Shown piece after piece: positions 1-64,000 of a DNA stretch of 64,000 nucleotides. The translations under genes were made by a program, and so were the position numbers. The notes under the pieces were generated by a model that saw nothing but the letters and a program-made list of their open reading frames with translations, was not told where the DNA came from and searched no databases. Numbering within the stretch: position 1 is the first letter of the stretch; every line of letters starts with the position of its first letter. The DNA is taken from contig JBAWZD010000002.1 of the NCBI GenBank assembly GCA_037143195.1, forward strand, positions 72,785-136,784, given 5' to 3'. Origin of the DNA: a bacterium. Lineage in GTDB: Bacteria; Patescibacteriota; Minisyncoccia; Phycocordibacterales; UBA9973.

Positions 1-90
1 CGTGTGGTACATGTGCACGGAGTCGACGGGTCGTACGGGGCTTGATTTTCATTAGGAGGTGCGTGTGAGATAATACAAATACTAAATTAT

Positions 91-1788
91 ATGGAAACAA
101 AAAACTGCCAAAATTGCCACCTTGATTTCGTTATTGACGAGCGCGACCAAAATTACTATCAAAAGATTGATGTTCCGCATCCCACGTGGTGTCCGAAATG
201 TCGTTTTGAGCGCCGCATGTCTACGCATAATGTATGGAGTGTATACTGGCGGAATTGTGCGAAATGCGAAAAGCGCACGCTTTCCATGTACAACAAAACT
301 GTTCCGATTGAGGTCTATTGTAATGATTGTTGGTGGAGTGATGAGTGGGATGGAACTGAATATGGAATGGAATATGATCCGACTCGAAACTTTTTTGAAC
401 AAGTATATGAGCTCTCAAGGAAGACACCTTGGGTGGCACAGGAAGTCCTCGCCCCAACAATGGTGAATTCTGAATTTTGTAACGGCGCATCATATTTGCG
501 TAATTGTTATCTAACATTTTGGGCTGATTATTCTGAAAATGTTTCCAATGCGTCAGTCATTCTTGAATTGAAAGATTCAACAGATTGTCTTCGTGCACGT
601 GAATCACAGCTTTGCTCGGAATCAATTGGCATCAACAAATGCTACCGGACATTTTACTCAGAGGAATGTGATGCATGTACGGATGTTTGGTTCTCTCGTA
701 ATTGTTACAATTGTACGAATTGCATTGGTTGTGTAAATGTACGAGATGCTTCGTACATGATTTTTAATGTTCAGTATTCCAAAGATGAATATCTGCAGAA
801 ACTTGCTGAATTTGGCTTCGATACATACTCAGGAATTGAGGCAATGAAATCATCTATAAATGAATTTTGGGATACACTGCCATATCGTGAATATACGGGG
901 AATTCGATGAATTTGAATGTTACCGGAGAATATATTTTTGAATCGAAAAATTCCGAAGACATGTATCTTTGTACCAGTGCGGAGGATTCTCGATATTGCC
1001 AGTTCGTCACCGTGCCTTCGGCAAAGGAATGTTATGACTACTCAGGGTGGGGTGCTGGTGCTGAGCGAATATATGAATCACATTCTACGGGGGAGAATGT
1101 TGCGAATGTTAAGTTTTCCTACTGTTCGTACACTGATTGTCTTGATGTTGAATATTCATGGTGGGTGATTTCTGGTAAACAAAATTTCGGCTGCGTGAAT
1201 TTGAAACGCAAAAAATATTGCATTTTGAATAAGGAATATTCCAAGGAAGAATACGAGAAATTGCGTGGAGAAATAATCGCTGACATGAAGAAGAATCCGT
1301 ATGTTGACGAGCAGGGAAGAACATGGACATATGGTGAATCGTTTCCGCTCATGATGAATCACTTTGGCTATAATGAATGTTCAGGGAGCAAATATGCACC
1401 GAAGACTAAAGAACAGGCTCTCGCCGAAGGATATCGTTGGTACGATGATGAACCTGCGCTGCATTCTGTGACGCTTCTAGCAAAAGATCTTCCACAAACC
1501 GTGACTACTACCGATGAATCGGTTTTACGGGAGATTATTGGTTGCGCAGAATGTGGACGTGGTTACAAGATTGGACAACTCGAGCTTTCACTTCTTCAGA
1601 AAATGCAGTTGCCGTTGCCTCACACATGTCCGTCTTGTCGCCAGAACGCCCGTTTTGAGCGATTGAACCCACCCGAGCTCTGGGATAGAAATTGTGCGAA
1701 ATGCTCAGGACCAATCAAGACCGCTTTTTCTCCAGAGGGTAGAGAGACCGTGTATTGTGTGAGTTGTTACCAACAAGAATTCGTCTAG
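91..1788 (+). CDS. Cys-rich zinc-ribbon protein of unknown function (paralog 1 of a tandem pair)
   Basis: 565-aa ORF with ATG start. CxxC...CxxC pairs lie at the N- and C-termini, with a central cluster C-x8-C-x2-C-x2-C-x-C (CTDVWFSRNCYNCTNCIGC). It is about 50% identical to the next ORF, and the C-terminal tail ...TVYCVSCYQQEFV is the same in both. Confidence 0.6.
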   Translation: METKNCQNCHLDFVIDERDQNYYQKIDVPHPTWCPKCRFERRMSTHNVWSVYWRNCAKCEKRTLSMYNKTVPIEVYCNDCWWSDEWDGTEYGMEYDPTRNFFEQVYELSRKTPWVAQEVLAPTMVNSEFCNGASYLRNCYLTFWADYSENVSNASVILELKDSTDCLRARESQLCSESIGINKCYRTFYSEECDACTDVWFSRNCYNCTNCIGCVNVRDASYMIFNVQYSKDEYLQKLAEFGFDTYSGIEAMKSSINEFWDTLPYREYTGNSMNLNVTGEYIFESKNSEDMYLCTSAEDSRYCQFVTVPSAKECYDYSGWGAGAERIYESHSTGENVANVKFSYCSYTDCLDVEYSWWVISGKQNFGCVNLKRKKYCILNKEYSKEEYEKLRGEIIADMKKNPYVDEQGRTWTYGESFPLMMNHFGYNECSGSKYAPKTKEQALAEGYRWYDDEPALHSVTLLAKDLPQTVTTTDESVLREIIGCAECGRGYKIGQLELSLLQKMQLPLPHTCPSCRQNARFERLNPPELWDRNCAKCSGPIKTAFSPEGRETVYCVSCYQQEFV

Positions 1789-1835
1789 TCCTTTTTGGTT
1801 AGGTGCTTTTGTGTGGCATACTACAAATACTCACT

Positions 1836-3533
1836 ATGGAAACAAAAAACTGCCAAAATTGCAAAAGAGAATTCACCATTACGGCGGAGGATGCGGACTA
1901 CTATTCGAAGATGAAAGTTCCGCAGCCACTTTGGTGTTCAGAATGTCGTCGTGTGCGACGATTCTCGTTCCAAAATACATGGAATCTCAATTGGAGGAAT
2001 TGCGACAAATGCGGAAACAGGACTTTGTCGCTCTTTCCTGCTGATCAACAACTGACTGTCTATTGTCAGCCGTGTTGGTGGAAGGATGACTGGGACGGGA
2101 CTGAATATGCGATGGAGTATGATCCGTCGCGACCATTTTTGGAGCAGATGCAGGAGCTCGCGCGAAAAACACCGTATTCTGCGCTGACGAGTTTGTACAC
2201 GAGTTTGAAAAATTCTGATTACTCAAACGCGCTTGCGTGGAGTAAAGATTGTTCGTTCGTTTTCTGGGCGGACTTTTGTGAGAACGTCTACAACTCTTCG
2301 CTCTTGAATACACTGAAAAATAGCGTGGACTGTCTCCGTGGATTTGATTCTGATCTTTGCTATGAATCAATCGGTTTTGAAAAATGTTACCGCACATTCT
2401 ATTCAGAAGAATGTGACAACTGTGTGGACGTTTGGTTTTCACGTAATTGCTATAATTGTACGAATTGTATTGGGTGTGCGAATGTGCGCGGAGAATCGTA
2501 TTGTATTTTTAATGTGAAATATAGCCGAGAAGAATATATGGCTCGTGTTGCAAGCATGCGACTCGATACTCGCGCGGGGATTGATGCGGTATACCAACAA
2601 GCTGATGCGTTCTGGCTTTCAAGGCCGTACCGCGAATACCATGGAAGTCCGCTCAATGTTGCCGTCTCAGGGGAATATGTGTACGAGTCCAAAAATTCTC
2701 ATGAGATGTATCTTGCGAATGGCGCGGAGGACTGCAAATGGGCGGAATTTATAACGGTGCATTCGGCGAAGGATTGTCGAGATTATTCTGGGTGGGGGAA
2801 TAACGCGTCAGAAATATATGAAGCGGTCACTGTCGGAGAGAATGCGAACTCAGTCATGTTTGCACTTGAGTGCTGGCCCGATGTCATGAATTTAGAGTAC
2901 TGTATTTGGAATACTGCAGGGAAGAATAATTTTGGGTGTGTGAATTTGAAACGCAAACAGCATTGTATTTTGAACAAAGAATATACGAAGGAACAATTTG
3001 AAATACTTCGCGCGCAGATAGTCGAAGACATGAAGGTGCGACCATATATTGATGCTCAGGGACGTGCCGTCCCATACGGAGAATTTTTCCCGCACGAATT
3101 GAGTAATTTCCCGTACAATAAATCGAATGCCATGCGCTTCTTTCCAAAGACGAAGGAACAAGCACTCGCCGAAGGCTATGCGTGGAGTGATGCGGTGGCG
3201 CCACTCGTCGCGAGTACTATTCGTGCAGAAGTATTGCCCGAAACGATTCTCGAAGCGGATGAGAGTATCCTGAAGGAAGCGATTGAGTGTAGCGAATGTG
3301 GCCGAGCATACCGAATCGCAAAAATGGAATATGATTTGCTTCAGAAAATGAATCTCCCGCTTCCGCATCACTGTTTGAAATGTCGTGAAAATCGTCGCTT
3401 TGGAAGAATGAATAAGCCGAAATTGTGGGAACGCAATTGTGCGAAGTGCGGATCTGACATACAAACTGCGTATGATCCAGACGGACCAGAGACAGTCTAT
3501 TGTGTGAGTTGTTACCAGCAGGAGTTTGTGTAA
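1836..3533 (+). CDS. Cys-rich zinc-ribbon protein of unknown function (paralog 2)
   Basis: The ORF track begins at 1803, but the ATG giving METKNCQNC... at 1836 aligns with paralog 1. The conserved Cys motifs are identical. A hairpin/T-run terminator follows at about 3536-3573. Confidence 0.6.
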   Translation: METKNCQNCKREFTITAEDADYYSKMKVPQPLWCSECRRVRRFSFQNTWNLNWRNCDKCGNRTLSLFPADQQLTVYCQPCWWKDDWDGTEYAMEYDPSRPFLEQMQELARKTPYSALTSLYTSLKNSDYSNALAWSKDCSFVFWADFCENVYNSSLLNTLKNSVDCLRGFDSDLCYESIGFEKCYRTFYSEECDNCVDVWFSRNCYNCTNCIGCANVRGESYCIFNVKYSREEYMARVASMRLDTRAGIDAVYQQADAFWLSRPYREYHGSPLNVAVSGEYVYESKNSHEMYLANGAEDCKWAEFITVHSAKDCRDYSGWGNNASEIYEAVTVGENANSVMFALECWPDVMNLEYCIWNTAGKNNFGCVNLKRKQHCILNKEYTKEQFEILRAQIVEDMKVRPYIDAQGRAVPYGEFFPHELSNFPYNKSNAMRFFPKTKEQALAEGYAWSDAVAPLVASTIRAEVLPETILEADESILKEAIECSECGRAYRIAKMEYDLLQKMNLPLPHHCLKCRENRRFGRMNKPKLWERNCAKCGSDIQTAYDPDGPETVYCVSCYQQEFV

Positions 3534-3590
3534 ATGAAAAACGGCAGACCATATGGAGGTCTGCCGTTTTTTAATTTTGAGGCGCACGGA

Positions 3591-3989
3591 TTATACTCGA
3601 ACTTCTTGCCAAACGATTTCTGTGCAGTTGAAGTACTCTTTCGTGAAGGCAACTGCTTTTTCGTTGTCGAAGGGTTTACAAGTATACGCATCAACTGAGA
3701 CGAGACATTGGTCGGCTTTGCCTGTGACACTCCCTGAACCGGTCGTTACTGCTGGGTACGTGTACACATGTACGCCCGAAGTGACCCAATGTTGCCAGCC
3801 ACCATATCCCATATTGCCAGCAATATATGCAAGCGCTTGTCCGAGTGGGCGCATGCCAACTAGTTTGGTGAGTTTACTCATAAAATCCTTGATGTCGTCT
3901 TCTGTATAGAGACGATCGGTGAGGCCCTCTATCATGATGCGTTGACGAGGGAGTTTTGGGGCGAGATTGTACCAATTTTTAAATTCCAT
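3591..3989 (-). CDS. S-adenosylmethionine decarboxylase proenzyme-like (pyruvoyl-dependent, SpeH/SpeD family)
   Basis: 132 aa. The motif ...VTSGVHVYTYP...VSVDAYTCKPFD resembles the SpeH self-cleavage and active-site region (ESHISIHTWPE...VDIFTCG). Confidence 0.5.
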   Translation of the reverse strand: MEFKNWYNLAPKLPRQRIMIEGLTDRLYTEDDIKDFMSKLTKLVGMRPLGQALAYIAGNMGYGGWQHWVTSGVHVYTYPAVTTGSGSVTGKADQCLVSVDAYTCKPFDNEKAVAFTKEYFNCTEIVWQEVRV

Positions 3990-4106
3990 AACGTTTGTTT
4001 CTCAAATTCTGCTTTTTATTAAACAAATGTCTAATTTATTAGCTATTTTCAATATAAAGTAAATAAATACTTTACTTTATGACGCACATTTTGGTATGGT
4101 TATTGT

Positions 4107-4949
4107 GTGAAAATATCGAGCACTCGAATCGAAGACGAAGTTATCGCTCTTATTCAAAAACGTTCCATGACAGCAATGGAAATTTTGCAGGGTGTTCGAG
4201 TGGCTCGCCCAAAGACAACAAAGCAGGCCGTGTATTTGGCGATTCGGAATTTGAAACATAGAGAAATCGTGACAATACATGCGAAGCTCGTCTCGCTCTC
4301 GCGAATCTGGATTGACCAAATGGCAGATTTTTATATCTTTGCTCGAAAACAGTATGCTGAGTCGTCAGTGGCAGATAGTGGGTACTTAAATCTAGAAGAA
4401 AAAGATCGAATCACGTATTCATTTAAAAATCCGATCACGACGGATGTATTTTGGGCTCACACGCTCAGTGTACTTACAGAAATTACTCCGCAGAGTGAGC
4501 CAGTCTACATATGGAATCAGCATGAATGGTTTTTCTTGGCACACAGGGAGAGCGAGAGAGCATTGTTTCGCAATATGCGTGAGAAGCGAAAAAGAACGTA
4601 TGTCTTGTCGGCACACAAGAATCATATCGATATGCATGTCGCGAAGGAGTTTGATGGAGACTGGGCACAGTATTACGCACTCGGAGAGCAATTGTTTGCG
4701 AAGCCAAATTATTACACGAACGTAGTTGGAGATTATATTCTGGAAGTTTGGCTCGACGAGAAGATCCAAAGTTCTATCGATTCATTTTACGAGAACTATA
4801 CGTTGCCTACGGAGGAAGCGATTCACGAAATTCAGAGAATCACACGAGAAACAGGGCGAACAAAACTGCGGATTTCGAAAAACAAAAAAAGGGCGAAAGA
4901 AATAAAAAAAATCTTTAGTAAATATTTTCTGATTAAAAACGACAAATAA
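4107..4949 (+). CDS. hypothetical protein, possible N-terminal winged-helix domain
   Basis: 280-aa ORF with a GTG start. A Lys-rich C-terminus is followed by a bidirectional terminator at 4949-5000. Confidence 0.4.
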   Translation: MKISSTRIEDEVIALIQKRSMTAMEILQGVRVARPKTTKQAVYLAIRNLKHREIVTIHAKLVSLSRIWIDQMADFYIFARKQYAESSVADSGYLNLEEKDRITYSFKNPITTDVFWAHTLSVLTEITPQSEPVYIWNQHEWFFLAHRESERALFRNMREKRKRTYVLSAHKNHIDMHVAKEFDGDWAQYYALGEQLFAKPNYYTNVVGDYILEVWLDEKIQSSIDSFYENYTLPTEEAIHEIQRITRETGRTKLRISKNKKRAKEIKKIFSKYFLIKNDK

Positions 4950-5000
4950 AAAACGCCCTCTTTTCCAAACAATCGAAGGAAAAGAGGGCGTTTTTTTATT
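4949..5000. terminator. bidirectional rho-independent terminator
   Basis: AAAAAACGCCCTCTTTTCC...GGAAAAGAGGGCGTTTTTTT lies between convergent genes. Confidence 0.6.
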
Positions 5001-5004
5001 TCTA

Positions 5005-6534
5005 CTATCTCGCGTATTCGATGATGCGTGTCTCGCGAATCATAGTGACTTTGATTTCACCTGGATACTTGAGTTCAGCTTCAATCTTCTTGGCGATATC
5101 GCGAGCCATTTCTTTGGCTTCGACGTCGCTCACTTTTTCTGGAGTAACGAAGATGCGAATTTCGCGTCCAGCTGAAAGTGCGTATGACTTCTCGATATTT
5201 GGGAATGCGTTGACGAGCGATTCCATTTCTTGCAAGCGCTTGAGGTAATTCTCAACACTGTCGCGTCGAGCACCTGGACGGCCACCTGAAATATTGTCGG
5301 CTGTCTGCACGATGACGGCTTCGATTGATTCGTGCGGGCAGTCGTCGTGGTGACTCTTCATTGCAACTACAACGCGTGGATCAGCACCAAACTTCTGAAG
5401 AATACGGATACCGATTTCAATGTGTGTACCTTGGACTTCATGGTCGAGTGCCTTTCCGATGTCGTGTACAAGAGCACCTTGTTTTGCGACAGCAACATCG
5501 GCGCCGAGTTCTTCAGCCATCATTCCGGCGATATGTGCCATCTCAACTGAGTGCTGGAGAACGTTTTGTCCGTAACTTGTTCGGAAATACAATCGTCCCA
5601 AAATAGCAATGATACGAGGATCGAAATTGAAGATACCACATTCGTACACTGCCTGTTCACCTTTTTCCTTGATGATTTTGTTGATATCATCCTTTGCTTT
5701 AGTGACGACTTCTTCAATCTTGGCTGGCTGGATGCGTCCGTCGAGAATGAGATTTTCAAGTGCGACGCGGGCGATCTGACGGCGAACTGGGTCGAAGGCT
5801 GAAATGATGATTGTTCCAGGTGTCTCATCGACGATGAGCTCAACTCCAGCAGCACGTTCAAAGGCGCGAATATTACGTCCTTCTTTTCCAATGATCTTGC
5901 CCTTGATGTCGTCAGATGGGATCGCGACGTTTGTTGTCATTATCTCAGCTGCCGTACTTGAGGCGAGACGTTGAATCGAAGTTGCGAGGATATCCTTTGC
6001 ACGGCGACCGAGACGTTCCTCGGCATTTTGCTCCAATTTCTGCATGCGAACCATGAGATCTTCCTCGCTATCACGCTCGATCTCTTGGATGAGCTGATTC
6101 TTGGCATCGTCACGTGAAAGCCCCGCCACTTTTTCGAGTGTCGAGACGCGTTCGGCGAGCAAATTGTCGGCACGTTCCTTGATCTTCTTGATTTCTTCGA
6201 TCTTGCCCTTTTGAATCTCTGATTCCTTGTCGATTTCTGTCTGGCGCGCGTCAAGGAGCTCTTCTTTTTTGATGAGGCGCTCCTCAGTACGCTTGAAATC
6301 CTCGGCTTTTCGGCGTTCCGTCATACGGATGTCCGAATCAGCTTCGTCTGCCTTCTTCTTGGCCTCGTCGAGAATGCGCTGAGCTTCCTCCTTCGCACCG
6401 ACGAGCATCTGCTTGATATCTATCTCAATCGAGCGTCGCTTGCCGAGGGCGGTGACTTTGCGGAGATAGTATCCACCTGCCACGCCTCCTGCGAGAGCGA
6501 TTATAACGATGAGCAATACAATAAATGTACTCAT
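5005..6534 (-). CDS. rny: ribonuclease Y
   Basis: N-terminal TM helix, long coiled coil, KH region, and HD domain (LQHSVEMAHIAGMMAEELGADVAVAKQGALVHDIGKA). Confidence 0.9.
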   Translation of the reverse strand: MSTFIVLLIVIIALAGGVAGGYYLRKVTALGKRRSIEIDIKQMLVGAKEEAQRILDEAKKKADEADSDIRMTERRKAEDFKRTEERLIKKEELLDARQTEIDKESEIQKGKIEEIKKIKERADNLLAERVSTLEKVAGLSRDDAKNQLIQEIERDSEEDLMVRMQKLEQNAEERLGRRAKDILATSIQRLASSTAAEIMTTNVAIPSDDIKGKIIGKEGRNIRAFERAAGVELIVDETPGTIIISAFDPVRRQIARVALENLILDGRIQPAKIEEVVTKAKDDINKIIKEKGEQAVYECGIFNFDPRIIAILGRLYFRTSYGQNVLQHSVEMAHIAGMMAEELGADVAVAKQGALVHDIGKALDHEVQGTHIEIGIRILQKFGADPRVVVAMKSHHDDCPHESIEAVIVQTADNISGGRPGARRDSVENYLKRLQEMESLVNAFPNIEKSYALSAGREIRIFVTPEKVSDVEAKEMARDIAKKIEAELKYPGEIKVTMIRETRIIEYAR

Positions 6535-6756
6535 ACACGACCTGTAGCCGGTCGTCTAGAAAACGCTTCGAATAGTTCGAATCAAAATGACGGAATATGG
6601 GGAGCACACAATGCGGGAAGTCCTGAGATTCATAATGGTTTGAAGAGTAAACGGGGCTTTTTCTGTACGAACGGCCAAACTAATATACTAAAGTTCGATA
6701 TTCATAGAATACCAGAGCTTTGGCGGAATGTCGAGAAATGGTGCTGTATAGCACAA

Positions 6757-6790
6757 AAAACCACCGCGTGAGCGGTGGTTTTTTGTGCGT
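6757..6790 (-). terminator. rho-independent terminator after clpP
   Basis: AAAAAACCACCGCGTGAGCGGTGGTTTTTTG. Confidence 0.6.
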
Positions 6791-6802
6791 CATGTGTTTC
6801 AG

Positions 6803-7393
6803 TTATTTCCCGTTCTTTGACTTCACAACAATCTCGTCGATGATGCCATATTTCTTGGCTTCGTCGGCGCTCATGTAGTAGTCGCGATCAGAATCTTTTT
6901 CAACTTGAACGATTGGCTTGCCCGTATTCTTCGAGAGAATCTTGTTGAGATTTTCTTTGGTGCGAAGAATATGTTTCGCCACGATTGCGATATCAGATGC
7001 TTGGCCTTCTGCGCCACCCATGACTTGGTGAATCATCACCTCAGAATTTGGGAGACAGAATCGCTTACCCTTCGCACCGCTCGAGAGGAGGACGGCAGCA
7101 GCCGATGCGGCGATACCGACACACACAGTCGAAACATCGGGTTTGATGTGATTCATCGTGTCGTAGATTGCCATTGCAGCGGTGACTGAACCACCTGGGG
7201 AATTGATATAGAGTTTAATATCTTTTTTCGGGTCTTCGTTTTCAAGGAAGAGCAATTGAGCAATGACGATGTTTGCCATGTGGTCATCAATCGCTCCACC
7301 GAGGAAGATGATACGTTCGCGCAAGAGACGCGAGTAGATATCGTACGCGCGTTCGCCAAACTGACTTTTTTCGATGACTGTTGGGATGAGCAT
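6803..7393 (-). CDS. clpP: ATP-dependent Clp protease proteolytic subunit
   Basis: [10 protein letters not shown]...[19 protein letters not shown]...MIHQVMGG contains the Ser/His/Asp triad context. A terminator lies downstream at about 6757-6790. Confidence 0.9.
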
Positions 7394-7457
7394 ATAAGGT
7401 AAGTGTTACTAATAATGTTTTCTGACTATACCACAAAAATATAGAGAGTGTCGCCAA

Positions 7458-7560
7458 ATCAAAATACGTTTTGAGAAGGCCTCGCGCAGGCCCTTCGGGG
7501 GCCGAGCGGCGATGCTCGCGAGCACGCGAGACAGCGTTGCCTTTCAAAACGTATTTTGAT
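7458..7560. repeat. 63-bp-family dispersed repeat, diverged copy, inside 17-bp perfect inverted repeat
   Basis: ATCAAAATACGTTTTGA arms. The loop carries GAAGGCC...GCTCGCGAGCACGCGAGAC...GTTGCC, related to the 63-bp core. Confidence 0.6.
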
Positions 7561-7577
7561 ACTGGCCACTCTGTTTT

Positions 7578-8621
7578 TTATTGCTGAGCTTCGAGGAACT
7601 TAAAGATTTCTTCGTTGAGCATCATGTGCGCAACATACATGCGAGCACGGAGTGGGTCTGCGTCCTGATATGTTTGGATGAGACGCTTGGTTTCGTTTTC
7701 AACTTCTTCGGCTTTTGGTTCGAGTTTTTCTGCTTTTGCGATTTCCATCATGATGAGCTCGGTCTTTGCGCGCTTCTCAGCATCAGGAAGCAAATCTTTT
7801 TGAATATCAGCTTCTGACTTTTGTACGTGTTTGAGATATTCTTCAAACGGGATTCCAGCTTGAGCAATATCTGCCTTGAGACGATTGATGAGATTTTCTG
7901 CTTCGTTCTCAATGAGTACTTGAGGAATTTCGATTGTTGTTGCTTCAGCTATCTTTTCAAGTGTTGCGATACGGCGCTTCTCAAGATCGCGCGCGATTTT
8001 TTCTGCCTTGATATTTTCGCGGAATTTTGTTTTGAATGCATCCACGTTTTCGAACTCTCCGAGCAATTTTACATATTCGTCATCGAGTGTTGCATCGAAT
8101 TCAAGTTTCTCAAATTCAGCATGATCATGTTTCTCACCTGACTGATGAATCTCATTGTGCTTGCGAGCCTTTTTGAGTTCTTTTATTGCCTCGTCGAGCT
8201 CTGCGTCAGTGACAGTTACATCGGCAACAGTTTTGTTTTCAACTGCTGCGATCTTTTTGTATTCAGGAAGTTTGACTTCTGGAAGAGTCGCAACGACTGC
8301 AGTAAATTCGAGGTCGTTGTCTTTTGCGAGTTTGGTGAGCGTGATTGATGGGCGACCAATCGCGTCAATCTTCTCGTCCTTCAAAATCTTTGGGAAATGT
8401 TCATTGATCGCAATATCTGCCATCTCCTCAAGGAGCATCATTGGGTTGAGCTCTTTTTCAAGAATGTTTGCTGGTACCTTGCCTTTGCGGAATCCTGGGA
8501 TTTCGACGTGTTCGCCGGCGCGACTGAGTGCTTTTGCACGGTAGCTTTCAAATACTTCGGCTGGGATTACGACTTCAATCTGGGTTTCGCTCTTTGGTAA
8601 TTTTTTGATTGTATTTTTCAT
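7578..8621 (-). CDS. tig: trigger factor (short form)
   Basis: The N-terminal ribosome-binding domain carries the GFRKGKVP signature. At 347 aa the protein is short, which suggests loss of the PPIase domain. Confidence 0.8.
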   Translation of the reverse strand: MKNTIKKLPKSETQIEVVIPAEVFESYRAKALSRAGEHVEIPGFRKGKVPANILEKELNPMMLLEEMADIAINEHFPKILKDEKIDAIGRPSITLTKLAKDNDLEFTAVVATLPEVKLPEYKKIAAVENKTVADVTVTDAELDEAIKELKKARKHNEIHQSGEKHDHAEFEKLEFDATLDDEYVKLLGEFENVDAFKTKFRENIKAEKIARDLEKRRIATLEKIAEATTIEIPQVLIENEAENLINRLKADIAQAGIPFEEYLKHVQKSEADIQKDLLPDAEKRAKTELIMMEIAKAEKLEPKAEEVENETKRLIQTYQDADPLRARMYVAHMMLNEEIFKFLEAQQ

Positions 8622-8656
8622 GGTTTTCGCATACTAACACAAAAATCAAGCAGGAA

Positions 8657-8771
8657 CAAAAGCACACGCGCCTCCTTTGAAAAGGCAACCCGTTCCGCGT
8701 GCTCGCGGCCGGGCTTCTCGGCGCCAAGCGCCTGCGAAAGGCCTTCTTCAAAGGAGGCGCGTGTGCTTTTG
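8657..8771. repeat. 63-bp-family dispersed repeat copy (8684-8746) inside 25-bp perfect inverted repeat
   Basis: GGCAACCCGTTCCGCGTGCTCGCGGCCGGGCTTCTCGGCGCCAAGCGCCTGCGAAAGGCCTTC is flanked by CAAAAGCACACGCGCCTCCTTTGAA and its reverse complement. Confidence 0.7.
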
Positions 8772-8789
8772 TTTGTTGCTCGTTCGAGT

Positions 8790-8996
8790 TTAGTTTGTGA
8801 GAGACCCTGCGGCGTTGGCGTCGAGGTTGAGGCCGGCTTCGGCGGCGGTTTTGGCTTGGTGATTTTGGATGAGGTCAGTTTGTTTGCGCACGTTTTGGTA
8901 GAGGAAGTAGCCTGCGACAATCAAGATGGCGAGGATGATGACAATACCGGCGAGGGCACCACCGTTTTCTTTTGTTTTGCGCGCGCTTCCTTTCAT
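8790..8996 (-). CDS. small single-pass membrane protein
   Basis: The ATG at 8996 gives MKGSARKTKENGGALAGIVIILAILIVAGYFLY.... One TM helix is present. The longer ORF in the track has no support upstream of this ATG. Confidence 0.4.
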   Translation of the reverse strand: MKGSARKTKENGGALAGIVIILAILIVAGYFLYQNVRKQTDLIQNHQAKTAAEAGLNLDANAAGSLTN

Positions 8997-9038
8997 ATAC
9001 TCTGAGTATATACAATTTTCCGAAAAATGAAAGAAAAA

Positions 9039-9072
9039 ATCACGCACCAATTCGGTGCGTGATTTTTTCGTA
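9039..9072 (-). terminator. rho-independent terminator after ppa
   Basis: AAAAAATCACGCACCAATTCGGTGCGTGATTTTTT. Confidence 0.55.
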
Positions 9073-9082
9073 ATCCCCTCTG

Positions 9083-9667
9083 TTATTTTACTTTCGGAGC
9101 GTAGTTTTTTGCATACACATCGACACATTCTTTGATGACCTTCATTGCTTCTTCTGGTCCATAGAATGTTTCGACGACACCAGTACCTGGTTTCTTGAGT
9201 GCTTTGTAATTCTCCCAGTAGTATTGTGTCTGCTTTTTGAAATATTCTCCGAGCTGATCGACATGCGTGATGTGATCTTGGCGCTTGTCTTCACTGATGA
9301 CGGCGATGATTTTGTCATCAACTTCACCTCCATCGATATATTTCATGATACCGATGACGCGGAGTTCAACGACTGATCCTGGCACGAGTGGCTCAGTGAC
9401 ATTCACGACTTCAATATCGAGTGGGTCGTTGTCCTGATCCCATGTCATTGGAATCGCTCCGTAAGTGAATGGATATGCCATTGAAGAATATCCAACACGA
9501 TCGAGTTTGAGCTGACCACTCTCGGTGATGAGTTCGTACTTGTTGATAGATCCAGCAGAGACTTCGACGATTGCATTGATGATGCACTTTGATTCATCGA
9601 CGACGGCTGGGAGTACGTGCAACAAATTGAGCATGTACTTTGATGGTTCGTGATTGATGTTTGCCAT
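9083..9667 (-). CDS. ppa: inorganic pyrophosphatase (family I)
   Basis: Carries the family I pyrophosphatase fold motifs, e.g. DPLDIEVV...GSVVELRVIGIMKYIDGGEVDDKIIAV. Confidence 0.85.
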   Translation of the reverse strand: MANINHEPSKYMLNLLHVLPAVVDESKCIINAIVEVSAGSINKYELITESGQLKLDRVGYSSMAYPFTYGAIPMTWDQDNDPLDIEVVNVTEPLVPGSVVELRVIGIMKYIDGGEVDDKIIAVISEDKRQDHITHVDQLGEYFKKQTQYYWENYKALKKPGTGVVETFYGPEEAMKVIKECVDVYAKNYAPKVK

Positions 9668-9684
9668 ATGCTTCTATTATATGA

Positions 9685-10860
9685 TTAAGCAGCGTCTTCG
9701 GCTACTGTCTCTTTTTTCTCAACAACTGTTTCACCGTCTGATGATCCTACTGTTTCACCAGCGACTCCTTTGATATCAATTCTCCATCCTGTGAGTTTTG
9801 CGGCGAGACGAACGTTCTGTCCGCCCTTTCCAATCGCGAGTGAGAGCTGATCATCTGCGACTTCAACACTTGCAGTGTGCTCAGTGTCATTGATGACGAC
9901 TGAGAGTGCTTTTGCTGGAGAAAGTGCAGCTGAAACGAATTTTGCTGGGTCAGCATTCCATTCGATGATGTCAATCTTCTCGTTGCCGAGCTCACTCATA
10001 ACAGTTGTTACACGGATACCCTTCTGTCCAACACATGAACCGACTGGATCAACATGTTCGTCAGCTGAGAATACCGCAATTTTAGTACGAGCACCTGCTT
10101 CACGAGCAGTTGATTTGATTTCGACGGTACCACTTGCAACTTCCGGAGCTTCTTGGGCGAAGAGTGCAGTGATAAATTTTGGATGGGTGCGTGATATTTT
10201 GAGAGATACGCCACGAGGAGTTTCTTCGACAGCATAGAGATATGCGCGGATACGCTCACCACGACGGTAGTACTCGTTTGGAATCTGTTCTTCGCGAGGA
10301 AGAATAGCGGTAACGCGACCAATATCGACGAAGACATTGCCGCGCTCCATCTTTTGGATCATGCCACTGACGATATCACCTTCGTGACCGCCAAATTCAC
10401 TCATGATTGCGCCGTGTTCTGCCTCACGGATACGCTGAATGATGACCTGTTTTGCCGTTTGCGCTGCAATACGGCCGTAATCTTCTTTGGCTTCAAGGGG
10501 GAAATTGATTTCCTCACCGACAACTGCGTTTGATTTCATGATGCGAGCATCCTCAAGGAGAATGTGGTGTTCAGGATTGAAGCGAACACGCTCATCGCCT
10601 TCTGGAAGGTCTGGAGTATCAACACCATCTTCTACGAAGTAGACAGTTGATTCATCTGCAACGATTTTTACCTGAAAGAAGTCGGTGCGACCAGTTTCGA
10701 GGTCAAAATGCGCGCGGACGATCTGTCCACGTTTGCCGTAGTCTTTTTTGTAAGCGGCGGCGAGTGCCTGTTCGATGGCATCGATGATCTTCTCGCGGGG
10801 GACTCGGCGCTCTGTTTCGAGCTGATCGAGGGCTATTTTGAGTGCTTTGAGGTCTAACAT
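9685..10860 (-). CDS. nusA: transcription termination/antitermination factor NusA
   Basis: NusA N-terminal domain followed by S1 and KH regions (GARTKIAVFSADEHVDPVGSCVGQKGIRV). Confidence 0.9.
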   Translation of the reverse strand: MLDLKALKIALDQLETERRVPREKIIDAIEQALAAAYKKDYGKRGQIVRAHFDLETGRTDFFQVKIVADESTVYFVEDGVDTPDLPEGDERVRFNPEHHILLEDARIMKSNAVVGEEINFPLEAKEDYGRIAAQTAKQVIIQRIREAEHGAIMSEFGGHEGDIVSGMIQKMERGNVFVDIGRVTAILPREEQIPNEYYRRGERIRAYLYAVEETPRGVSLKISRTHPKFITALFAQEAPEVASGTVEIKSTAREAGARTKIAVFSADEHVDPVGSCVGQKGIRVTTVMSELGNEKIDIIEWNADPAKFVSAALSPAKALSVVINDTEHTASVEVADDQLSLAIGKGGQNVRLAAKLTGWRIDIKGVAGETVGSSDGETVVEKKETVAEDAA

Positions 10861-11059
10861 ATATGATTTTAGCCTTATTTTATAAGGCTCGTTATTAAAT
10901 TTTCTAATTTTTGATACGGCGCGCAGGTACTCCCTTTAAAAAAAAGAGCCGGCCCGATGGCCGACATACCGAAACACCTTATCTAGTAACATATATATAT
11001 TACTCTGGCTGGTAAAAAGTGTCAATACGGGATGTGCGGCGACATAATATGTGTTTGTC

Positions 11060-11147
11060 GCCGCCGAGGACTGACCGAGCGAGCGGTTTCGGAGTATAGA
11101 GCGTAAACTACAAGCGCATTATTACGCGAGCAAGATTCCGCAGGCAA
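11060..11147 (-). repeat. ~90-bp-family dispersed repeat copy (core TTGCTCGCGTAA...GAAACCGCTCGCTCGGTCAGTCCTCG)
   Basis: Reverse-orientation copy in the nusA upstream intergenic region, flanked by short GTGCGGCG/CGCCGCAC inverted repeats. Confidence 0.65.
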
Positions 11148-11228
11148 GATAAATACACTATTATGGCGCCGCACTTACGTGTTGTTGGTTTTCCACAGTA
11201 GAGTGATTGATATCCACTGTCGCGATAA

Positions 11229-11561
11229 GTGATACAATATATGTCTATGGATGCTCCAACACAGAAAGCAGTTCGTTCGTCGCGTTCAAATGTTACCGCG
11301 TTCCTTTTTATTATCATTGGGCTTGCCATTGTCGCGAGTGTGATTGTGTTTTTGAAGAAGACCACAAACAACAATCAGGCACAGAAAGCTGACCTGCATG
11401 CAGGTATTATCAATCAGATCGCGACAGACTCGACCCAAGGAGACTTGAGTACCAAAGAGAAGACCGATATTTTGAAACAAGTGAGCAAAAATACTCCCGT
11501 GACGAGTGCTCAAGACCGAGCGGCGATACTCGATTCTATTAGTAAGGCTTCAACACAATAA
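11229..11561 (+). CDS. small membrane-anchored protein
   Basis: 110 aa with a single N-terminal TM helix (AFLFIIIGLAIVASVIVFL). It lies directly upstream of the GYAW-repeat protein. Confidence 0.4.
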   Translation: MIQYMSMDAPTQKAVRSSRSNVTAFLFIIIGLAIVASVIVFLKKTTNNNQAQKADLHAGIINQIATDSTQGDLSTKEKTDILKQVSKNTPVTSAQDRAAILDSISKASTQ

Positions 11562-11566
11562 GCACA

Positions 11567-13153
11567 ATGACAACTATCACACAGTGGATCAAACAAAAAA
11601 GTGTCATGCTCGGAGTGGTAGCTTCGATAGCAATCGTCACGCTTTTTTCATACGCCACACTCAATCCTCGTTTGACGCATGCCGCAGCGGGCATGGGTGG
11701 AGACCTTCATGGATACGCATGGAGCTCAACTGTGGGTTGGATGAGCATGAACTGCGCTGAGGGCAGTGCTACTGGAGGCACGGTATGTTCAACTTCAAAC
11801 TACAAAGTCACACTCGACCCTGCGACGCAGATTTTTTCGGGATACGCATGGAGTTCAAACGTTGGATGGGTTTCATTTAATTCGAGCGATGTTTCTTTTT
11901 GTGGCTCGCAAGCAGCACTTTCTGCGGGGAGAATGACTGGCTGGGCTCGTGTGCTGAGCGGTGTATATCCGAATGGAGCAGATGGCTGTATCAGTTTTGG
12001 TTCTGCAACGACGAGCACCTATGGCGTGAATGTAGATTCAGTCGCCGGGACATTTTCTGGCTATGCATGGGGCTCAATTACGCTCGGCTGGCTTGATTTT
12101 AGTCGCGTTACGATGACGCCGACCACTGCGACTGTTGATTTGAAAGTCTTTGACCCATCGACAGGTGTTGCGACAAACGGACCACTCACGGTAGCGCTTG
12201 CTTCAGGTACAGGCACTGCAAAACTTTCGTGGACATCAAGTGGTGTTTCGTCATGTACGGCGAGTGTGACTCCTGCGACGACATCATCTGCGACTGACTG
12301 GCATGGATCAGTCGCAACGACGAGTACTGGCGTTACTGTTGGTTACTCACTCGCATCATCGGCGACTTACACATATACAATTACTTGTACGCCATCAGGA
12401 GGGACACTTTCACCCGTGTCTGATTCAGTACAAGTTGTTGTTTCAGGAAGTAGTACCGGAACATATGTTGATCTCAAAGTGCAGGGAGTGAGTGGCCCAA
12501 CAGACGGTCCAATCACTATGCCAGATTGGACTGGTGGACCAGAAGTATTGCTCTGGACTTCATCGTCTGATGTCACTTCATGTGTGGCTGATTCAAGCCC
12601 TCGTGTTTCAGATTGGAATAGTACAACTGCAATTGGAACATCAAGTGTTTCAACCGCGATTACACTTCCATCAAATATGACGACAGGAATGCTTACTTAC
12701 GTGTATAAGATCGTTTGTTCTGGTAGTACAATTGCAACTGACACTGTACTTATCAATGTGCCACCTGCAGACGTGCCAACATGTGCAGTTCGCCCAGGGC
12801 CATACACAATTGGAACAGGAACACATGTACATTTTGAAGTTCCAATCACGATTGCATGGACACCAAGCTTCAATCCGACAGATTTTTCTCTCGACTTGAG
12901 TAGTGCCTCTGGACTTGCTGTTTCGCTTGTTGATACTGCTACAGGCGCACCGGCAACATCAATCACGGCACGAGGTGGACGTCTCGGACTTTGGATTGAT
13001 GGCGCGATGCCGACTTCAACGAAGACCATCGTGGTGAATGCAAGTCCATCGAGTGCAGGTACGGGAGTGACTTCATGTGATTCCGCAAGCATTGTGATTA
13101 ATCCATCGGGCAGCGGAGGTGTTCGCGGTACGTTCCCATGGCAGGAAAAATAA
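11567..13153 (+). CDS. secreted/anchored surface protein with GYAW-x3-GW repeats and Ig-like Thr/Ser-rich region
   Basis: N-terminal signal-anchor. Three repeats of HGYAWSSTVGWMSMN / SGYAWSSNVGWVSFN / SGYAWGSITLGWLDF occur. The rest is low-complexity and beta-rich. Confidence 0.6.
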   Translation: MTTITQWIKQKSVMLGVVASIAIVTLFSYATLNPRLTHAAAGMGGDLHGYAWSSTVGWMSMNCAEGSATGGTVCSTSNYKVTLDPATQIFSGYAWSSNVGWVSFNSSDVSFCGSQAALSAGRMTGWARVLSGVYPNGADGCISFGSATTSTYGVNVDSVAGTFSGYAWGSITLGWLDFSRVTMTPTTATVDLKVFDPSTGVATNGPLTVALASGTGTAKLSWTSSGVSSCTASVTPATTSSATDWHGSVATTSTGVTVGYSLASSATYTYTITCTPSGGTLSPVSDSVQVVVSGSSTGTYVDLKVQGVSGPTDGPITMPDWTGGPEVLLWTSSSDVTSCVADSSPRVSDWNSTTAIGTSSVSTAITLPSNMTTGMLTYVYKIVCSGSTIATDTVLINVPPADVPTCAVRPGPYTIGTGTHVHFEVPITIAWTPSFNPTDFSLDLSSASGLAVSLVDTATGAPATSITARGGRLGLWIDGAMPTSTKTIVVNASPSSAGTGVTSCDSASIVINPSGSGGVRGTFPWQEK

Positions 13154-13177
13154 TCGTATTACTAACTTATCAATAAT

Positions 13178-14308
13178 TTGTATACATATATGTTAAAAAA
13201 AATTCCATCGCTTTTGATTGTGCTTTCGTTCCTCAGTCTCACTGGAGTTGCACATGCTGCACTTGGTACGACTACTACGGCAGATCCGTGCCTCACTTCA
13301 GCTGGCGGTTCATCGACATGGGTTGCTCCAACAGGTGCGGCTCCGTCAAATAATGTCGCTGCTCCAATTAATGTGAGTGGCACAGATCAGGTAAAGCCGG
13401 GCAAATTGACCGTTGGGACACTTCCATGTCCGGCTCCTATCAATAACATCTGGACACCAACGTCAAAATTGACGGTGAATGGCATCACTGATACGGCTGG
13501 ATTTTCAAACTGGGGTGCGACGTTTTTGAGTGGACTTGTTTCTGTCGGCAGTACCTATACAGTTACTGGTACGGCAAAAGCTCCAAAATTATACGTGAAA
13601 GCTGACCCATTGGTGGGCACCTTTTCATCGACAAATCTTCCTCAGATTGCTGCTTTGTTCGGTGGTAATGTTGCTGTTCGAGGCACACTTGGGGTTACGC
13701 AAAATGATGGAAGCGTCCTTCCTTCGTCCGGTCTCACCGTATCAAGTGGATACAATACGATTTATGTTCAAGGTATTCCAGTATGTCTTCAGAATGGTTC
13801 TAATTGTCCTACCGGACTTGGTACTTCGACTACTGGTACGACGACTACCACGAGTTCTTCATGGACTGCGTCGGGAACAAGTCTCTATAATACAAACACG
13901 GGAACAGTCATGCTTGGCACGACTTCAAATATTTACCCAAGCACAAAACTCTTTGTCTCAGGTACTGCTCGCGTTGGTGCTGACGTGAACTATGGAACAA
14001 GCCCTGTACTCAGTGTCGCTCCTGGTACCGTAAACTTTGACGCTCCTGGAGTCATTGGTGGTCGTATGTCTATCAATGGCACTACAGGTGAAGTTACCAT
14101 CCCTGGCAATTTGAAAGTCGGAGGATCGAGTGTCTGTCGTGCAGATGGTACAAACTGTCCGTCAGCAGGTGGTATCACTCTCGGATCGGCGGTATACATC
14201 AATCAATGCCCCGGTGTCGCTTTTGGAATGCTGACAACCGTTGCGAGTTCGTACTGTGATGGCACAACATTTACAACGAATACTCCTGCAGGACATTTGG
14301 TTCCGTAA
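13178..14308 (+). CDS. secreted Gly/Thr/Ser-rich fibrous protein (possible pilus-associated adhesin)
   Basis: Signal peptide (SLLIVLSFLSLTGVAHA). The protein is T/G/S-rich with Cys pairs. A terminator follows at about 14341-14372. Confidence 0.5.
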   Translation: MYTYMLKKIPSLLIVLSFLSLTGVAHAALGTTTTADPCLTSAGGSSTWVAPTGAAPSNNVAAPINVSGTDQVKPGKLTVGTLPCPAPINNIWTPTSKLTVNGITDTAGFSNWGATFLSGLVSVGSTYTVTGTAKAPKLYVKADPLVGTFSSTNLPQIAALFGGNVAVRGTLGVTQNDGSVLPSSGLTVSSGYNTIYVQGIPVCLQNGSNCPTGLGTSTTGTTTTTSSSWTASGTSLYNTNTGTVMLGTTSNIYPSTKLFVSGTARVGADVNYGTSPVLSVAPGTVNFDAPGVIGGRMSINGTTGEVTIPGNLKVGGSSVCRADGTNCPSAGGITLGSAVYINQCPGVAFGMLTTVASSYCDGTTFTTNTPAGHLVP

Positions 14309-14418
14309 TCTGATTCTGGTTGTATACAATAAATCAGTGAGCAAAAAATCCGCGTGAGCGGATTTTTTGCTAGGCAGAATTTTTTTTCATTGATATAATG
14401 AATGAGTAAAAAATTCTT

Positions 14419-16170
14419 ATGCAAATTAACCCTGAGCAACTCAAAAGATTTATTGTTGAAAGTGGACTTGTGTCGACGACAGATATTGCTGCTGCTGAAA
14501 AAACAATCGCAGGTAAGGGAGAAAAAATAGGGCAAGCACTTGTTGCTGCAGGCAAATTGAAAGCCGCAGATTTGAAACGTATCGAAGCATACGTGATTGG
14601 AATTCCGTTTGTGTTTCTTGGGAATGAAAAAATTGAACCAGAAGTGCTCGCATTGATCCCAGAACCAATCGCGCGCACAAACAACGTCGTTGCGTTCAAG
14701 CGAAATGACGATCGATTGCAAGTCGCAATGCTTGATGTGGACGATCTTCCAACGATTGATTTCGTCAAGAAGAAGACTGGCCTCAAAATCGTGCCATGTT
14801 TGACTGATGAAGCTTCGATCAAGTCTGCGCTTCAACAATACAAGAAAAGTCTCAAAGCTGAATTCGATGCAATCATTGCCAAGGAATCAGTGTCTGCAAA
14901 AACGATTGCTGAAGGATCAGTTGCCGACGCGAGTGAAAAGGAATTGAAGGCGCTCGCGGAAGATTTGCCAATCGTGAAGATTGCCGATACGCTCATCGCG
15001 CATGCTATTAGTCAAAATGCATCCGACATTCACATTGAACCAGGGGAGGAGTCACTCGTCGTTCGCTATCGTATCGATGGAATTTTGCACGATGCGATGA
15101 CGCTTCCAAAAGATGTTGCTCCAGGATTGACTGCACGTATCAAAGTGCTTTCTGGATTGAAACTCGACGAGAAACGCTTGCCACAAGATGGACGTTTCAA
15201 AATGGAGAGTGACGGAGAAAAAGTTTCGTTTCGTGTCTCCACACTTCCAACCTACTACGGAGAAAAGACGGTACTTCGTTTGCTTCGCGAAACTTCTCAC
15301 GGATATACGCTTGAGAATTTGGGATTTCATGGTGATGCGCTCGAACGTATTCATACGGCAATGAAACAGCGTGCGGGAATGATTCTTGCAGCGGGACCAA
15401 CGGGAAGTGGAAAGACCACGACGCTGTACACTATGCTCGATATTCTCAATACGACGGATGTAAACATTTCAACCGTTGAAGACCCGATCGAATATCAGGT
15501 GCCACGCATCAACCAAACACAGGTGAAGCCAGAGATTGGACTTACGTTCGCGAACGGTCTCCGTACGTTGCTTCGTCAGGATCCTGACATCATCATGGTG
15601 GGAGAAATTCGTGACGGAGAGACGGCTGGGCTTGCGGTCAACGCGTCTCTCACGGGTCACTTGGTGCTCTCAACGATTCACACCAATAGTGCCGCAGGAG
15701 CGATTCCGCGCATGATTGATATGGGAATCGAGCCGTTCCTAATCGTCTCGACAGTAAAGACAGTAATGGCACAACGTCTTGTTCGCCGACTCACGCATGC
15801 CCGTGAAAAATATGTGCTAAACGATGCTGAGCTTGCTGCGTTGGGCAAACTCATTGATCTTGATGCGATGCTTGCACTTTTGAAGAAAGAAAAAATTATT
15901 GACCCAGCGATTACATGGCAACAAATCCCGTTTTATCGCCCGAAGAAAAGTGAAGAATCAGAAGATGGATACAAGGGGCGTGTCGGTATTCATGAAGTGC
16001 TCACAGTGTCTCAAACGATTCGTGAATTGATTTTGAAGGGAGCATCTCAAGATGTGATCAATGATCAGGCGCGCAAAGAGGGGATGATGACAATGCTCGA
16101 AGATGGAATCTTTCTTGCTGTGCAGGGACTCACAACGACTGAAGAAGTGCTCCGTGTTATCTCTGAATAA
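14419..16170 (+). CDS. pilB: type IV pilus assembly ATPase PilB / GspE family
   Basis: Walker A GPTGSGKTTT, and the GspE_N plus ATPase core are present. Confidence 0.9.
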   Translation: MQINPEQLKRFIVESGLVSTTDIAAAEKTIAGKGEKIGQALVAAGKLKAADLKRIEAYVIGIPFVFLGNEKIEPEVLALIPEPIARTNNVVAFKRNDDRLQVAMLDVDDLPTIDFVKKKTGLKIVPCLTDEASIKSALQQYKKSLKAEFDAIIAKESVSAKTIAEGSVADASEKELKALAEDLPIVKIADTLIAHAISQNASDIHIEPGEESLVVRYRIDGILHDAMTLPKDVAPGLTARIKVLSGLKLDEKRLPQDGRFKMESDGEKVSFRVSTLPTYYGEKTVLRLLRETSHGYTLENLGFHGDALERIHTAMKQRAGMILAAGPTGSGKTTTLYTMLDILNTTDVNISTVEDPIEYQVPRINQTQVKPEIGLTFANGLRTLLRQDPDIIMVGEIRDGETAGLAVNASLTGHLVLSTIHTNSAAGAIPRMIDMGIEPFLIVSTVKTVMAQRLVRRLTHAREKYVLNDAELAALGKLIDLDAMLALLKKEKIIDPAITWQQIPFYRPKKSEESEDGYKGRVGIHEVLTVSQTIRELILKGASQDVINDQARKEGMMTMLEDGIFLAVQGLTTTEEVLRVISE

Positions 16171-16181
16171 TTTTTACCACA

Positions 16182-17399
16182 ATGCTATTTGCTTATACAG
16201 CGCGAGATGCGCAAGGAGAAACAATCGAAGGTACGCTTGAAGCGGCCGATCGTTTTACTGTTGCAAAAGAACTCCGCGAACGAGCACAAACTCCGATCAC
16301 TGTTCGTGAAATTGTACCCAGAAACAGAGTTGCGCTTGGATTGTCTCGCATATTCGCGCACGTGAGTTTGCATGAAAAAATTGTGTTCATGCACAATCTT
16401 TCTGGAATGCTCTCGGCTGGGTTGCCGCTTTTTCGAGCACTCGAGGTTGAGAAGAAACAAAACAAGAATGCGATGCTTGTTACTATTTTTGATGGATTGC
16501 TCGCAACTATTAACCAAGGAGGTACTTTGTCAGAAGGACTTGCGAAATTTGTGGATGTATTTCCACCACTTGTAGTATCGATGGTTCGTGCCGGTGAAGA
16601 ATCAGGAAACCTCGCCGGTACGCTCAAGGAAATCGGAGATAACCTCGAAAAAAGTTATAAGTTGAACCGCAAGGTAAAAGGTGCGTTGATGTACCCGACG
16701 ATTGTTATCTCCGCTATCTTTATTATCGGAGCATTGATGCTTGTGTTTGTTGTACCGACTCTCACGAAAATTTTTAAAGACTTTGGAACGAAATTGCCAG
16801 CGTCAACACAGTTTGTGATTACGATTTCTGATGGAGTTTCTGCTCATCCGATCTTCTTCCTTGATTGTGTCATTGTTGTGTTTGCGGCATTTTTCTACTT
16901 TTTCAATTCAAAGCAGATGCAACGAACAAATGATCGTATGGCTCTTTCGTTCCCGGCGATTAAAAGTATCACTCAGGAAATAAACACTGCTCGTACCGCA
17001 CGAACACTTTCGTCACTCTTGTCTGCTGGAGTCGAAATGACACGTGCACTTTCAATCACCAAAGATGTCGTGCAAAATTCGTATTACAAAGATGTGCTTG
17101 AGCGCGCAAGTATTGCACTTCAAAAAGGAGAAACACTTTCGTCTGTATTCAAAGGGGCGCCTGATTTGTATCCAGTGATGGTAGGAGAGATGGTCGCCGT
17201 TGGAGAAGAAACTGGTGCGTTGACCTCAATGCTTGCAGACATCGCGACGTACTATGAAGAAGAAGTTGACGCGCAAACCAAAAATCTTTCGACCATCGTT
17301 GAACCAATTCTGATGATCTTTATTGGAGCAGCGGTTGGATTCTTTGCGGTATCAATGATTTCACCAATGTATGGTCTCGTGAGTACGCTTTCATCATAA
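16182..17399 (+). CDS. pilC: type IV pilus platform protein PilC / GspF family
   Basis: 405-aa polytopic membrane protein with the typical tandem GspF repeats. Confidence 0.85.
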   Translation: MLFAYTARDAQGETIEGTLEAADRFTVAKELRERAQTPITVREIVPRNRVALGLSRIFAHVSLHEKIVFMHNLSGMLSAGLPLFRALEVEKKQNKNAMLVTIFDGLLATINQGGTLSEGLAKFVDVFPPLVVSMVRAGEESGNLAGTLKEIGDNLEKSYKLNRKVKGALMYPTIVISAIFIIGALMLVFVVPTLTKIFKDFGTKLPASTQFVITISDGVSAHPIFFLDCVIVVFAAFFYFFNSKQMQRTNDRMALSFPAIKSITQEINTARTARTLSSLLSAGVEMTRALSITKDVVQNSYYKDVLERASIALQKGETLSSVFKGAPDLYPVMVGEMVAVGEETGALTSMLADIATYYEEEVDAQTKNLSTIVEPILMIFIGAAVGFFAVSMISPMYGLVSTLSS

Positions 17400-17411
17400 C
17401 AAACAGAGAGT

Positions 17412-17891
17412 ATGCAATTATCATTCCAACACAAAAAAACTCAAGGTTTCATGCTCATTCAGTTGGTAATTGGTATTGTCGTTATTGGCATTCTCTCGGG
17501 AGTTGTTGCGCTCAATCTTGGCACATTTCTCGGGCACCAAGCGATAGACAACGGAGTCGGAGATGTAACGGCGCTCCTTGATGAAGCTCGTTCGCGTACT
17601 CTCGCACATGAAGCTGGATTACAATATGGTGTGCACCTTGAGACGACGAAGGCGGTTCTTTTTTCAGGGGCGACATATTCCACAATGGCCCCAGACAATC
17701 GAACCGTTCTTCTCGACCGCACGGTCGAGATCACCTCGATCTCGCTTGCTGGCGGGGGAACCGAAGTACTTTTTGACCCACTGACTGGAGATACCGAGGA
17801 AGATGGGACTTTTGTTGTGCAGGCAGTCACCTCGATGAGTGGTGCAAAAACGGTTACAATTACTCATGCGGGGCAAGTGAGTAGTCGGTAG
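17412..17891 (+). CDS. type IV (pseudo)pilin, prepilin-type N-terminus
   Basis: KKTQGFMLIQLVIGIVVIGILSG is a class III signal peptide with G|FMLIQ. Gln occupies +5 where Glu is usual. Confidence 0.7.
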   Translation: MQLSFQHKKTQGFMLIQLVIGIVVIGILSGVVALNLGTFLGHQAIDNGVGDVTALLDEARSRTLAHEAGLQYGVHLETTKAVLFSGATYSTMAPDNRTVLLDRTVEITSISLAGGGTEVLFDPLTGDTEEDGTFVVQAVTSMSGAKTVTITHAGQVSSR

Positions 17892-17897
17892 GTTTTC

Positions 17898-18413
17898 GTG
17901 TATCGTATGCAAAAACTATTTTTACGTATGCAGAATTTGAACGAGAAAGGATTCAACCTTGTTGAAATCGTTATCGCAACGGGAATTATTTCTCTGTCAC
18001 TTGTGTCTATTATCGCGATAGCGGGACGTTCAATTGCAGTCTCACATCGTGCACTCAATACATATACGGCAGCGCTCTTGCTTGAAGAAGGAGCTGAGGC
18101 TACACGCATTGTTCGAGACAATAGCTGGGCGACGATTTCAGGTTTGACTGCAGGTGATACCTATTATCCGGTGTTTGATCCTGCGACCAACACGTGGTCA
18201 CTTTCGACAAATCCGACGGATGGGGAGGTAGGTATGTATACTCGATCAATCATTCCACTCAATGTCCTTCGTAATTCAGGAGACGATATCGATGTTTCCG
18301 GGACGCTTGATACGGGGACACGATTCTTTACTGAAAATGTAACGTGGAGAGAGAGTAATGGACAGATGCAATCGAAGACGGAATCATTTTACCTGTCTGA
18401 TATATTTTCATAA
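17898..18413 (+). CDS. type IV pilin-like protein
   Basis: NEKGFNLVEIVIATGIISL carries the G|FNLVE prepilin motif. The true start is probably the internal Met around 17925. Confidence 0.7.
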   Translation: MYRMQKLFLRMQNLNEKGFNLVEIVIATGIISLSLVSIIAIAGRSIAVSHRALNTYTAALLLEEGAEATRIVRDNSWATISGLTAGDTYYPVFDPATNTWSLSTNPTDGEVGMYTRSIIPLNVLRNSGDDIDVSGTLDTGTRFFTENVTWRESNGQMQSKTESFYLSDIFS

Positions 18414-18418
18414 TAGTT

Positions 18419-18967
18419 ATGTGGCACTTTCAACAACAACTGAAAAATTTCGAGACACCTTCTCGCGAGGGAGGGTATTCATTTGTTGAAATTATTGTCT
18501 ATATGATGTTGTTTGTTACACTTTCAACGGTGCTAATCAGTTGTTTGATTGGCATGACCAAAAGTTATCGTGTCATGCGCTCAACAAATGACCTTATTGA
18601 TTCAGCGCATGTTTCTATGGAACGCATGACACGTGAAATACGTGGAGCAACAAGCATTGATTTGACGACGAGCGTTTTCGGAACAGATCCAGGTGTGCTC
18701 AAATTGAATACGACTGATTCGCTCGGGGTTTCGAAGACAGTTGAGTTTGATATGACGGGTGGAGCGCTTGAGATGGTAGACAGTAGTTATGGAACTCCGA
18801 CCGATTTGACGGGAGAAAGTGTTGCGGTGACTTCACTTATTTTTCGCAAGATCACACCCGCCCACGGAAGCGCCGTGAAAGTTGAAATGACGCTACACTC
18901 ACTTCGCTCTCCGATCGATCGTTCAATCTCACTGACTGATACTGTTGAACTTCGCGGAAGTTATTAA
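18419..18967 (+). CDS. pseudopilin / minor pilin-like protein
   Basis: REGGYSFVEIIVYMMLFVTL carries the G|YSFVE prepilin motif. Confidence 0.65.
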   Translation: MWHFQQQLKNFETPSREGGYSFVEIIVYMMLFVTLSTVLISCLIGMTKSYRVMRSTNDLIDSAHVSMERMTREIRGATSIDLTTSVFGTDPGVLKLNTTDSLGVSKTVEFDMTGGALEMVDSSYGTPTDLTGESVAVTSLIFRKITPAHGSAVKVEMTLHSLRSPIDRSISLTDTVELRGSY

Positions 18968-18972
18968 ATCGT

Positions 18973-20250
18973 ATGAATATCCGATCATCACAACAAAATA
19001 CGGAACGAGGTGCTGCGATGATGATTGCCGTAATCTTTTTTATTCTTGCCTCGGTGCTCCTCGTGCTCGGATTATCTGCACCTGCTGCTCGCGAATATCG
19101 TATTGGACTTGATGCTATCACTTCACGTCAAAGTCTTGCTGCAGGAGAGTCTGGGGTTGAAGATGGGTACTATCGTCTTAAAAATGGAATGCACCTCGGT
19201 TCGAGTACCTCATTTTTTATTGGGAATGTTTCTGCTTCGACAACGATTACAAATATTGGTGGCGGAGTTGAAGAGGTGGTTGGTACTGGAAATTCGTTGG
19301 GTGACCAACGTTCAAGCACGCTTCGCGCCGTCGTTGGAAGTAGCGTTCCTCTCCACTATGCTGTTATGTCTGATGATGGAGGTATAGATATGTCTGATAC
19401 ATCGTCGGTTACTGGCGATGTACATGCAGATAAGGAACTTCACGGACAAGATGGCGTCAGTATCAGTGGTACTGCAACGGTGGGAAATTCAGCGGCAGGT
19501 GCTTACGGAGTTGTGCGAGGAGATGATGCTGCACACCAGATTCATGTGGGCGTTGGTAGTGTCGGAAATGTGTATGCGCACACTGTCAACTACACAAATG
19601 CGACGGGGATATTGTACTGCACACTTGTGCTCAGTTCCTCAGGGCCGTGTTCTCCGTATCCGGACCCTGTCTATACAGAACTTCCAATTTCAAGCACCGA
19701 TATTTCAACATGGGAAACAGATGCAGCGAGCGGGGGAGTCATTTCGGGGAGCTATAGTGTTTCGACTGCGGGAGTTACGCTCGGACCAAAGAAAATCAAT
19801 GGTGATTTGATAATTCCTGATTCTGCAAATCTGACGCTCTCTGGGGTGCTGTGGGTCACCGGGAATCTCACAATCACAGGTAGTGGAAGTATCAATCTAT
19901 CTTCAAGTTTTGGATCAAACAGTAGCATGATTATTGTTGATGGTACGATTACTACGTCCGCGGGGAGCCATATTGTTGGGTCAGGAACTCCGGGAAGTTA
20001 TGTCTTGCTCCTTTCGAATAGTACAAGCTCAAGTGCGATTACTTACCGCGGAACAGGTTCGGCGGTTGTCTATGCTCGACAAGGAACAGCTATTTTGAAC
20101 GGTTCCGCTTCGGCAAGTTTTGTCGCAGGACAGACCGTACACTTGTTTGATACGTCCTCTGTTGTGTACGATTCAGCACTGCTCGGCACGGTATTTGTGA
20201 CAGGCGCAAGTACTCCCCCCGCAATTCTCTCGTGGAGAGAGACCAATTAG
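18973..20250 (+). CDS. PilX-like pilus assembly protein (N-terminal PilX_N-type anchor)
   Basis: ERGAAMMIAVIFFILASVLLVLGL at the N-terminus is followed by a large Ser/Gly/Thr-rich domain. Confidence 0.55.
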   Translation: MNIRSSQQNTERGAAMMIAVIFFILASVLLVLGLSAPAAREYRIGLDAITSRQSLAAGESGVEDGYYRLKNGMHLGSSTSFFIGNVSASTTITNIGGGVEEVVGTGNSLGDQRSSTLRAVVGSSVPLHYAVMSDDGGIDMSDTSSVTGDVHADKELHGQDGVSISGTATVGNSAAGAYGVVRGDDAAHQIHVGVGSVGNVYAHTVNYTNATGILYCTLVLSSSGPCSPYPDPVYTELPISSTDISTWETDAASGGVISGSYSVSTAGVTLGPKKINGDLIIPDSANLTLSGVLWVTGNLTITGSGSINLSSSFGSNSSMIIVDGTITTSAGSHIVGSGTPGSYVLLLSNSTSSSAITYRGTGSAVVYARQGTAILNGSASASFVAGQTVHLFDTSSVVYDSALLGTVFVTGASTPPAILSWRETN

Positions 20251-20322
20251 CACGCCGGCGCGCTTCATTGCGAAGATCAGAGGCGCGTTTTTGTGTGCGC
20301 GCCGGCGTGCTATAATCCACCC

Positions 20323-21111
20323 ATGCATAAGAAAAAACTCGTTATCGGTAATTGGAAAATGAACCCAAAATCTCTCCGCGAGGCTGAGGGTAATTTTGCA
20401 CTTATCAAAAAACAACTTCCCAAATTGAGAAATGTTGATGCCGCTATCGCTGCGCCATTCGTGTATCTCTCCTCACTCGGAAAGCTCGCGACTACGTCGC
20501 TCGCCACTGCCGCACAAAATGTGTCCGCTGAAAAGGAAGGCGCATTCACCGGCGAAGTTTCAGTGTCGATGCTCAAATCAATCAAAACCAAGTACGTCAT
20601 CCTCGGTCATTCAGAACGTCGCACGCTTGGCGAGACCAACGCGTTCATCAATAAGAAACTCGCACTTGTGTTGGCGAGCCAATTGACCCCCGTCCTTTGT
20701 GTCGGAGAAACAGAACGCGATCATGATATGTGGTACTTGAGTACGATCAAGACACAGATCGAAGAATGTTTTGCTGGTATCAGCAAGGCGTCTGCGCAAA
20801 AAATTGTCATTGCCTATGAGCCAGTCTGGGCGCTCTCAACGACAGAAAATCGTCGAGACGCAACACCAGAGGACTGTCTTGAAATGCGTATTTATATCAA
20901 AAAAGTTCTTTCGGATTTGTACGGCAATACCGTTGCAGAGAAAATAAAAATTTTGTATGGTGGTTCTGTTGACGAAAAGAACGCTATCGGATTCCTCATC
21001 GGGGGACATGCAGATGGATTGCTCCCTGGACGCGCGAGTCTGACTCCAAAAAAATTCGTCGCACTATTACAAGTCGCTAATTCTATCACTACCACCAATG
21101 ACCTCCGTTAA
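20323..21111 (+). CDS. tpiA: triosephosphate isomerase
   Basis: MHKKKLVIGNWKMN... and AYEPVWAL.T are present. The track ORF starts upstream at a GTG, so the ATG at 20323 was chosen. A TATAAT -10 box lies at 20310-20315. Confidence 0.85.
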   Translation: MHKKKLVIGNWKMNPKSLREAEGNFALIKKQLPKLRNVDAAIAAPFVYLSSLGKLATTSLATAAQNVSAEKEGAFTGEVSVSMLKSIKTKYVILGHSERRTLGETNAFINKKLALVLASQLTPVLCVGETERDHDMWYLSTIKTQIEECFAGISKASAQKIVIAYEPVWALSTTENRRDATPEDCLEMRIYIKKVLSDLYGNTVAEKIKILYGGSVDEKNAIGFLIGGHADGLLPGRASLTPKKFVALLQVANSITTTNDLR

Positions 21112-22216
21112 ATCAATCAAGGATTGCAAAGGCAAATACGTTCTCGTGCGCGCAGATTTTAATGTACCGCTTGCGGATGGCAAGATTCTCGATGCTACGC
21201 GCATCCTCGTTGCACTACCAACGATCAAACTTCTCCAGAAAAAGGGGGCACGTGTTGTTCTCTTGAGTCACATTGGTCGTGACCCTGAGGAATCACTCAA
21301 ACCAGTATACCGCGCTCTCAAAAAACATGTTCCTGTACGATTTGTGGAGGAATTGCTTGGTGCAAAAGTTGAGGAAGCGCTCGCTGAAATGAAGAATGGC
21401 GATGTTCTTCTCCTTGAGAACCTCCGATCAAACCCAGGGGAGAAAGCTGGCGACAAAACGTTTGCCAAAGCACTCGCCGCGCTCGGGGACATGTACGTCA
21501 ACGAAGCATTTCCTGTATCACACCGCGCCGATGCTTCAGTCGTCGCACTCGCGAAACTTCTGCCTGCATACGCAGGACTTCAGTTTGAACGTGAAGTCAA
21601 AGAACTTTCAAAAGTTTTACAGCCAAAGCGACCATTCCTCTTTATCCTCGGTGGAGGCAAAGCTGAAACCAAGATTCCACTTTTGAAGCGATATTTGAAA
21701 GAAGCTGACAACGTATTCATTGGAGGAATTCTCGCAAACAATTTTTTCAAAGCAAATGGAGCGAATGTTGGAACATCAAAGACTGATGACAATCTTCCTC
21801 CACTCGGAGCAATGATCAAAAACAAGAAGCTCATCATGCCGGAAAGTGTCATTGTCGCAAATGCAAACAAAAAGTCTCGCACGACTTCAGTTGACGATGT
21901 CCAAGCCGATGAAGCGATTCTCGATGTGGGTATGCCATCGATCGAAGCGATCGCTCCGATAATCAAAAAAGCGAAACTGATTCTTTGGAACGGACCAATG
22001 GGATATTATGAAGGGGGATACACGAAGGCGACTGGCGCACTGTTGAAATTGCTTGCTGAAGCAAAGGCGGAAACAATCATTGGAGGTGGTGACACATCGG
22101 TACTCGTTGAGCGCAAGAAGCTCGCCGACAAATTCACCTTCGTCTCAACTGGTGGCGGTGCCACACTCGACTATCTCGCAAAGGGGACTTTGCCAGGGAT
22201 AAAGGTGTTGAAATAA
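21098..22216 (+). CDS. pgk: phosphoglycerate kinase
   Basis: VLVRADFNVP, the N-terminal substrate-binding motifs, and a C-terminal GGGDT-type motif (IIGGGDTSV). Confidence 0.9.
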   Translation: MTSVKSIKDCKGKYVLVRADFNVPLADGKILDATRILVALPTIKLLQKKGARVVLLSHIGRDPEESLKPVYRALKKHVPVRFVEELLGAKVEEALAEMKNGDVLLLENLRSNPGEKAGDKTFAKALAALGDMYVNEAFPVSHRADASVVALAKLLPAYAGLQFEREVKELSKVLQPKRPFLFILGGGKAETKIPLLKRYLKEADNVFIGGILANNFFKANGANVGTSKTDDNLPPLGAMIKNKKLIMPESVIVANANKKSRTTSVDDVQADEAILDVGMPSIEAIAPIIKKAKLILWNGPMGYYEGGYTKATGALLKLLAEAKAETIIGGGDTSVLVERKKLADKFTFVSTGGGATLDYLAKGTLPGIKVLK

Positions 22217-22221
22217 AAGAA

Positions 22222-22265
22222 GCGGACAAAATCAAAAACGCCCTAGAGGGCGTTTTTGATTTTGT
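22222..22265. terminator. bidirectional terminator between pgk and HIT gene (20-bp perfect IR)
   Basis: GCGGACAAAATCAAAAACGCCC-TAGAG-GGCGTTTTTGATTTTGTCCGC. It overlaps the HIT gene stop. Confidence 0.55.
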
Positions 22266-22656
22266 CCGCAATTTGTTTTGCGCCATCGTCTTCATATTTT
22301 GTGCCGTGCCAGAGTTCGTAGCCGTCACCTTCGTGACGAGGCATAACGTGTACGTGTGCATGAAAGACGACTTGTCCGGCAAACGTGCCGTTGTTCATCG
22401 CGATATTGAGATCGGGCGAGGGGATGCCTGTTTGGATGCCGTGAGCGACCTTCTTTACGGTGTCCATGACTTTGCTCCAGACATCGGCGGGTGCTTCAAA
22501 TACATTCGCGTAGTGCTCTTTGGGAATGACGAGTGTATGCCCCGGATTGACCGGCATGATGTCGAGGAAGGCGAGGGTGTCGGCGTCCTCGTATATTTTT
22601 TCACACGGGATTTCGCCCGCGACGATTTTGCAAAAGAGGCAGTTTGTGTCTTTCAT
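22243..22656 (-). CDS. HIT-family (histidine triad) hydrolase
   Basis: MKDTNCLFCKIVAGEIP...HAHVHVMPR carries the histidine triad. Only the C-terminal 137 aa of the 299-aa track ORF is HIT-like, so the gene is called from the internal ATG. Confidence 0.75.
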   Translation of the reverse strand: MKDTNCLFCKIVAGEIPCEKIYEDADTLAFLDIMPVNPGHTLVIPKEHYANVFEAPADVWSKVMDTVKKVAHGIQTGIPSPDLNIAMNNGTFAGQVVFHAHVHVMPRHEGDGYELWHGTKYEDDGAKQIADKIKNAL

Positions 22657-22701
22657 ATGGGAATAGTCTAGCATATGCGCGATGCGTGATAGAATACCCC
22701 G

Positions 22702-24444
22702 ATGCAAAGGACTTTTATCGACGCCCGCCACATCCGAGATGAGGACCATAGCCTCGTGGGATATAGTCCACTTCTCACACGACTGCTCGTCAATCGTGGA
22801 TATACGACGCCTGAATTGGCGGAGCGATTTTTGAAACCAAGCTATGACGGACATATGAATGATCCGTTTTTGATGCACGACATGGAGAAGGCTGTTGTTC
22901 GTATTCACCAAGCGATTCAATTGAACGAAGCGATTGTCATTTATGCCGACTACGACTGTGATGGGATTCCGGGGGCGGTCATCGCGTATGATTTTTTTGA
23001 GAAGATTGGATACAAAAATGTGTCTGTGTATATTCCGGATCGTCATCTCGAGGGGTATGGTCTCAACCGAAAAGCGGTGGAGCAATTTGTCGATGCTGGC
23101 GCGAAGCTCATCATCACGATTGACCTTGGTACGAGTAATCACGAAGACATTGCCGTTGCTCAGTCAAAAGGCGTGGATGTGATTGTGACGGATCATCATA
23201 TTCCGCATGAGACACTTCCCGAAGCGTATGCCGTCGTGAATCCAAAAGTCGGTGATACATATCCTGATCCGATGCTCTGTGGTTCAGGCGTCATGTTCAA
23301 ACTCGTCCAAGCATACCTCGCTCGCTACGCGAGCTCGCTCTCCATCACCCCTGGCTGGGAAAAATGGCTCCTCGACATGGCAGGCCTTGCCACACTCTCC
23401 GATATGGTGCCACTCACTGGCGAGAATAGAATCATTGCGCGTTTCGGCATGCAGGTTTTTCAAAAATCTCCACGCCCAGGCATCATGCAACTTTTGCGTA
23501 AACTCAATATTGACCAGCGCACTATCAGTGAAGACGATATTACCTTCATGGTCACGCCACGCTTAAATGCGGCGAGTCGTATGGATTCACCGATGCGTGC
23601 ATTTGAATTGCTCTCCGTGCGCGATAGCGTGCAGGCTGGCATGGTGGCGGATCATCTCACGAAGATCAACGATGAACGCAAGAGTCTCGTCGCGCATATT
23701 ATGAAAGATGTGAAGGCGAAATTGGCCGAGCGTGAGCTCGGCCCAATCATCGTCATTGGCAATCCGGATTGGCGTGTCGGTATTCTCGGTATCGTAGCAG
23801 GGAAAATAATGGAAGAATGGGACAGACCTGTCTTCGTCTGGGGTAGACAGGGAAGCCCGATTGCTGAAGGAGGCACACCGGTCGTCAAAGGTTCCTGCCG
23901 ATCAAATGGTGCGGTCAATATCGTCGAGCTCATGACGGCTGGACGCGAACATTTTTTGGATTTCGGTGGACACGAACTCGCGGGTGGATTTTCAGTCACA
24001 GAAGACACCGTGCACACACTCGAAGATATGTTGTGTGGGCTGTATGAAAGTCAGAAGCGTGATAGCGCCACAAGCGACGGGAAATCAAACACGACTGGTC
24101 CGCAGATTGATGCCGTACTCTCACTCTCTGAGGTCAACGACAACACAGCGACAATGCTCGCCGGCCTCTCACCATTTGGTCTCGGTAATCCAAAGCCACT
24201 CTTTCTCTTTCCTCGCGTCTCCGTCCGCAAAACCAAACAATTCGGCAAAGAAAAAAATCACCTCGAACTCCTCGTTGCCGACGACATGCAAGTCGAGCGC
24301 ACCGCCATGGCCTTCTTCGCCGATGGCGACACGTTCACCCGACCCGTCCGCGAAGGCGATATCATCGACCTTGTTGCGACAATAGAAAAATCCTACTTCG
24401 CTGGACGCACCACCATCCGCCTTCGAATTGTTGATGTGCGATAG
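22702..24444 (+). CDS. recJ: single-stranded-DNA-specific exonuclease RecJ
   Basis: DHH motifs (IYADYDCDGI; VIVTDHHIP) and a DHHA1 domain. Confidence 0.9.
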   Translation: MQRTFIDARHIRDEDHSLVGYSPLLTRLLVNRGYTTPELAERFLKPSYDGHMNDPFLMHDMEKAVVRIHQAIQLNEAIVIYADYDCDGIPGAVIAYDFFEKIGYKNVSVYIPDRHLEGYGLNRKAVEQFVDAGAKLIITIDLGTSNHEDIAVAQSKGVDVIVTDHHIPHETLPEAYAVVNPKVGDTYPDPMLCGSGVMFKLVQAYLARYASSLSITPGWEKWLLDMAGLATLSDMVPLTGENRIIARFGMQVFQKSPRPGIMQLLRKLNIDQRTISEDDITFMVTPRLNAASRMDSPMRAFELLSVRDSVQAGMVADHLTKINDERKSLVAHIMKDVKAKLAERELGPIIVIGNPDWRVGILGIVAGKIMEEWDRPVFVWGRQGSPIAEGGTPVVKGSCRSNGAVNIVELMTAGREHFLDFGGHELAGGFSVTEDTVHTLEDMLCGLYESQKRDSATSDGKSNTTGPQIDAVLSLSEVNDNTATMLAGLSPFGLGNPKPLFLFPRVSVRKTKQFGKEKNHLELLVADDMQVERTAMAFFADGDTFTRPVREGDIIDLVATIEKSYFAGRTTIRLRIVDVR

Positions 24445-24472
24445 AAATAAGTATTTGATACAATAGTTTCTC

Positions 24473-25231
24473 ATGAAAGAAAACACGATTACGATATTTA
24501 CAGACGGATCTTCGCGTGGCAATCCAGGGCCTGGGGGGTGGGGTGCAGTGGTGATTGATGTTTCCGGCAAAGTCTACGAACTTGGTGGCAGGGAAGATCA
24601 TACGACGAACAACCGCATGGAGATTGCGGCGGCGCTTGGTGCGCTCGCGCACATTGAATCGCGCAAACTCGCGGGAGATATTGAGGTCAATACTGACTCG
24701 GCATATTTGCTCCAAGGGATTACGGGTTGGGTGTACGGCTGGGAGAAAAATGGATGGAAGACGAAGACGGGTGACGACGTGCTCAATCAGGATTTGTGGC
24801 GAGAATTGGGCGCGCTCGTTGCGCGACTCAAAATGAAGCATACGCTCATGTGGAACAAAGTCGGCGGGCACATCGGACTCCTCGGCAACGAGCGCGCCGA
24901 TCTCATCGCGACCAACTGTGCTGACAAGACACAACAGCTCCTCTATGTTGGTCCGCTCACTCAATATGAACAGCTCATCGGTGGCTCGGTATTTTCTGGC
25001 ACAAGCGATGACAAAATCGTGCAAAAAAAAGCCAAGAAAAAATCAAGTTCGACCGCACCAGCGTATTCATATGTCTCACTTCTTGATGGTAAGATAGAAA
25101 CACACAAGACGTGGGCAGAATGCGAACGACGAGTCAAAGGTAAAAAGGCAACGAAATTTAAAAAAGTGTTCAGCAAGCAGGAGGAAGATTCTTTGAAATA
25201 CGAATGGAGCACACTCGCTCACAAACCATAG
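24473..25231 (+). CDS. rnhA: ribonuclease HI with Lys-rich C-terminal extension
   Basis: TDGSSRGNPGPGGWGAVV...NNRMEIAAALGAL...TDSAYL. The extra ~90-aa C-terminal tail is basic. Confidence 0.8.
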   Translation: MKENTITIFTDGSSRGNPGPGGWGAVVIDVSGKVYELGGREDHTTNNRMEIAAALGALAHIESRKLAGDIEVNTDSAYLLQGITGWVYGWEKNGWKTKTGDDVLNQDLWRELGALVARLKMKHTLMWNKVGGHIGLLGNERADLIATNCADKTQQLLYVGPLTQYEQLIGGSVFSGTSDDKIVQKKAKKKSSSTAPAYSYVSLLDGKIETHKTWAECERRVKGKKATKFKKVFSKQEEDSLKYEWSTLAHKP

Positions 25232-26697
25232 ATGGATATCTGGCTTCCGGTATTGTAGGCTTTGCCACCGGAATTATTTTTGCTTCGCTTGCTCATATGA
25301 CCGCCCCCGCGACTATAGTCGCGGGGGCGGTCGGCGTTTGTCTCCTCGTCCTCGCCACAATCATTCGCAAAGCGAGATCCTACACACTGGTCGCGGGTCT
25401 CTTCATCTGCGCATTTGTCCTCGGCATGTATCGTGCCGAAATTGCAAAACCGAATACGAAAGATTTTGAAAACAACATCGGCGAGAGCGTCACTGTCGAA
25501 GGTCTGATCGCAGATGAACCATCAGTAAAATCATATGGAGCAGGTTTTACCCTCGCGACGCCTGACCTCAGTTTTTCAGTTCGTACCAAAAAGAATACGC
25601 ATCTCGCATACGGTGACAAAGTCCTCGTGTATGGCACACTCGCACTCCCTGAGAATTTCATGACTGATCAAGGCACGGAATTCGATTACATTTCATATCT
25701 CTACAAAAGTAATGTTGTGTATCAAATCAAAAACGCGAACGCGACCGTACTCGAACACAATCATGGCAATTGGATAGTCGCACACTTGATCCCCGTAAAG
25801 AACGCAATCGTAAACTGTTTCCATCGCATCTTGCCCGCGTCACAAGCCGATCTGCTCGCCGGTCTCAATCTCGGCGTCAAAGCAAACATTGATCCGCAAT
25901 TCCGCGACGACCTCGTCACGACTGGCACGATTCATATGATTGCGCTTTCTGGATACAACGTGACCGTCGTTGCAAACGCACTCCAAAGTTTTTTTATCGA
26001 TATTCTCGGACTATCCATGCGTGTCGCGTCAGCAAGTGGCGCACTGTGTATCGTGCTGTTTGTCGTCATGACAGGGATGCAATCATCGGCGGTGCGAGCG
26101 GGGATCATGGCGCTCATCGGACTTTTTGCGCGCACCAAAGGTCGCACCTATGATGCATTTCGTGCGCTTGTCATCGCCGGATTTTTGATGATACTCTACG
26201 ATCCAAAATATCTGGTTTACGATGTGTCGTTTCAACTTTCATACCTCGCTACGCTCGGTATTCTGTTCGTCACCCCAGTGCTCGAGCGAACATTCGCACG
26301 CGTGCCCAAAAAAGTCGCGTACATTATTCTGCTCCGCGAACTCATGTCCGTCACCCTTGGCGCACAGACAGGAGTCTTGCCCTTCATTCTTTACAAAATG
26401 GGCACACTCTCGCTCATTGCACTCCCCGCAAATGTCGCGATATTACCCGCGGTCCCGCTTGCCATGGGATTCGGCGCGCTCGCGGGACTCATCGGCGCAT
26501 TCAGTCTCGGACTCGCATACCCCGCCTCACTTATCACACACTATCTCCTCAGCTATATCACCGGAGCCGTGCAATTCCTCGCGCGCGTCCCGTTCGCGTC
26601 AGTCGTCATAAAACACTTTCCATTATGGCTGTGTATCTGTATGTATTTGTGTCTAATGTTTTTTTTGTATAAAAAATGGCACAGTGAAAAAGTGTAG
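25204..26697 (+). CDS. comEC: DNA internalization channel ComEC/Rec2 (membrane competence domain only, no fused MBL domain)
   Basis: DUF4131-like N-terminal region (FDYISYLYKSNVVYQI) and a competence domain (GTIHMIALSGYNVTVV). Multiple TM helices are present. The 5' end overlaps rnhA, so the true start may be an internal Met. Confidence 0.75.
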   Translation: MEHTRSQTIDGYLASGIVGFATGIIFASLAHMTAPATIVAGAVGVCLLVLATIIRKARSYTLVAGLFICAFVLGMYRAEIAKPNTKDFENNIGESVTVEGLIADEPSVKSYGAGFTLATPDLSFSVRTKKNTHLAYGDKVLVYGTLALPENFMTDQGTEFDYISYLYKSNVVYQIKNANATVLEHNHGNWIVAHLIPVKNAIVNCFHRILPASQADLLAGLNLGVKANIDPQFRDDLVTTGTIHMIALSGYNVTVVANALQSFFIDILGLSMRVASASGALCIVLFVVMTGMQSSAVRAGIMALIGLFARTKGRTYDAFRALVIAGFLMILYDPKYLVYDVSFQLSYLATLGILFVTPVLERTFARVPKKVAYIILLRELMSVTLGAQTGVLPFILYKMGTLSLIALPANVAILPAVPLAMGFGALAGLIGAFSLGLAYPASLITHYLLSYITGAVQFLARVPFASVVIKHFPLWLCICMYLCLMFFLYKKWHSEKV

Positions 26698-26704
26698 CAA
26701 AAAT

Positions 26705-26802
26705 AAAAACCTCTTTTGAAGAAGGCCTTTCGCAGGCGCTTGGCGCCGAGAAGCTCGCGCGCGAGCACGCGCGACGAGTTGCCTTTTCAAAAGAGGTTTT
26801 TA
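26705..26802. repeat. 63-bp-family dispersed repeat copy (26721-26783, reverse orientation) inside 16-bp inverted repeat
   Basis: The core is the exact reverse complement of the copy inside truB (63/63 by eye). Confidence 0.75.
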
Positions 26803-26814
26803 ATTTCGCCCAAA

Positions 26815-27402
26815 CTATTTCCCGAATCGCTCTTCAACCTTACTCCAATTCAAATTCTCAAAAAAAGCCTCAACGTATTTTTTCTTTTCGCTCGTCGGAT
26901 AATCATAGACATATGAGTGTTCCCACATGTCGATAGCGAGAATGAGCTTTGGTCCGTAGAGGTGCCCCATGTGTTGCTCGTCTACCCACTGTGTGAGCAA
27001 GTGACCTGATTCACTGCAGTAGTAGAGCATTGCCCAGCCGACTCCGCGAGTCATGGCGAGCGCTTTCAAACGCGCGAGAAAGGCATCGAAGCTTCCAAAA
27101 TCTTTTTCGATTTGGTGCGAGAGTGCACCGCCACTTGTGATTGACGCAGGACCACCTTCAAATTGGGAGAAATATATCTCGTGATTTTTCATACCATCGT
27201 GCTCGAAGGCGAAGCGACGCTGAAGTTCGGCAATCTCATACGAATTTTTCTCCGTGTCCTTACTCAATTCGCGAATTTGGTTTTGGATATAATTTGAGAA
27301 TTTTACGTAGCCAGCGTAGAGCTTGAGATGCTCCTCGACATTTTTGGCTGAGATTCCTTTGAGCTCAGGAAGAGCGAATGTTTTTGCAGTGAAGTAATCC
27401 AT
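26815..27402 (-). CDS. sodA: Fe/Mn superoxide dismutase
   Basis: Sod_Fe N- and C-terminal domains, including DMWEHSYVYDY. Confidence 0.85.
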   Translation of the reverse strand: MDYFTAKTFALPELKGISAKNVEEHLKLYAGYVKFSNYIQNQIRELSKDTEKNSYEIAELQRRFAFEHDGMKNHEIYFSQFEGGPASITSGGALSHQIEKDFGSFDAFLARLKALAMTRGVGWAMLYYCSESGHLLTQWVDEQHMGHLYGPKLILAIDMWEHSYVYDYPTSEKKKYVEAFFENLNWSKVEERFGK

Positions 27403-27452
27403 TTTTTTTCTTTACTATTTCTTGACGACGAGACTAGTATACTCTTTTTGGT

Positions 27453-28301
27453 ATGAAAATCCGAACGTTCTTTTTGCTCATCCCGACGATTGTGTCGCTT
27501 GCTTTTCCCCTTACAACAGGGGCTCAAAGCCTCCTTCGTGTAGCGTTTCTCGATATCGGTCAAGGCGATGCGATATATATCGAAGCCCCAAACGGCGCGC
27601 AGATGATAATTGACGGAGGTCCAGAAGGTTCGCTCGAGAGTCCGCTTTCTGCTGTTATGCCATATCTCGACCGATCTATCAATCTGATTATGGTTACGAA
27701 TCCTGACGCCGATCATTATGCTGGATTCATCGATCTCCTCCGCGACTACGACGTCGGTGCAGTGATTGAGCCCGGCACCGTGACTCATACGCCGACGCAT
27801 GCACAATTTCAAAAGGAAATTGCCGAGCGGAATATTCCCGAAGTCATGGCTCGAAAGGGAATGACGATTACGCTTGATCCTGATGCTGGCGTCACATTCA
27901 CCGTACTTTTTCCCGATCGGGACGTGTCGACATGGACGACGAATGATGGATCAATCATGGGTATCCTCACTTATGGCACGACGAAAATTATGTTTACGGG
28001 GGATGCGACAAAAAAGACGGAGCAGATAGTGCTCTCGGAGAATTCGCCGAGTAATTTGGCGAGTGACATTTTGAAAGTTGGGCATCATGGTTCCACGACG
28101 AGCTCGAGTGATGCATTCGTCGGCGCTATCGCGCCGACCACCGCAGTCATCTCCGCCGGTCGCAACAACAAATACGGCCTCCCTAAATCCGAAACCCTCG
28201 CCACCCTCAAGCGCCACAACGTCACAATTCTGCGGACTGACGAGCTCGGCACAATCCTCATTACTTCTGACGGAAAGACATTTACACAGTTATCGCAATA
28301 A
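27453..28301 (+). CDS. secreted MBL-fold metallo-hydrolase (ComEC C-terminal lactamase-like domain as stand-alone protein)
   Basis: Signal peptide, then VAFLDIGQGDAIYIEAPNGAQMIIDGGP and HxHxDH-type motifs (NPDADHYAG) typical of ComEC/ComEA-associated MBL domains. Confidence 0.7.
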   Translation: MKIRTFFLLIPTIVSLAFPLTTGAQSLLRVAFLDIGQGDAIYIEAPNGAQMIIDGGPEGSLESPLSAVMPYLDRSINLIMVTNPDADHYAGFIDLLRDYDVGAVIEPGTVTHTPTHAQFQKEIAERNIPEVMARKGMTITLDPDAGVTFTVLFPDRDVSTWTTNDGSIMGILTYGTTKIMFTGDATKKTEQIVLSENSPSNLASDILKVGHHGSTTSSSDAFVGAIAPTTAVISAGRNNKYGLPKSETLATLKRHNVTILRTDELGTILITSDGKTFTQLSQ

Positions 28302-28381
28302 TAAAATTGTATGGATAAAAGTGACAAACAAAAACCCAGAAATAGAATTGCTCTATTTCTGGGCCGCACATAGTGCTAGGT

Positions 28382-29530
28382 TTAAAGTTTGTCGATATTC
28401 CGAGGGTCTATCATATAGGCTCTCATGATTTTTTTGCCGTTCTCAAGTGACGGCGGGTACTTTTTTATGAGAGGTAGTATACCCTCATAAATTGGGTTAC
28501 CTGTGTACTTTTTCACCGGGTCGGTGATAATGCCACCCGGGAATAATTTTTGGCGTACCATTTCTTGCATGAGACAGATTCCCATGTAATGGACGGCGAC
28601 TTCATCGTACCTTGTGTAATCGCTCAGAATTTTTTCTGGGTTCTTAGCGTACGGTGGCCGGTTGAGACTGTCGAGAGACGCTTGGAGTCTTTTTTGAGAC
28701 ACTATTTTATGGAGTACCTCATAAAAAACTGATTCAAAGGTTTCTGCTTGACTGGGATTGACTGCGTCAATCGTTATCGGCTTTTCGAATACGTTTTGCA
28801 TCTCCCAGCTAGTGTCTGTTGCTCTGTAATAATCAATATTTTGTCCAGACTCGCCATACGTATTCAGCTCAATCGTGCCGGTTGTTCCGCCGACATTCGT
28901 TCCGTTAAAAAACCAATCGACTCGCCCAACATGTTGTTGGTATTGTCTTCCAGTAAGTGTTACTGCAAATGCATCAGATGCAATTTTTTTCTTACTTCCA
29001 TAATGAATAAATTCAATTCTGGATTTTTTGAATTGTAGACCTGTTTCTTTCCAATACTTTATTGCAAAGGGGAGCGCGTTTTGCACCGCGATTTCAACGG
29101 TAGGTAGGTAATCTTTTGGTAAGGGTTCAATTACTGTTTTCCAACCGAGAGTACGGTGCTCGATTACGAGTGTGTCGGTTGAGGCGAATGCAGTCCATTC
29201 TTTTCGAAATACAAAATAACTTGCGCTCGTACCTGGGAGCATTAACATTTGGGTTGCTATCGATTTAACAGTAGTCAAATCAATCGTGTCACTTCTCCTT
29301 TTGTAAAAAGAGTATTTAACCAATGTTGTTTCAACCCCGTCCCCTTTAAAATCAAGGCCGAAGGATAGGGTACAAAATGGTTTATTTTCGTCAAACGCCG
29401 TATCTGGCGTTGACTCGAAAAAGTGAGTCGTGTCAGGTACGGATGCAGTCAACGATTGCTTTTTTGTGCTCGTCGTGGAGCATGCAGCTAAAAGCATAAA
29501 GCTGGCGAGAATTACCATAATTCTAGTCAT
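28382..29530 (-). CDS. lipoprotein of unknown function
   Basis: Lipobox LLAAC|S follows the signal peptide. 382 aa. Confidence 0.5.
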   Translation of the reverse strand: MTRIMVILASFMLLAACSTTSTKKQSLTASVPDTTHFFESTPDTAFDENKPFCTLSFGLDFKGDGVETTLVKYSFYKRRSDTIDLTTVKSIATQMLMLPGTSASYFVFRKEWTAFASTDTLVIEHRTLGWKTVIEPLPKDYLPTVEIAVQNALPFAIKYWKETGLQFKKSRIEFIHYGSKKKIASDAFAVTLTGRQYQQHVGRVDWFFNGTNVGGTTGTIELNTYGESGQNIDYYRATDTSWEMQNVFEKPITIDAVNPSQAETFESVFYEVLHKIVSQKRLQASLDSLNRPPYAKNPEKILSDYTRYDEVAVHYMGICLMQEMVRQKLFPGGIITDPVKKYTGNPIYEGILPLIKKYPPSLENGKKIMRAYMIDPRNIDKL

Positions 29531-29630
29531 GTTTTTATTTTTTTAAAAAAGTGAGTTTTTATGTTTCGTGTTGCATATTAACACAAAATTTTAAAAAATC
29601 AAGTAGAAATACATCGTGAGACGAAACAAC

Positions 29631-29660
29631 AAAAACCGCCCCGTTGGGGCGGTTTTTGGG
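29631..29660. terminator. bidirectional terminator after rpmB
   Basis: AAAAACCGCCCCGTTGGGGCGGTTTTTGGG. Confidence 0.55.
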
Positions 29661-29672
29661 AGATACCATTAG

Positions 29673-29918
29673 TTACTTAATGATTCCAGCCTTTTTGAGC
29701 GCAGCATATGCACCAAGTTTGGTGATTGTGCGGATACCACGAGTACTGACGTCAATGACGAAAGTCTTCTTGAGCTCCGGAACATAGACTCGCTTCTTCT
29801 GCATGTTCGGATACTTACGAACCATGCCGGTTGGGTTGAACTTCGTTGCACGGGTGCGGTTAGAATAGCCACCTGCAACGATCGAACCTTTTTTAGTTAT
29901 TGCGCATACTTTTGCCAT
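29673..29918 (-). CDS. rpmB: 50S ribosomal protein L28
   Basis: MAKVCAITKKGSIVAGGYSNRTRATKFNPTGM... shows the L28 pattern. The internal ATG was chosen over the longer track ORF. Confidence 0.65.
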   Translation of the reverse strand: MAKVCAITKKGSIVAGGYSNRTRATKFNPTGMVRKYPNMQKKRVYVPELKKTFVIDVSTRGIRTITKLGAYAALKKAGIIK

Positions 29919-29931
29919 AGGGATTTGCGAA

Positions 29932-30594
29932 GTGCATGCTATCATAGAGATACATTCTATGCAAGGCTTTCTCGGATCTATCTTCTATATCGTCGTTCTC
30001 ATCATGTCGGTCGTGGTCCACGAAGTGGCGCACGGTTTCGCTGCCGAGAGCCAAGGCGACCCGACCGCTCGCTATGCTGGACGACTCACGATGAACCCGC
30101 TTCGCCACCTCGACATGGTCGGTTCGGTCATTCTTCCGCTCCTCCTCGTGCTCTTTCACGCGGGATTTATGATTGGCTGGGCCAAGCCTGTGCCATACAA
30201 CGAACGCAACCTCCGCAACAAACGCTGGGGGACTGCAATCGTCGCTTCTGCGGGTATCCTCGTGAATCTTTGTCTTGCAATTTTGTTTGGTCTTCTCATT
30301 CGTGTCGCACCACTTGTGCTCGGAAGTTCCGCACAAGCGTTCACTGATATCGCAAGTGTGATCGTGATTGTGAATTTGGTGCTCGCGCTTTTCAACCTCA
30401 TTCCTATTCCGCCACTCGATGGATCCAAAATTCTGTTTTCACTCTTTCCACGAAGCACGATAAAATTTCAAGCGATGGTCGAATACCTTTCACTCCCACT
30501 CCTCATTCTCTTTTTGTTTTATCTCTGGCCACTTATTTTCCCGTTTGTCGGCACACTGTTCACGTTTATCACGGGCACGTCGCTTGGTTTCTAG
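29932..30594 (+). CDS. M50-family (site-2 protease-like) membrane metalloprotease
   Basis: HEVAHG is an HExxH motif, and LDGSKIL is the second zinc-ligand motif. The protein is polytopic. Confidence 0.7.
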   Translation: MHAIIEIHSMQGFLGSIFYIVVLIMSVVVHEVAHGFAAESQGDPTARYAGRLTMNPLRHLDMVGSVILPLLLVLFHAGFMIGWAKPVPYNERNLRNKRWGTAIVASAGILVNLCLAILFGLLIRVAPLVLGSSAQAFTDIASVIVIVNLVLALFNLIPIPPLDGSKILFSLFPRSTIKFQAMVEYLSLPLLILFLFYLWPLIFPFVGTLFTFITGTSLGF

Positions 30595-30603
30595 TCACAC
30601 ATC

Positions 30604-32718
30604 ATGCGCCCCTCACGTCTTTTCATTCTGATCGCGAGTGTTATCGGATTCCTCATTCCGGTGGCACTTTTTGCTTCCACGGGTGGCATTGATGCGACGA
30701 ATCACACCGCACGATTGTGTTCGAACGAGGATTGTTCCGCCTATTCAATCGTCAATTGGAAACCAACAAACGGTGGGGGAGTTTCAATTACCGATACAAC
30801 ACTTTCTGGATATATTTGGTCAAACAAACTCGGATGGATCAATCTCGCGCCAATAAATGGCGGAGTGCACAACACCTCGAGCGGTACAGTCTCGGGCGAT
30901 GCATGGGGCTCGACCGCGAGTTGGGTGAATTTTCGTCCAACACACGGCGGAGTCACGATCAATCCGTCGACGGGGGAATTTTCTGGCTATGCATGGGTTT
31001 CCGGTGGCGGCTGGATGCTGTTTGATTGTTCCAAAGCCGATGCTTGTGTGAAGACTGATTGGCGTCCAACTGTTGTGGTGACGACGCACACCACTCCACC
31101 TCCTCCGCTCATTTGTCTCGACCGCACAGCGCTCAATTATGGAGGATCGCTTCCGTGTGTGTACCCGACACTGTGTACTGATACAACTGCGACCAATTAT
31201 GGTTCCGTTGGAATGTGTACGTACGCATTATTGTGTCAGGATCGAACGGCAACAAATTTCGGCGGGTCATTACCGTGTACGTATACGCTGACGTGTACTG
31301 ACACAACGGCGACGAATTACGGTTCTACCGGTAGCTGCACCTACGCGCTATTGTGTCGAGACCGCACCGCTACCAACTATGGCGGAGCATTGCCATGTTC
31401 CTATGCGACGACTTGTACCGATACTGCAGCGACCAACTACGGCGCGACGGGTGCGTGTACGTATGCGCCACCACCACTATGTCTTGATACAACTGCGACG
31501 AACTACCTCGGTTCATTTCCATGTGTATACGCAAGCACAATCTGTACTGATCCATCAGCTAGCAATTTCCGACAATCTGGCACCTGTGTGTATCCAACAA
31601 TAGTTCACACTGAAACGACCGGAGGGGGAGGCGGTTGTCCAATTTCTACCGCGACTGACATTGTCGGAGAAGTTATCGGCCAAGTAAAAAATAGTTACTG
31701 TAATACGACGCAGACTGTCGGCACGACATACAAAAAAGTAAAAGCGATTCTTGGTACGAGCACTGCCACAAAAGCTGAAGCTGTTGCTGCGACCGTGGGA
31801 GTTGTTGCAAGTGCTGCAACATCAATTTTCACCGCGCTCTTTTTGAATCCACTTTCATTCTCCGAAATCTTCCTGATCCCTGCTCGCTTGTGGTCGCTTC
31901 TCCTCGCTGCGCTCGGACTCAAAAAACGTCACCAGCCATGGGGCACGGTCTATGACAGTATCACCAAACAACCACTTGATCCTGCATATGTGACACTCCG
32001 TACTATTGAAGGAGAAGACGTCGTTTCCAATTTGACCGACCTCGATGGACGATTCGGATTCGTGGTGCCAAAGCCAGGTGTGTATTCAATCTTCGCGCAG
32101 AAGACGAACTATCTTTTCCCATCACAGCAACTCGTCGGACGTGACCACGACGAGCTCTACCGAGATTTGTATTTCGGCGAACACTTTACTGTTGAGAATG
32201 CGGGAGATGTCGTCATCAAAAATATTCCGATGGATCCAATGCATTTCGATTGGAATGAATTCGCGAAGAATCAACAGAACCTCATGAAGTTCTATTCGAA
32301 GCGTGACAAGATTTTGCGTCGCGTGTCCGACGTCCTTTTTGGCGCAGGATTTGCAATTGCGATTCTTGCGACAGTATTTGCCCCAAAACTATACAATATT
32401 ATTGTCCTCGTTTTGTATGTCGGACTCTTCTTCCTCCGTCAATATGGCAAACATTCACGACCATACGGAGATATCACCGATGCGAAAACCGGTTTGCCAC
32501 TTTCATTTGCGCTCATTCGCATCGCGTCGCTTTCAACTGGCGTTGAGGTCATGCACCGCATTGCCGATGCGCAAGGCCGATATTACGCACTTCTCCCAAA
32601 TGCCGACTACAAAGTCCGCATCGATCGCAAACTGCCCGACGGCACCTATCAAACCGCAGTCACTGACCTACCCGCAACCGTCAAGAAAGGCTATCTCTCG
32701 AGTAAATTCAAGGTGTAG
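30604..32718 (+). CDS. large surface/membrane protein with GYAW repeats, eight 20-aa two-Cys tandem repeats, and a C-terminal TM domain
   Basis: N-terminal anchor. Three repeats of LSGYIWSNKLGWINL / VSGDAWGSTASWVNF / FSGYAWVSGGGWMLF. Eight copies of xC(T/Q/R)DxTATNYGxxxxC(T/V)Yxx. A Gly5 linker and about four C-terminal TM helices. The stop codon lies inside a 42-bp perfect inverted repeat. Confidence 0.65.
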   Translation: MRPSRLFILIASVIGFLIPVALFASTGGIDATNHTARLCSNEDCSAYSIVNWKPTNGGGVSITDTTLSGYIWSNKLGWINLAPINGGVHNTSSGTVSGDAWGSTASWVNFRPTHGGVTINPSTGEFSGYAWVSGGGWMLFDCSKADACVKTDWRPTVVVTTHTTPPPPLICLDRTALNYGGSLPCVYPTLCTDTTATNYGSVGMCTYALLCQDRTATNFGGSLPCTYTLTCTDTTATNYGSTGSCTYALLCRDRTATNYGGALPCSYATTCTDTAATNYGATGACTYAPPPLCLDTTATNYLGSFPCVYASTICTDPSASNFRQSGTCVYPTIVHTETTGGGGGCPISTATDIVGEVIGQVKNSYCNTTQTVGTTYKKVKAILGTSTATKAEAVAATVGVVASAATSIFTALFLNPLSFSEIFLIPARLWSLLLAALGLKKRHQPWGTVYDSITKQPLDPAYVTLRTIEGEDVVSNLTDLDGRFGFVVPKPGVYSIFAQKTNYLFPSQQLVGRDHDELYRDLYFGEHFTVENAGDVVIKNIPMDPMHFDWNEFAKNQQNLMKFYSKRDKILRRVSDVLFGAGFAIAILATVFAPKLYNIIVLVLYVGLFFLRQYGKHSRPYGDITDAKTGLPLSFALIRIASLSTGVEVMHRIADAQGRYYALLPNADYKVRIDRKLPDGTYQTAVTDLPATVKKGYLSSKFKV

Positions 32719-32856
32719 CACAGAAAAGTGCAAAAAGGTGCTCTCGGAAGCACCAGCGTAAAATCCTGCTGGATTTTCGCCTCACGCTCGCGCCGTCGCG
32801 CTCCGCGAGTGCTTCCGAGAGCACCTTTTTGCACTTTTCTGTGCTACACCTTGCTT
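32715..32856. repeat. 42-bp perfect inverted repeat with ~58-nt structured loop, overlapping stop codon of surface-protein gene
   Basis: The arm GGTGTAGCACAGAAAAGTGCAAAAAGGTGCTCTCGGAAGCAC pairs with its exact reverse complement. The loop contains a CGCTCGCG motif and an inner small hairpin. Confidence 0.7.
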
Positions 32857-32957
32857 TTTTTCGAGACTCTATGTATAGTACTGACCTAAGCGAGTGCTCC
32901 TAGATATTGTTCGAGTTGCTTCTGGGTGTTACCTTGGCTTTTTATTTTAATTACTAC

Positions 32958-33383
32958 ATGCCTACAATAAATCAACTCTCAAAGAAGGGACGCAAACAAG
33001 TCGTCCAGAAGTCTCGAACGACCGCGCTTTCGCGTGGTTTTAACGCGCTTAAGAACCGCCCAATCTACTATTCGGCTCCGTTCAAGCGCGGTGTTTGTAC
33101 AAAGGTCACAACTACTACTCCAAAGAAGCCGAACTCAGCGCTCCGAAAGATTGCCCGTGTTCGTCTCTCAAACGGAATGGAAGTTACCGCTTACATCCCA
33201 GGTGAAGGACACAACCTCCAAGAACACTCAGTCGTCATGCTCCGTGGTGGACGTGTGAAGGACCTTATCGGAGTTCGTTACCACATCGTTCGCGGACGTC
33301 TCGATGCAGCAGGTGTTGAGAAGCGTCGCCAGTCGCGCTCTCTCTACGGTAACAAAAAGCCTAAGGCTGCCGTCAAGAAATAA
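32958..33383 (+). CDS. rpsL: 30S ribosomal protein S12
   Basis: PTINQL...[16 protein letters not shown]... Confidence 0.9.
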
Positions 33384-33403
33384 TCCTCTAATCTCTACTT
33401 ACT

Positions 33404-33874
33404 ATGCGAAGACCAGTTAAAAAACGAAATATCCCAGGAGCAGACATCAAGTTCGGCTCAGAGCGTCTCGAAAAGTTCATCAACTACGTTATGCTTGATG
33501 GCAAGAAAGACAAATCACGCAAGTGTGTCTATGACGCCCTCGAAATCATCAAGGTCAAGACTGGAAACGAAAATCCTCTCGAAATCTTCGATGCTGCGAT
33601 CAAGAACGTCGGACCAGCAATTGAAGTTCGCTCACGCCGTGTCGGTGGAGCAAACTATCAGGTCCCACGCGAAGTTCGCCCAGAGCGCAAGCAAGCACTC
33701 GCATACCGCTGGATTATCGATGCTGCACGTGGCGGCAAAGGCAAACCAATGGCTGAGAAGCTCGCGAACGAACTCATGCAAGCTTTCAACAACGAAGGTG
33801 CCGCAATCAAAAAGCGCGACGATACAAAGAAGATGGCAGAATCAAACAAAGCTTTTGCTCACCTTGCTTGGTAA
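33404..33874 (+). CDS. rpsG: 30S ribosomal protein S7
   Basis: Canonical S7 sequence. A terminator follows at about 33888-33919. Confidence 0.9.
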   Translation: MRRPVKKRNIPGADIKFGSERLEKFINYVMLDGKKDKSRKCVYDALEIIKVKTGNENPLEIFDAAIKNVGPAIEVRSRRVGGANYQVPREVRPERKQALAYRWIIDAARGGKGKPMAEKLANELMQAFNNEGAAIKKRDDTKKMAESNKAFAHLAW

Positions 33875-34011
33875 ATCACACTTCATTTTTAAAAAATCCC
33901 CCATCGGGGGATTTTTTATTTGCAAAAACGCTCGCGATTCTGTATAGTTTCCGAACAAATGGGACTCGGTGTCTCTTTTTTTATTAGAATTGATTATATA
34001 TAAGTAATTAC

Positions 34012-36177
34012 ATGGAACGCGATTATCCTCTCAATAAGGTTCGAAACTTCGGTATCATTGCCCACATTGATGCCGGCAAGACCACGACATCTGAGCGTGT
34101 GCTCTTTTATACGGGTGTCTCCCATAAGATCGGAGAAGTGCACGAAGGTGAAGCTGTGATGGACTGGATGGAGCAGGAGCGTGAGCGTGGAATCACGATT
34201 ACGGCTGCTGCGACAACATGTTTTTGGACACCGACCTACGTCCCCGACGTCAAAGACTTGAGCAAGAAGTTCCGCTTCAACCTCATCGATACTCCTGGAC
34301 ACATCGACTTCACTGTGGAAGTGAAGCGTTCTCTCCGTGTGCTTGACGGTGCAGTCGTCGTCTTCGACGGTGTTGCCGGAGTTGAGCCACAGTCAGAGAC
34401 CAACTGGCGCTACGCCGACGAGGCCAATGTTCCTCGTATCTGTTTCATCAACAAGCTCGACCGAACAGGTGCAAACTTTGAGAAATCATTCGCATCTATC
34501 ATCGACCGTCTCAGTAAGAAAGCTGTTCGTCTCCACCTCCCAATCGGTCTCGAAGAAAAATTCGAAGGTGTTATTGACCTCCTCCAAAACAAAGCAGTTC
34601 GCTTTGAAGGAGACAAGGGTGAAAAGGTCGTTGTTTCAGACAACATTCCAGAAGATATGAAGGCCGATGTTGCAAAATATCGTGCAGAACTCATCGAAGC
34701 AATCGTTGCAAACGACGATGCAATGATGACTGCATATCTCGATGGTAAAGAGCCATCACTTGCTGACCTCAAAAAGGTGCTCCGCAAGGCTGTTATCGCA
34801 AACGACATCTTCCCAGTGCTCGCTGGAACGGCACTCAAGAACAAGGGTGTTCAGCTCGTGCTCGACGCAGTTGTCGACTACCTCCCATCACCATCTGACA
34901 TGCCACCAATGCATGCAATCAACCCTGACACCGAAGAGGATGTTGTCATCACGGCAAACGACAATGAGCCACTCTCAGCGCTTGCCTTCAAAGTTGCGTC
35001 TGACCCATTCGTTGGACAGCTCATCTTCTTCCGCGTGTACTCAGGAACGCTTTCTGCTGGATCATATGTCTACAACCCACGCACTCGCAACAAAGAGCGC
35101 GTTGGCCGTATCGTTCGTATGCACGCAAACGAACGTGAAGAAGTGAAGAAAGTATTCGCTGGAGAAATCGCAGCGGCAGTTGGACTCAAAGAGGCGATCA
35201 CCTCTGATACACTCTGTGAGCCAGAGCACCCAATCGCCCTTGACCGTATCGTCTTCCCAGAGCCTGTTATCTCGATGCGTATCGAGCCAAAGACAAAGGC
35301 TGACCAAGAAAAAATGGGTATGGCACTCAACCGTCTCGGTCAAGAAGATCCAACATTCCGCGTTTCAACAGATCAGGAAACAGGTGAGACAATAATCGCC
35401 GGAATGGGAGAACTTCACCTCGAAATCATCGTTGACCGTCTCAAGCGCGAATTCACTGTTGAAGTGAACGTTGGTAAGCCTCAGGTTGCGTACCGCGAAA
35501 CAATTTCGTCTGAATCAGAGGCTGAAGGTAAGTACATCAAGCAGACGGGAGGTCGTGGAAACTACGGTCACGTCAAGATCAAGATGAAGCCAATGGTCAA
35601 AATGACCAAGGAAGAAATCGAAGACCTTCCACGCAACACCAAGCGCGAAGAACACTTCGAATTCATCAACACAATCAAGGGAGGAGCTATTCCATTGGAA
35701 TACATCCCAGCCTGTGAAAAAGGATTCAAAGAAGGTCTCGATCGTGGAGTTGTTGCCGGATTCAAAATGGAAGATATTTCTGTTGAACTCTGGGATGGTT
35801 CGTACCACGATGTGGACTCAAACGAAATGGCCTTCAAGATTGCAGCCTCAATGGCAGTACAAGAAGCTGCGAAGCGTGCAAACCCTGTTATCCTTGAGCC
35901 AATGATGAGTGTTGAAGTGGTGACTCCAGACAAATTCATGGGAGACGTCACTGGATCGCTCTCAGCAAAACGTGGAATCATCGAAGGTATGGAGCAGCGT
36001 GGACTCAACCAAGCCGTCAAAGCTGTGGTGCCACTCTCTGAAATGTTCGGTTACATGACGAACCTTCGCTCAATGACAGAAGGTCGCGCAGGATTCACAA
36101 TGGAATTCCTCCGCTACGACATCGTTCCGAAGAACGTTGCTGATGAAATCGTCAAGGCTCGTTCAGCGACAGCGTAA
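34012..36177 (+). CDS. fusA: elongation factor G
   Basis: AHIDAGKTTT G-domain and EF-G domains II-V. Confidence 0.95.
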   Translation: MERDYPLNKVRNFGIIAHIDAGKTTTSERVLFYTGVSHKIGEVHEGEAVMDWMEQERERGITITAAATTCFWTPTYVPDVKDLSKKFRFNLIDTPGHIDFTVEVKRSLRVLDGAVVVFDGVAGVEPQSETNWRYADEANVPRICFINKLDRTGANFEKSFASIIDRLSKKAVRLHLPIGLEEKFEGVIDLLQNKAVRFEGDKGEKVVVSDNIPEDMKADVAKYRAELIEAIVANDDAMMTAYLDGKEPSLADLKKVLRKAVIANDIFPVLAGTALKNKGVQLVLDAVVDYLPSPSDMPPMHAINPDTEEDVVITANDNEPLSALAFKVASDPFVGQLIFFRVYSGTLSAGSYVYNPRTRNKERVGRIVRMHANEREEVKKVFAGEIAAAVGLKEAITSDTLCEPEHPIALDRIVFPEPVISMRIEPKTKADQEKMGMALNRLGQEDPTFRVSTDQETGETIIAGMGELHLEIIVDRLKREFTVEVNVGKPQVAYRETISSESEAEGKYIKQTGGRGNYGHVKIKMKPMVKMTKEEIEDLPRNTKREEHFEFINTIKGGAIPLEYIPACEKGFKEGLDRGVVAGFKMEDISVELWDGSYHDVDSNEMAFKIAASMAVQEAAKRANPVILEPMMSVEVVTPDKFMGDVTGSLSAKRGIIEGMEQRGLNQAVKAVVPLSEMFGYMTNLRSMTEGRAGFTMEFLRYDIVPKNVADEIVKARSATA

Positions 36178-36204
36178 GGTAAGACGACAAACGAATGAAA
36201 GAAG

Positions 36205-36240
36205 CAAAAGGCGCGCCCTTCGGGCGCGCCTTTTGTATAC
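36205..36240. terminator. bidirectional GC-hairpin terminator (copy 1 of identical pair)
   Basis: CAAAAGGCGCGCCCTTCGGGCGCGCCTTTTGTAT lies after fusA. Confidence 0.6.
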
Positions 36241-36388
36241 CGAAATGTGCCAATGATGCGTAGCCATATTTTGGTCAGTTTCTTTTTTTGTGTAGTAGTA
36301 TACAATTAAATGAGATTGATTAATTTAGGTTTATGCTAAGAATGAAAAAAATAATTTTAAACAAATATATCTGGGGGCACTATTTTTA

Positions 36389-37210
36389 GTGTGTTTTTGT
36401 CCTGTTACGTTGTTCGCGCAAGTATTATTTGGTGGTGATACTGGTTTTCGTGTCATATTATCCAATCTTACAACTACATCAGTAACAGTAACTATTCCCC
36501 CAGTTACAGGAAAAGTAGAGAAGGACGCGGTGTTTCATTTAAGAGATGCAACTGATAATAAAAATTGGGTCGGTGGGGATACATGGGCAGACCCAGTCGG
36601 TGGTTTCGATTTCGTTCCCTGCTGTACTGTAAAAATTGCGAACGGAACGATAACAAAAACGTTCACCTTGAAGCCCCAACATATTTATAACATTGATGCG
36701 ATGGTAAATTTTGAAAGCGATTTTCAGGACACCGATGCGATAGAATTTAATACAGGCTGCCCAGACTTGCCGGCCGGTCAACAGCGAGTCTCAGGTTCAT
36801 CATGTGACGACCCGAAACTTTCACCACCGGGAACAGTAAAGTCCTCTGGCTCGTCTGGATCTAACGATACAGGAAGTAACTCAACCTCAGGAGGTACTCA
36901 AAATGGAAATACGCTCGATGTAAAAGCATCAGGATTAAATCTCAAATTGAGTCTTGATAATCCAGTTGGTGATATCAAAACGATACCGGATTTTGTTGAG
37001 AAATGCCTAACCGCGGTGATGCTCCTGCTTTCGCCAATTATTGTGATAATGATACTTTATTCTGGATTCCTTTTTGTTACAGCACAGGGAAACTCAGAAA
37101 AGTTACAGACCGCAAAAAGTACGATTTTATACGCACTCATTGGCGCCGCTATCATTATTGGAGCGAAAGGATTTTCAACGGTAGTCGCGTCATTTTTTAG
37201 TCATTCGTAA
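36389..37210 (+). CDS. secreted protein with C-terminal double-TM segment (TrbC/VirB2 pilin-like tail), unknown function
   Basis: N-terminal hydrophobic signal. The C-terminus AVMLLLSPIIVIMILYSGFLFVTAQG...ILYALIGAAIIIGAKGF has two TM helices. The gene is bracketed by identical hairpins at about 36205-36240 and about 37223-37258. Confidence 0.5.
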   Translation: MCFCPVTLFAQVLFGGDTGFRVILSNLTTTSVTVTIPPVTGKVEKDAVFHLRDATDNKNWVGGDTWADPVGGFDFVPCCTVKIANGTITKTFTLKPQHIYNIDAMVNFESDFQDTDAIEFNTGCPDLPAGQQRVSGSSCDDPKLSPPGTVKSSGSSGSNDTGSNSTSGGTQNGNTLDVKASGLNLKLSLDNPVGDIKTIPDFVEKCLTAVMLLLSPIIVIMILYSGFLFVTAQGNSEKLQTAKSTILYALIGAAIIIGAKGFSTVVASFFSHS

Positions 37211-37222
37211 ACGAGAGAATAT

Positions 37223-37258
37223 ATATTTAGCAAAAGGCGCGCCCGAAGGGCGCGCCTT
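37223..37258. terminator. bidirectional GC-hairpin terminator (copy 2, loop inverted relative to copy 1)
   Basis: CAAAAGGCGCGCCCGAAGGGCGCGCCTTTTGTAT. The stem is identical to that of the hairpin at 36205-36240 and the loop is its reverse complement. Confidence 0.6.
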
Positions 37259-37364
37259 TTGTATTTCTCAACAATTCCTTTGCATAAACTTGATACCCAT
37301 TTTGGTAGTCTTTCTATAGCAAATTGTTCGTTGACAGCACTATAGCAATATTGATATATTTACT

Positions 37365-37670
37365 ATGTACCAGAATAAAGTATTAAGAAACGTTTCTGAA
37401 TTTATAAATAATCTTTCAAACAAAGAGCAAGGAAAAGTTCGACTTGCGCTCGATGCGCTACTGTATGGGCACTTTCAATCAGTCCATACTAAAATGCTCC
37501 GCTTTCCGATTCGTGAGTTGATAGTACTAAATTATCGTATTTTATTTTTCATCGAATCTGACGAAATATATTTTGTTTCTGCATTTACAAAAAAGACAGC
37601 CAAAACGCCGCTTCAGGAAATCGAAAATGCATTGCGAATCTATCACTATCTAAAAAACATATGGAAATAA
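37365..37670 (+). CDS. type II toxin, HigB/RelE-superfamily (Gp49-like)
   Basis: IRELIVLNYRILFFIESDEIYFVSAFTKKTAKTPLQEIENA matches the Gp49/HigB signature. It overlaps the downstream HTH gene by 10 nt. Confidence 0.6.
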   Translation: MYQNKVLRNVSEFINNLSNKEQGKVRLALDALLYGHFQSVHTKMLRFPIRELIVLNYRILFFIESDEIYFVSAFTKKTAKTPLQEIENALRIYHYLKNIWK

Positions 37671-37951
37671 TTAACGGGTTGGAATTTTATACAATGGACG
37701 AAGTCTTCAAAAAGGCTTCAAAATCAAAGGCTTTTATCAAGTCCTATAACGAGGAAGCCATGCGCTTAAATCTCGTCGTGGAGATCAAGCGCGTTCGCAA
37801 AGAGAAGAGGATGACCCAGCTCGCAGTAGCAAAGAAAGCCAAAATGCCACAGTCTGTCATCGCTCGCATCGAGAGTGGTCAACACAGCATTTCGCTCGCC
37901 ACACTCAACCGCATTGCTCACGCCCTCGGCAAACGCGTTCAGCTTGTGTAA
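37661..37951 (+). CDS. XRE-family HTH antitoxin (HigA-like)
   Basis: MTQLAVAKKAKMPQSVIARIESGQHSISLATLNRIAHALG is an HTH_3 domain. Confidence 0.65.
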   Translation: MEIINGLEFYTMDEVFKKASKSKAFIKSYNEEAMRLNLVVEIKRVRKEKRMTQLAVAKKAKMPQSVIARIESGQHSISLATLNRIAHALGKRVQLV

Positions 37952-38465
37952 TTCGAGCAAGTGTCGTCTCCTTAAACTCGACGCCGTAGTTTTTTGTGTT
38001 ACTCGTGTGATTTTAGCCTTATTTTGCTAGGTTATAGGATGTTGCGTTGTATAATTGTAAACAAGGTTCACTCATTTGTAAGTATTTCCCGAGAGCAACA
38101 CTGATAATGGGTTGTTTATCGGGGTATATTTATAAGTAACAGGGTCGAACCCCAGCCCTAACAATCATTCTATGATGAATTATTGTCAGTGTGCACAAAA
38201 GTGTGTAGCGTACATAACTCGCAGGAATGGGCAACGTGATTATGCTTATAAGCATGGTTATAAATGTTGGCCTGTACTTGATAAGAGGTCGTGTTCGGTA
38301 CATAACAAAAAACGATAATAGTTATTAATAACTATTATCGCGAAATGAAAAAGTCTCCTCTCTTTGTCCCGATGGGGACTTTTTCTTTTTTACCTCTACA
38401 TGAGAGAGTATAACCTATTATTTTTATTCTCGCTGTGGAAAAATAAAATAAAGGACATTTTTCAG

Positions 38466-38495
38466 TTGACATAGCCCCTAAATCTGCTAATATCA
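38466..38495 (+). promoter_or_regulatory. sigma70-like promoter upstream of tuf (TTGACA-16/17-TAATAT)
   Basis: Near-consensus -35 and -10 hexamers with 16-17 nt spacing lie about 230 nt upstream of the tuf ATG. Confidence 0.4.
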
Positions 38496-38724
38496 ACCTC
38501 GATAGCTCTCCCCAGGCTATTTTTTCGTGCCTGGGTGCGGACTTTCAGACGGTTAGTGGCTGTGGCAGAGGCAGTTTTGTCTTTTATTTCAAGGCTATTT
38601 TCACGAATAGTTCAAAGGCAAGCTTGGTGCCCCTGCTCTCGCCAGTAACCACCCTCGCGCAGGCTCGCGCATTATTAGTTCTTAATTTTATAAGCTTACT
38701 TTACTAAGTAGCTCAAAAAATCAT

Positions 38725-39924
38725 ATGGCAGAAGAATTCAACCGTTCCAAGCCCCATGTCAACGTAGGAACCATCGGTCACGTTGACCACGGCAAAACTA
38801 CTCTTACAGCAGCGATCCTCACGGTTCTTGCTCGACAGGGAAATGGTTACAGTGCAAAGCTCAAGGGTGTTGGAGATATCGACAAGGCTCCTGAAGAAAA
38901 GGCTCGTGGAATCACGATCGCCCTCTCTCACAACGAGTACGAGACTCCTACTCGCCACTACGCTCACATTGACGCTCCAGGACACGCCGACTACATCAAG
39001 AACATGATTACCGGTGCCGCTCAAATGGACGGAGCAATCATCGTTGTTGCTGCGACTGACGGTGTTATGCCACAGACTCGTGAACACATCCTCCTTGCAA
39101 AACAGGTTGGAGTGCCAAAGATCATCGTGTTCCTCAACAAGTGCGACATGGTTGATGATCCAGATCTCATCGAGCTCGTTGAAGAAGAAGTCCGCGAACT
39201 CCTCACCAAGCAGGGCTTCGACGGCGCAGGATGTCCTGTCATCCGTGGTTCAGGTCTCAAGGCTCTCGAGTCTGCAGACAACAATGATCCATGGGCACAG
39301 AAAGTTCTTGAGCTCGCAAACGCTCTCGATACTTACTTCCCACTTCCAGAACGCGACATCACAAAGCCATTCCTCATGCCGGTTGAAGATATCTTCTCAA
39401 TCGAAGGACGCGGAACTGTTGTTACAGGCCGTATCGAGCGTGGAGTTGTGAAGGTTGGTGAAGAAGTTGAAATCGTTGGAATCAAAGATACACAGAAGAC
39501 AACAGTCACTGGTATCGAAATGTTCAACAAGAACCTCAAAGAAGGTATCGCCGGCGACAACGCTGGAATCCTTCTCCGCGGTCTTAAGAAAGAAGACATT
39601 ACTCGTGGACAGGTGCTCGCAAAGATGGGTACTGTGAAGCCTCACTCTGAATTCGAATGTGAAGTTTACATTTTGAAGAAGGAAGAAGGTGGACGTCACA
39701 CTCCATTCTTTAAGGGATACAAGCCTCAGTTCTACGTTCGTACAACTGACGTGACAGGAGATGTCGTGCTTCCAGAAGGAAAGGAAATGGTTATGCCAGG
39801 AGATACAGTAACCCTCAAGGTTAAGCTCGTTACTCCAGTCGCCATGGAACAGGGAATGCGCTTCGCTATCCGCGAAGGAGGCAAGACTGTCGGTGCCGGA
39901 GTCGTAACCAGTATCATCGCGTAG
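38725..39924 (+). CDS. tuf: elongation factor Tu
   Basis: [18 protein letters not shown] and NKCD motifs. Confidence 0.95.
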
Positions 39925-40001
39925 AACTCGTTCTTAGGTTCTCGGGGCTCGGTTCGAGCATTCGCTCGAACCGAGAACCGAGAAACTAAAACCTCATCAT
40001 T

Positions 40002-40355
40002 ATGGCTACAACAAAAACAAAAAAAACAGCTGAGGCTGCAAAAAGTGGTGAAGTTCGTCTCCGCATCCGCGTTCGAGCCTACGAGAACAAAGTTCTCGAC
40101 AACTCGGTCAAGCAGATCATGGACACAGCACTTCGTCATGACGCAGTCATCGCAGGACCAACACCGCTTCCAACAGAAATCAAAAAGTACACGGTCAACC
40201 GTTCACCATTCATCTACAAGAACACCCGTGAACAGTTTGAAATCCGCGTGCACAAGCGCGTGATTGATATCCTCAATCCAGGTGCAAAAACAATCGAAGC
40301 ACTCACCAGTCTCTCACTCCCAAGTGGTGTCGAGGTGGATGTCAAGATGATGTAG
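40002..40355 (+). CDS. rpsJ: 30S ribosomal protein S10
   Basis: Canonical S10 sequence. Confidence 0.9.
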   Translation: MATTKTKKTAEAAKSGEVRLRIRVRAYENKVLDNSVKQIMDTALRHDAVIAGPTPLPTEIKKYTVNRSPFIYKNTREQFEIRVHKRVIDILNPGAKTIEALTSLSLPSGVEVDVKMM

Positions 40356-40524
40356 AAAATTTAGGTTTGTACTCAAACCAAATTTTCTTATCCCCTCTGG
40401 GGATGTAGAAAACAACCCCGCAAGGGGATGTAGAAAATCCCGCTAGGGATTTAATCCTCAAGGAGCGAAGCGATATTATTAATTCATGAACAGTAGTAAT
40501 AAGCTGTTCCGCTGAAAAGAAAAA

Positions 40525-41142
40525 ATGAAATTCATATTAGGAACAAAACAGAATATGACCGAGTATTTTGCCGAAGACGGCAAAATGCACGCTGCAACGA
40601 TCGTGGCTATTGAGCCAGTCGTCGTTACGCAGATCAAGAACATGGAGAAAGACGGATACACTGCAGTCCAAGTTGGCTATGGAGTCCGCAAGGAAAAGAA
40701 TGTTACCAAGGCTTTGAAAGGTCACTTCGGTGACAACGGTCTCTTCATGTCGACTCGCGAGTTTCGCGTATCAGCAGATGAGGCAGGAAAGATGAACAGT
40801 GGAGACAAACTTACGAGTGAAGTATTTGCTGCCGGTGACGTTGTCACAGTCAGTGGTATCTCAAAGGCGAAAGGTTTCCAAGGTGTCATCAAACGTCATA
40901 ACTTCAAAGGAGGACCTCGTTCACACGGTCAGAAACACTCTGAGCGTGCACCAGGATCCATCGGTGGAGGTCTCCGTAATCGCGTTCCAAAAGGAATGCG
41001 CATGGGAGGACGCATGGGTGGTGAGCGCATCACCGTTTCCAATTTGAAAGTACTTGCTGTTGATGCAGAAACAAACACGCTTCTCATCAGTGGCGCAGTT
41101 CCAGGTCGACGAGGTACTATGCTCGAAATCGTAACGAAGTAA
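40525..41142 (+). CDS. rplC: 50S ribosomal protein L3
   Basis: Canonical L3 sequence. Confidence 0.9.
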   Translation: MKFILGTKQNMTEYFAEDGKMHAATIVAIEPVVVTQIKNMEKDGYTAVQVGYGVRKEKNVTKALKGHFGDNGLFMSTREFRVSADEAGKMNSGDKLTSEVFAAGDVVTVSGISKAKGFQGVIKRHNFKGGPRSHGQKHSERAPGSIGGGLRNRVPKGMRMGGRMGGERITVSNLKVLAVDAETNTLLISGAVPGRRGTMLEIVTK

Positions 41143-41146
41143 TCAT

Positions 41147-41824
41147 ATGAAAAATCCTACATACAACGCAAAAGGCGAAAAGAAAGGAGAGATCAATCTT
41201 CCAGAGAATGTGTTCGGAGTCTCATGGAATGGTGACCTCGTTCACCAAGTACTTCGTGCAATTCGCGCAAACACTCGTGCCGGAACAGCAGATACAAAAG
41301 GACGTGCAGAAGTTCGTGGAGGAGGAAAGAAGCCATGGAAGCAAAAGGGAACAGGACGTGCTCGTCACGGATCATCCCGCTCTCCAATCTGGAAAGGTGG
41401 AGGTGTTACTCATGGACCTCTCGCTGAGAAGAACTACAAACAGAAGGTCAACAAGAAGATGGCAAGCAAGGCTCTTGCAACCGCTCTCTCTGCAAAGATG
41501 AAAGATGGTCAGGTGCTCTTCACAGAGACACTTGGTTTTGGAAAAGCTCCAAAGACACAAGATGCAGCAGCTATCGTTCAGGCATTCGCTAAGATCAATG
41601 GCTTTGAGAAGCTTGCAAAGGCTCGCACTCCAAAGGCAATGGTTGTTATCCCAGCTGTAGACAAAGTATTCTCACAGAGTTTCCGCAACATCCCACAGGT
41701 TTCACTTTCACTCGCCAAGGACCTCAACACGTTTGATGTCCTCAACCACCAGTACGTCATCTTCGTCGATGCTGACGCAAGTGTTGCTACGCTTGAAAAG
41801 CGCTGCACAGTATCAAAGAAGTAA
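41147..41824 (+). CDS. rplD: 50S ribosomal protein L4
   Basis: Canonical L4 sequence. Confidence 0.9.
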   Translation: MKNPTYNAKGEKKGEINLPENVFGVSWNGDLVHQVLRAIRANTRAGTADTKGRAEVRGGGKKPWKQKGTGRARHGSSRSPIWKGGGVTHGPLAEKNYKQKVNKKMASKALATALSAKMKDGQVLFTETLGFGKAPKTQDAAAIVQAFAKINGFEKLAKARTPKAMVVIPAVDKVFSQSFRNIPQVSLSLAKDLNTFDVLNHQYVIFVDADASVATLEKRCTVSKK

Positions 41825-41827
41825 TCT

Positions 41828-42166
41828 ATGGCAACGAAAAAAGTAACCAAAAAAGCTGACAAGAAAGAAGAGAAAGTTGTTGCTCCAAAGAGTTCGATCA
41901 TCTTGAATGCTCGTATCACTGAAAAAGCAGCATTGCTCTCTGAGCAAAACGTGTACACATTCAACGTTGCAGTACATGCAACAAAGAGTGAAATCATCAA
42001 AGCTATCAAAGCGATGTACAAAGTTACTCCAGTTGCTGTTCGCACCGTCAACATGTCCGAGAAAAAGGTCATGCCACGCGGACGCCGAGGCAAAGTAGGT
42101 ACCACCGCAGGTGGACGAAAGGCCTACGTTTATTTGAAAAAGGGCGATAAGATCGAAGTCCTGTAA
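41828..42166 (+). CDS. rplW: 50S ribosomal protein L23
   Basis: Canonical L23 with a Lys-rich N-terminus. Confidence 0.85.
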   Translation: MATKKVTKKADKKEEKVVAPKSSIILNARITEKAALLSEQNVYTFNVAVHATKSEIIKAIKAMYKVTPVAVRTVNMSEKKVMPRGRRGKVGTTAGGRKAYVYLKKGDKIEVL

Positions 42167-42208
42167 TCCGAAGGGAAACCCTCGAGATATACGAAATCTT
42201 TTTAGCGT

Positions 42209-43051
42209 ATGAAAAAATATTCACCGACAACACCATCACGCCGTCACATGACTACCGTCACGTACCGTGGCGTGATCACAAAATCTGAACCGCATAAGGC
42301 GCTCACCTCAGGTGGCAAGCGCGATATGGGTCGCAACAACCTCGGACGCATTACGGTGCGTCACAAGGGAGGAGGCAACAAGAAGCTCTACCGTGATGTA
42401 GACTTCAGTTTTGACAAGAAAGAAATTCCGGCGAAAGTCGTCTCAGTTGAGTACGATCCATTCCGAACTTCATTCATCTCGCTCGTTGTGTACAAGGACG
42501 GAGAGAAGCGTTACATGCTCACACCGAAGTCTGTTCGCCCAGGCGCAACATTCATCGTTTCAGCAGAAGCAACACTCTCGTCTCCAAACCGTCTCCCGCT
42601 CTCAAAAATCCCTGTTGGTACCTTCGTATACAACATTGAGCTCAAACCGCTTGGCGGGGCCAAATTGGTCCGCTCAGCAGGTAACTTTGCTCAGGTTGTG
42701 GCGAACGACAACGGGTACACGCTTATCAAGCTCCCATCATCAGAAGTCCGCAAGGTATCTGAGAAATGCTGGGCAACGATTGGTGAGGTCTCAAACGAAG
42801 AACATCACCTCGTAAACATTGGTAAGGCTGGACGTTCCCGCCATAAGGGTATTCGACCAACAGTTCGTGGTACTGCCATGAACCCAGTCGACCATCCATA
42901 CGGAGGAGGAGAAGGACGCCAAGGCCGTGGAACACGTCGCCCAAAGACAATGTGGGGAAAGGTCACCGGAGGTCGCAAGACTCGTGGACCAAAGAAATAC
43001 TCAAACCACCTCATCGTCTCACGACGCGTCGTCGGAAAGAAGAAGAAATAA
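42209..43051 (+). CDS. rplB: 50S ribosomal protein L2
   Basis: Canonical L2 sequence. Two strong terminators follow at about 43066-43095 and about 43228-43260. Confidence 0.9.
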   Translation: MKKYSPTTPSRRHMTTVTYRGVITKSEPHKALTSGGKRDMGRNNLGRITVRHKGGGNKKLYRDVDFSFDKKEIPAKVVSVEYDPFRTSFISLVVYKDGEKRYMLTPKSVRPGATFIVSAEATLSSPNRLPLSKIPVGTFVYNIELKPLGGAKLVRSAGNFAQVVANDNGYTLIKLPSSEVRKVSEKCWATIGEVSNEEHHLVNIGKAGRSRHKGIRPTVRGTAMNPVDHPYGGGEGRQGRGTRRPKTMWGKVTGGRKTRGPKKYSNHLIVSRRVVGKKKK

Positions 43052-43065
43052 TTTGCATTACACAC

Positions 43066-43095
43066 AAAAACGCGCCCAGACGGGCGCGTTTTTGC
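43066..43095 (+). terminator. rho-independent terminator after rplB
   Basis: AAAAACGCGCCCAGACGGGCGCGTTTTTGC. A second hairpin lies at about 43228-43260. Confidence 0.6.
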
Positions 43096-43357
43096 TTGAC
43101 TTTTTCACCCCAGAGTACTAAATTAAAAATATGTTCGTCCGAAATACAATTATTAGTACCCTCATTATTATCCGCTCGGCGCGGGGGTCTGCTTTTATTG
43201 TATAAATTTCTTGATTCAATAAAACAAAAGCCCCCGCGTACGCGGGGGCTTTTGTTTTATGAGTTTTGAGCCACAGCTCTCGAGAACCCCAAGATTCTTT
43301 AGAGCTGTGGTCCAAAATGAATGACCACGTATTTTCTTCATTAAAAAACCAAAATTT

Positions 43358-43720
43358 ATGACATCAACCATTAGCCAGCTTTCAATAGCTGGAACTCAAT
43401 TCCAAATCATGCACACGATTGCATGTTCATGTCCTTGGCTTAAGCAAATGCTTAAGCGAGAAGAATTTAAATTAAGTACAGAAACGTTCGTCTTAATGAT
43501 GGCAAACGCCCATATGGCAGGATTGCCAAATGAAATTGAGCATGAATACCCTGTCCAATCCTTTTCTGGATGGACCTTTGTTAAAAGGAAGTACAAATCA
43601 GTCTATCTCGTCTCATACAAGAATCATTTGTATGAGTTCACCGGGGCAGGATTTATTTTCGCTGACCCAGACCGTTATTACGGTGCAGGGGCGATAATTC
43701 TTGCTCCAGCAAGAAAGTAA
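43358..43720 (+). CDS. hypothetical protein (inserted between rplB and rpsS)
   Basis: 120-aa ORF with ATG start and no recognisable motifs. Confidence 0.35.
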   Translation: MTSTISQLSIAGTQFQIMHTIACSCPWLKQMLKREEFKLSTETFVLMMANAHMAGLPNEIEHEYPVQSFSGWTFVKRKYKSVYLVSYKNHLYEFTGAGFIFADPDRYYGAGAIILAPARK

Positions 43721-43796
43721 AACGAAGAAAACAAAACTAAGAAAAAAGACGTGAGCGATTATCTGCTTGCGTCTTTTTCTATGGTACACTTTTCGT

Positions 43797-44189
43797 ATGC
43801 AACCAGGGGAACACAAAAAGCCGTTTAGTTTGCGCAAACGTATTCATCATACAAACCACGCACTTCGCGGAGTGGGGATATTTATCAAAGACACACATGC
43901 TGCGTGGCTTCACCTTTTTTTCGCGCTGCTCGCCGTGTATCTCGGATTCTTGCTTCGTATTTCAAATATGGAATGGATCGTTATTCTCCTCACGATGAGT
44001 CTTATTCTTGCTGCTGAAGCTGTGAATACAGCTATCGAAATTGACGTTGACCTCAAGAGCCCAGAATACAATCCCAAAGCACGTGATATCAAAGACATCG
44101 CCGCTGGCGCCGTACTCATCACTGTCTTCCTCGGGGGAATTATTGGAATGATTATTTTTCTTCCAAAAGTATTCGCACTGTTTTATTAA
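43797..44189 (+). CDS. dgkA: prokaryotic diacylglycerol kinase-like membrane protein
   Basis: Three TM helices and AAEAVNTAIE...IKDIAAGAVL, which is DAGK_prokar-like. The internal ATG was chosen. Confidence 0.6.
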   Translation: MQPGEHKKPFSLRKRIHHTNHALRGVGIFIKDTHAAWLHLFFALLAVYLGFLLRISNMEWIVILLTMSLILAAEAVNTAIEIDVDLKSPEYNPKARDIKDIAAGAVLITVFLGGIIGMIIFLPKVFALFY

Positions 44190-44254
44190 AATATGCAAAA
44201 GAAAAAGCGTGCATTGTGAGTACGCTTTTTCAATTTGAATAATTTCGTCGCTCG

Positions 44255-44794
44255 CTATACAACGAGTTTAGCGCGCAATTTGGCGAGCTTCTTGTCAGTA
44301 CAATCACCGCGTAGCTTGATTGTACCAAGCAGATCTGCCGCCTTCATTAGTCCAGGCTCTTTATCCAGACTAATAATTGAGAGTACTCCCTTAAAATCGA
44401 GGCTGGGAAGAGCACTGAGAAAATTTGAACCATTAATCTCAGCTTCTGTTTTGGTTAAAGAAAAAATTATCACCCGAGGCTTTCTTTTTTCTTGCACCTT
44501 CGGCACCACTCCATAGCCGTCAGTGTTAAAAAATGTTCCTCCATCAAAGTGGAGAAACTGTGCATCGATAATCGACGCACAGTTTTCAGCAAGTGGATTT
44601 TTTTTCACTACTGAAATAAGGTAATCAATTTTTTTAAATTCCTTTACATTGATTAGCACATTTGTAAAAACAGGAAACACTTCTGTTTTTAAAAGGCGCT
44701 TCGTAATGACTTTTTCAAGTTTGTCCTCTTTGTGGATGAGAGCATCGGCAAGTTCCCAAAGGAGGAACGCCTCAAGTTGTTGTTGAGTGAACAT
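44255..44794 (-). CDS. hypothetical protein (opposite strand, inside ribosomal operon)
   Basis: 179-aa ORF. It is the only minus-strand gene within the rplB-rpsS gap. Confidence 0.4.
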   Translation of the reverse strand: MFTQQQLEAFLLWELADALIHKEDKLEKVITKRLLKTEVFPVFTNVLINVKEFKKIDYLISVVKKNPLAENCASIIDAQFLHFDGGTFFNTDGYGVVPKVQEKRKPRVIIFSLTKTEAEINGSNFLSALPSLDFKGVLSIISLDKEPGLMKAADLLGTIKLRGDCTDKKLAKLRAKLVV

Positions 44795-44941
44795 TAGATT
44801 TTAAATTTTTGGTTGACGAAACTCAAATACAAAACTACTATTTCGTCAAATAGGGGAATATGGGAGGTAGGGGATTTGACAATCTCCGCGTTTTTGCTAG
44901 TATGTCTGGACACGGCTCCTCGGAGCTATTTTAATTACTGT

Positions 44942-45289
44942 ATGACACGATCACTCAAAAAAGGACCATATGTAGACGAGCGCCTCATGAAAAAGATTGA
45001 GGGTAAAACAGCGCAAGGTTCCGCTGTTATTAAGACATGGGCACGCGCATGTCAGATTGCCCCAGAGATGGTGGGCTTCACTTTTGGTGTTCACAACGGC
45101 AAGGTGCACGTTGAAGTTCTCGTTACTGAAGACATGGTTGGTCACCGTTTGGGTGAATTTTCTCCTACACGTACATTCCGTAAGCACGGAGGTAAGATGC
45201 AGAAGGAACTTGAAACCAAGCAGAAGGAGAGTGACATCGCCGCTGCTCAGGCTGCAAAGGCTTCTACCGCTGATGCCAAGAAGAAGTAA
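44942..45289 (+). CDS. rpsS: 30S ribosomal protein S19
   Basis: [13 protein letters not shown].... The internal ATG was chosen. A Lys/Ala-rich C-terminal tail is present. Confidence 0.85.
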
Positions 45290-45302
45290 TATCTAAACTA
45301 CT

Positions 45303-45734
45303 ATGAAAGCTTTTCTCAAAAACTATCGCCAAGCTCCTCGCAAAGTCCGCCTCGTAGCGGGTCTCATTAAGGGCAAGCCAGTCGCTGTGGCTGAACTCGA
45401 ACTCAAGCACCTTGCAAAGCGTGCTGCTCTTCCTATGGAAAAGCTCCTTGCTTCAGCTGTTGCAAACGCAAAGGTAGGCGGCGCCGATGTTGCAAACCTC
45501 TTCGTCAAAGATGTCACTGTAGACAAGGGCATCGTTATGAAGCGCCACATGCCACGAGCTTTCGGACGCGCTTCAGCAATCCACAAACATTCAAGCCATG
45601 TTACTCTTACTCTCGCTGAGACCGGTGTCAAAGCCATCAAAGAAGAGAAGAAGACCAAGGCCGTGAAAGCTGAGCCAAAGGCGAAAAAGGCTCCAGTAAA
45701 GAAAGCTACTAAGGCTAAGTCAGTAACGAAATAA
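45303..45734 (+). CDS. rplV: 50S ribosomal protein L22
   Basis: L22 core plus a Lys/Ala-rich C-terminal extension. Confidence 0.85.
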   Translation: MKAFLKNYRQAPRKVRLVAGLIKGKPVAVAELELKHLAKRAALPMEKLLASAVANAKVGGADVANLFVKDVTVDKGIVMKRHMPRAFGRASAIHKHSSHVTLTLAETGVKAIKEEKKTKAVKAEPKAKKAPVKKATKAKSVTK

Positions 45735-45737
45735 TAT

Positions 45738-46430
45738 ATGTCAAAAGTTGTCCATCCATACGCACACCGACTTGTCATCCTCCGAGATTGGAAATCTCGC
45801 TGGTTTGCAGGACCAAAGAAGTACCGCGAATACCTCAAAGGAGATGTTCTTGTTCGTGAATACCTCGAGAAGCGCATGCGCGGTCTCTACGTCTCATCAA
45901 TCGAGATGGAGCGCTCACCAAAGTCTACTCGTTTCATCATCCGCACATCACGCCCAGGTATGGTTATCGGTCGCTCAGGTGAGGGATCAACCAAACTCAA
46001 ACAGGAAATCGTCACTTTCATGAAAAAGAAGGGTATTCCAGTTCCAGAAGAACTCAAGCTCGACATCATCGAAGTTATGAACCCAGATGCTGACGCACAC
46101 ATTGTTGCGTATGGTATCGCTGAAGCTCTTGAAAAGCGTCTTCCATTCCGCCGTGTTATGAAGCAGGCTGTAGAGCGTGTTATCGCTACTCGCGGAGTTG
46201 AAGGAGTCAAGATCGTCATCTCAGGACGTCTCGGTGGTGCAGAAATCGCCCGCATCGAAGAGCAGAAGCGTGGATCAATTCCACTTCAGACTTTCCGTGC
46301 AGACGTCGACTACACTCGCGAGCGTGCACACATGACCTATGGAGACATCGGTATCAAGGTGTGGATTTACCGTGGTGAGGTCTTCGACATCAAGGAGGAC
46401 GCAAAAAATTCGACCGTAGCGAAGAAATAA
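45738..46430 (+). CDS. rpsC: 30S ribosomal protein S3
   Basis: KH and S3_C domains. Confidence 0.9.
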   Translation: MSKVVHPYAHRLVILRDWKSRWFAGPKKYREYLKGDVLVREYLEKRMRGLYVSSIEMERSPKSTRFIIRTSRPGMVIGRSGEGSTKLKQEIVTFMKKKGIPVPEELKLDIIEVMNPDADAHIVAYGIAEALEKRLPFRRVMKQAVERVIATRGVEGVKIVISGRLGGAEIARIEEQKRGSIPLQTFRADVDYTRERAHMTYGDIGIKVWIYRGEVFDIKEDAKNSTVAKK

Positions 46431-46450
46431 TCTAATTTAACGATACATTT

Positions 46451-46870
46451 ATGCTTTTCCCTAAGAAAATAAAATTCAGAAAGTGGCAGACCGGACGCAA
46501 GGACATGAGTGCCTTGAAGCCTGACACACGCGGTACGACAATCTCGTACGGATCTTTCGGTCTCAAAGCCGAGACATCTGGACGTATTCGTTCAAACCAG
46601 CTCGAGGCTGCTCGTAAGGCAATGGCACGTCAGATGACAAAGACAGGCAAAGCATGGATTCGTATCTTCCCAGACCGACCATATACTGCAAAGCCACCAG
46701 AAGTGGGAATGGGTAAGGGTAAAGGAGATCCACAGGGATTCTGTATGGAAATTCGCCCAGGCCGTGTCATTTTTGAAATCGATGGTATGGATGAAGCAGG
46801 TGCTCGTGAGGCTCTCCGCAAGGCGGGAACCAAACTCCCAGTCAAAACTCGCGTCGTCTCTCGTGCATAA
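46451..46870 (+). CDS. rplP: 50S ribosomal protein L16
   Basis: Canonical L16 sequence. Confidence 0.9.
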   Translation: MLFPKKIKFRKWQTGRKDMSALKPDTRGTTISYGSFGLKAETSGRIRSNQLEAARKAMARQMTKTGKAWIRIFPDRPYTAKPPEVGMGKGKGDPQGFCMEIRPGRVIFEIDGMDEAGAREALRKAGTKLPVKTRVVSRA

Positions 46871-46878
46871 GTATTTTT

Positions 46879-47139
46879 ATGAAAACAAAAACACCAGAAA
46901 AAAGTAATACAAAGAAGACCGTACTCGCGGGAACTGTCGTCAAAGCAGCAATGCAAAAGACAGTCACTGTAGCGGTCACACGCTTCGAGAAGCACCCAAA
47001 GTATCTCAAGTATCAGACACTTACAAAGAAGTACAAGGTACATGATGAGAACGGAGTTGCAAAAGTGGGGGACAAGGTTGAGATCGTCGAGACAAAACCT
47101 ATCTCAAAAGACAAGCGTTTCACTCTCGTCACTAAGTAA
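46879..47139 (+). CDS. rpsQ: 30S ribosomal protein S17
   Basis: Canonical S17 sequence. It follows L16 directly with no rpmC (L29) between them. Confidence 0.85.
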   Translation: MKTKTPEKSNTKKTVLAGTVVKAAMQKTVTVAVTRFEKHPKYLKYQTLTKKYKVHDENGVAKVGDKVEIVETKPISKDKRFTLVTK

Positions 47140-47162
47140 TAGTTTTAGGTAACACACATTAT

Positions 47163-47540
47163 ATGATTCAGCCACAAACAATAGTCAAAATAGCAGACAA
47201 CGCCGGAGGAAAAGTCGGCATGGTCTTCAAGGTGCTTGGTTCATCCAAGCGTCGCTACGCACGCATCGGCGATGTCGTTGTGATTTCGGTCAAAGTGGCT
47301 GAACCTCGCAAAGGTGTCAAGAAGAAGGGTGTCCACCATGCAGTTGTTGTCCGTCAGCGCGAAGCTATGCGCCGCAAAGATGGTTCATACATCAGTTTTG
47401 ATGACAACGCAGTTGTGCTCATTGGTTCTGGCAAACAGCGCTTTGAGCCAATCGCAGGACGCATTTTCGGACCAATCCCCCGCGAGCTCGGTGAGCGTGG
47501 ATACCAGAAGATTATTTCTCTTGCCCCTGAGGTTATCTAA
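47163..47540 (+). CDS. rplN: 50S ribosomal protein L14
   Basis: Canonical L14 sequence. Confidence 0.9.
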   Translation: MIQPQTIVKIADNAGGKVGMVFKVLGSSKRRYARIGDVVVISVKVAEPRKGVKKKGVHHAVVVRQREAMRRKDGSYISFDDNAVVLIGSGKQRFEPIAGRIFGPIPRELGERGYQKIISLAPEVI

Positions 47541-47562
47541 CGATTAATCTACCTTCAATTCT

Positions 47563-47868
47563 ATGAATATCAAAAAAGGAGACAACGTAATAGTCACAAA
47601 AGGCAAAGATGCTGGTAAGAAAGGCAAAGTCCTCGCAGTATTCCCAAAGGAGAACAAAGTTCTCGTTGAGGGTCTCAACATGAAGAAGCGTCACCAGAAG
47701 AGTACTACTCGTGGAGGCAAAGGCCAGATGGTAGACATTGCTCACCCAGTAAATCGCTCAAACGTCGCAATCCTCGATCCAAAGTCGGGCAAACCAACTC
47801 GCTTGGGTGCCAAGGACGTTAATGGAAAGAAGATTCGCGTCGCTAAGAAGAGCGGACAGGAAGTATAA
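47563..47868 (+). CDS. rplX: 50S ribosomal protein L24
   Basis: KOW motif (KGDNVIVTKGKDAGKKGKV). Confidence 0.9.
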   Translation: MNIKKGDNVIVTKGKDAGKKGKVLAVFPKENKVLVEGLNMKKRHQKSTTRGGKGQMVDIAHPVNRSNVAILDPKSGKPTRLGAKDVNGKKIRVAKKSGQEV

Positions 47869-47869
47869 T

Positions 47870-48430
47870 ATGACTGTAAAAGAAAAAGCACAAAAATCAT
47901 ACGAAGTTTTGAAGCCAAAGTTTGGCTACAAGAACGTCATGGGAGCTCCAAAGCTTTTGAAGGTTGTTGTTGGTTCCGGAACTGGAAACGCTATGAAGCG
48001 CAACAAGAATCACAACGATCTCGTTGCTGACCGTTTGACCAAAATCACCGGACAGAAAACAGCACTCCGTGGCGCAAAGCAATCAATCGCAACATTCAAG
48101 ATTCGTCAGGGCGACCCAGTTGGTGTTTCTGTGACACTCCGCGGTCCTCGCATGTACGGATTCCTCGAAAAGTTTTTCAATATCGCCGTGCCTCGCACGA
48201 AGGACTTCCGCGGATTCAATCCTTCAGCTGTTGACTCAATCGGTAACCTCACTCTCGGTATCAAGGAACACACAATCTTTCCTGAAACTGCAGATGAAGA
48301 TATCAAAGACGTCTTCGGTCTCTCAGTCACACTCGTCTCGAGTGCAAAGACAAAGGCAGAAGGTCTCGCATTCTTCGAACTCATCGGTGTTCCATTCAAG
48401 AAAGAAGAGGACGTAAAGAAAAAGAAGTAA
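47870..48430 (+). CDS. rplE: 50S ribosomal protein L5
   Basis: The internal ATG was chosen. Canonical L5 sequence. A terminator follows at about 48431-48466. Confidence 0.85.
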   Translation: MTVKEKAQKSYEVLKPKFGYKNVMGAPKLLKVVVGSGTGNAMKRNKNHNDLVADRLTKITGQKTALRGAKQSIATFKIRQGDPVGVSVTLRGPRMYGFLEKFFNIAVPRTKDFRGFNPSAVDSIGNLTLGIKEHTIFPETADEDIKDVFGLSVTLVSSAKTKAEGLAFFELIGVPFKKEEDVKKKK

Positions 48431-48466
48431 TAAAAAACCCGCGAGTGAAAGCTCGCGGTTTTTTTA
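48431..48466 (+). terminator. rho-independent terminator after rplE
   Basis: AAAAAACCCGCGAGTGAAAGCTCGCGGTTTTTTTATT. Confidence 0.6.
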
Positions 48467-48493
48467 TTGCCGTACCTGTGCTATTCTTCGCAT

Positions 48494-49072
48494 ATGCAAA
48501 AGCGCAACATCATCACCATCTGTGGCATGCTTGGTTCGGGCAAATCGACCGCTGCCAAGCGTGTAGCTACCGCACTCGGGTATCCGCACTACTCGGCAGG
48601 GGATTTCATGCGCGCGATGGCGAGCGAACGCGGACTGACGATCATTGAACTCAATTTGCTTGCGGAGAATGACCCTGCCGTTGACCGTGAGATTGATGCC
48701 AAGCAAAAGGCTTTTATGGATACCAACAACAATTTCGTGATTGATTCACGTATTGGATGGTTCTTCGCACAGGACTCATTCAAAGTATTTTTGAACCTCG
48801 ATTTGGATACGGCGAGTGCTCGCGTGTTTGGTGATATTCAAGCCAAGAAATCTGAACGCAAAGAGGAAATGTCTGAGACACTTGAGGCTGTGAAGACACG
48901 ACTCTCTGAACGACTCGCGAGTGAGAAAGAACGCTACAACAAATATTATGCGATTGAAAACTATCAAGACCCGAGTCATTTTGATTTGGTGATTGATACC
49001 AAAACGAACGATATCCCAACGGTTGAGCGAATGATTCTCGACGCATATACGGCGTGGCAAGCGAAGGTATAA
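48494..49072 (+). CDS. cmk: cytidylate kinase-like P-loop NMP kinase
   Basis: ITICGMLGSGKST P-loop, a Cmk-like layout, and a Lys-rich C-terminus. Confidence 0.55.
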   Translation: MQKRNIITICGMLGSGKSTAAKRVATALGYPHYSAGDFMRAMASERGLTIIELNLLAENDPAVDREIDAKQKAFMDTNNNFVIDSRIGWFFAQDSFKVFLNLDLDTASARVFGDIQAKKSERKEEMSETLEAVKTRLSERLASEKERYNKYYAIENYQDPSHFDLVIDTKTNDIPTVERMILDAYTAWQAKV

Positions 49073-49875
49073 AAAACGTATATCGGGTATACAAAGAGTG
49101 GGGAGAGACCCCGCTTGTTTGTTTGGAACGACTCCGTGCGAGAGAAGGAATAGATGCGAATGTGCCAATGACGTATGCTGGCCGACTTGATCCGGCCGCA
49201 GAAGGTGAACTTATCATCCTTGTGGGTGATGAATGCAAAAACAAGGATGCGTATAGCGGGCTCTCAAAAACATACGTTGCTGAAATTCTATTTGGTGTAT
49301 CAACTGACACGTATGATTTACTTGGTCTCCCAAAATTAAGTGAAGCACTCAGCAAATCTTCTTTCAAAAAGGCAACTCGTCGCGCGTGCTCGCGCGCGAG
49401 CTTCTCGGCGCCAAGCGCCTGCGAAAGGCCTTCTTTGAAAGAAGATTTGCTGAGTGCTTACCTTGATTCTCGAATTGGCAAACAAATGCAGATGTATCCA
49501 GCATATTCGTCAAAGACGGTCGGTGGAGTGCAGTTACATGCACACGCGCGGGCGGGGAAGGACGTTGATTTGCCTATACATGAGGTGGAACTCATTGCTT
49601 ACGCCGACCTCACGGTCGGCTTGCGTACTCGAGCCGAAGTAATTGATCGAGTCCGCGATCTCACGAGTATTGTCAAAGGTGATTTTCGTCAGACCGAAAT
49701 TCTTGAATCGTGGACGAGTCTTGTAACTGAATTGCCCGAGGAACTACTTGCCGTGAAAGTACACCTTACTGTTTCAAGCGGATTTTATATACGCCAATTT
49801 GCTCATGACATCGGGGAAGTTTTTGGTGCTGACACTTGTTTGTATTCGCTCGTGCGAAATCACATTGAGCAGTAG
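49054..49875 (+). CDS. truB: TruB-family pseudouridine synthase carrying an in-frame 63-bp repeat insertion
   Basis: YAGRLDPAAEGELIILVGD is the catalytic Asp motif. KTYVAEILFGVSTDTYD and MYPAYSSK are also present. The GTG start overlaps the cmk stop. A 63-bp dispersed-repeat core at 49371-49433 is inserted in-frame. Confidence 0.7.
   Translation: MASEGIKNVYRVYKEWGETPLVCLERLRAREGIDANVPMTYAGRLDPAAEGELIILVGDECKNKDAYSGLSKTYVAEILFGVSTDTYDLLGLPKLSEALSKSSFKKATRRACSRASFSAPSACERPSLKEDLLSAYLDSRIGKQMQMYPAYSSKTVGGVQLHAHARAGKDVDLPIHEVELIAYADLTVGLRTRAEVIDRVRDLTSIVKGDFRQTEILESWTSLVTELPEELLAVKVHLTVSSGFYIRQFAHDIGEVFGADTCLYSLVRNHIEQ
49351..49452. repeat. 63-bp-family dispersed repeat copy (49371-49433) flanked by 18-bp perfect inverted repeat, located in-frame inside truB
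   Basis: GGCAACTCGTCGCGCGTGCTCGCGCGCGAGCTTCTCGGCGCCAAGCGCCTGCGAAAGGCCTTC, with flanks AGCAAATCTTCTTTCAAA and TTTGAAAGAAGATTTGCT. Confidence 0.75.
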
Positions 49876-49931
49876 ATGCTAAAACAGACACTAAATGATA
49901 GTGTCTGTTTAAGAATAAGGTTGAGGGGCTG

Positions 49932-50201
49932 TTACTTGCGAAAGAAAAATAACTGAAACATTGTTGAGGCTATGATCATTCCTGCTACGACGAACAGGAC
50001 GAATGTCCCCTTTTTTCTTTTAGCGAATCCGTATGCTCCAAGTAGGAGCATTATTTCGCTGGCTCCGATTGGAACCAGGAAGAAAAATAGAAACCTTAAT
50101 GGCAGAATTGTTGGTATTGTGAATACCAACACACTCTGTACTAGAGTCGTGAAGTGCCCGAGCAGTGCTCCGGGACTTAGTAAATTTTTAGTTGAGAACA
50201 T
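49932..50201 (-). CDS. small membrane protein
   Basis: 89 aa with two or three TM helices. Confidence 0.4.
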   Translation of the reverse strand: MFSTKNLLSPGALLGHFTTLVQSVLVFTIPTILPLRFLFFFLVPIGASEIMLLLGAYGFAKRKKGTFVLFVVAGMIIASTMFQLFFFRK

Positions 50202-50283
50202 AACTATTTTTTTGGTTTAATTATATTATACACCCTAGAAGTAAATATGTCAAGGTTAGACAATGAGTCTCTCAGTGCTGGGT

Positions 50284-50311
50284 AAGGTGAGTTGACACGA
50301 AGCAAAAATCT
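50284..50311 (+). promoter_or_regulatory. sigma70-like promoter (TTGACA-16-TAATAT) restarting ribosomal operon at rpsZ
   Basis: Consensus hexamers lie about 130 nt upstream of rpsZ, and the leader has predicted stem-loops. Confidence 0.4.
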
Positions 50312-50442
50312 GATAATATGAGCGTCGAGGCAGATTAAGTCAGTGGCGTCCGTTTTTCTCCTTTAGTTTCCTAGGTTTCTCCTGCTCTAGGGATATAAAG
50401 AACAAACACGTGATACGCGCTGGCGGGCCTCCTATTTTCACT

Positions 50443-50628
50443 ATGGCAAAGACATCAACAAAATATCGCGCTACGCGCACGCCGAAGTTCTCTACACGGG
50501 CGAAGAATCGTTGTTTTAAGTGTGGCCGAGGTCGAGGTTTTATGCGTGATTTCGGACTATGTCGAATCTGTTTCCGTGAACTTGCCAATGAAGGCATGAT
50601 CCCGGGCGTCCGTAAGTCGTCTTGGTAA
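50443..50628 (+). CDS. rpsZ: 30S ribosomal protein S14 type Z (zinc-binding)
   Basis: 61 aa with C..C...C..C (CFKCGRG...CRICFRE). Confidence 0.85.
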
Positions 50629-50646
50629 TCACTCTAAAGTAAATCT

Positions 50647-51033
50647 ATGGATCCAGTATCAAATATGCTCACAGGAATGAAAAACGCCAATCGCGCACTC
50701 CGCGACGTCGTTGTCGTTCCAGAATCGAAGCTCTGTCTCGCAATCGCACAAAAACTTTCGAAAGAAGGATTTGTCGGTGCTATTACAAAGAAATCACGTC
50801 GCGGACGACCAGTATTTGAGGTTTCTCTCATTGCTGTCGACCGAATCCCAAAGATCAATGAAGTTGTGCGTATCTCGAAGCCGTCACGTCGTATGTACGC
50901 TGGCGCGCAGGATATTAGGTCAATCAAGAATGGCAAGGGATTGCTCGTCCTTTCAACTCCGAAAGGCATTCTTACTGACAAAGAAGCTCGCAAGGAACAC
51001 GTCGGCGGCGAGGTATTGTTCTCTATCTGGTAA
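50647..51033 (+). CDS. rpsH: 30S ribosomal protein S8
   Basis: Canonical S8 sequence. Confidence 0.9.
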   Translation: MDPVSNMLTGMKNANRALRDVVVVPESKLCLAIAQKLSKEGFVGAITKKSRRGRPVFEVSLIAVDRIPKINEVVRISKPSRRMYAGAQDIRSIKNGKGLLVLSTPKGILTDKEARKEHVGGEVLFSIW

Positions 51034-51038
51034 ATTAT

Positions 51039-51575
51039 ATGTCACGAATCGCTAAACAACCCATCCCAATCCCAGCCGGTACAGAGGTCAAACTCGACGC
51101 TGGTGTCCTCACAGTCAAGGGCCCAAAAGGCACGCTTACTCGTGAAGTCAAACCTGATGTCATCATTCTCGTTGACGGTGGCTATGTCACTCTCAAACCA
51201 AAGAATGATTCAGATATCTTTTCTCGCGCACTCTGGGGCACATACGCATCTCATGTCAAAAACATGCTTGCCGGTGTGAACACTCCATACGCGAAGAAAC
51301 TCATCCTCGAAGGAGTTGGATTTAAGAGTGAAGTCAAAGGTACAGACCTCAACCTCGCACTTGGATTTTCTCACGGAGTTGTCGTTCCAATCCCAACAGG
51401 CCTCACGGTTACTGCGGAAAAGAACAACATCACCATCACTGGTGTCGACAAAGAAATGGTCGGTCAATTTGCAGCCAAGGTACGCGCAATGAAGAAGCCA
51501 GAACCATACAAGGGTAAGGGCTTCCGTTACGATACTGAGGTTATCCGTCGCAAACAGGGTAAGAAGGCTGCGTAA
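51039..51575 (+). CDS. rplF: 50S ribosomal protein L6
   Basis: Canonical L6 sequence. Confidence 0.9.
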   Translation: MSRIAKQPIPIPAGTEVKLDAGVLTVKGPKGTLTREVKPDVIILVDGGYVTLKPKNDSDIFSRALWGTYASHVKNMLAGVNTPYAKKLILEGVGFKSEVKGTDLNLALGFSHGVVVPIPTGLTVTAEKNNITITGVDKEMVGQFAAKVRAMKKPEPYKGKGFRYDTEVIRRKQGKKAA

Positions 51576-51595
51576 TCAGTAAATAGATATATCGT

Positions 51596-51943
51596 ATGAA
51601 AACAAAAAACATCAAAACTGAAAAGCGCATGCGTTTGAAGAAGAAGATCCGCATGCGAATCGCTGGGGACGCACAGCGCCCACGTCTCGCTGTCTTCCGT
51701 TCAAACAAATTCATCTACGCACAGGCTATCGACGACAACAAACAGATCACACTCGTTGCAGCAAGTGATTCCGCACAAAAGGGAACCAAAGTTGCTGGAG
51801 CTGAGTTCGTTGGAAAGACAATTGCAGGCCTTTTGAAAGAAAAGGGAATTACTACAGTCGTCTTCGATCGTGGCGGTTTCCGCTACGCAGGTCGTGTTAA
51901 AATTCTTGCCGACGCAGCACGTGCGAGTGGCCTTAACTTCTAA
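51596..51943 (+). CDS. rplR: 50S ribosomal protein L18
   Basis: Canonical L18 sequence. Confidence 0.85.
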   Translation: MKTKNIKTEKRMRLKKKIRMRIAGDAQRPRLAVFRSNKFIYAQAIDDNKQITLVAASDSAQKGTKVAGAEFVGKTIAGLLKEKGITTVVFDRGGFRYAGRVKILADAARASGLNF

Positions 51944-51948
51944 ATTCT

Positions 51949-52635
51949 ATGGCTGAAACTACAAATACAACAAAACCAGCAGGATCAAGCGCTCGCGGTG
52001 GAGCTTCTCGCGGAGGTTCATCATACGGCGGTTCTCGCGGTGGTGCAGCAGGTGCAGGTGCGCGTCCAGGTGGCTCACGTCCAGGTGGACGTCGCCCATT
52101 TACAGAGCGCGCAAAGCCTGAGTACGATCAGAAGATTCTCGCGATTCGTCGCGTGACTCGTGTGGTCTCAGGTGGACGTCGTATGACGTTTAGTGTTGCG
52201 CTCGCTATCGGTGACCGCAAGGGAATGGTAGGACTTGGAACTGGAAAGGCTATCGATACATCAATGGCAATCCAGAAGGCTCAAAAGGCTGCCAAGAAAA
52301 ACATGCTCAAATTGAAGCTCACCAAGACACAGTCACTCCCACATGATATTTCTGCAAAGTTCTCTTCAGCACGAGTTATGCTCATGCCGAACCGTGGACG
52401 CGGACTCATCTCAGGAAGTGCAACACGTGACATGCTTCTCCTCGCTGGAGTCAAGGATGTAACGACAAAGATTCTCTCAGGTTCAAAGAACAAGCTCAAC
52501 AATGCTCGCGCAACAATGAAAGCGTTTGAAGCTATCGGTACAAAAGTTATCCATCACAAGATTGCTTCTGACCGTGCTGAAGCCGCAGCTGCAACAGTAA
52601 AGCTTGCTGAAGAATCTGCAGTGGTCGCGAAGTAA
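51949..52635 (+). CDS. rpsE: 30S ribosomal protein S5 with N-terminal Gly/Arg-rich (RGG-like) extension
   Basis: S5 dsRBD and C-terminal domains, preceded by about 60 aa of GSSARGGASRGGSSYGGSRGG.... Confidence 0.85.
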   Translation: MAETTNTTKPAGSSARGGASRGGSSYGGSRGGAAGAGARPGGSRPGGRRPFTERAKPEYDQKILAIRRVTRVVSGGRRMTFSVALAIGDRKGMVGLGTGKAIDTSMAIQKAQKAAKKNMLKLKLTKTQSLPHDISAKFSSARVMLMPNRGRGLISGSATRDMLLLAGVKDVTTKILSGSKNKLNNARATMKAFEAIGTKVIHHKIASDRAEAAAATVKLAEESAVVAK

Positions 52636-52651
52636 TCTCGAGGAGAAATAT

Positions 52652-53086
52652 ATGCAAACACATACAGTAAAACGAAATACAAAAGAAAAGTCTCATGTTC
52701 AGCTTGGCCGTGGCGGACGCCATGGTAAGACTTCAGGACGTGGAGGCAAAGGACAGACTGCACGTGCTGGTAACAAGCGCCGTCCAGAACTTCGAGATGC
52801 GATCAAAAAGATCCCAAAGCTCCGCGGATACAAATTTGCTTCAATCCAGAACACATTCTACGCAATCAACCTCGATGCACTCAACACTGCGTACAACGCA
52901 GGGGAAGTAGTGTCACTTGAGACACTTATGGCAAAGAAAGTTGTTCGCGTGAAGGGTGGAAACAACCCACGCGTCAAGATTCTTGCTCGTGGAACTCTCT
53001 CAAAGAAACTCTCAGTCAAAGGCTGCACGCTTTCAGCGGCAGCAAAAGCAGCAATCGAAAAAGTCGGAGGAACAGTAGAAGCGTAA
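52652..53086 (+). CDS. rplO: 50S ribosomal protein L15
   Basis: The internal ATG was chosen. GRGGRHGKTSGRGGKGQ is present. No rpmD (L30) lies between S5 and L15. Confidence 0.85.
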   Translation: MQTHTVKRNTKEKSHVQLGRGGRHGKTSGRGGKGQTARAGNKRRPELRDAIKKIPKLRGYKFASIQNTFYAINLDALNTAYNAGEVVSLETLMAKKVVRVKGGNNPRVKILARGTLSKKLSVKGCTLSAAAKAAIEKVGGTVEA

Positions 53087-53102
53087 TCGCTTTCGAACCA
53101 CT

Positions 53103-54377
53103 ATGAATACTTTTTTTTCAAAGCTCAAGATCATTTGGCGCGACAAGGCTTTGCGCAACCGCATGTTTGTCATGCTTGGTTTGCTCGTGGTCTTCCGCTT
53201 GCTTGCGACAATTCCAGTTCCTGGAGTTGACCCAGCTCGTCTCGCACAATTCCTCGCGAACAACCAATTCTTCGGCGTGTTGAACCTCTTCTCTGGAGGA
53301 GGACTCACAACACTCTCGATCATCATGCTTGGTGTTGGACCGTACATCACGGCTTCGATCATCATGCAGTTGCTCACGATGATGAGTACTCGTTTGAAGG
53401 CATTGAACCAAGACGAGGGTGAGGCAGGGCGCAAAAAGTTTGCACAGTACTCACGTATTCTTGCAATCCCACTCGCGCTCTTGCAGGGTCTCGGACTCAT
53501 GTTGCTCCTTGAGAAGCAGGGAATCTTTAGTCATCTCGCACCAGTTGCGCTCATTACGAGTCTCGTGGTCGTGACGGCAGGATCACTCTTCCTCATGTGG
53601 CTTGGAGAAGTGATGACAGAATTTGGAGTATCAAACGGTATCTCAGTCATCATCTTCGCTGGTATCATCGCCGCACTTCCAACACACATTAGTCAGACAT
53701 TGTTCACGTTCAGTGTTGCACAGATTCCTTTCTACGCGCTCTTTATCGTTCTCGGTATTGCGCTCATCGTTGGAGTTGTTGTGATCACTGAAGCTGAGCG
53801 TCCAATCCCCGTGACGTATGCACGTCAGGTGCGCGGGGGAGCATCGACTGGAGGAGTTTCAACATACGTTCCACTTCGTGTGAACCAAGCTGGAGTTATC
53901 CCAATCATCTTCGCGCTCTCAATCTTGCTCTTGCCACAGCTCATTGGAAATCTTATGACGACGTTTGCTCACAATAGTCACTTGCTTGCTATTGGTCGTG
54001 CGCTTGCGAACTTCTCGCAGACGACATGGCTCTACGGCATCATCTACTTCGTGCTTGTATTCGTCTTCACATACTTCTACACAGCAGTGACGTTTGATCC
54101 ACAGCAGATGGCGGAAAATCTCCAGAAGGGAGGTGCCTTCATCCCCGGTATTCGTCCAGGTCTTTCGACCGAACAGTACCTCTCAGGTGTGGTCTCACGT
54201 ATTACGCTCGTTGGAGCATTGTTCCTCGGTGTCATCGCCGTCTTGCCACTCGTTGCTCGTGCCGTCACTGGTATCACTTCGATTGCGCTTGGAGGTACGG
54301 CACTTCTCATAGTTGTTTCTGTGATTCTCGACCTCATCAAAAAGGTTGATGCTCAGATTTCGATGCACGAGTACTAA
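53103..54377 (+). CDS. secY: preprotein translocase subunit SecY
   Basis: Ten TM helices and the canonical SecY motifs. Confidence 0.9.
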   Translation: MNTFFSKLKIIWRDKALRNRMFVMLGLLVVFRLLATIPVPGVDPARLAQFLANNQFFGVLNLFSGGGLTTLSIIMLGVGPYITASIIMQLLTMMSTRLKALNQDEGEAGRKKFAQYSRILAIPLALLQGLGLMLLLEKQGIFSHLAPVALITSLVVVTAGSLFLMWLGEVMTEFGVSNGISVIIFAGIIAALPTHISQTLFTFSVAQIPFYALFIVLGIALIVGVVVITEAERPIPVTYARQVRGGASTGGVSTYVPLRVNQAGVIPIIFALSILLLPQLIGNLMTTFAHNSHLLAIGRALANFSQTTWLYGIIYFVLVFVFTYFYTAVTFDPQQMAENLQKGGAFIPGIRPGLSTEQYLSGVVSRITLVGALFLGVIAVLPLVARAVTGITSIALGGTALLIVVSVILDLIKKVDAQISMHEY

Positions 54378-54386
54378 TATCGTATC

Positions 54387-54503
54387 CGCCGTGCGCATGC
54401 ACGCATAAAAAAAGGCTACCCCATAAAATTCTGTTGAATTTTTGGGCCCGCTCAGGCCGTCGCCTTCCGCGAGGCCTTTTTTTATGCGTGCATGCGCATG
54501 GCG
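54387..54503. repeat. ~30-bp near-perfect inverted repeat with ~57-nt loop downstream of secY
   Basis: CGCCGTGCGCATGCACGCATAAAAAAAGGC pairs with GCCTTTTTTTATGCGTGCATGCGCATGGCG with one mismatch. Confidence 0.6.
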
Positions 54504-54629
54504 TTCCGAATCTGGCGTAGACTTCTCACAGGACTTTATCCACATTTTTTTAATTGTTGCTGATTGTCGTTTCCACTGTAGTTTGATTATAAGTCTAATA
54601 ATAGGCGCAATCTTTAAAAATAAATAATA

Positions 54630-55436
54630 ATGAGCAATCCAAAAAACATTACTAACTACACACAAGTAGTAGAATTACTGAGACCTAAGCCCGAGTGCTG
54701 GACTCCAGACATGATGTACTCTCTCTTTGGTGAAAAACCCGACGCAGACATTCAAGATGTCAAACTTTCGTTTGAAAGATTAGAATACCTCTATTCAAAC
54801 CGGATAAGTCTGATTACATTTGTAAATAGACCAGCGCTGGAGTTAATTCAAAAAGTGAACAACAGATTCAGGAATGGGGAACTAATAATACCAAACCACC
54901 CAGATTTTGACCCGAAGTGTCTTACTGCTATTGAAAAATATCCGACACAAGGACCCTGCCTTATTAGCATAGGTTGTATCCCGAAAAGTAAAGAGAAGAA
55001 TTACTGGAAACAAACACTTGTGCTAGCAGATTATGTTGAAGAATTTTTGCCTGAAATTACAAGTACGCTTTTCTGGAAAGAAGCTCGGCTTGAATTAGTC
55101 AATTTGAGTTCCAATATTGGTTCGTTGTTAGAGGAAAAAGAACCAGGTATTGCTTTGGGTCGACTTAAAGAACTTAAAATTAATCAACATTTTAGGCCAA
55201 GTGCTTCTGAAACACTGCAGCAGATTATCGCATGCGATTATTTGTCTGGTAAAAAGCTGTTCTCCGGTGACTCAACACTGACTTCTGATTTTTTGGCAAT
55301 GGGCGATGTTTCTCCGGTATCTATGCACATGTTCGGCGATTGTTTGGGTATGCTCTCCGCACGAGTTAACAATTACCATGTAGAAATCGGATGTTCATTC
55401 AAGTGTAATTTAGGTTGGTTGGCCATGTTGCAATAA
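54630..55436 (+). CDS. hypothetical protein (low-GC, accessory)
   Basis: 268-aa ORF that is AT-rich relative to its neighbours and has no recognisable motif. Confidence 0.4.
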   Translation: MSNPKNITNYTQVVELLRPKPECWTPDMMYSLFGEKPDADIQDVKLSFERLEYLYSNRISLITFVNRPALELIQKVNNRFRNGELIIPNHPDFDPKCLTAIEKYPTQGPCLISIGCIPKSKEKNYWKQTLVLADYVEEFLPEITSTLFWKEARLELVNLSSNIGSLLEEKEPGIALGRLKELKINQHFRPSASETLQQIIACDYLSGKKLFSGDSTLTSDFLAMGDVSPVSMHMFGDCLGMLSARVNNYHVEIGCSFKCNLGWLAMLQ

Positions 55437-55613
55437 TCAATCAACGGTAAGGAATAATTTGACTTTTTGCGTAGCTTTGCTAGCATCAATTCCGTGGTGT
55501 CCGTCGCTGGAAACAATTGACACCAAACAATAAAGGTCCCAGGTACAATTTGCCTGGGACTTATTTTTTTTATAAGACATTGACAATGTATATACATTGA
55601 GTATACAATCGAA

Positions 55614-55883
55614 TTGATGAATACAGTAATCAATATACGAACGGACAAGAAGGTTCGTGATGAGGCTTCGAGGATTTTTGAGCGCATGGGTCTGACTTTG
55701 TCCGCTGGCATGAATATGTTTTTGCGTCAGGTCATTCAAGAAAAAGGTTTACCGTTTCAGCCGACGCTTGATCCTGAAAAAATTGCCGAAAAATGGAAGA
55801 GGGAAGCGGAATGGGCACTCAAACATGGCAAGGGATATACTTCAACAAAAGAAATGTTTGATGATATTATGGTAGGGAGATAG
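55614..55883 (+). CDS. dinJ: type II antitoxin, RelB/DinJ family
   Basis: INIRTDKKVRDEASRIFERMGLTLSAGMNMFLRQVIQEKGLPF is a DinJ-like RHH fold. Confidence 0.65.
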   Translation: MMNTVINIRTDKKVRDEASRIFERMGLTLSAGMNMFLRQVIQEKGLPFQPTLDPEKIAEKWKREAEWALKHGKGYTSTKEMFDDIMVGR

Positions 55884-55886
55884 CAC

Positions 55887-56165
55887 ATGTACATTCGGTA
55901 TTACACAAAACACTTTCAAAAATCAGTTCAAAAGGTCATTCGTTCGGGCAAGATTAGCCGAACGGAGATAGAAAGCGTGGTTGATTTGATAGCCCAAGGA
56001 GAGCCACTTCCATTGAAGTATCAAGATCATCAGTTGAAAGGAATTTTTCGAGAATATCGAGAATGTCATATAAGAGGAGATCTTCTTTTGGTATATCAAA
56101 TCCAAAATAAGAATCTTATTCTCCTCTTAATCGATATCGGCTCCCACTCGTATCTTGGCGTTTGA
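55887..56165 (+). CDS. yafQ: type II toxin, YafQ/RelE family
   Basis: ...YQDHQLKGIFREYRECHIRGDLLLVYQIQNKNLILLLIDIGSHS is a YafQ-type signature. The gene starts 4 nt after the antitoxin stop. Confidence 0.65.
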   Translation: MYIRYYTKHFQKSVQKVIRSGKISRTEIESVVDLIAQGEPLPLKYQDHQLKGIFREYRECHIRGDLLLVYQIQNKNLILLLIDIGSHSYLGV

Positions 56166-56184
56166 TATGGTATATTCGAGCCAT

Positions 56185-56775
56185 ATGAACGCACCGAAAA
56201 CCTATGTATTTTTTGGGATTGTGGGGGCTGGAAAGGGCACTCAAGTTGAGCTTTTGAAGAAGCTCCTTGCCGAGCAGGACAGTCGCAAGATTGTGTATGC
56301 GTACCCAGGCAATGAATACCGCGCTTTGACTGCTGGCGATGGCTATACAGGGAGTCTTGTGAAGGCCAAACTTGAGCGTGGCGAGCTTCAGCCTGATTTC
56401 TTGACCATCGGGGTCTTTACGAACATTCTCATCCGCGAACTCACAGCGGACTGTCATCTCATCGCCGACGGATATCCTCGCACGCTCGAACAAGAGGCTG
56501 CGTTTACGAGTGCGATGGATTTTTACAAACGCGAGAATGTTGAGATCGTGTACATCGAAGTTTCAAAAGAAGAAGTCATCAAACGCATGAAGCTTCGTGG
56601 ACGCTCTGATGATACCGACGAAGGCATCAATCGCAGATTCTGGGAATATGAGACGAACGTCATTCCGGCGATGCAGGCGCTCAAGACCAAGTCTGGCTAC
56701 ACACTTCATACAATCAATGGCGCGCAGTCGATCGAGGCTGTGCACGAAGATATCAAAAAGGCGCTCGGTTTTTAA
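56185..56775 (+). CDS. adk: adenylate kinase-like NMP kinase (divergent)
   Basis: GIVGAGKGTQ P-loop, sitting in the adk position after secY. It lacks an obvious long LID. Confidence 0.55.
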   Translation: MNAPKTYVFFGIVGAGKGTQVELLKKLLAEQDSRKIVYAYPGNEYRALTAGDGYTGSLVKAKLERGELQPDFLTIGVFTNILIRELTADCHLIADGYPRTLEQEAAFTSAMDFYKRENVEIVYIEVSKEEVIKRMKLRGRSDDTDEGINRRFWEYETNVIPAMQALKTKSGYTLHTINGAQSIEAVHEDIKKALGF

Positions 56776-56778
56776 TCT

Positions 56779-57465
56779 ATGGAAAATATTTCTTGGACAG
56801 TCATTTCACTTGGAGGGTCACTCATTTGTCCTGACCGTGTTGATGGCGATTATGTAAGTGCGATTAGTACGCTCATTCGTACTCGCGCCCAAAAAGGGGA
56901 GCGCTTCGCAATCATTACGGGTGGCGGCAAATTGTGTCGCGAATATCAGGACGCCCTTCGTAAAGCGCACACTCCTTCGAACGACGAACTCGATTGGCTC
57001 GGAATATACACGACTCGTTACAATGCAGAATTGTTGCGACTCGCGATTGGAGACGTGGTAGAACCCGCAATATATCTTGACCCACGTGAGCTCTCGCTCA
57101 CTGGCCGCTCAGTACTCGTGGGTGGTGGATATGAACCTGGTCACTCAAGTGATGGTGCTGCGGTAACGCTCGCAAAATCGCTCGGTGCAAAAAAGGTCAT
57201 CAATCTTTCAAACATTGATTACGTCTACACCGCAGATCCACGCAAGGATGCGACAGCAACTCCGATCAAAACATCGTCATGGGATGATTTTCGCAAACTT
57301 TTGCCTGAGACATGGGACCCTGGTTTCAACGCTCCGTTTGATCCTATCGCTGCCAAAATGGCACAAGAGCTTGGACTTGAAGTTGCGGTCATGAACGGCA
57401 AGAATTTGGAAAATCTTTCAGCATATCTCGACGGCAAAGAATTTGTAGGAACAGTCATTCGATAA
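56779..57465 (+). CDS. pyrH: UMP kinase-like amino-acid-kinase-family protein
   Basis: VISLGGSLI...IITGGG...VLVGGGYEPGHSSD is AAK-fold and UMP-kinase-like. Confidence 0.55.
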   Translation: MENISWTVISLGGSLICPDRVDGDYVSAISTLIRTRAQKGERFAIITGGGKLCREYQDALRKAHTPSNDELDWLGIYTTRYNAELLRLAIGDVVEPAIYLDPRELSLTGRSVLVGGGYEPGHSSDGAAVTLAKSLGAKKVINLSNIDYVYTADPRKDATATPIKTSSWDDFRKLLPETWDPGFNAPFDPIAAKMAQELGLEVAVMNGKNLENLSAYLDGKEFVGTVIR

Positions 57466-57468
57466 TAT

Positions 57469-58242
57469 ATGGCAATCATCATCAAAACACCGAAAGAAAT
57501 TGAAATCATTCGAGAAGGGGGACGACGTCTCGCGCAGGTGCTTGCTGATACGGCAAAGCAAGTGCGCCCAGGGATTTCGGCGACTGAGCTTGATGCGTTT
57601 GCACAAAATGAAATCAAAAAGCTTGGTGATACACCAGCATTTTTGGGTTACAAGCCAGTCGGTCATCGTAAGGCATATCCAGCCGCACTCTGTGTTTCGG
57701 TGAACGCAGAAGTGGTGCACGGAATTCCGAAGGATACGACTATCTTGAAGGAAGGTGATGTTGTGTCGCTTGACCTTGGGCTCAACCACAAAGGACTTTT
57801 CACTGACCACGCTGTGACCGTTGGGGTCGGAGCACTCACCAAAGAAAAACAGAAACTGCTCGCAGTCACAGAACAATCAATGTACGAAGGAATCGAGGCG
57901 ATCAAGCCAGGTGCACGTGTCGGAGATATCGGATTCGCTGTTTCTTCCTATGCAAAGAAGAATGGGAAATATGGTCTCATCAAAGTGCTCGCTGGTCATG
58001 GAGTTGGCAAAGCAATTCACGAAGACCCGTATATCCCAAACTACGGAAAGGCCCACACGGGTGATCCACTTGTACCAGGTATGATTATCGCAATCGAGCC
58101 AATGCTCACACTCGGCACGGAACATGTCGACGAGACAGGGGACGGCTACACACTCAAAACTATCGACGGATCAACCGCCGCACATTTTGAGCATACAGTA
58201 CTTGTTACCGAAACAGGGTACGAAATACTCACTCTTGTGTAA
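57469..58242 (+). CDS. map: methionine aminopeptidase type I
   Basis: Pita-bread fold with metal ligands (D...D...H...E...E). Confidence 0.9.
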   Translation: MAIIIKTPKEIEIIREGGRRLAQVLADTAKQVRPGISATELDAFAQNEIKKLGDTPAFLGYKPVGHRKAYPAALCVSVNAEVVHGIPKDTTILKEGDVVSLDLGLNHKGLFTDHAVTVGVGALTKEKQKLLAVTEQSMYEGIEAIKPGARVGDIGFAVSSYAKKNGKYGLIKVLAGHGVGKAIHEDPYIPNYGKAHTGDPLVPGMIIAIEPMLTLGTEHVDETGDGYTLKTIDGSTAAHFEHTVLVTETGYEILTLV

Positions 58243-58252
58243 AAAATAGAGC

Positions 58253-58401
58253 CTCCGTACGGAATAAAAATACGCCCTTTGGCTTGTCTGCGAAATCTTG
58301 CTCGCGTAACAAATTTTAGGAGTTCATATTCTTTGCTTTGAAACCGCTCGCTCGGTCAGTCCTCGACTGCGCCAAAGGGGTATTTTTACTCCGTACGGAG
58401 G
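58253..58401 (+). repeat. ~90-bp-family repeat copy (58283-58373) inside ~32-bp inverted repeat
   Basis: Arms CCTCCGTACGGAATAAAAATACGCCCTTTGGC and GCCAAAGGGGTATTTTTACTCCGTACGGAGG. The core is CTTGTCTGCGAAATCTTGCTCGCGTAAC...GAAACCGCTCGCTCGGTCAGTCCTCGACTGCGCC. Confidence 0.7.
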
Positions 58402-58433
58402 GGCGTATTTTGCGCCAGCCGACAAGGTAAAAT

Positions 58434-58871
58434 TTATGCCTCCTCGATGATTTCGCGGTAGGTTATGGGTTCTTCAAAAATTTCAGTGGGAGTGTAGCGA
58501 CGGACATAGAGTTCGCTGTCTTGATTCTTGCCTGAGCCTTTCGATTTGAGTGTTATTTCTGTCGCGAGACCTGTGGTGCGGTCGATGAGATTGGCCGCCT
58601 CAAGAATCGCGGCGACTTTGGAGTGTTTGTTTTCTTTGCGATATTTTTCAGCTTGTTCGAAGAGGTATTCAAGCGCTGTTACCGTTGAGATATCTTTAAA
58701 AACCTCGGCAATCTTTTTTGCATTATGTGTTTCGATATGGAGATTCGCCAAATGTTTGGCGTTTTTTTCTGCCATTTTCTTCCACTCATGATCACCGATG
58801 GTCTTCTTCATACCTCTATTGTCGTATGTTCCGTGAAATAAATCAATCTCTGGGCTATAATAGGGGAACAT
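58434..58871 (-). CDS. hypothetical protein
   Basis: 145-aa ORF divergent from the large ATPase gene. Confidence 0.4.
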   Translation of the reverse strand: MFPYYSPEIDLFHGTYDNRGMKKTIGDHEWKKMAEKNAKHLANLHIETHNAKKIAEVFKDISTVTALEYLFEQAEKYRKENKHSKVAAILEAANLIDRTTGLATEITLKSKGSGKNQDSELYVRRYTPTEIFEEPITYREIIEEA

Positions 58872-61607
58872 ATGGAATCATTCGAAGCCAAAAACATACC
58901 CCAGTTCAAATCTCCTGAGGAGGAAGTCGCATATCTCCGTGCGCACCTTGAAAAACAGGAACGAGCACTCGCTTTGAAAGGGGAAGAAGCAAACAAAGAA
59001 AAAATTGCTGACGAAACAATCAAAGCCTATCGATCAATGGATTCGAAAGATGTTTTGTCTCCTGGTCACAAACTCACAAGTTCTGAGCAAGAAGCATTTG
59101 TCCTTCGCCTCAAGCCAGAGCCGCATGACTCAATCATGGAGGAACTTCTTGGTGTTTTGCTTGAGAATGGAGTCAAAAACGCACTTGATATCGTTGACGG
59201 AATGGAGAATCCTCATGTGGCCGATGATTTTCATCGATTCCTTGTTCAGTACCTTCAGTCAACCAAGAAGGTACCAGGGCTTAAAGAGTCAACCGTTTTG
59301 TATCGAGCGCTCGATACACGCCTTTTTGAAGTGACACTTCCTGAAGTAGAAGAGGGAAAGAAAAAGGGACTCAAAGAATTGTTGTCGGCGATGGAGCAAT
59401 TTTATGCGGGTATGCACTCGATTGGCTTTGGCCGTGAGAACAAAGACAAGAGTCATTTCACACTCGAGATTGCACTTGCTAACAATGGAGAACAGTTCGT
59501 GATTTACGCTTCAATCCCGAGCGGCAAAGTCGACTTGTTTGAAAAACAATTGGTTGCAGTCCAGCCTGATGCCAAGCTCGTTGAAGTGACGGACGATTAC
59601 AATATCTTTGCAGAAGGCCGTGACACAGCAGTCGCATCTTATTCAAAATTTGCTGAACACGATATTTTCCCAATCAAAACATATGATTCGTTTGATCACG
59701 ATCCAATGAATATCATCCTTAACGCCTTCAGTAAGTTGAAAGCGCAAGGGGAGGGTGCGGCGATTCAGTTCGTCCTCTGTCCAGAAGACGATGCCTTGAT
59801 GCATCGATTCCATTTGGTCCTCGAAGATGTGAAGAGCGGATACTCTGTCAAAACAGCGCGTAGTATCGGACGACAAATCGGATTTGAATTTTTGCGTGTC
59901 GGTAAAGAGCTTGTGTTTGGAAGCAAGCCAAAAGAAGAGGGAGAGCACAAAGTAAACGAGCGTGCGGTCGAGCATATTACGGAGAAGTTGAAATCAACCT
60001 TGATGGCGACGAATATCCGCATCGTTGCGTCTGCTGAAAACCGCGAACGCTCAACTCAAATCCTCGCCGAACTTGAATCTGCGTTCAACCAATTTACCGA
60101 AGCTGGACGTAATAGTTTCAGTTGGAAGAGAGTAGTTGGTAGTGATTTGCGCGCACTCTTGCACGACTTCTCGTTCCGCATGTTCAACGATTCGCAGAGT
60201 ATGCCGATGAACCTCAAGGAGCTCTCGACCATTTTTCACTTTCCATACGGTATCAACAAGATGCCACAACTCAAACAGGCAAAGAGTACAACAGCGCCGG
60301 CTCCAATCGAAATGGGTACGCAGGGAGTGGCACTTGGTACTAATACGTATCGTGGAGAAACAAAGAAGATTGTTATGTCCAAAGAGGACCGCGTTCGTCA
60401 CTTCTACGTGATCGGTCAGACCGGCACCGGTAAGACAACAATTTTGAAAAACATGATCGCCCAAGATATCGCAAACGGCGATGGATGTTGTTTTATCGAC
60501 CCACACGGTACGGATATTCAAGATATTCTTTCGTATATTCCTCGCGAACGTATCGACGATGTCATTTACTTTGACCCGGCGTACATTCAGCGACCAATGG
60601 GTCTCAACATGCTTGAGTACGATGTAAACTATCCTGAGCAAAAGACATTCGTGGTCAACGAATTGCTCGCTATTTTTAACAAGCTTTTTGATATGAAGAC
60701 AGCTGGAGGTCCGGCTTTTGAACAGTATTTCCGTAACTCGTCACTCCTTGTGATGGAGGACCCTGACTCAGGATCAACACTGCTCGAGATCGGGCGAGTG
60801 CTTGCAGACAAATCGTTCCGAGACATGAAGCTCTCACGTTGTAAGAATCCAATCATCAAACAATTCTGGGAGAACGCAGAAAAGACGACAGGGGAGCAGT
60901 CGCTCGCGAACTTCGTGCCGTATATCACAAACAAATTTGACGTGTTTGTCAGTAACGACATTATGCGCCCAGTTATTGCGCAACAACAATCTGTCTTTAA
61001 TTTCCGTAAGATTATGGACGAGAAGAAAATTTTACTTGTGAACCTCTCAAAGGGACGTCTTGGTGAAATAAACGCCAACTTGATTGGTCTTATCCTTGTC
61101 GGCAAAATTCAGATGGCAGCGCTTTCTCGTGTCGATATGTTTGGCAAACCAATGAATGACTTCTACTTGTATATCGACGAGTTCCAAAACGTTACGACTG
61201 ATTCGATTGCGTCTATTCTCTCTGAGGCGCGTAAATATCGTCTCTCATTAAACATTGCTCACCAATATATCGCACAGCTTGGAGAAAAGATTCGTGATGC
61301 CGTATTTGGAAACGTCGGTTCAATGGCCGTATTCCGTGTCGGTCCCGATGATGCTGAATATCTCGCAAAACAATTTGATCCAGTGTTCACACCGCAAGAT
61401 ATCATTAAACTTGAAAACAGAACTGCGTATGCAAAAATGCTCGTGAATGGTACTCCAGTGAAGCCGTTTAATATTGCGACATTTCCACCACCACAAGGCA
61501 TGGAGGCAATCGTACCAAAAATCAAAGAGCTCTCGTATCTCAAATATGGACGTGATCGTGCTGAAGTCGAAGAGGAAATCATGGCGCGCTACACTGCTGG
61601 AAGATAG
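58872..61607 (+). CDS. large ATPase: novel ~470-aa N-terminal domain fused to VirD4/TraG/TrwB-like (type IV coupling protein / DUF87-type) P-loop NTPase
   Basis: Walker A VIGQTGTGKTT, a DPHG motif, Walker B LYIDEFQN, and a C-terminal region resembling the TraD/TraG C-terminus (NIAHQYIAQL). Confidence 0.6.
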   Translation: MESFEAKNIPQFKSPEEEVAYLRAHLEKQERALALKGEEANKEKIADETIKAYRSMDSKDVLSPGHKLTSSEQEAFVLRLKPEPHDSIMEELLGVLLENGVKNALDIVDGMENPHVADDFHRFLVQYLQSTKKVPGLKESTVLYRALDTRLFEVTLPEVEEGKKKGLKELLSAMEQFYAGMHSIGFGRENKDKSHFTLEIALANNGEQFVIYASIPSGKVDLFEKQLVAVQPDAKLVEVTDDYNIFAEGRDTAVASYSKFAEHDIFPIKTYDSFDHDPMNIILNAFSKLKAQGEGAAIQFVLCPEDDALMHRFHLVLEDVKSGYSVKTARSIGRQIGFEFLRVGKELVFGSKPKEEGEHKVNERAVEHITEKLKSTLMATNIRIVASAENRERSTQILAELESAFNQFTEAGRNSFSWKRVVGSDLRALLHDFSFRMFNDSQSMPMNLKELSTIFHFPYGINKMPQLKQAKSTTAPAPIEMGTQGVALGTNTYRGETKKIVMSKEDRVRHFYVIGQTGTGKTTILKNMIAQDIANGDGCCFIDPHGTDIQDILSYIPRERIDDVIYFDPAYIQRPMGLNMLEYDVNYPEQKTFVVNELLAIFNKLFDMKTAGGPAFEQYFRNSSLLVMEDPDSGSTLLEIGRVLADKSFRDMKLSRCKNPIIKQFWENAEKTTGEQSLANFVPYITNKFDVFVSNDIMRPVIAQQQSVFNFRKIMDEKKILLVNLSKGRLGEINANLIGLILVGKIQMAALSRVDMFGKPMNDFYLYIDEFQNVTTDSIASILSEARKYRLSLNIAHQYIAQLGEKIRDAVFGNVGSMAVFRVGPDDAEYLAKQFDPVFTPQDIIKLENRTAYAKMLVNGTPVKPFNIATFPPPQGMEAIVPKIKELSYLKYGRDRAEVEEEIMARYTAGR

Positions 61608-61646
61608 TTCGATGTGTTGCTCCAAATGTATGGGGGCATGTCTCTT

Positions 61647-61739
61647 GTCTTGTCTGTGAAATCTCGCTCGCGTAATAAATTGTGATGGTTTGTATTCTCT
61701 GCCTCGAAACCGCTCGCTCGGTCAGTCCTCGACTGCGCC
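61647..61739 (+). repeat. ~90-bp-family repeat copy
   Basis: CTTGTCTGTGAAATCTCGCTCGCGTAAT...GAAACCGCTCGCTCGGTCAGTCCTCGACTGCGCC. The variable middle differs from the other copies. Confidence 0.7.
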
Positions 61740-61877
61740 AATGGGCATAATGCCGAATAGAATTTGCAGCAACTTTTGACTTACGATTCGAGCAAATCGA
61801 GCAAAGCAATAGTAATTGACTTTTTTGAAAAAAATGGTAAATTAAAATTATAGTTTCACCTTAAAATAATAAATAGA

Positions 61878-62666
61878 ATGAACAATCTGATTCGTGAGAA
61901 ACTTTTTAGAGTTCAGGAGAACGAAAATAAGATTCACTTTATACTTGCAAATACAAGTATATCTGAAGGGACGCTGGTAAAGGGGGCCGTAGTAGCGCGG
62001 AAAAATCCATACCATAATTATGGGCACGCACTCGGTGCCACAGAGTATGCGATAAAATTAGCGATAGCAGAAGGACTTACTCCTCAAGAAATCAATATTC
62101 TTGGGCTTTCGATGATTTTCCATGATGCTGGTCACAGAGGGCGAGTACACTTGTATGACGAAATGCGAGCAGTTCAACTCGCTGACGAAATACTCGATTT
62201 AAGCGACACGCAATGTGTTCATGGTTATACCAGAGAAAGTGTTACGCAAAATATGCGTAACTTAATACTGGATACGATGTTCCCAGACGCACGTGGCCAA
62301 AAATTGAATCCACTCGCTCGCATTGTACAGGACGCTGACTTGGCTCATCTTGGTCAAGGCCCTGAGTATTGGGTATGGGCCTCAATGGGCCTTATTGAGG
62401 AATTCAATCTCAATAGACTTCATCCGCTAACGCCACAGGATTTTATTGTTGATGAACAGGAAAAGTTTGTAAATTTTTTAGCAAAACTTTCTGGAAGTGG
62501 TGATGTTTATTTGTCGGCCGGTGCAAAGAAAATTTTTCGTAACCCACTCGAAGATGTACTCGCTGTAAAAAAATACAGTTTACAAGCGATTGAGTACGCT
62601 TACAATGTTCGTTATGAAGACGTAACGCTCGACGAATTCAAAAAACAGCTCCTGCAGTTCGCATAA
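61878..62666 (+). CDS. HD-domain phosphohydrolase
   Basis: H..GH...HD..H...D metal ligands (YHNYGHALG; IFHDAGHRG; DADLAHLG). Low GC. Confidence 0.55.
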   Translation: MNNLIREKLFRVQENENKIHFILANTSISEGTLVKGAVVARKNPYHNYGHALGATEYAIKLAIAEGLTPQEINILGLSMIFHDAGHRGRVHLYDEMRAVQLADEILDLSDTQCVHGYTRESVTQNMRNLILDTMFPDARGQKLNPLARIVQDADLAHLGQGPEYWVWASMGLIEEFNLNRLHPLTPQDFIVDEQEKFVNFLAKLSGSGDVYLSAGAKKIFRNPLEDVLAVKKYSLQAIEYAYNVRYEDVTLDEFKKQLLQFA

Positions 62667-62770
62667 AGTGTAATCTGTAGCTTAAAAATTAAGCGGTCAA
62701 AATATGGCCGCTTTTTTTGCGCAAAAATATAGCTCTATTTTAGAGCTAAAGTTGGCACTTCGAAAGTGAG

Positions 62771-62897
62771 CGCGGGCGGATATCTCCTCGGTGCAGTCGA
62801 GGACTGACCGAGCGAGCGGTTTCGAAGCAGAGAATATAAAGTACTAAAATCTATTACGCGAGCAAGATTCCGCAGACAAGCCGAGGAGATATCCGCC
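62771..62897 (-). repeat. ~90-bp-family repeat copy (62792-62880) inside 17-20-bp inverted repeat
   Basis: Arms GCGGGCGGATATCTCCTCGG and CCGAGGAGATATCCGCC. The core is in reverse orientation. Confidence 0.7.
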
Positions 62898-62974
62898 AGC
62901 ACTTATTTGTAAATACCTCCCATTTCTGTTAGTATCCGTGCATTACTATCAGTGCTTATTCATTATTTTTATTT

Positions 62975-63445
62975 ATGCCAACACAGGAAAAATCTCTCAT
63001 TATCGTCAAGCCAGACGCAATTCAGCGCAATCTCGCGGGTGAAATCATTTCACGCCTCGAGAAGAAAGGTCTCAAAATCATCGGTCTCAAGATGATGAAT
63101 CTCGAAGACGCAAAGATTGAAGAGCACTACGCTCACATCAAGGACAAGCCATTTTTCCCAGGCATCCGTGATTTCATGAAATCAACTCCTGTCATCGTTA
63201 TGGCAGTTGAAGGAATCAATGCTGTCAGTTCGATCCGTCTTCTCGTCGGTCCAACAAAGGCATGGGAAGCGACAGCTGGTACTATCCGTGGAGATTTTTC
63301 TCTTTCAACTCAGTCAAACCTTGTGCACGCATCAGATTCAGTTGAAGCTGGTATTGCAGAAATCTCTCGCTTCTTCGAATTTGGTGAATTGTTCACCTAC
63401 GATCGCGTTGATACAGACTTCGTATATGCTGAACACAAGAAGTAA
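62975..63445 (+). CDS. ndk: nucleoside diphosphate kinase
   Basis: IIVKPDAIQRNLAGEIISRLEKKG...NLVHASDS. Confidence 0.9.
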   Translation: MPTQEKSLIIVKPDAIQRNLAGEIISRLEKKGLKIIGLKMMNLEDAKIEEHYAHIKDKPFFPGIRDFMKSTPVIVMAVEGINAVSSIRLLVGPTKAWEATAGTIRGDFSLSTQSNLVHASDSVEAGIAEISRFFEFGELFTYDRVDTDFVYAEHKK

Positions 63446-63500
63446 GAATTTTTTGTCAACTTGCGACAAAAATGTTTGCGTGGCACTTAGGTAATTCACA

Positions 63501-63696
63501 CTTGCACATGATGCTCACACAAGTATAATCGAAGTAGGATTATTTGCCCTGTTACCTAGAACACTTTGTGTACGGGAATCCGCGTTGTTAATCGCCTTGG
63601 CTGTTAGCATAAGATACCCACTTGGCCTCTGGCTAGGGTAACACAACGCAAATAGTCCTAAAAGAAACCTCTCACTCACGTGAGGGATTTTTTTTA
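63501..63696 (+). ncRNA. candidate small RNA / cis-regulatory leader (promoter TTGCAC-17-ATAATC to intrinsic terminator)
   Basis: The -35 box lies at 63501-63506 and the -10 box at 63524-63529. About 160 nt of structured sequence follows, including the long-range pairing CCCTGTTACCTAG...CTAGGGTAACAC. It ends in CCTCTCACTCACGTGAGGGATTTTTTTT at about 63668-63696, about 40 nt before a membrane-protein gene. Confidence 0.3.
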
Positions 63697-63734
63697 CCCG
63701 ATCACACACATTTCCTCACAATCTGCTACACTTT

Positions 63735-64000
63735 ATGGAGATGCCCCGCACTATTATTCTCAATCGACTCGCACTTTCGACTATCGTTCTCGCGATAGTC
63801 AATTTTTTCGCTACGCATTTTTCGTGGTACTCGTTGCTTTGGTGGTTTGATATGCCGATGCATTTTCTTGGCGGGGGAGTTGTCTTTTATTTGAGCGCAT
63901 ATGTGTGGGCTCCGGCGCTCCGTTACGTACCGCTCTGGCGTTTTGTGTACGAAAGCTTGATTACTGCACTCTTGCTCGGACTTCTGTGGGAAGCGCTGGA
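63735..64000 (+). CDS. membrane protein (5' part; runs off window end)
   Basis: The ATG at 63735 gives MEMPRTIILNRLALSTIVLAIVNFF... with several TM helices. No stop codon occurs before the window end. Confidence 0.4.
   Translation, partial: MEMPRTIILNRLALSTIVLAIVNFFATHFSWYSLLWWFDMPMHFLGGGVVFYLSAYVWAPALRYVPLWRFVYESLITALLLGLLWEAL

Follow-up and report, generated by a model that had tools for sequence, protein, structure and literature searches.

EF-Tu is the most abundant bacterial protein. To our knowledge its regulation is poorly understood, and we know of nothing established about it in the reduced genomes of the Patescibacteria (CPR). Abundant mRNAs can carry 5'-terminal stem-loops that act as stabilisers, of the type represented by ompA. 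In Escherichia coli, the leader of the S10 operon is bound by the ribosomal protein L4, and the S10 leader of the Firmicutes is a further example of such a regulatory region. Structured autoregulatory leaders have been described in the operons of ribosomal proteins and translation factors (PMC7247131, PMC3616713), and a narrow phylogenetic range is typical of the ribosomal-protein leaders (PMC3616713).

The stretch of DNA analysed here (64,000 nucleotides, hereafter the window) contains a non-coding gap at positions 37952-38724, directly upstream of tuf. The comparison with related loci indicates that this gap is composed of two unrelated parts, a strain-specific insert (37963-38455) and the conserved promoter and leader of tuf (38456-38724). 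In the explanation that we consider the best overall, with a probability of about 0.6, the first part would be the non-coding tail of a strain-specific higBA cassette and the second a conserved structured leader of tuf. What was observed directly, and is detailed below, is how the sequence is conserved, how its predicted structures score statistically, and that it shows no sign of a coding function or of a known family.

The tuf leader resembles the leaders of ribosomal-protein and translation-factor operons by its position, a long structured 5' UTR directly before a translation operon (tuf-rpsJ-rplC-rplD and following genes), by helices that display compensatory changes and by a narrow phylogenetic range. 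It differs from them by the absence of any match to an Rfam leader, by its location upstream of tuf and not of rpsJ, by the lack of a terminator-like attenuator, and by the presence of a separate conserved hairpin between tuf and rpsJ. Like the ompA-type stabilisers, it belongs to a very highly expressed gene and has a hairpin that begins 8 nt after the predicted 5' end; however, it is much longer, and it contains an invariant single strand and a covarying long arm that go beyond the need of a simple stabiliser.

The gap had been originally described as devoid of any ORF of at least 60 aa, and this is the case: the longest ORF within 37952-38724 encodes 57 aa (38130-38303, minus strand), and two longer antisense ORFs reach only the edges of the gap. 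Within the 64-kb window, the longest stretch without an ORF of at least 80 aa (420 bp) is located here, the runner-up being 266 bp long. The GC content is comprised between 0.36 and 0.43 in the gap versus ~0.49 in the flanking genes, and the low-GC tract, which spans 36150-38550, starts already at 36150, just after fusA. The Logan contig L009 (SRR12676973), which comes from an independent assembly, is 100% identical over 37232-38527, and the sequence of the gap is therefore not an assembly artefact. The Rfam 15 database was scanned with gathering thresholds on the 64-kb window and on 10 related loci (no match), and with E-value thresholds on the gap, on the insert and on the leader. No family matched the gap, the insert alone or the leader alone (for the leader, none at E<=1), and the families covered include tmRNA, RNase P RNA, 6S, SRP RNA, tRNA, riboswitches, r-protein leaders and group I/II introns.

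On the left, the gap is preceded by fusA (34012-36177), by a T4SS-pilin-like gene (36389-37210, plus strand) and by a toxin-antitoxin module. The pilin-like gene occupies the left part of the island (36205-37261) and lies between two copies of one 31-bp GC hairpin (CAAAAGGCGCGCCCGAAGGGCGCGCCTTTTG; 36205-36235 and 37231-37261). It is absent from a sister contig, where the toxin gene directly follows fusA, and it therefore has the appearance of a cassette whose gain or loss took place between the hairpin copies. A strong promoter (37331-37360, plus strand) precedes the higBA genes, namely a toxin of the Gp49 family, HigB-type (37365-37670, plus strand; PF05973, 3e-10), and an HTH antitoxin (37661-37951, plus strand; PF01381 (HTH_3), 1.6e-13). 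The two reading frames overlap by 10 nt, and the pair, a HigB/Gp49 toxin with an HTH antitoxin, is a type II toxin-antitoxin module. On the right, tuf (38725-39924, plus strand) is followed by rpsJ, rplC, rplD and onward. Among the matches listed, the closest named relatives of the EF-Tu protein come from 'Pacebacteria' and from Paceibacterota MAGs (Patescibacteria, CPR). No Shine-Dalgarno signal was found before any of the 47 genes; the start codons are preceded by A/T-rich sequence, often ...ATCATATG. The 64-kb window contains no tRNA, rRNA or Rfam match, and ARAGORN detected neither tRNA nor tmRNA in the window or in 36 related loci.

The region between fusA and tuf was compared in close and more distant relatives. 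In the sister strains (L001, L003-L005, L007 and L008), whose EF-Tu is 99-100% identical to that of the window, the alignment ends at 37962 and resumes at ~38452-38456, with an identity of 96-97% over the rest of the gap and of 97% through tuf. These strains hold, in the place of the insert, the genes of MazE (87 aa) and PemK (112 aa), which have an operator palindrome and a terminator to themselves, whereas L009 carries exactly the higBA unit and the insert together. Further relatives with an EF-Tu 90-95% identical were also compared. In three of them (L091, L095 and L096) the slot is empty: after fusA come only a bidirectional terminator and the -35 element of tuf, within a spacer of 259-277 bp. 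Elsewhere the slot contains minus-strand ORFs resembling membrane proteins (83 aa in L090, 97 aa in a sister contig of L092), an ORF of 349 aa (L093) or an ORF of 143 aa (L097). In L107 and L111, ORFs are present, and after them come 460-650 bp of non-coding DNA of unrelated sequence. In L107 this DNA (2339-2800, ~460 bp, no Rfam match) lies between a 320-aa ORF and the tuf promoter; in L111, two 85-bp inverted repeats (2114-2198 and 2650-2735) flank a non-coding insert of ~450 bp upstream of tuf. In the relatives, a terminator made of an A-run, a hairpin and a T-run, different from that of the window, is found directly before the -35 element of tuf.

Since varied cargo, or none, is found at the same position in the relatives, the stretch from the fusA terminator to the tuf promoter constitutes a hot spot where accessory cargo is inserted. 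The comparison further indicates that 36178-38455 is one accessory island, of which 37963-38455 is the right end. The locus resembles the genomic-island hot spots with toxin-antitoxin cassettes by the variability of its cargo (higBA, mazEF, a pilin-like gene and small membrane proteins) between two highly conserved genes, by its lower GC content and by the presence of a terminator proper to each unit; it differs from them by the absence of an integrase, of a tRNA gene and of direct-repeat att sites. The exchange of cassettes probably proceeds through homologous recombination in fusA and tuf. The original prediction had evoked, among other possibilities, the remnant of an integrated element. 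This was close to what the relatives indicate, with the correction that the sequence would be the right end of a strain-variable island (the pilin-like gene, higBA and then this segment) in a hot spot. Such a site, at which close strains exchange toxin-antitoxin and other small cassettes, can serve to track strains and to follow the flux of accessory genes in CPR populations.

The right part of the gap would correspond to the ancestral spacer between fusA and tuf, with a strong sigma-70-type promoter and a leader that runs from the transcription start. The promoter TTGACA-16-TGCTAATAT (38466..38493, plus strand) has the form TG-n-TAATAT at its -10 element and matches the consensus at 10 of 12 positions. 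It agrees with the promoter proposed originally, and both hexamers and the TGCTA motif are kept in 11 of the 11 relatives. The last 230 bp had been read as a promoter only, and the conserved structured RNA that they contain had been overlooked. From the predicted start site, the leader extends over ~225 nt (38501..38724, plus strand) and is represented by 11 distinct versions of 162-233 nt. The promoter and leader are 96-97% identical in the sister strains, and both are recognisable within the ~260-300 bp that precede tuf in every examined relative whose EF-Tu is at least ~90% identical. In the relatives, the promoter consensus TTGACA...TGCTAWWAT is followed, from the predicted transcription start, by the invariant sequence GATAGCTCTCCCCAGG; in the window, the predicted leader starts with GAUAGCUCUCCCC.... 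Three further conserved blocks were detected, GTTAGTGGCYGTGGCAGAGG, AAGCTTGGT...GCCARTARC and CATTATYAGTTC, and the four blocks are separated by arms of very different length. No conserved reading frame runs across them.

The distribution of the leader is restricted. A covariance model of the leader (R1) scores 144 bits at the tuf leader and finds no other match in the window; it gave no match in 35 more distant Patescibacteria-type loci, and its matches lie only before tuf in the clade. Where the identity of EF-Tu is 85% or less, neither nhmmer nor the covariance model detected a distant homologue. The scan of metagenomes with a 20-mer of the leader gave one true locus and seven chance matches, and the EF-Tu scan of genome contigs contained, among the matches listed, none closer than 85% identity. 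A tRNA, a tmRNA and a derivation of the leader from a tRNA were rejected on the negative ARAGORN result; in the insert, a T-arm-like GGGTCGAACCCC at 38141-38152 misfits a tRNA.

In the predicted fold of the leader, a hairpin at the 5' end is accompanied by a long, irregular arm that two covarying helices close. In the hairpin P1 (38509-38517 with 38529-38541, plus strand) an invariant 5' strand faces a variable 3' strand; 77-82% of the cells are paired, two structural variants exist among the relatives, and no pair is changed on both sides. The long-range helices P2 (38551-38560 with 38641-38650, plus strand; 98-100% paired) and P3 (38564-38575 with 38626-38637, plus strand; 90% paired) enclose a variable apical arm, the whole region covering 38551..38650. 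RNAalifold recovers the long-range helix with 18 pairs, 4 of them compensatory. The complete structure P1+P2+P3 comprises 29 pairs. It is 89-90% paired, and double-sided changes affect 4-5 pairs; its covariation score is equalled by none of 500 column shuffles, and the controls slid by 1-3 columns are only 25-54% paired. These values come from 10-11 sequences of one narrow clade, three of which are near-identical. Between relatives, the apical arm is swapped for different perfect hairpins, and it is nearly absent in L107, as is commonly seen for variable stems of structured RNAs. The leader lies in the predicted 5' UTR, from the promoter to the ATG of tuf, in every relative, and its structure shows compensatory changes across 10 sequences. 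Altogether, the alignments indicate that 38456-38724 holds a real, conserved and structured 5' leader of tuf.

The roles discussed here for the leader, like those of the insert and the boundaries of the transcripts, are predictions. The leader most likely acts in cis on the expression of tuf, through the stability of the mRNA or the binding of a component of translation. Two main options may be envisaged, a 5' stabiliser of a very abundant mRNA and a protein-binding feedback element. The 5' end of the leader aligns weakly to nucleotides ~801-828 of the 23S rRNA of E. coli, taken as reference (GAUAGCU..CUCCCC..GCUAUUU), and the CUCCCC/GGGGAG helix of some leaders presumably corresponds to helix 36. 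The score of this likeness is reached by 5 of 2000 shuffles for the 31-mer of the window type, and lacks significance with whole leaders and with the other sequence type, so that mimicry of the rRNA is at most suggested by one sequence type; the literature did not lead to the identity of the binding protein. A more elaborate reading of the locus, possible and put forward here only tentatively, is one in which the ~225-nt leader would be an undescribed, clade-specific regulatory RNA through which a translation component (EF-Tu itself, or a ribosomal protein recognising the mimic of 23S ~801-828) feeds back on the synthesis of EF-Tu, the insert supplying a structured RNA whose antisense match to the start region of nusA is 18 nt long. 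In any case, a conserved covarying leader before tuf offers a concrete RNA for the study of feedback control or mRNA stabilisation in genomes that have no Shine-Dalgarno signals.

The spacer between tuf and rpsJ (39925-40001) contains a very stable hairpin of -42 kcal/mol, with arms at 39934-39959 and 39964-39989 and no T-run after it. The same architecture is found in L003, L090, L091, L093, L095 and L111, with compensatory changes in the apical stem, and this hairpin is possibly a real leader of the S10 operon or a processing site. Since it is separate and conserved, the leader upstream of tuf may concern tuf alone and need not control the ribosomal-protein genes.

The insert (37963..38455, plus strand) is an orphan. 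The concatenated six-frame query gave no similarity at E<=10 against 5.8 billion protein clusters, the small ORFs have no credible match in Pfam or NCBIfam, and no start codon has a context in the range of real genes according to a start-context matrix. At the DNA level, blastn gave no match in phages, plasmids or 115 related loci, and scans of viral contigs with four exact 20-28-mer patterns were negative; a phage, plasmid or viral origin was rejected on these grounds. In Rfam nothing approaches the threshold, the best family being ohsC with 26 bits for a threshold of 50. A decayed mazEF was also considered and rejected, as MazE and PemK of the sister strains had no tblastn match in the insert; a frameshifted copy of the 132-aa minus-strand ORF that a third variant holds at the same spacing was excluded by the six-frame protein search alone. 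As no frame matches any protein, the insert is neither a recognisable decayed gene nor a frameshifted form of that ORF.

The predicted fold of the insert is a series of long hairpins followed by an A/T palindrome and by a terminator. In the MFE folds, hairpin A (38073..38136, plus strand) is long and includes several G-U pairs, and hairpin B (38200..38305, plus strand) is long and irregular, with a tip formed by the 14-bp palindrome ATGCTTATAAGCAT, which is present as originally described and located at 38242-38255. Over 37952-38400, the plus strand folds at -140 kcal/mol (z = -6.3) and the minus strand at -102 kcal/mol (z = -2.9), relative to shuffles; over 38060-38392 the values are -112 kcal/mol for the plus strand vs -78 for the minus strand. 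After adjustment for GC content, the plus strand has z = -3.2 and ranks 14th among the 1150 segments of 333 nt of the window (top 1.2%), whereas the minus strand is ordinary (rank 390 of 1150). The intrinsic terminator that closes the island (38343..38392, plus strand) contains the core stem GTCCC-GATG-GGGAC (38366-38379) followed by TTTTTCTTTTTT, a T-run at 38380-38392, and carries an A-run on its 5' side; an extended stem of 16 nt is formed by 38343-38358 with 38374-38389. This Rho-independent terminator is the one announced originally, where positions of features were off by 1-3 bases. It is also, at 38366, the first terminator-like site of the plus strand after the higBA promoter, and the left 400-490 bp of the gap indeed behave as a plus-strand unit closed by a terminator, as proposed.

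The only strong promoters near the insert are those of higBA and of tuf. The insert itself lacks a strong promoter, and nothing terminator-like stands between it and higA; the higBA transcript therefore most likely extends through it and has it as a structured 3' end of ~430 nt. The joint presence of higBA and the insert in L009 is in keeping with this. On this reading of the insert as the non-coding tail of the higBA cassette in the fusA-tuf hot spot, its end would consist of back-to-back hairpins, the A/T palindrome with its T-run acting on the minus strand and the GC hairpin with its T-run on the plus strand. Together they would stop transcription both ways and shield the tuf promoter from the island, a role filled in the relatives by a single bidirectional terminator. 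Three observations count against a mere tail. A separate RNA could arise from a perfect TATAAT at 38050-38055, the strong, strand-specific folding exceeds the needs of a passive sequence, and an 18-nt stretch (38008..38025, plus strand) is identical to 10864-10881 (blastn-short E = 4e-4, with no further similarity), an identity that the tail does not explain. The RNA of the plus strand at 38008-38025 is thereby perfectly complementary to positions -21 to -4 of the nusA mRNA; the chance expectation of such a match is ~1e-3 to 1e-4.

At its other copy, 10864-10881 is the complement of the nusA mRNA (gene at 9685-10860, minus strand) just upstream of the start codon. The 18-mer belongs there to a hairpin, AGCCTTAT-TTT-ATAAGGCT, and this hairpin recurs in L091 and L093, where it is the apical hairpin of the tuf leader.

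These observations lead to other explanations of the insert. The original prediction had suggested that the 400-nt stretch could encode an unannotated ncRNA; it has no Rfam match, no copy in the relatives and no strong promoter of its own, the strand bias of folding stability is the sole point for a role as RNA, and a conserved ncRNA gene is not supported. The insert might specify a strain-specific sRNA of ~330 nt, from the TATAAT at 38050-38055 to 38392, or a 3'-UTR-derived RNA released from the higBA transcript, that would act in trans, for example on the nusA start region. To the plus-strand folding and the complementarity to nusA such an RNA would add a clean intrinsic terminator on the same strand and a two-hairpin 3' end like the generic ends of sRNAs, to which the sub-threshold 26 bits of ohsC may be related. 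However, the TATAAT lacks both a -35 element and an extended -10, the 18-mer lies upstream of it and is partly paired in the predicted fold, its match has the chance expectation given above, and covariation cannot be analysed because no homologue was found anywhere searched; we consider this sRNA unlikely. The opposite view takes the insert for debris without function, either a decayed gene or a scar left by cassette exchanges, its hairpins being left-over terminators; it is somewhat unlikely in our opinion. It would account for a strain-specific orphan of low GC content with no coding or family signal, in a slot that holds real genes in the relatives and in a genome full of palindromic terminators; but decayed genes usually retain some protein similarity, of which there is none at E<=10, compact reduced genomes lose junk fast, and neither the folding bias (top 1.2% of the window) nor the intact terminator is expected of debris.

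Type I toxin-antitoxin loci with convergent transcripts, such as par/Fst of pAD1 and txpA/RatA, provide another comparison. Like them, the insert has terminator hairpins in both orientations and a structured RNA that carries a short hydrophobic ORF: a 33-aa peptide (38227-38328, MGNVIMLISMVINVGLYLIRGRVRYITKNDNSY) would be encoded by a structured mRNA, and a convergent antisense RNA would end at the palindrome and T-run of the minus strand, the whole replacing the mazEF of the sister strains. The peptide has the size and layout of the Fst/Ldr-type toxins, its start codon lies inside hairpin B, and the relatives hold toxin-antitoxin modules in the same slot. The insert differs from the known loci by the absence of a promoter-like site for the antisense RNA at 38395-38460, by the lack of a homologous peptide in the protein database and by a poor start context (-5.1 for the 33-aa ORF vs a mean of +4.4 in real genes). 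With neither a credible toxin start nor an antisense promoter, and with an opposite strand that also reads as hydrophobic, as expected for T-rich DNA, such a locus is very improbable.

The perfect 28-bp palindrome announced originally is present one base to the left of its first position, at 38313..38340, and had been regarded as a potential protein-binding or attachment site. It exceeds chance for random sequence. On the minus strand, the palindrome (38341-38312) is followed by TTTTTTGTTAT, and the site is terminator-like. The spacers between the genes often contain perfect palindromes with 14-23-nt arms, at least 10 being found in the window, mostly terminators with an A-run, a GC stem and a T-run; the palindrome of the insert sets itself apart by its almost pure A/T stem. 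This composition, unlike the GC-core terminators of the genome, together with the perfect 14+14 arms and the location in an exchange hot spot, is what could recommend it as a site of protein binding or of recombination for the exchange of cassettes. But the junctions of the variable segment are at 37962/37963 and ~38455, and the palindrome lies 115 bp inside, away from both. Neither the rest of the window nor the related loci and viral contigs contain it again, no recombinase gene adjoins it (the neighbours are the pilin-like, toxin and antitoxin genes, with no tRNA), and the other cassettes of the slot are without it. A role as attachment site is hardly credible on these data, and a dif/Xer site or an integron attC was rejected by reasoning on the position and the strain-specificity. 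For the insert as a whole, seen as the tail of the higBA cassette, a stretch of 490 bp without relatives has a limited interest unless transcript data reveal a discrete RNA.

Other palindromes of 30-46 bp, perfect or near-perfect, with an A-run, a GC stem and a T-run, were found between genes at 4948-4996, 6751-6788, 9033-9069, 14340-14371, 22222-22269, 43219-43260 and 54387-54503, and are presumably bidirectional terminators. The spacer between rplB and rpsS (43051-43358) contains two such palindromes and is among the most structured spots of the window. The most structured of all (GC-adjusted z = -6.2) is a giant inverted repeat at 32696-32866, located between the ORF 30604-32718 and rpsL, with arms of 63 nt that are 90% complementary and separated by a 45-nt spacer. 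Its core, AAAATCCTGCTGGATTTT...CGTCGCG, matches the 85-bp inverted repeats of L111 at ~80%, and this likeness suggests the existence of a small repeat family, or a MITE-like one, in the clade.

Follow-up and report, generated by a model that had tools for sequence, protein, structure and literature searches.

Few gene arrangements in bacteria are as conserved as the S10 operon, whose integrity is usually assumed; syntenic blocks of ribosomal-protein genes, for example, are used for binning and phylogeny of uncultured lineages. In the window, the 64-kb stretch of DNA analyzed here, the junction between rplB and rpsS is occupied by a spacer of 1,890 bp (43052-44941), which raises the question of whether an intact ribosomal operon was recently invaded or whether the operon was split at this point long ago. 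The spacer is flanked on the plus strand by rplB (uL2; 42209..43051; Pfam L2_N 1e-29, L2_C 1e-51), whose product has 100% amino acid identity with that of the sister genome L001, and by rpsS (uS19; 44942..45289; Ribosomal_S19 5e-34). The first-pass annotation had described strong terminators and a third hairpin 3′ of rplB, three non-ribosomal genes (a 120-aa ORFan, a DgkA-family kinase, and a minus-strand 179-aa ORFan), and resumption of the operon at rpsS beyond them. Each of these elements was recovered, the hairpins by folding (z -6.5 to -7.5). An assembly artefact is excluded, since two further, independently assembled sequences show the insert genes in identical order, namely L001 (CAITQP010000009) and L081-L086 (ENA GROS21 metagenomes, several samples); L001 and L081 serve below as the sister genomes of the window's own genome (WIN), a MAG of Nomurabacteria-like (CPR/Patescibacteria) type. 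The answer that we consider probable is that the ribosomal cluster comprises three modules, that the junction is an old boundary acting as a variable slot, and that dgkA is native while hyp120 and hyp179 are young.

The age of the break can be judged from relatives, sampled down to 71% uL2 identity, of which 80 genome loci entered the junction statistics. The rplB-rpsS gap exceeds 75 bp in 67 of 68 related genomes (range 39-7,346 bp, median 713) and 300 nt in 52 of the 68 loci, and it measures 69-3,139 nt at 73 metagenome loci. Thirteen other ribosomal-protein junctions are tight, with medians of -48 to 231 nt and none above 1 kb; 300 nt is exceeded there only by six loci at L16-S17, the slot of rpmC, and by single loci at three others. 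The sole other junction as variable as rplB|rpsS is rplE|rpsN (rplE-rpsH median 1,295 nt). An RNAfold-based scan with internal controls found a terminator-like hairpin within 130 nt after rplB at 66 of 79 loci, compared with just 2-9 of 39-79 loci after internal ribosomal-protein genes. Upstream of rpsS, 62 of 68 related loci have a promoter of the form TTGAC[AT]-16-TAnTAT, in most cases with a conserved hairpin and U-run behind it, and genomes with gaps of only ~100-140 nt keep the terminator and promoter pair. Since the gap is open in 67 of 68 genomes and at all 73 metagenome loci, with the terminator and promoter kept even in gaps of ~100 bp, the split appears to be old rather than the product of a recent invasion, and on these comparisons the break between rplB and rpsS is old, fixed, and family-wide. 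The transcriptional split proposed in the first-pass annotation is therefore retained, on the sequence evidence of these terminators and promoters, and the recent foreign colonization of an intact operon is not. The annotation had also stated that the same three genes across the whole lineage would signify an old, fixed arrangement; the break proves to be lineage-wide and the three-gene content does not. Very short gaps occur in L060 (39 bp) and L072 (79 bp), and because the former also has no detectable promoter, the split may have been reversed or may be non-universal.

In the window, the spacer begins with the intrinsic terminator T1 directly 3′ of rplB (43065..43094, plus strand), a 13-bp stem of -23.5 kcal/mol (z -6.6) with a U-run, whose stem is identical in L001 and L081. 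A promoter-like site, TTGACT-17-TAAATT (43096..43124, plus strand; 9/12 matches), may function as a promoter, and its hexamers are conserved across the three genomes with a spacer that varies. It precedes a putative 24-codon sORF (MFVRNTIISTLIIIRSARGSAFIV; 43131..43205, plus strand), a possible leader peptide or small protein that stays intact across WIN, L001, and L081 and shows some synonymous changes among them. The intrinsic terminator T2 (43222..43257, plus strand) has a bidirectional design, with a 16-bp stem of -28.8 kcal/mol (z -6.5), a U-run, and A/U tracts on either side. A long hairpin without a U-run lies upstream of hyp120 (43266..43315, plus strand; -25.8 kcal/mol, z -7.5), with its stem conserved and its loop variable in the three genomes. 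Not one of 200 shuffles folded as well as T1, T2, or this hairpin in each respective test. The promoter, short ORF, terminator, and mutually exclusive antiterminator of a possible leader-peptide attenuator can all be drawn within 43096-43260, where 43179-43199 is able to pair with the 5′ arm of T2 as an antiterminator-like alternative (-26.5 kcal/mol); the AU helix of this alternative carries a mismatch in two of the three genomes, and Rfam leader matches to the region fall below gathering (27-39 bits vs 49-55). The sub-threshold Rfam matches in 43100-43340 were set aside, as they were all to terminator-bearing leaders or sRNAs, on either strand, and reflect T2. Throughout the 64-kb window, no Rfam family attains its gathering score, the S10 leader and other ribosomal-protein leaders included. 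The slot in the genus of the window would open with a conserved 306-nt regulatory spacer consisting of T1, the promoter-like site, the sORF, T2, and the long hairpin. Across the three sister genomes, identity in the intergenic parts of the insert is 79-90% (89-90% for IG1 and the hyp179-rpsS spacer), against nucleotide identities of 57-77% for hyp120 and 60-76% for hyp179 and a dS of 0.4-0.9 in neighboring non-ribosomal genes, which argues that the regulatory spacers are under constraint. Read-through of the predicted T1 and T2 may occur.

At the far end of the spacer, rpsS is preceded by a strong extended -10 match, TTGACA-16-TAGTAT with a TG extension (44876..44903, plus strand), and then by a leader hairpin, GGCUC-CUCG-GAGCU, with a U-rich run behind it (44914..44927, plus strand), at the predicted 5′ end of the mRNA or close to it. 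The 64-kb window has only four extended -10 promoters of this kind, all on the plus strand and all in the ribosomal cluster; tuf, rpsS, and rpsN are each headed by one, and the fourth, at 55459, is situated farther downstream within the cluster. A promoter upstream of rpsN is found at 41 of 42 loci. Across the family, the leader motif takes the form RGCUC-loop-GAGCY-U5, with 93% of cells paired and AU/GC/GU exchange at the outer pairs. The combination of promoter and hairpin is specific in its location, with 60 occurrences in 1.13 Mb, 59 before rpsS and one before tuf, and an unbiased metagenome scan for the pattern gave 120 matches, of which 109 have rpsS no more than 250 nt downstream; 73 of these loci supplied the metagenome gaps cited above. 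The hairpin presumably has a role in the rpsS mRNA. It resembles ompA/aprE-type 5′ stabilizing stem-loops and ribosomal-protein leader operators in being short, conserved, and situated at the predicted mRNA 5′ end. Unlike known ribosomal-protein leaders, it is much shorter, continues into a U-run like a mini-terminator, and is absent from Rfam. It is a candidate new leader element in ribosomal-protein regulation. A 158-aa TTG ORF beginning at 44813 was considered for the rpsS start and rejected as an over-extension.

These elements suggest that, in this Nomurabacteria-like family, the S10-spc cluster does not follow the E. coli division into S10 and spc operons and is transcribed as three separate modules: tuf...rplB, rpsS...rplE, and rpsN...secY. 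The first module (tuf-rpsJ-rplC-rplD-rplW-rplB) has rplB as its last gene, and the second has rpsS as its first. rplB|rpsS would be a genuine operon boundary, at which module 1 stops at one intrinsic terminator or several and a strong extended -10 promoter belonging to module 2 starts transcription anew, the transcript opening with the conserved short hairpin and U-run. Actual termination and initiation at the junction are read here from sequence, on the assumption that sigma-70-like rules hold in this CPR lineage. In E. coli, the S10 (rpsJ...rpsQ) and spc (rplN...rpmJ) operons are autoregulated through L4 and S8. The window shares with them the same genes in the same relative order and multi-gene units with a strong promoter and structured leader. 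It differs in placing its boundaries at rplB|rpsS and rplE|rpsN instead of rpsQ|rplN, in lacking rpmC and a match to the Rfam S10 leader, in the different short 5′ hairpin of module 2, and in holding accessory genes inside a region that forms a single operon in E. coli. As a canonical contiguous S10 operon, the locus departs in having 1,890 bp in place of the few nucleotides expected between rplB and rpsS, in being predicted in silico to form more than a single transcription unit (T1, T2, and the promoter at 44876-44903), and in its gene set, which keeps the order rpsJ-rplC-rplD-rplW-rplB-rpsS-rplV-rpsC-rplP-rpmC-rpsQ except that rpmC is absent: tblastn found no rpmC match in the 64-kb window, and the rplP-rpsQ gap is 8 nt. 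In a whole CPR family, operon boundaries would have moved to rplB|rpsS and rplE|rpsN and become hypervariable gene-exchange slots, which makes the split a natural experiment on the forces that keep ribosomal operons together. It has further been considered, as a tentative and rather doubtful extension, that module 2 lost access to L4- and S8-type feedback sites after the split and gained the RGCUC-loop-GAGCY-U5 hairpin as a minimal cis-regulator, with both fission points serving as sites of recombination-driven accessory-gene exchange. If true, the rpsS hairpin would act as a ribosomal-protein operator or attenuator of a kind not yet described, or else as a dedicated 5′ stabilizer.

What fills the gap varies from genome to genome. 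Gap content is almost wholly non-homologous between genomes (102 singletons among 124 ORFs), and sister genomes can differ as widely as 163 vs 1,307 bp or 181 vs 7,346 bp. The genes of relatives include those for pyrimidine and proline biosynthesis, M19 dipeptidase, VIT1, GH9, FTR1, and Mur ligase, as well as a HigB/HigA-like pair and one IS200-type transposase. Such non-homologous content between the same core flanks corresponds to a core-flanked integration hot spot, and on this evidence the rplB|rpsS boundary is a permissive hot spot for accessory genes. Because DNA inserted downstream of the terminator and upstream of the promoter would have no polar effect on the essential genes either side, the boundary would tolerate insertions and become a site where genes are gained, lost, and replaced. 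Integration hot spots flanked by core genes in bacterial pangenomes were reportedly treated by Oliveira et al. in Nat Commun in 2017. The junction is like them in its fixed core-gene interval, its different accessory genes per genome, and its few or no mobility genes; it is unlike them in that the flanks are ribosomal-protein genes of a highly conserved operon in a tiny CPR genome and that a conserved terminator-promoter pair delimits the slot. Multigene insertions between concatenated translation operons, with subsequent relaxation of synteny, have been described in Gammaproteobacteria and Bacilli (Brandis et al., PMC6735719; Brandis 2021, PMC8046335). Most cases detailed there sit at canonical operon boundaries, with nrdHEF inside the rpoBC operon (rplL-rsmC), and each represents one event at the level of a clade (PMC6735719; PMC8046335), whereas the present site lies inside the canonical S10 operon and its content turns over between sister genomes. 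Junctions of this kind would reveal entry points of accessory genes into genomes with very few mobile elements, and they counsel caution, as ribosomal contigs of these organisms bear lineage-specific cargo.

The middle gene, dgkA (43797..44189, plus strand), is assigned 130 aa from an ATG rather than the 140-aa TTG ORF, and encodes a DgkA-family lipid kinase whose putative substrate is diacylglycerol or undecaprenol. Its product matches PF01219 at full length (1.1e-29, 102.7 bits against a cutoff of 22.3, model positions 2-102 of 102) and E. coli DgkA structures; no NCBIfam model matched at E <= 0.01. The catalytic Glu/Asn/Glu/Lys/Asp set of E. coli DgkA (E69, N72, E76, K94, and D95) is kept, with no variation at the equivalents E74, N77, E81, K99, and D100 among E. 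coli, the window protein, and seven relatives encoded in the gap, and dN/dS is 0.03. The window protein is otherwise 23% identical to E. coli DgkA, and the region equivalent to E28-E34 is shortened or divergent. dgkA lies within the rplB-rpsS gap in L001, L003, L006, L007, L011, L019, L037, and L087 and outside it in L088 and L089. Because Nomurabacteria, named ones included, contain a graded series of its homologues, and because it recurs in the gap, dgkA is considered native, contrary to the foreign origin first suggested; its position at the junction reads as ancestral to the window's clade in a rough NJ tree. It would be a native lipid-recycling kinase resident at the junction since the clade ancestor. 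Two hairpins beside dgkA, together with the rpsS promoter, are additional to the elements of the first-pass annotation. The one between hyp120 and dgkA (43740..43780, plus strand; -19.4 kcal/mol, z -5.3), with a U-run and conserved in the three genomes, is predicted to be a leaky terminator or a processing or stability element; the other is a conserved bidirectional terminator common to the convergent dgkA and hyp179 (44201..44231; -16.6 kcal/mol on the plus and -12.4 on the minus strand), with U-runs on either strand.

It could be argued that the inserted genes are functional additions, with dgkA, with or without the ORFans, co-regulated with ribosome synthesis through partial read-through and lipid recycling thereby tied to growth. 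dgkA recurs at the junction in the eight relatives on the same strand, often directly after rplB or before rpsS, and the hairpin preceding it in the window leaves no space for a separate dgkA promoter. This is nonetheless unlikely, given that two very stable terminators and the separate promoter-like site at 43096 stand between rplB and hyp120-dgkA, that dgkA is located elsewhere in other Nomurabacteria and is missing from the gap in most, and that hyp179 is encoded in the opposite direction.

Horizontal acquisition of a foreign three-gene island in recent times, with a previously intact S10 operon split secondarily, would account for the restriction of hyp120 and hyp179 to three sister lineages, for their slightly low GC (40-41% vs 46.3 +/- 3.9% in the window), and for a 12-nt direct repeat, CGCGTTTTTGCT, at either edge of the insert (43085 and 44887). 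A 12-mer repeat is, however, expected ~0.1-0.2 times by chance in 2.2 kb, so this single border repeat is possibly fortuitous. The three insert genes contain no integrase, transposase, or recombinase domain, no integrase or transposase adjoins the insert, the insert contains no tmRNA and no match to phage DNA, and no tRNA is present in the 64-kb window. With the junction open in nearly all genomes and in every metagenome locus, terminator and promoter included even where there is no insert, and with dgkA long at the site, such an insertion is very unlikely, being largely refuted by synteny. Under the preferred reading of an old boundary, only hyp120 and hyp179 within the insert are, by their distribution, recent.

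hyp120 (43358..43720, plus strand; 120 aa) is a genus-restricted ORFan with only two homologues in the database besides h123 of L081 (50% identity). hyp179 (44255..44794, minus strand; 179 aa) is a genus-restricted, fast-evolving ORFan with three homologues among 5.8e9 proteins, and its alignment, run as a full HMMER profile against 1.84e9 representatives, returned its own family only, whose members are all 179 aa, without indels, at 53-70% identity. For neither protein did Pfam, NCBIfam, PADLOC, PHROGs, or PDB sequence and profile searches give anything significant, and phmmer --max found no homology to small or minus-strand ORFs at equivalent positions in relatives. Although the narrow distribution, the lack of domains, the low AF2 confidence (pLDDT 46 for hyp120 and 44 for hyp179), and the many relatives whose 400-900-bp gaps hold no convincing ORF might suggest chance ORFs in a decaying spacer, with the insert reduced to dgkA plus junk, this is highly improbable for frames that are intact and of equal length in three lineages at 30-50% amino acid divergence, with hyp179 free of indels, dN/dS low, and conserved terminators or promoter-like sites bracketing each gene. 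Judging from their dN/dS (0.15 for hyp120, 0.10-0.20 for hyp179), both genes are under purifying selection, and they would be young, fast-evolving, lineage-specific proteins, hyp179 having its own divergent start. Values of dS are 3.6 for hyp179 and 1.0 for hyp120, compared with 0.51 for dgkA and 0.4-0.9 for neighboring non-ribosomal genes (cmk 0.77, truB 0.87, fusA 0.37). Ancient alleles were entertained from the high dS and dropped upon this calibration, by which hyp120 is ordinary and hyp179 merely the fastest gene; a diversity-generating retroelement was likewise rejected, as divergence is spread over whole genes with dN/dS well below 1.

The closest pair of genomes differs from gene to gene, being WIN and L001 for hyp120, L001 and L081 for dgkA and rpsS, and WIN and L081 for hyp179. 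Because adjacent genes give different closest pairs, this suggests mosaic relationships through recombination inside the island. The near-invariant flanking ribosomal genes would probably provide the arms for homologous recombination, a mechanism proposed from three genomes for which gene-specific rate variation is an alternative. Between the divergent starts of hyp179 and rpsS, a 9-bp inverted repeat, TTGACGAAA-N19-TTTCGTCAA (44813..44849), can be read from the sequence, its arms conserved and its center variable in the three genomes.

In the window, gene order was established from an ORF listing together with Pfam and NCBIfam scans. On the plus strand, tuf (38725-39924), rpsJ (40002-40355), rplC (40525-41142), rplD (41147-41824), rplW (41828-42166), and rplB (42209-43051) are followed by a spacer of 1,890 bp (43052-44941), after which the cluster runs on through rpsS (44942-45289), rplV, rpsC, rplP (ending at 46870), rpsQ (starting at 46879), rplN, rplX, and rplE (ending at 48430). 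The two terminators, third hairpin, and three genes that the first-pass annotation described in this spacer are all present. The terminators T1 (43065-43094, -23.5 kcal/mol) and T2 (43222-43257, -28.8 kcal/mol) are each followed by a U-run, while the third hairpin (43266-43315, -25.8 kcal/mol) has none; all three have z-scores of -6.5 to -7.5, and no shuffled sequence equals their fold. The genes are a 120-aa ORF, hyp120 (43358-43720, plus strand), a DgkA-family gene, dgkA (43797-44189, plus strand; 130 aa from ATG; PF01219, 1e-29), and a 179-aa ORF, hyp179 (44255-44794, minus strand). Three further elements were found. One hairpin with a U-run separates hyp120 from dgkA (43740-43780), the convergent dgkA and hyp179 share a bidirectional terminator (44201-44231), and a near-consensus extended -10 promoter, TTGACA-16-(TG)TAGTAT, is located 39 nt 5′ of rpsS (44876-44903).

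One genome per GTDB species was scanned with the uL2 protein, yielding 80 loci, all from Nomurabacteria/Paceibacterota-type CPR MAGs with uL2 identities of 71-100%. Among the 68 loci with both genes, rplB and rpsS are 39-7,346 bp apart (median 713 bp), with more than 300 bp between them in 52 and more than 1 kb in 23. In the same computation, the medians of the other junctions lie between -48 and 96 nt, with about 231 nt at the rpmC slot; that slot aside, these junctions exceed 300 nt only in three single loci and never 1 kb. The one exception is the interval from rplE to rpsH, rpsN included, whose median is 1,295 nt. Since only the rplB-rpsS and rplE-rpsH spacings vary widely, the cluster consists of three rigid blocks and two hypervariable joints.

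Genomes almost never have the contents of the rplB-rpsS joint in common, as 102 of its 124 ORFs are singletons. By Pfam, these ORFs include pyrimidine genes (OMP decarboxylase, PRTase, and DHODH), proline genes (glutamate kinase, aldehyde dehydrogenase, and P5C reductase), M19 dipeptidase, VIT1, GH9, FTR1, and Mur ligase, as well as a Gp49/HTH toxin-antitoxin pair and one IS200-type transposase. Sister genomes on a rough NJ tree (nine ribosomal proteins, concatenated) often have gaps of very different size (163 vs. 1,307, 157 vs. 1,647, and 181 vs. 7,346 bp). Many of the 400-900-bp gaps (among L013-L080) carry no ORF of at least 50 aa, for example those of L050 (645 bp) and L058 (702 bp), and may hold gene remnants, small RNAs, or small ORFs.

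The proposal that the operon is transcriptionally split is supported by the signals at its boundary. Within the 130 nt after a gene, an RNAfold-based scan sought hairpins at least as stable as -8 kcal/mol whose 3′ end meets a T-run. It detected such a terminator-like hairpin 3′ of rplB in 66 of 79 loci; such hairpins follow S10, L3, L23, S19, S3, L16, L14, or S8 in 2-9 of 39-79 loci, and rplE in 23 of 58. Of 68 loci, 62 have a TTGAC[AT]-16-TAnTAT promoter at a distance of 56-144 nt before rpsS. In gaps of about 100-140 bp (L039, L040, L059, L062, L067, and L051), the terminator gives way at once to the rpsS promoter. From these comparisons, it was concluded that the rplB-rpsS split is probably a fixed, family-wide architecture of old standing.

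In the alignment upstream of rpsS, TTGAC is invariant and the extended -10, TTTGCTAnTAT, is conserved, as is a leader hairpin, RGCUC-loop-GAGCY followed by U5, about 8-11 nt beyond it. For this hairpin, 93% of alignment cells are paired, and the outer pairs swap among AU, GC, and GU around an invariant core. With 5-12 nt between -10 and hairpin, this promoter-proximal motif is found at the head of the rpsS module of 59 of 68 genomes, and a strict regular expression for promoter plus hairpin matched 60 times in 1.13 Mb of these loci (both strands), 59 times directly 5′ of rpsS and once at tuf. When a metagenome collection was scanned with the -10-plus-hairpin pattern, using no protein information, rpsS lay within 250 nt downstream in 109 of the 120 stretches recovered and within 400 nt in 2 more; the remainder comprised 6 too near a contig end to judge, 2 before rpsN/rpsH, and 1 before an S12-like start. 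In the 73 matches that also include rplB, the rplB-rpsS gap is 69-3,139 nt (median 532 nt). The motif is absent from Rfam and is a candidate for a new ribosomal-protein leader or 5′ stabilizer. GGAG in the 3′ arm of the hairpin falls 9-10 nt before ATG, at Shine-Dalgarno spacing, in a subset of genomes, but is too far upstream for this role in most, including the window. Only four extended -10 promoters of the rpsS type occur in the window, all on the plus strand in the ribosomal cluster: at 38466 (tuf), 44876 (rpsS), 50292 (rpsN), and 55459, the last presumably in the alpha-operon region. A looser copy of the motif precedes tuf (38466-38525).

Under the proposed mechanism, the first module (tuf to rplB) would end at T1, T2 would provide a second stop and also close a small internal unit, and the second module (rpsS to rplE) would start at the 44876 promoter. 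The DNA between T1/T2 and this promoter would be transcriptionally insulated from both essential modules. Insertions between modules would be nearly neutral, which would explain the turnover of joint content. The leader hairpin, predicted to lie where the rpsS mRNA begins, would most simply be a 5′ stabilizer, an operator or attenuator of the second module, or both.

The small internal unit (43096-43260), flanked by the two rplB-distal terminators, contains a promoter-like site (TTGACT-17-TAAATT), a conserved, Ile-rich sORF of 24 codons, MFVRNTIISTLIIIRSARGSAFIV, which is possibly leaderless, and T2. The segment 43179-43199 resembles the 3′ arm of T2 and offers the 5′ arm an alternative partner (-26.5 kcal/mol), as in leader-peptide attenuators; Rfam matches to His, Thr, and Leu leaders are all sub-threshold.

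The window lies in a 272-kb NCBI MAG contig (locus tags WCG55_028xx). The spacer of its nearest species representative, L001 (CAITQP010000009; about 93% nucleotide identity across the whole region), holds the same three genes. A third lineage (L081-L086), assembled independently from several samples of the ENA GROS21 metagenomes, has the window's order of rplB end, a 123-aa hyp120 homolog, dgkA, hyp179 (minus strand), and rpsS. Because the same order recurs in L001 and in these independent assemblies, the arrangement is real and common to a genus-level group. The first-pass observation is confirmed and its interpretation partly supported; the gap is widespread in the family, and the three genes occur together only in this group.

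The dgkA product covers the whole PF01219 model and also matches solved E. coli DgkA structures; the counterparts of E69, N72, E76, K94, and D95 are invariant, and dN/dS is about 0.03. Its homologs form a graded series from 93% to about 45% identity that includes named Nomurabacteria proteins. The gene occupies the rplB-rpsS gap in L001, L003, L006, L007, L011, L019, L037, and L087, immediately 3′ of rplB or immediately 5′ of rpsS in these relatives, and lies outside it in L088 and L089. Given the graded homologs and a gap position that spans the base of the window's clade on the rough NJ tree, dgkA is a native gene that probably settled early at the joint and was later lost there in some descendants. 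Recent colonization of an intact operon by foreign genes, as first proposed, is unsupported, the split being apparently fixed family-wide and dgkA native. The enzyme is a candidate for phosphorylating diacylglycerol or undecaprenol, either of which would suit a lipid-recycling organism.

Both hyp120 and hyp179 are confined to three sister lineages. A word-indexed search of 5.8e9 proteins returned 2 and 3 family members, respectively, and a hyp179 profile search of 1.84e9 representatives found no further members. The two are real genes, with conserved lengths, dN/dS of 0.10-0.20, and, for hyp179, identities of 53-70% without a single indel. Searches gave no domain, defense, phage, or PDB similarity for either, and AF2 models were unreliable. 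Since no transmembrane segments are apparent in their sequences, we would tentatively class them as soluble accessory proteins specific to the lineage. Calibrated against neighboring genes (dS 0.05-0.29 for ribosomal genes, 0.37 for fusA, 0.77 for cmk, and 0.87 for truB), the rate of hyp120 (1.0) is unremarkable and hyp179 (about 3.6, saturated) is the fastest gene of the region; dgkA stands at 0.51. In the three genomes, the rplB-hyp120 spacer (43052-43357) and the 147-nt hyp179-rpsS spacer are 89-90% identical and the short hyp120-dgkA spacer 79-84%, well above neutral-site expectation at dS of at least 0.5; these regulatory spacers are therefore under constraint. The closest pair changes from gene to gene: the window and L001 for hyp120 (74% identity; other pairs 50 and 43%), L001 and L081 for dgkA and rpsS, and the window and L081 for hyp179 (70%; other pairs 53 and 56%). 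These changes suggest, from three taxa, recombination inside the island (43358-44794), for which the near-identical ribosomal genes would be the obvious arms.

Between the divergent hyp179 and rpsS lies a 9-bp inverted repeat, TTGACGAAA-N19-TTTCGTCAA (44813-44849), a possible operator or hairpin, with arms that are kept and a center that varies among the three sister genomes. Both insert edges bear the same 12 nt, CGCGTTTTTGCT, as an exact direct repeat, with one copy in the descending arm of T1 (43085-43096) and the other in the rpsS promoter spacer (44887-44898). It could be a trace of the insert's origin or chance (about 0.1-0.2 expected).

Multigene insertions at junctions of concatenated translation operons have been described in Gammaproteobacteria and Bacilli (PMC8046335; PMC6735719). 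Most of those analyzed in detail lie at canonical operon boundaries, with one, nrdHEF, inside the rpoBC operon, and they differ in that each is a single, clade-level event (PMC8046335). No description of the rplB-rpsS break or of the rpsS leader motif in CPR was found in the literature searched. The finding here combines operon fission with a core-flanked hot spot, at an unusual site and in an unusual lineage. The three-gene insert itself is ordinary cargo; what merits a short follow-up is the family-wide S10-spc re-partitioning, with its two hypervariable joints and dedicated rpsS leader motif.

The second joint, from rplE to rpsN (48431-50442), contains a terminator (48439-48458), an archaeal-type (d)CMP kinase-like gene (48467-49072), a divergent truB-like gene (49054-49875), a hydrophobic 89-aa ORF (49932-50201, minus strand), and, before the rpsN start at 50443, a promoter (50292-50319). 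Measured directly, this gap is hypervariable (148-2,954 nt across the family). Of 42 loci, 41 keep the rpsN upstream promoter and 37 have a TTTTCTCC-type motif before the gene. The match of the truB-like gene to TruB models is weak and broken in two (TIGR00431, 77.6 bits vs. a cutoff of 151). The gene shares only 70% identity with its L001 ortholog (dN 0.22) and is a fast-evolving or degenerate pseudouridine synthase.

No rpmC (uL29) lies between rplP and rpsQ, which are 8 nt apart (46870-46879), nor does any uL29-like sequence occur within the 64-kb window. An rpmC-like match is present in 56 of 80 related loci, and most loci have a rplP-rpsQ spacing (median 231 nt) consistent with an intervening rpmC; among loci examined, the gene is also missing from L001, L008, L009, L020, L039, and L046. 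Lineage-specific loss of uL29 in CPR has already been reported (PMC9297842). A third variable spacer, between fusA and tuf (36178-38724), encodes a T4SS-pilin-like protein (36389-37210, PF18895) that is missing in sister genome L001, together with a Gp49/HigB-like toxin (37365-37670) and an HTH_3 antitoxin (37661-37951).
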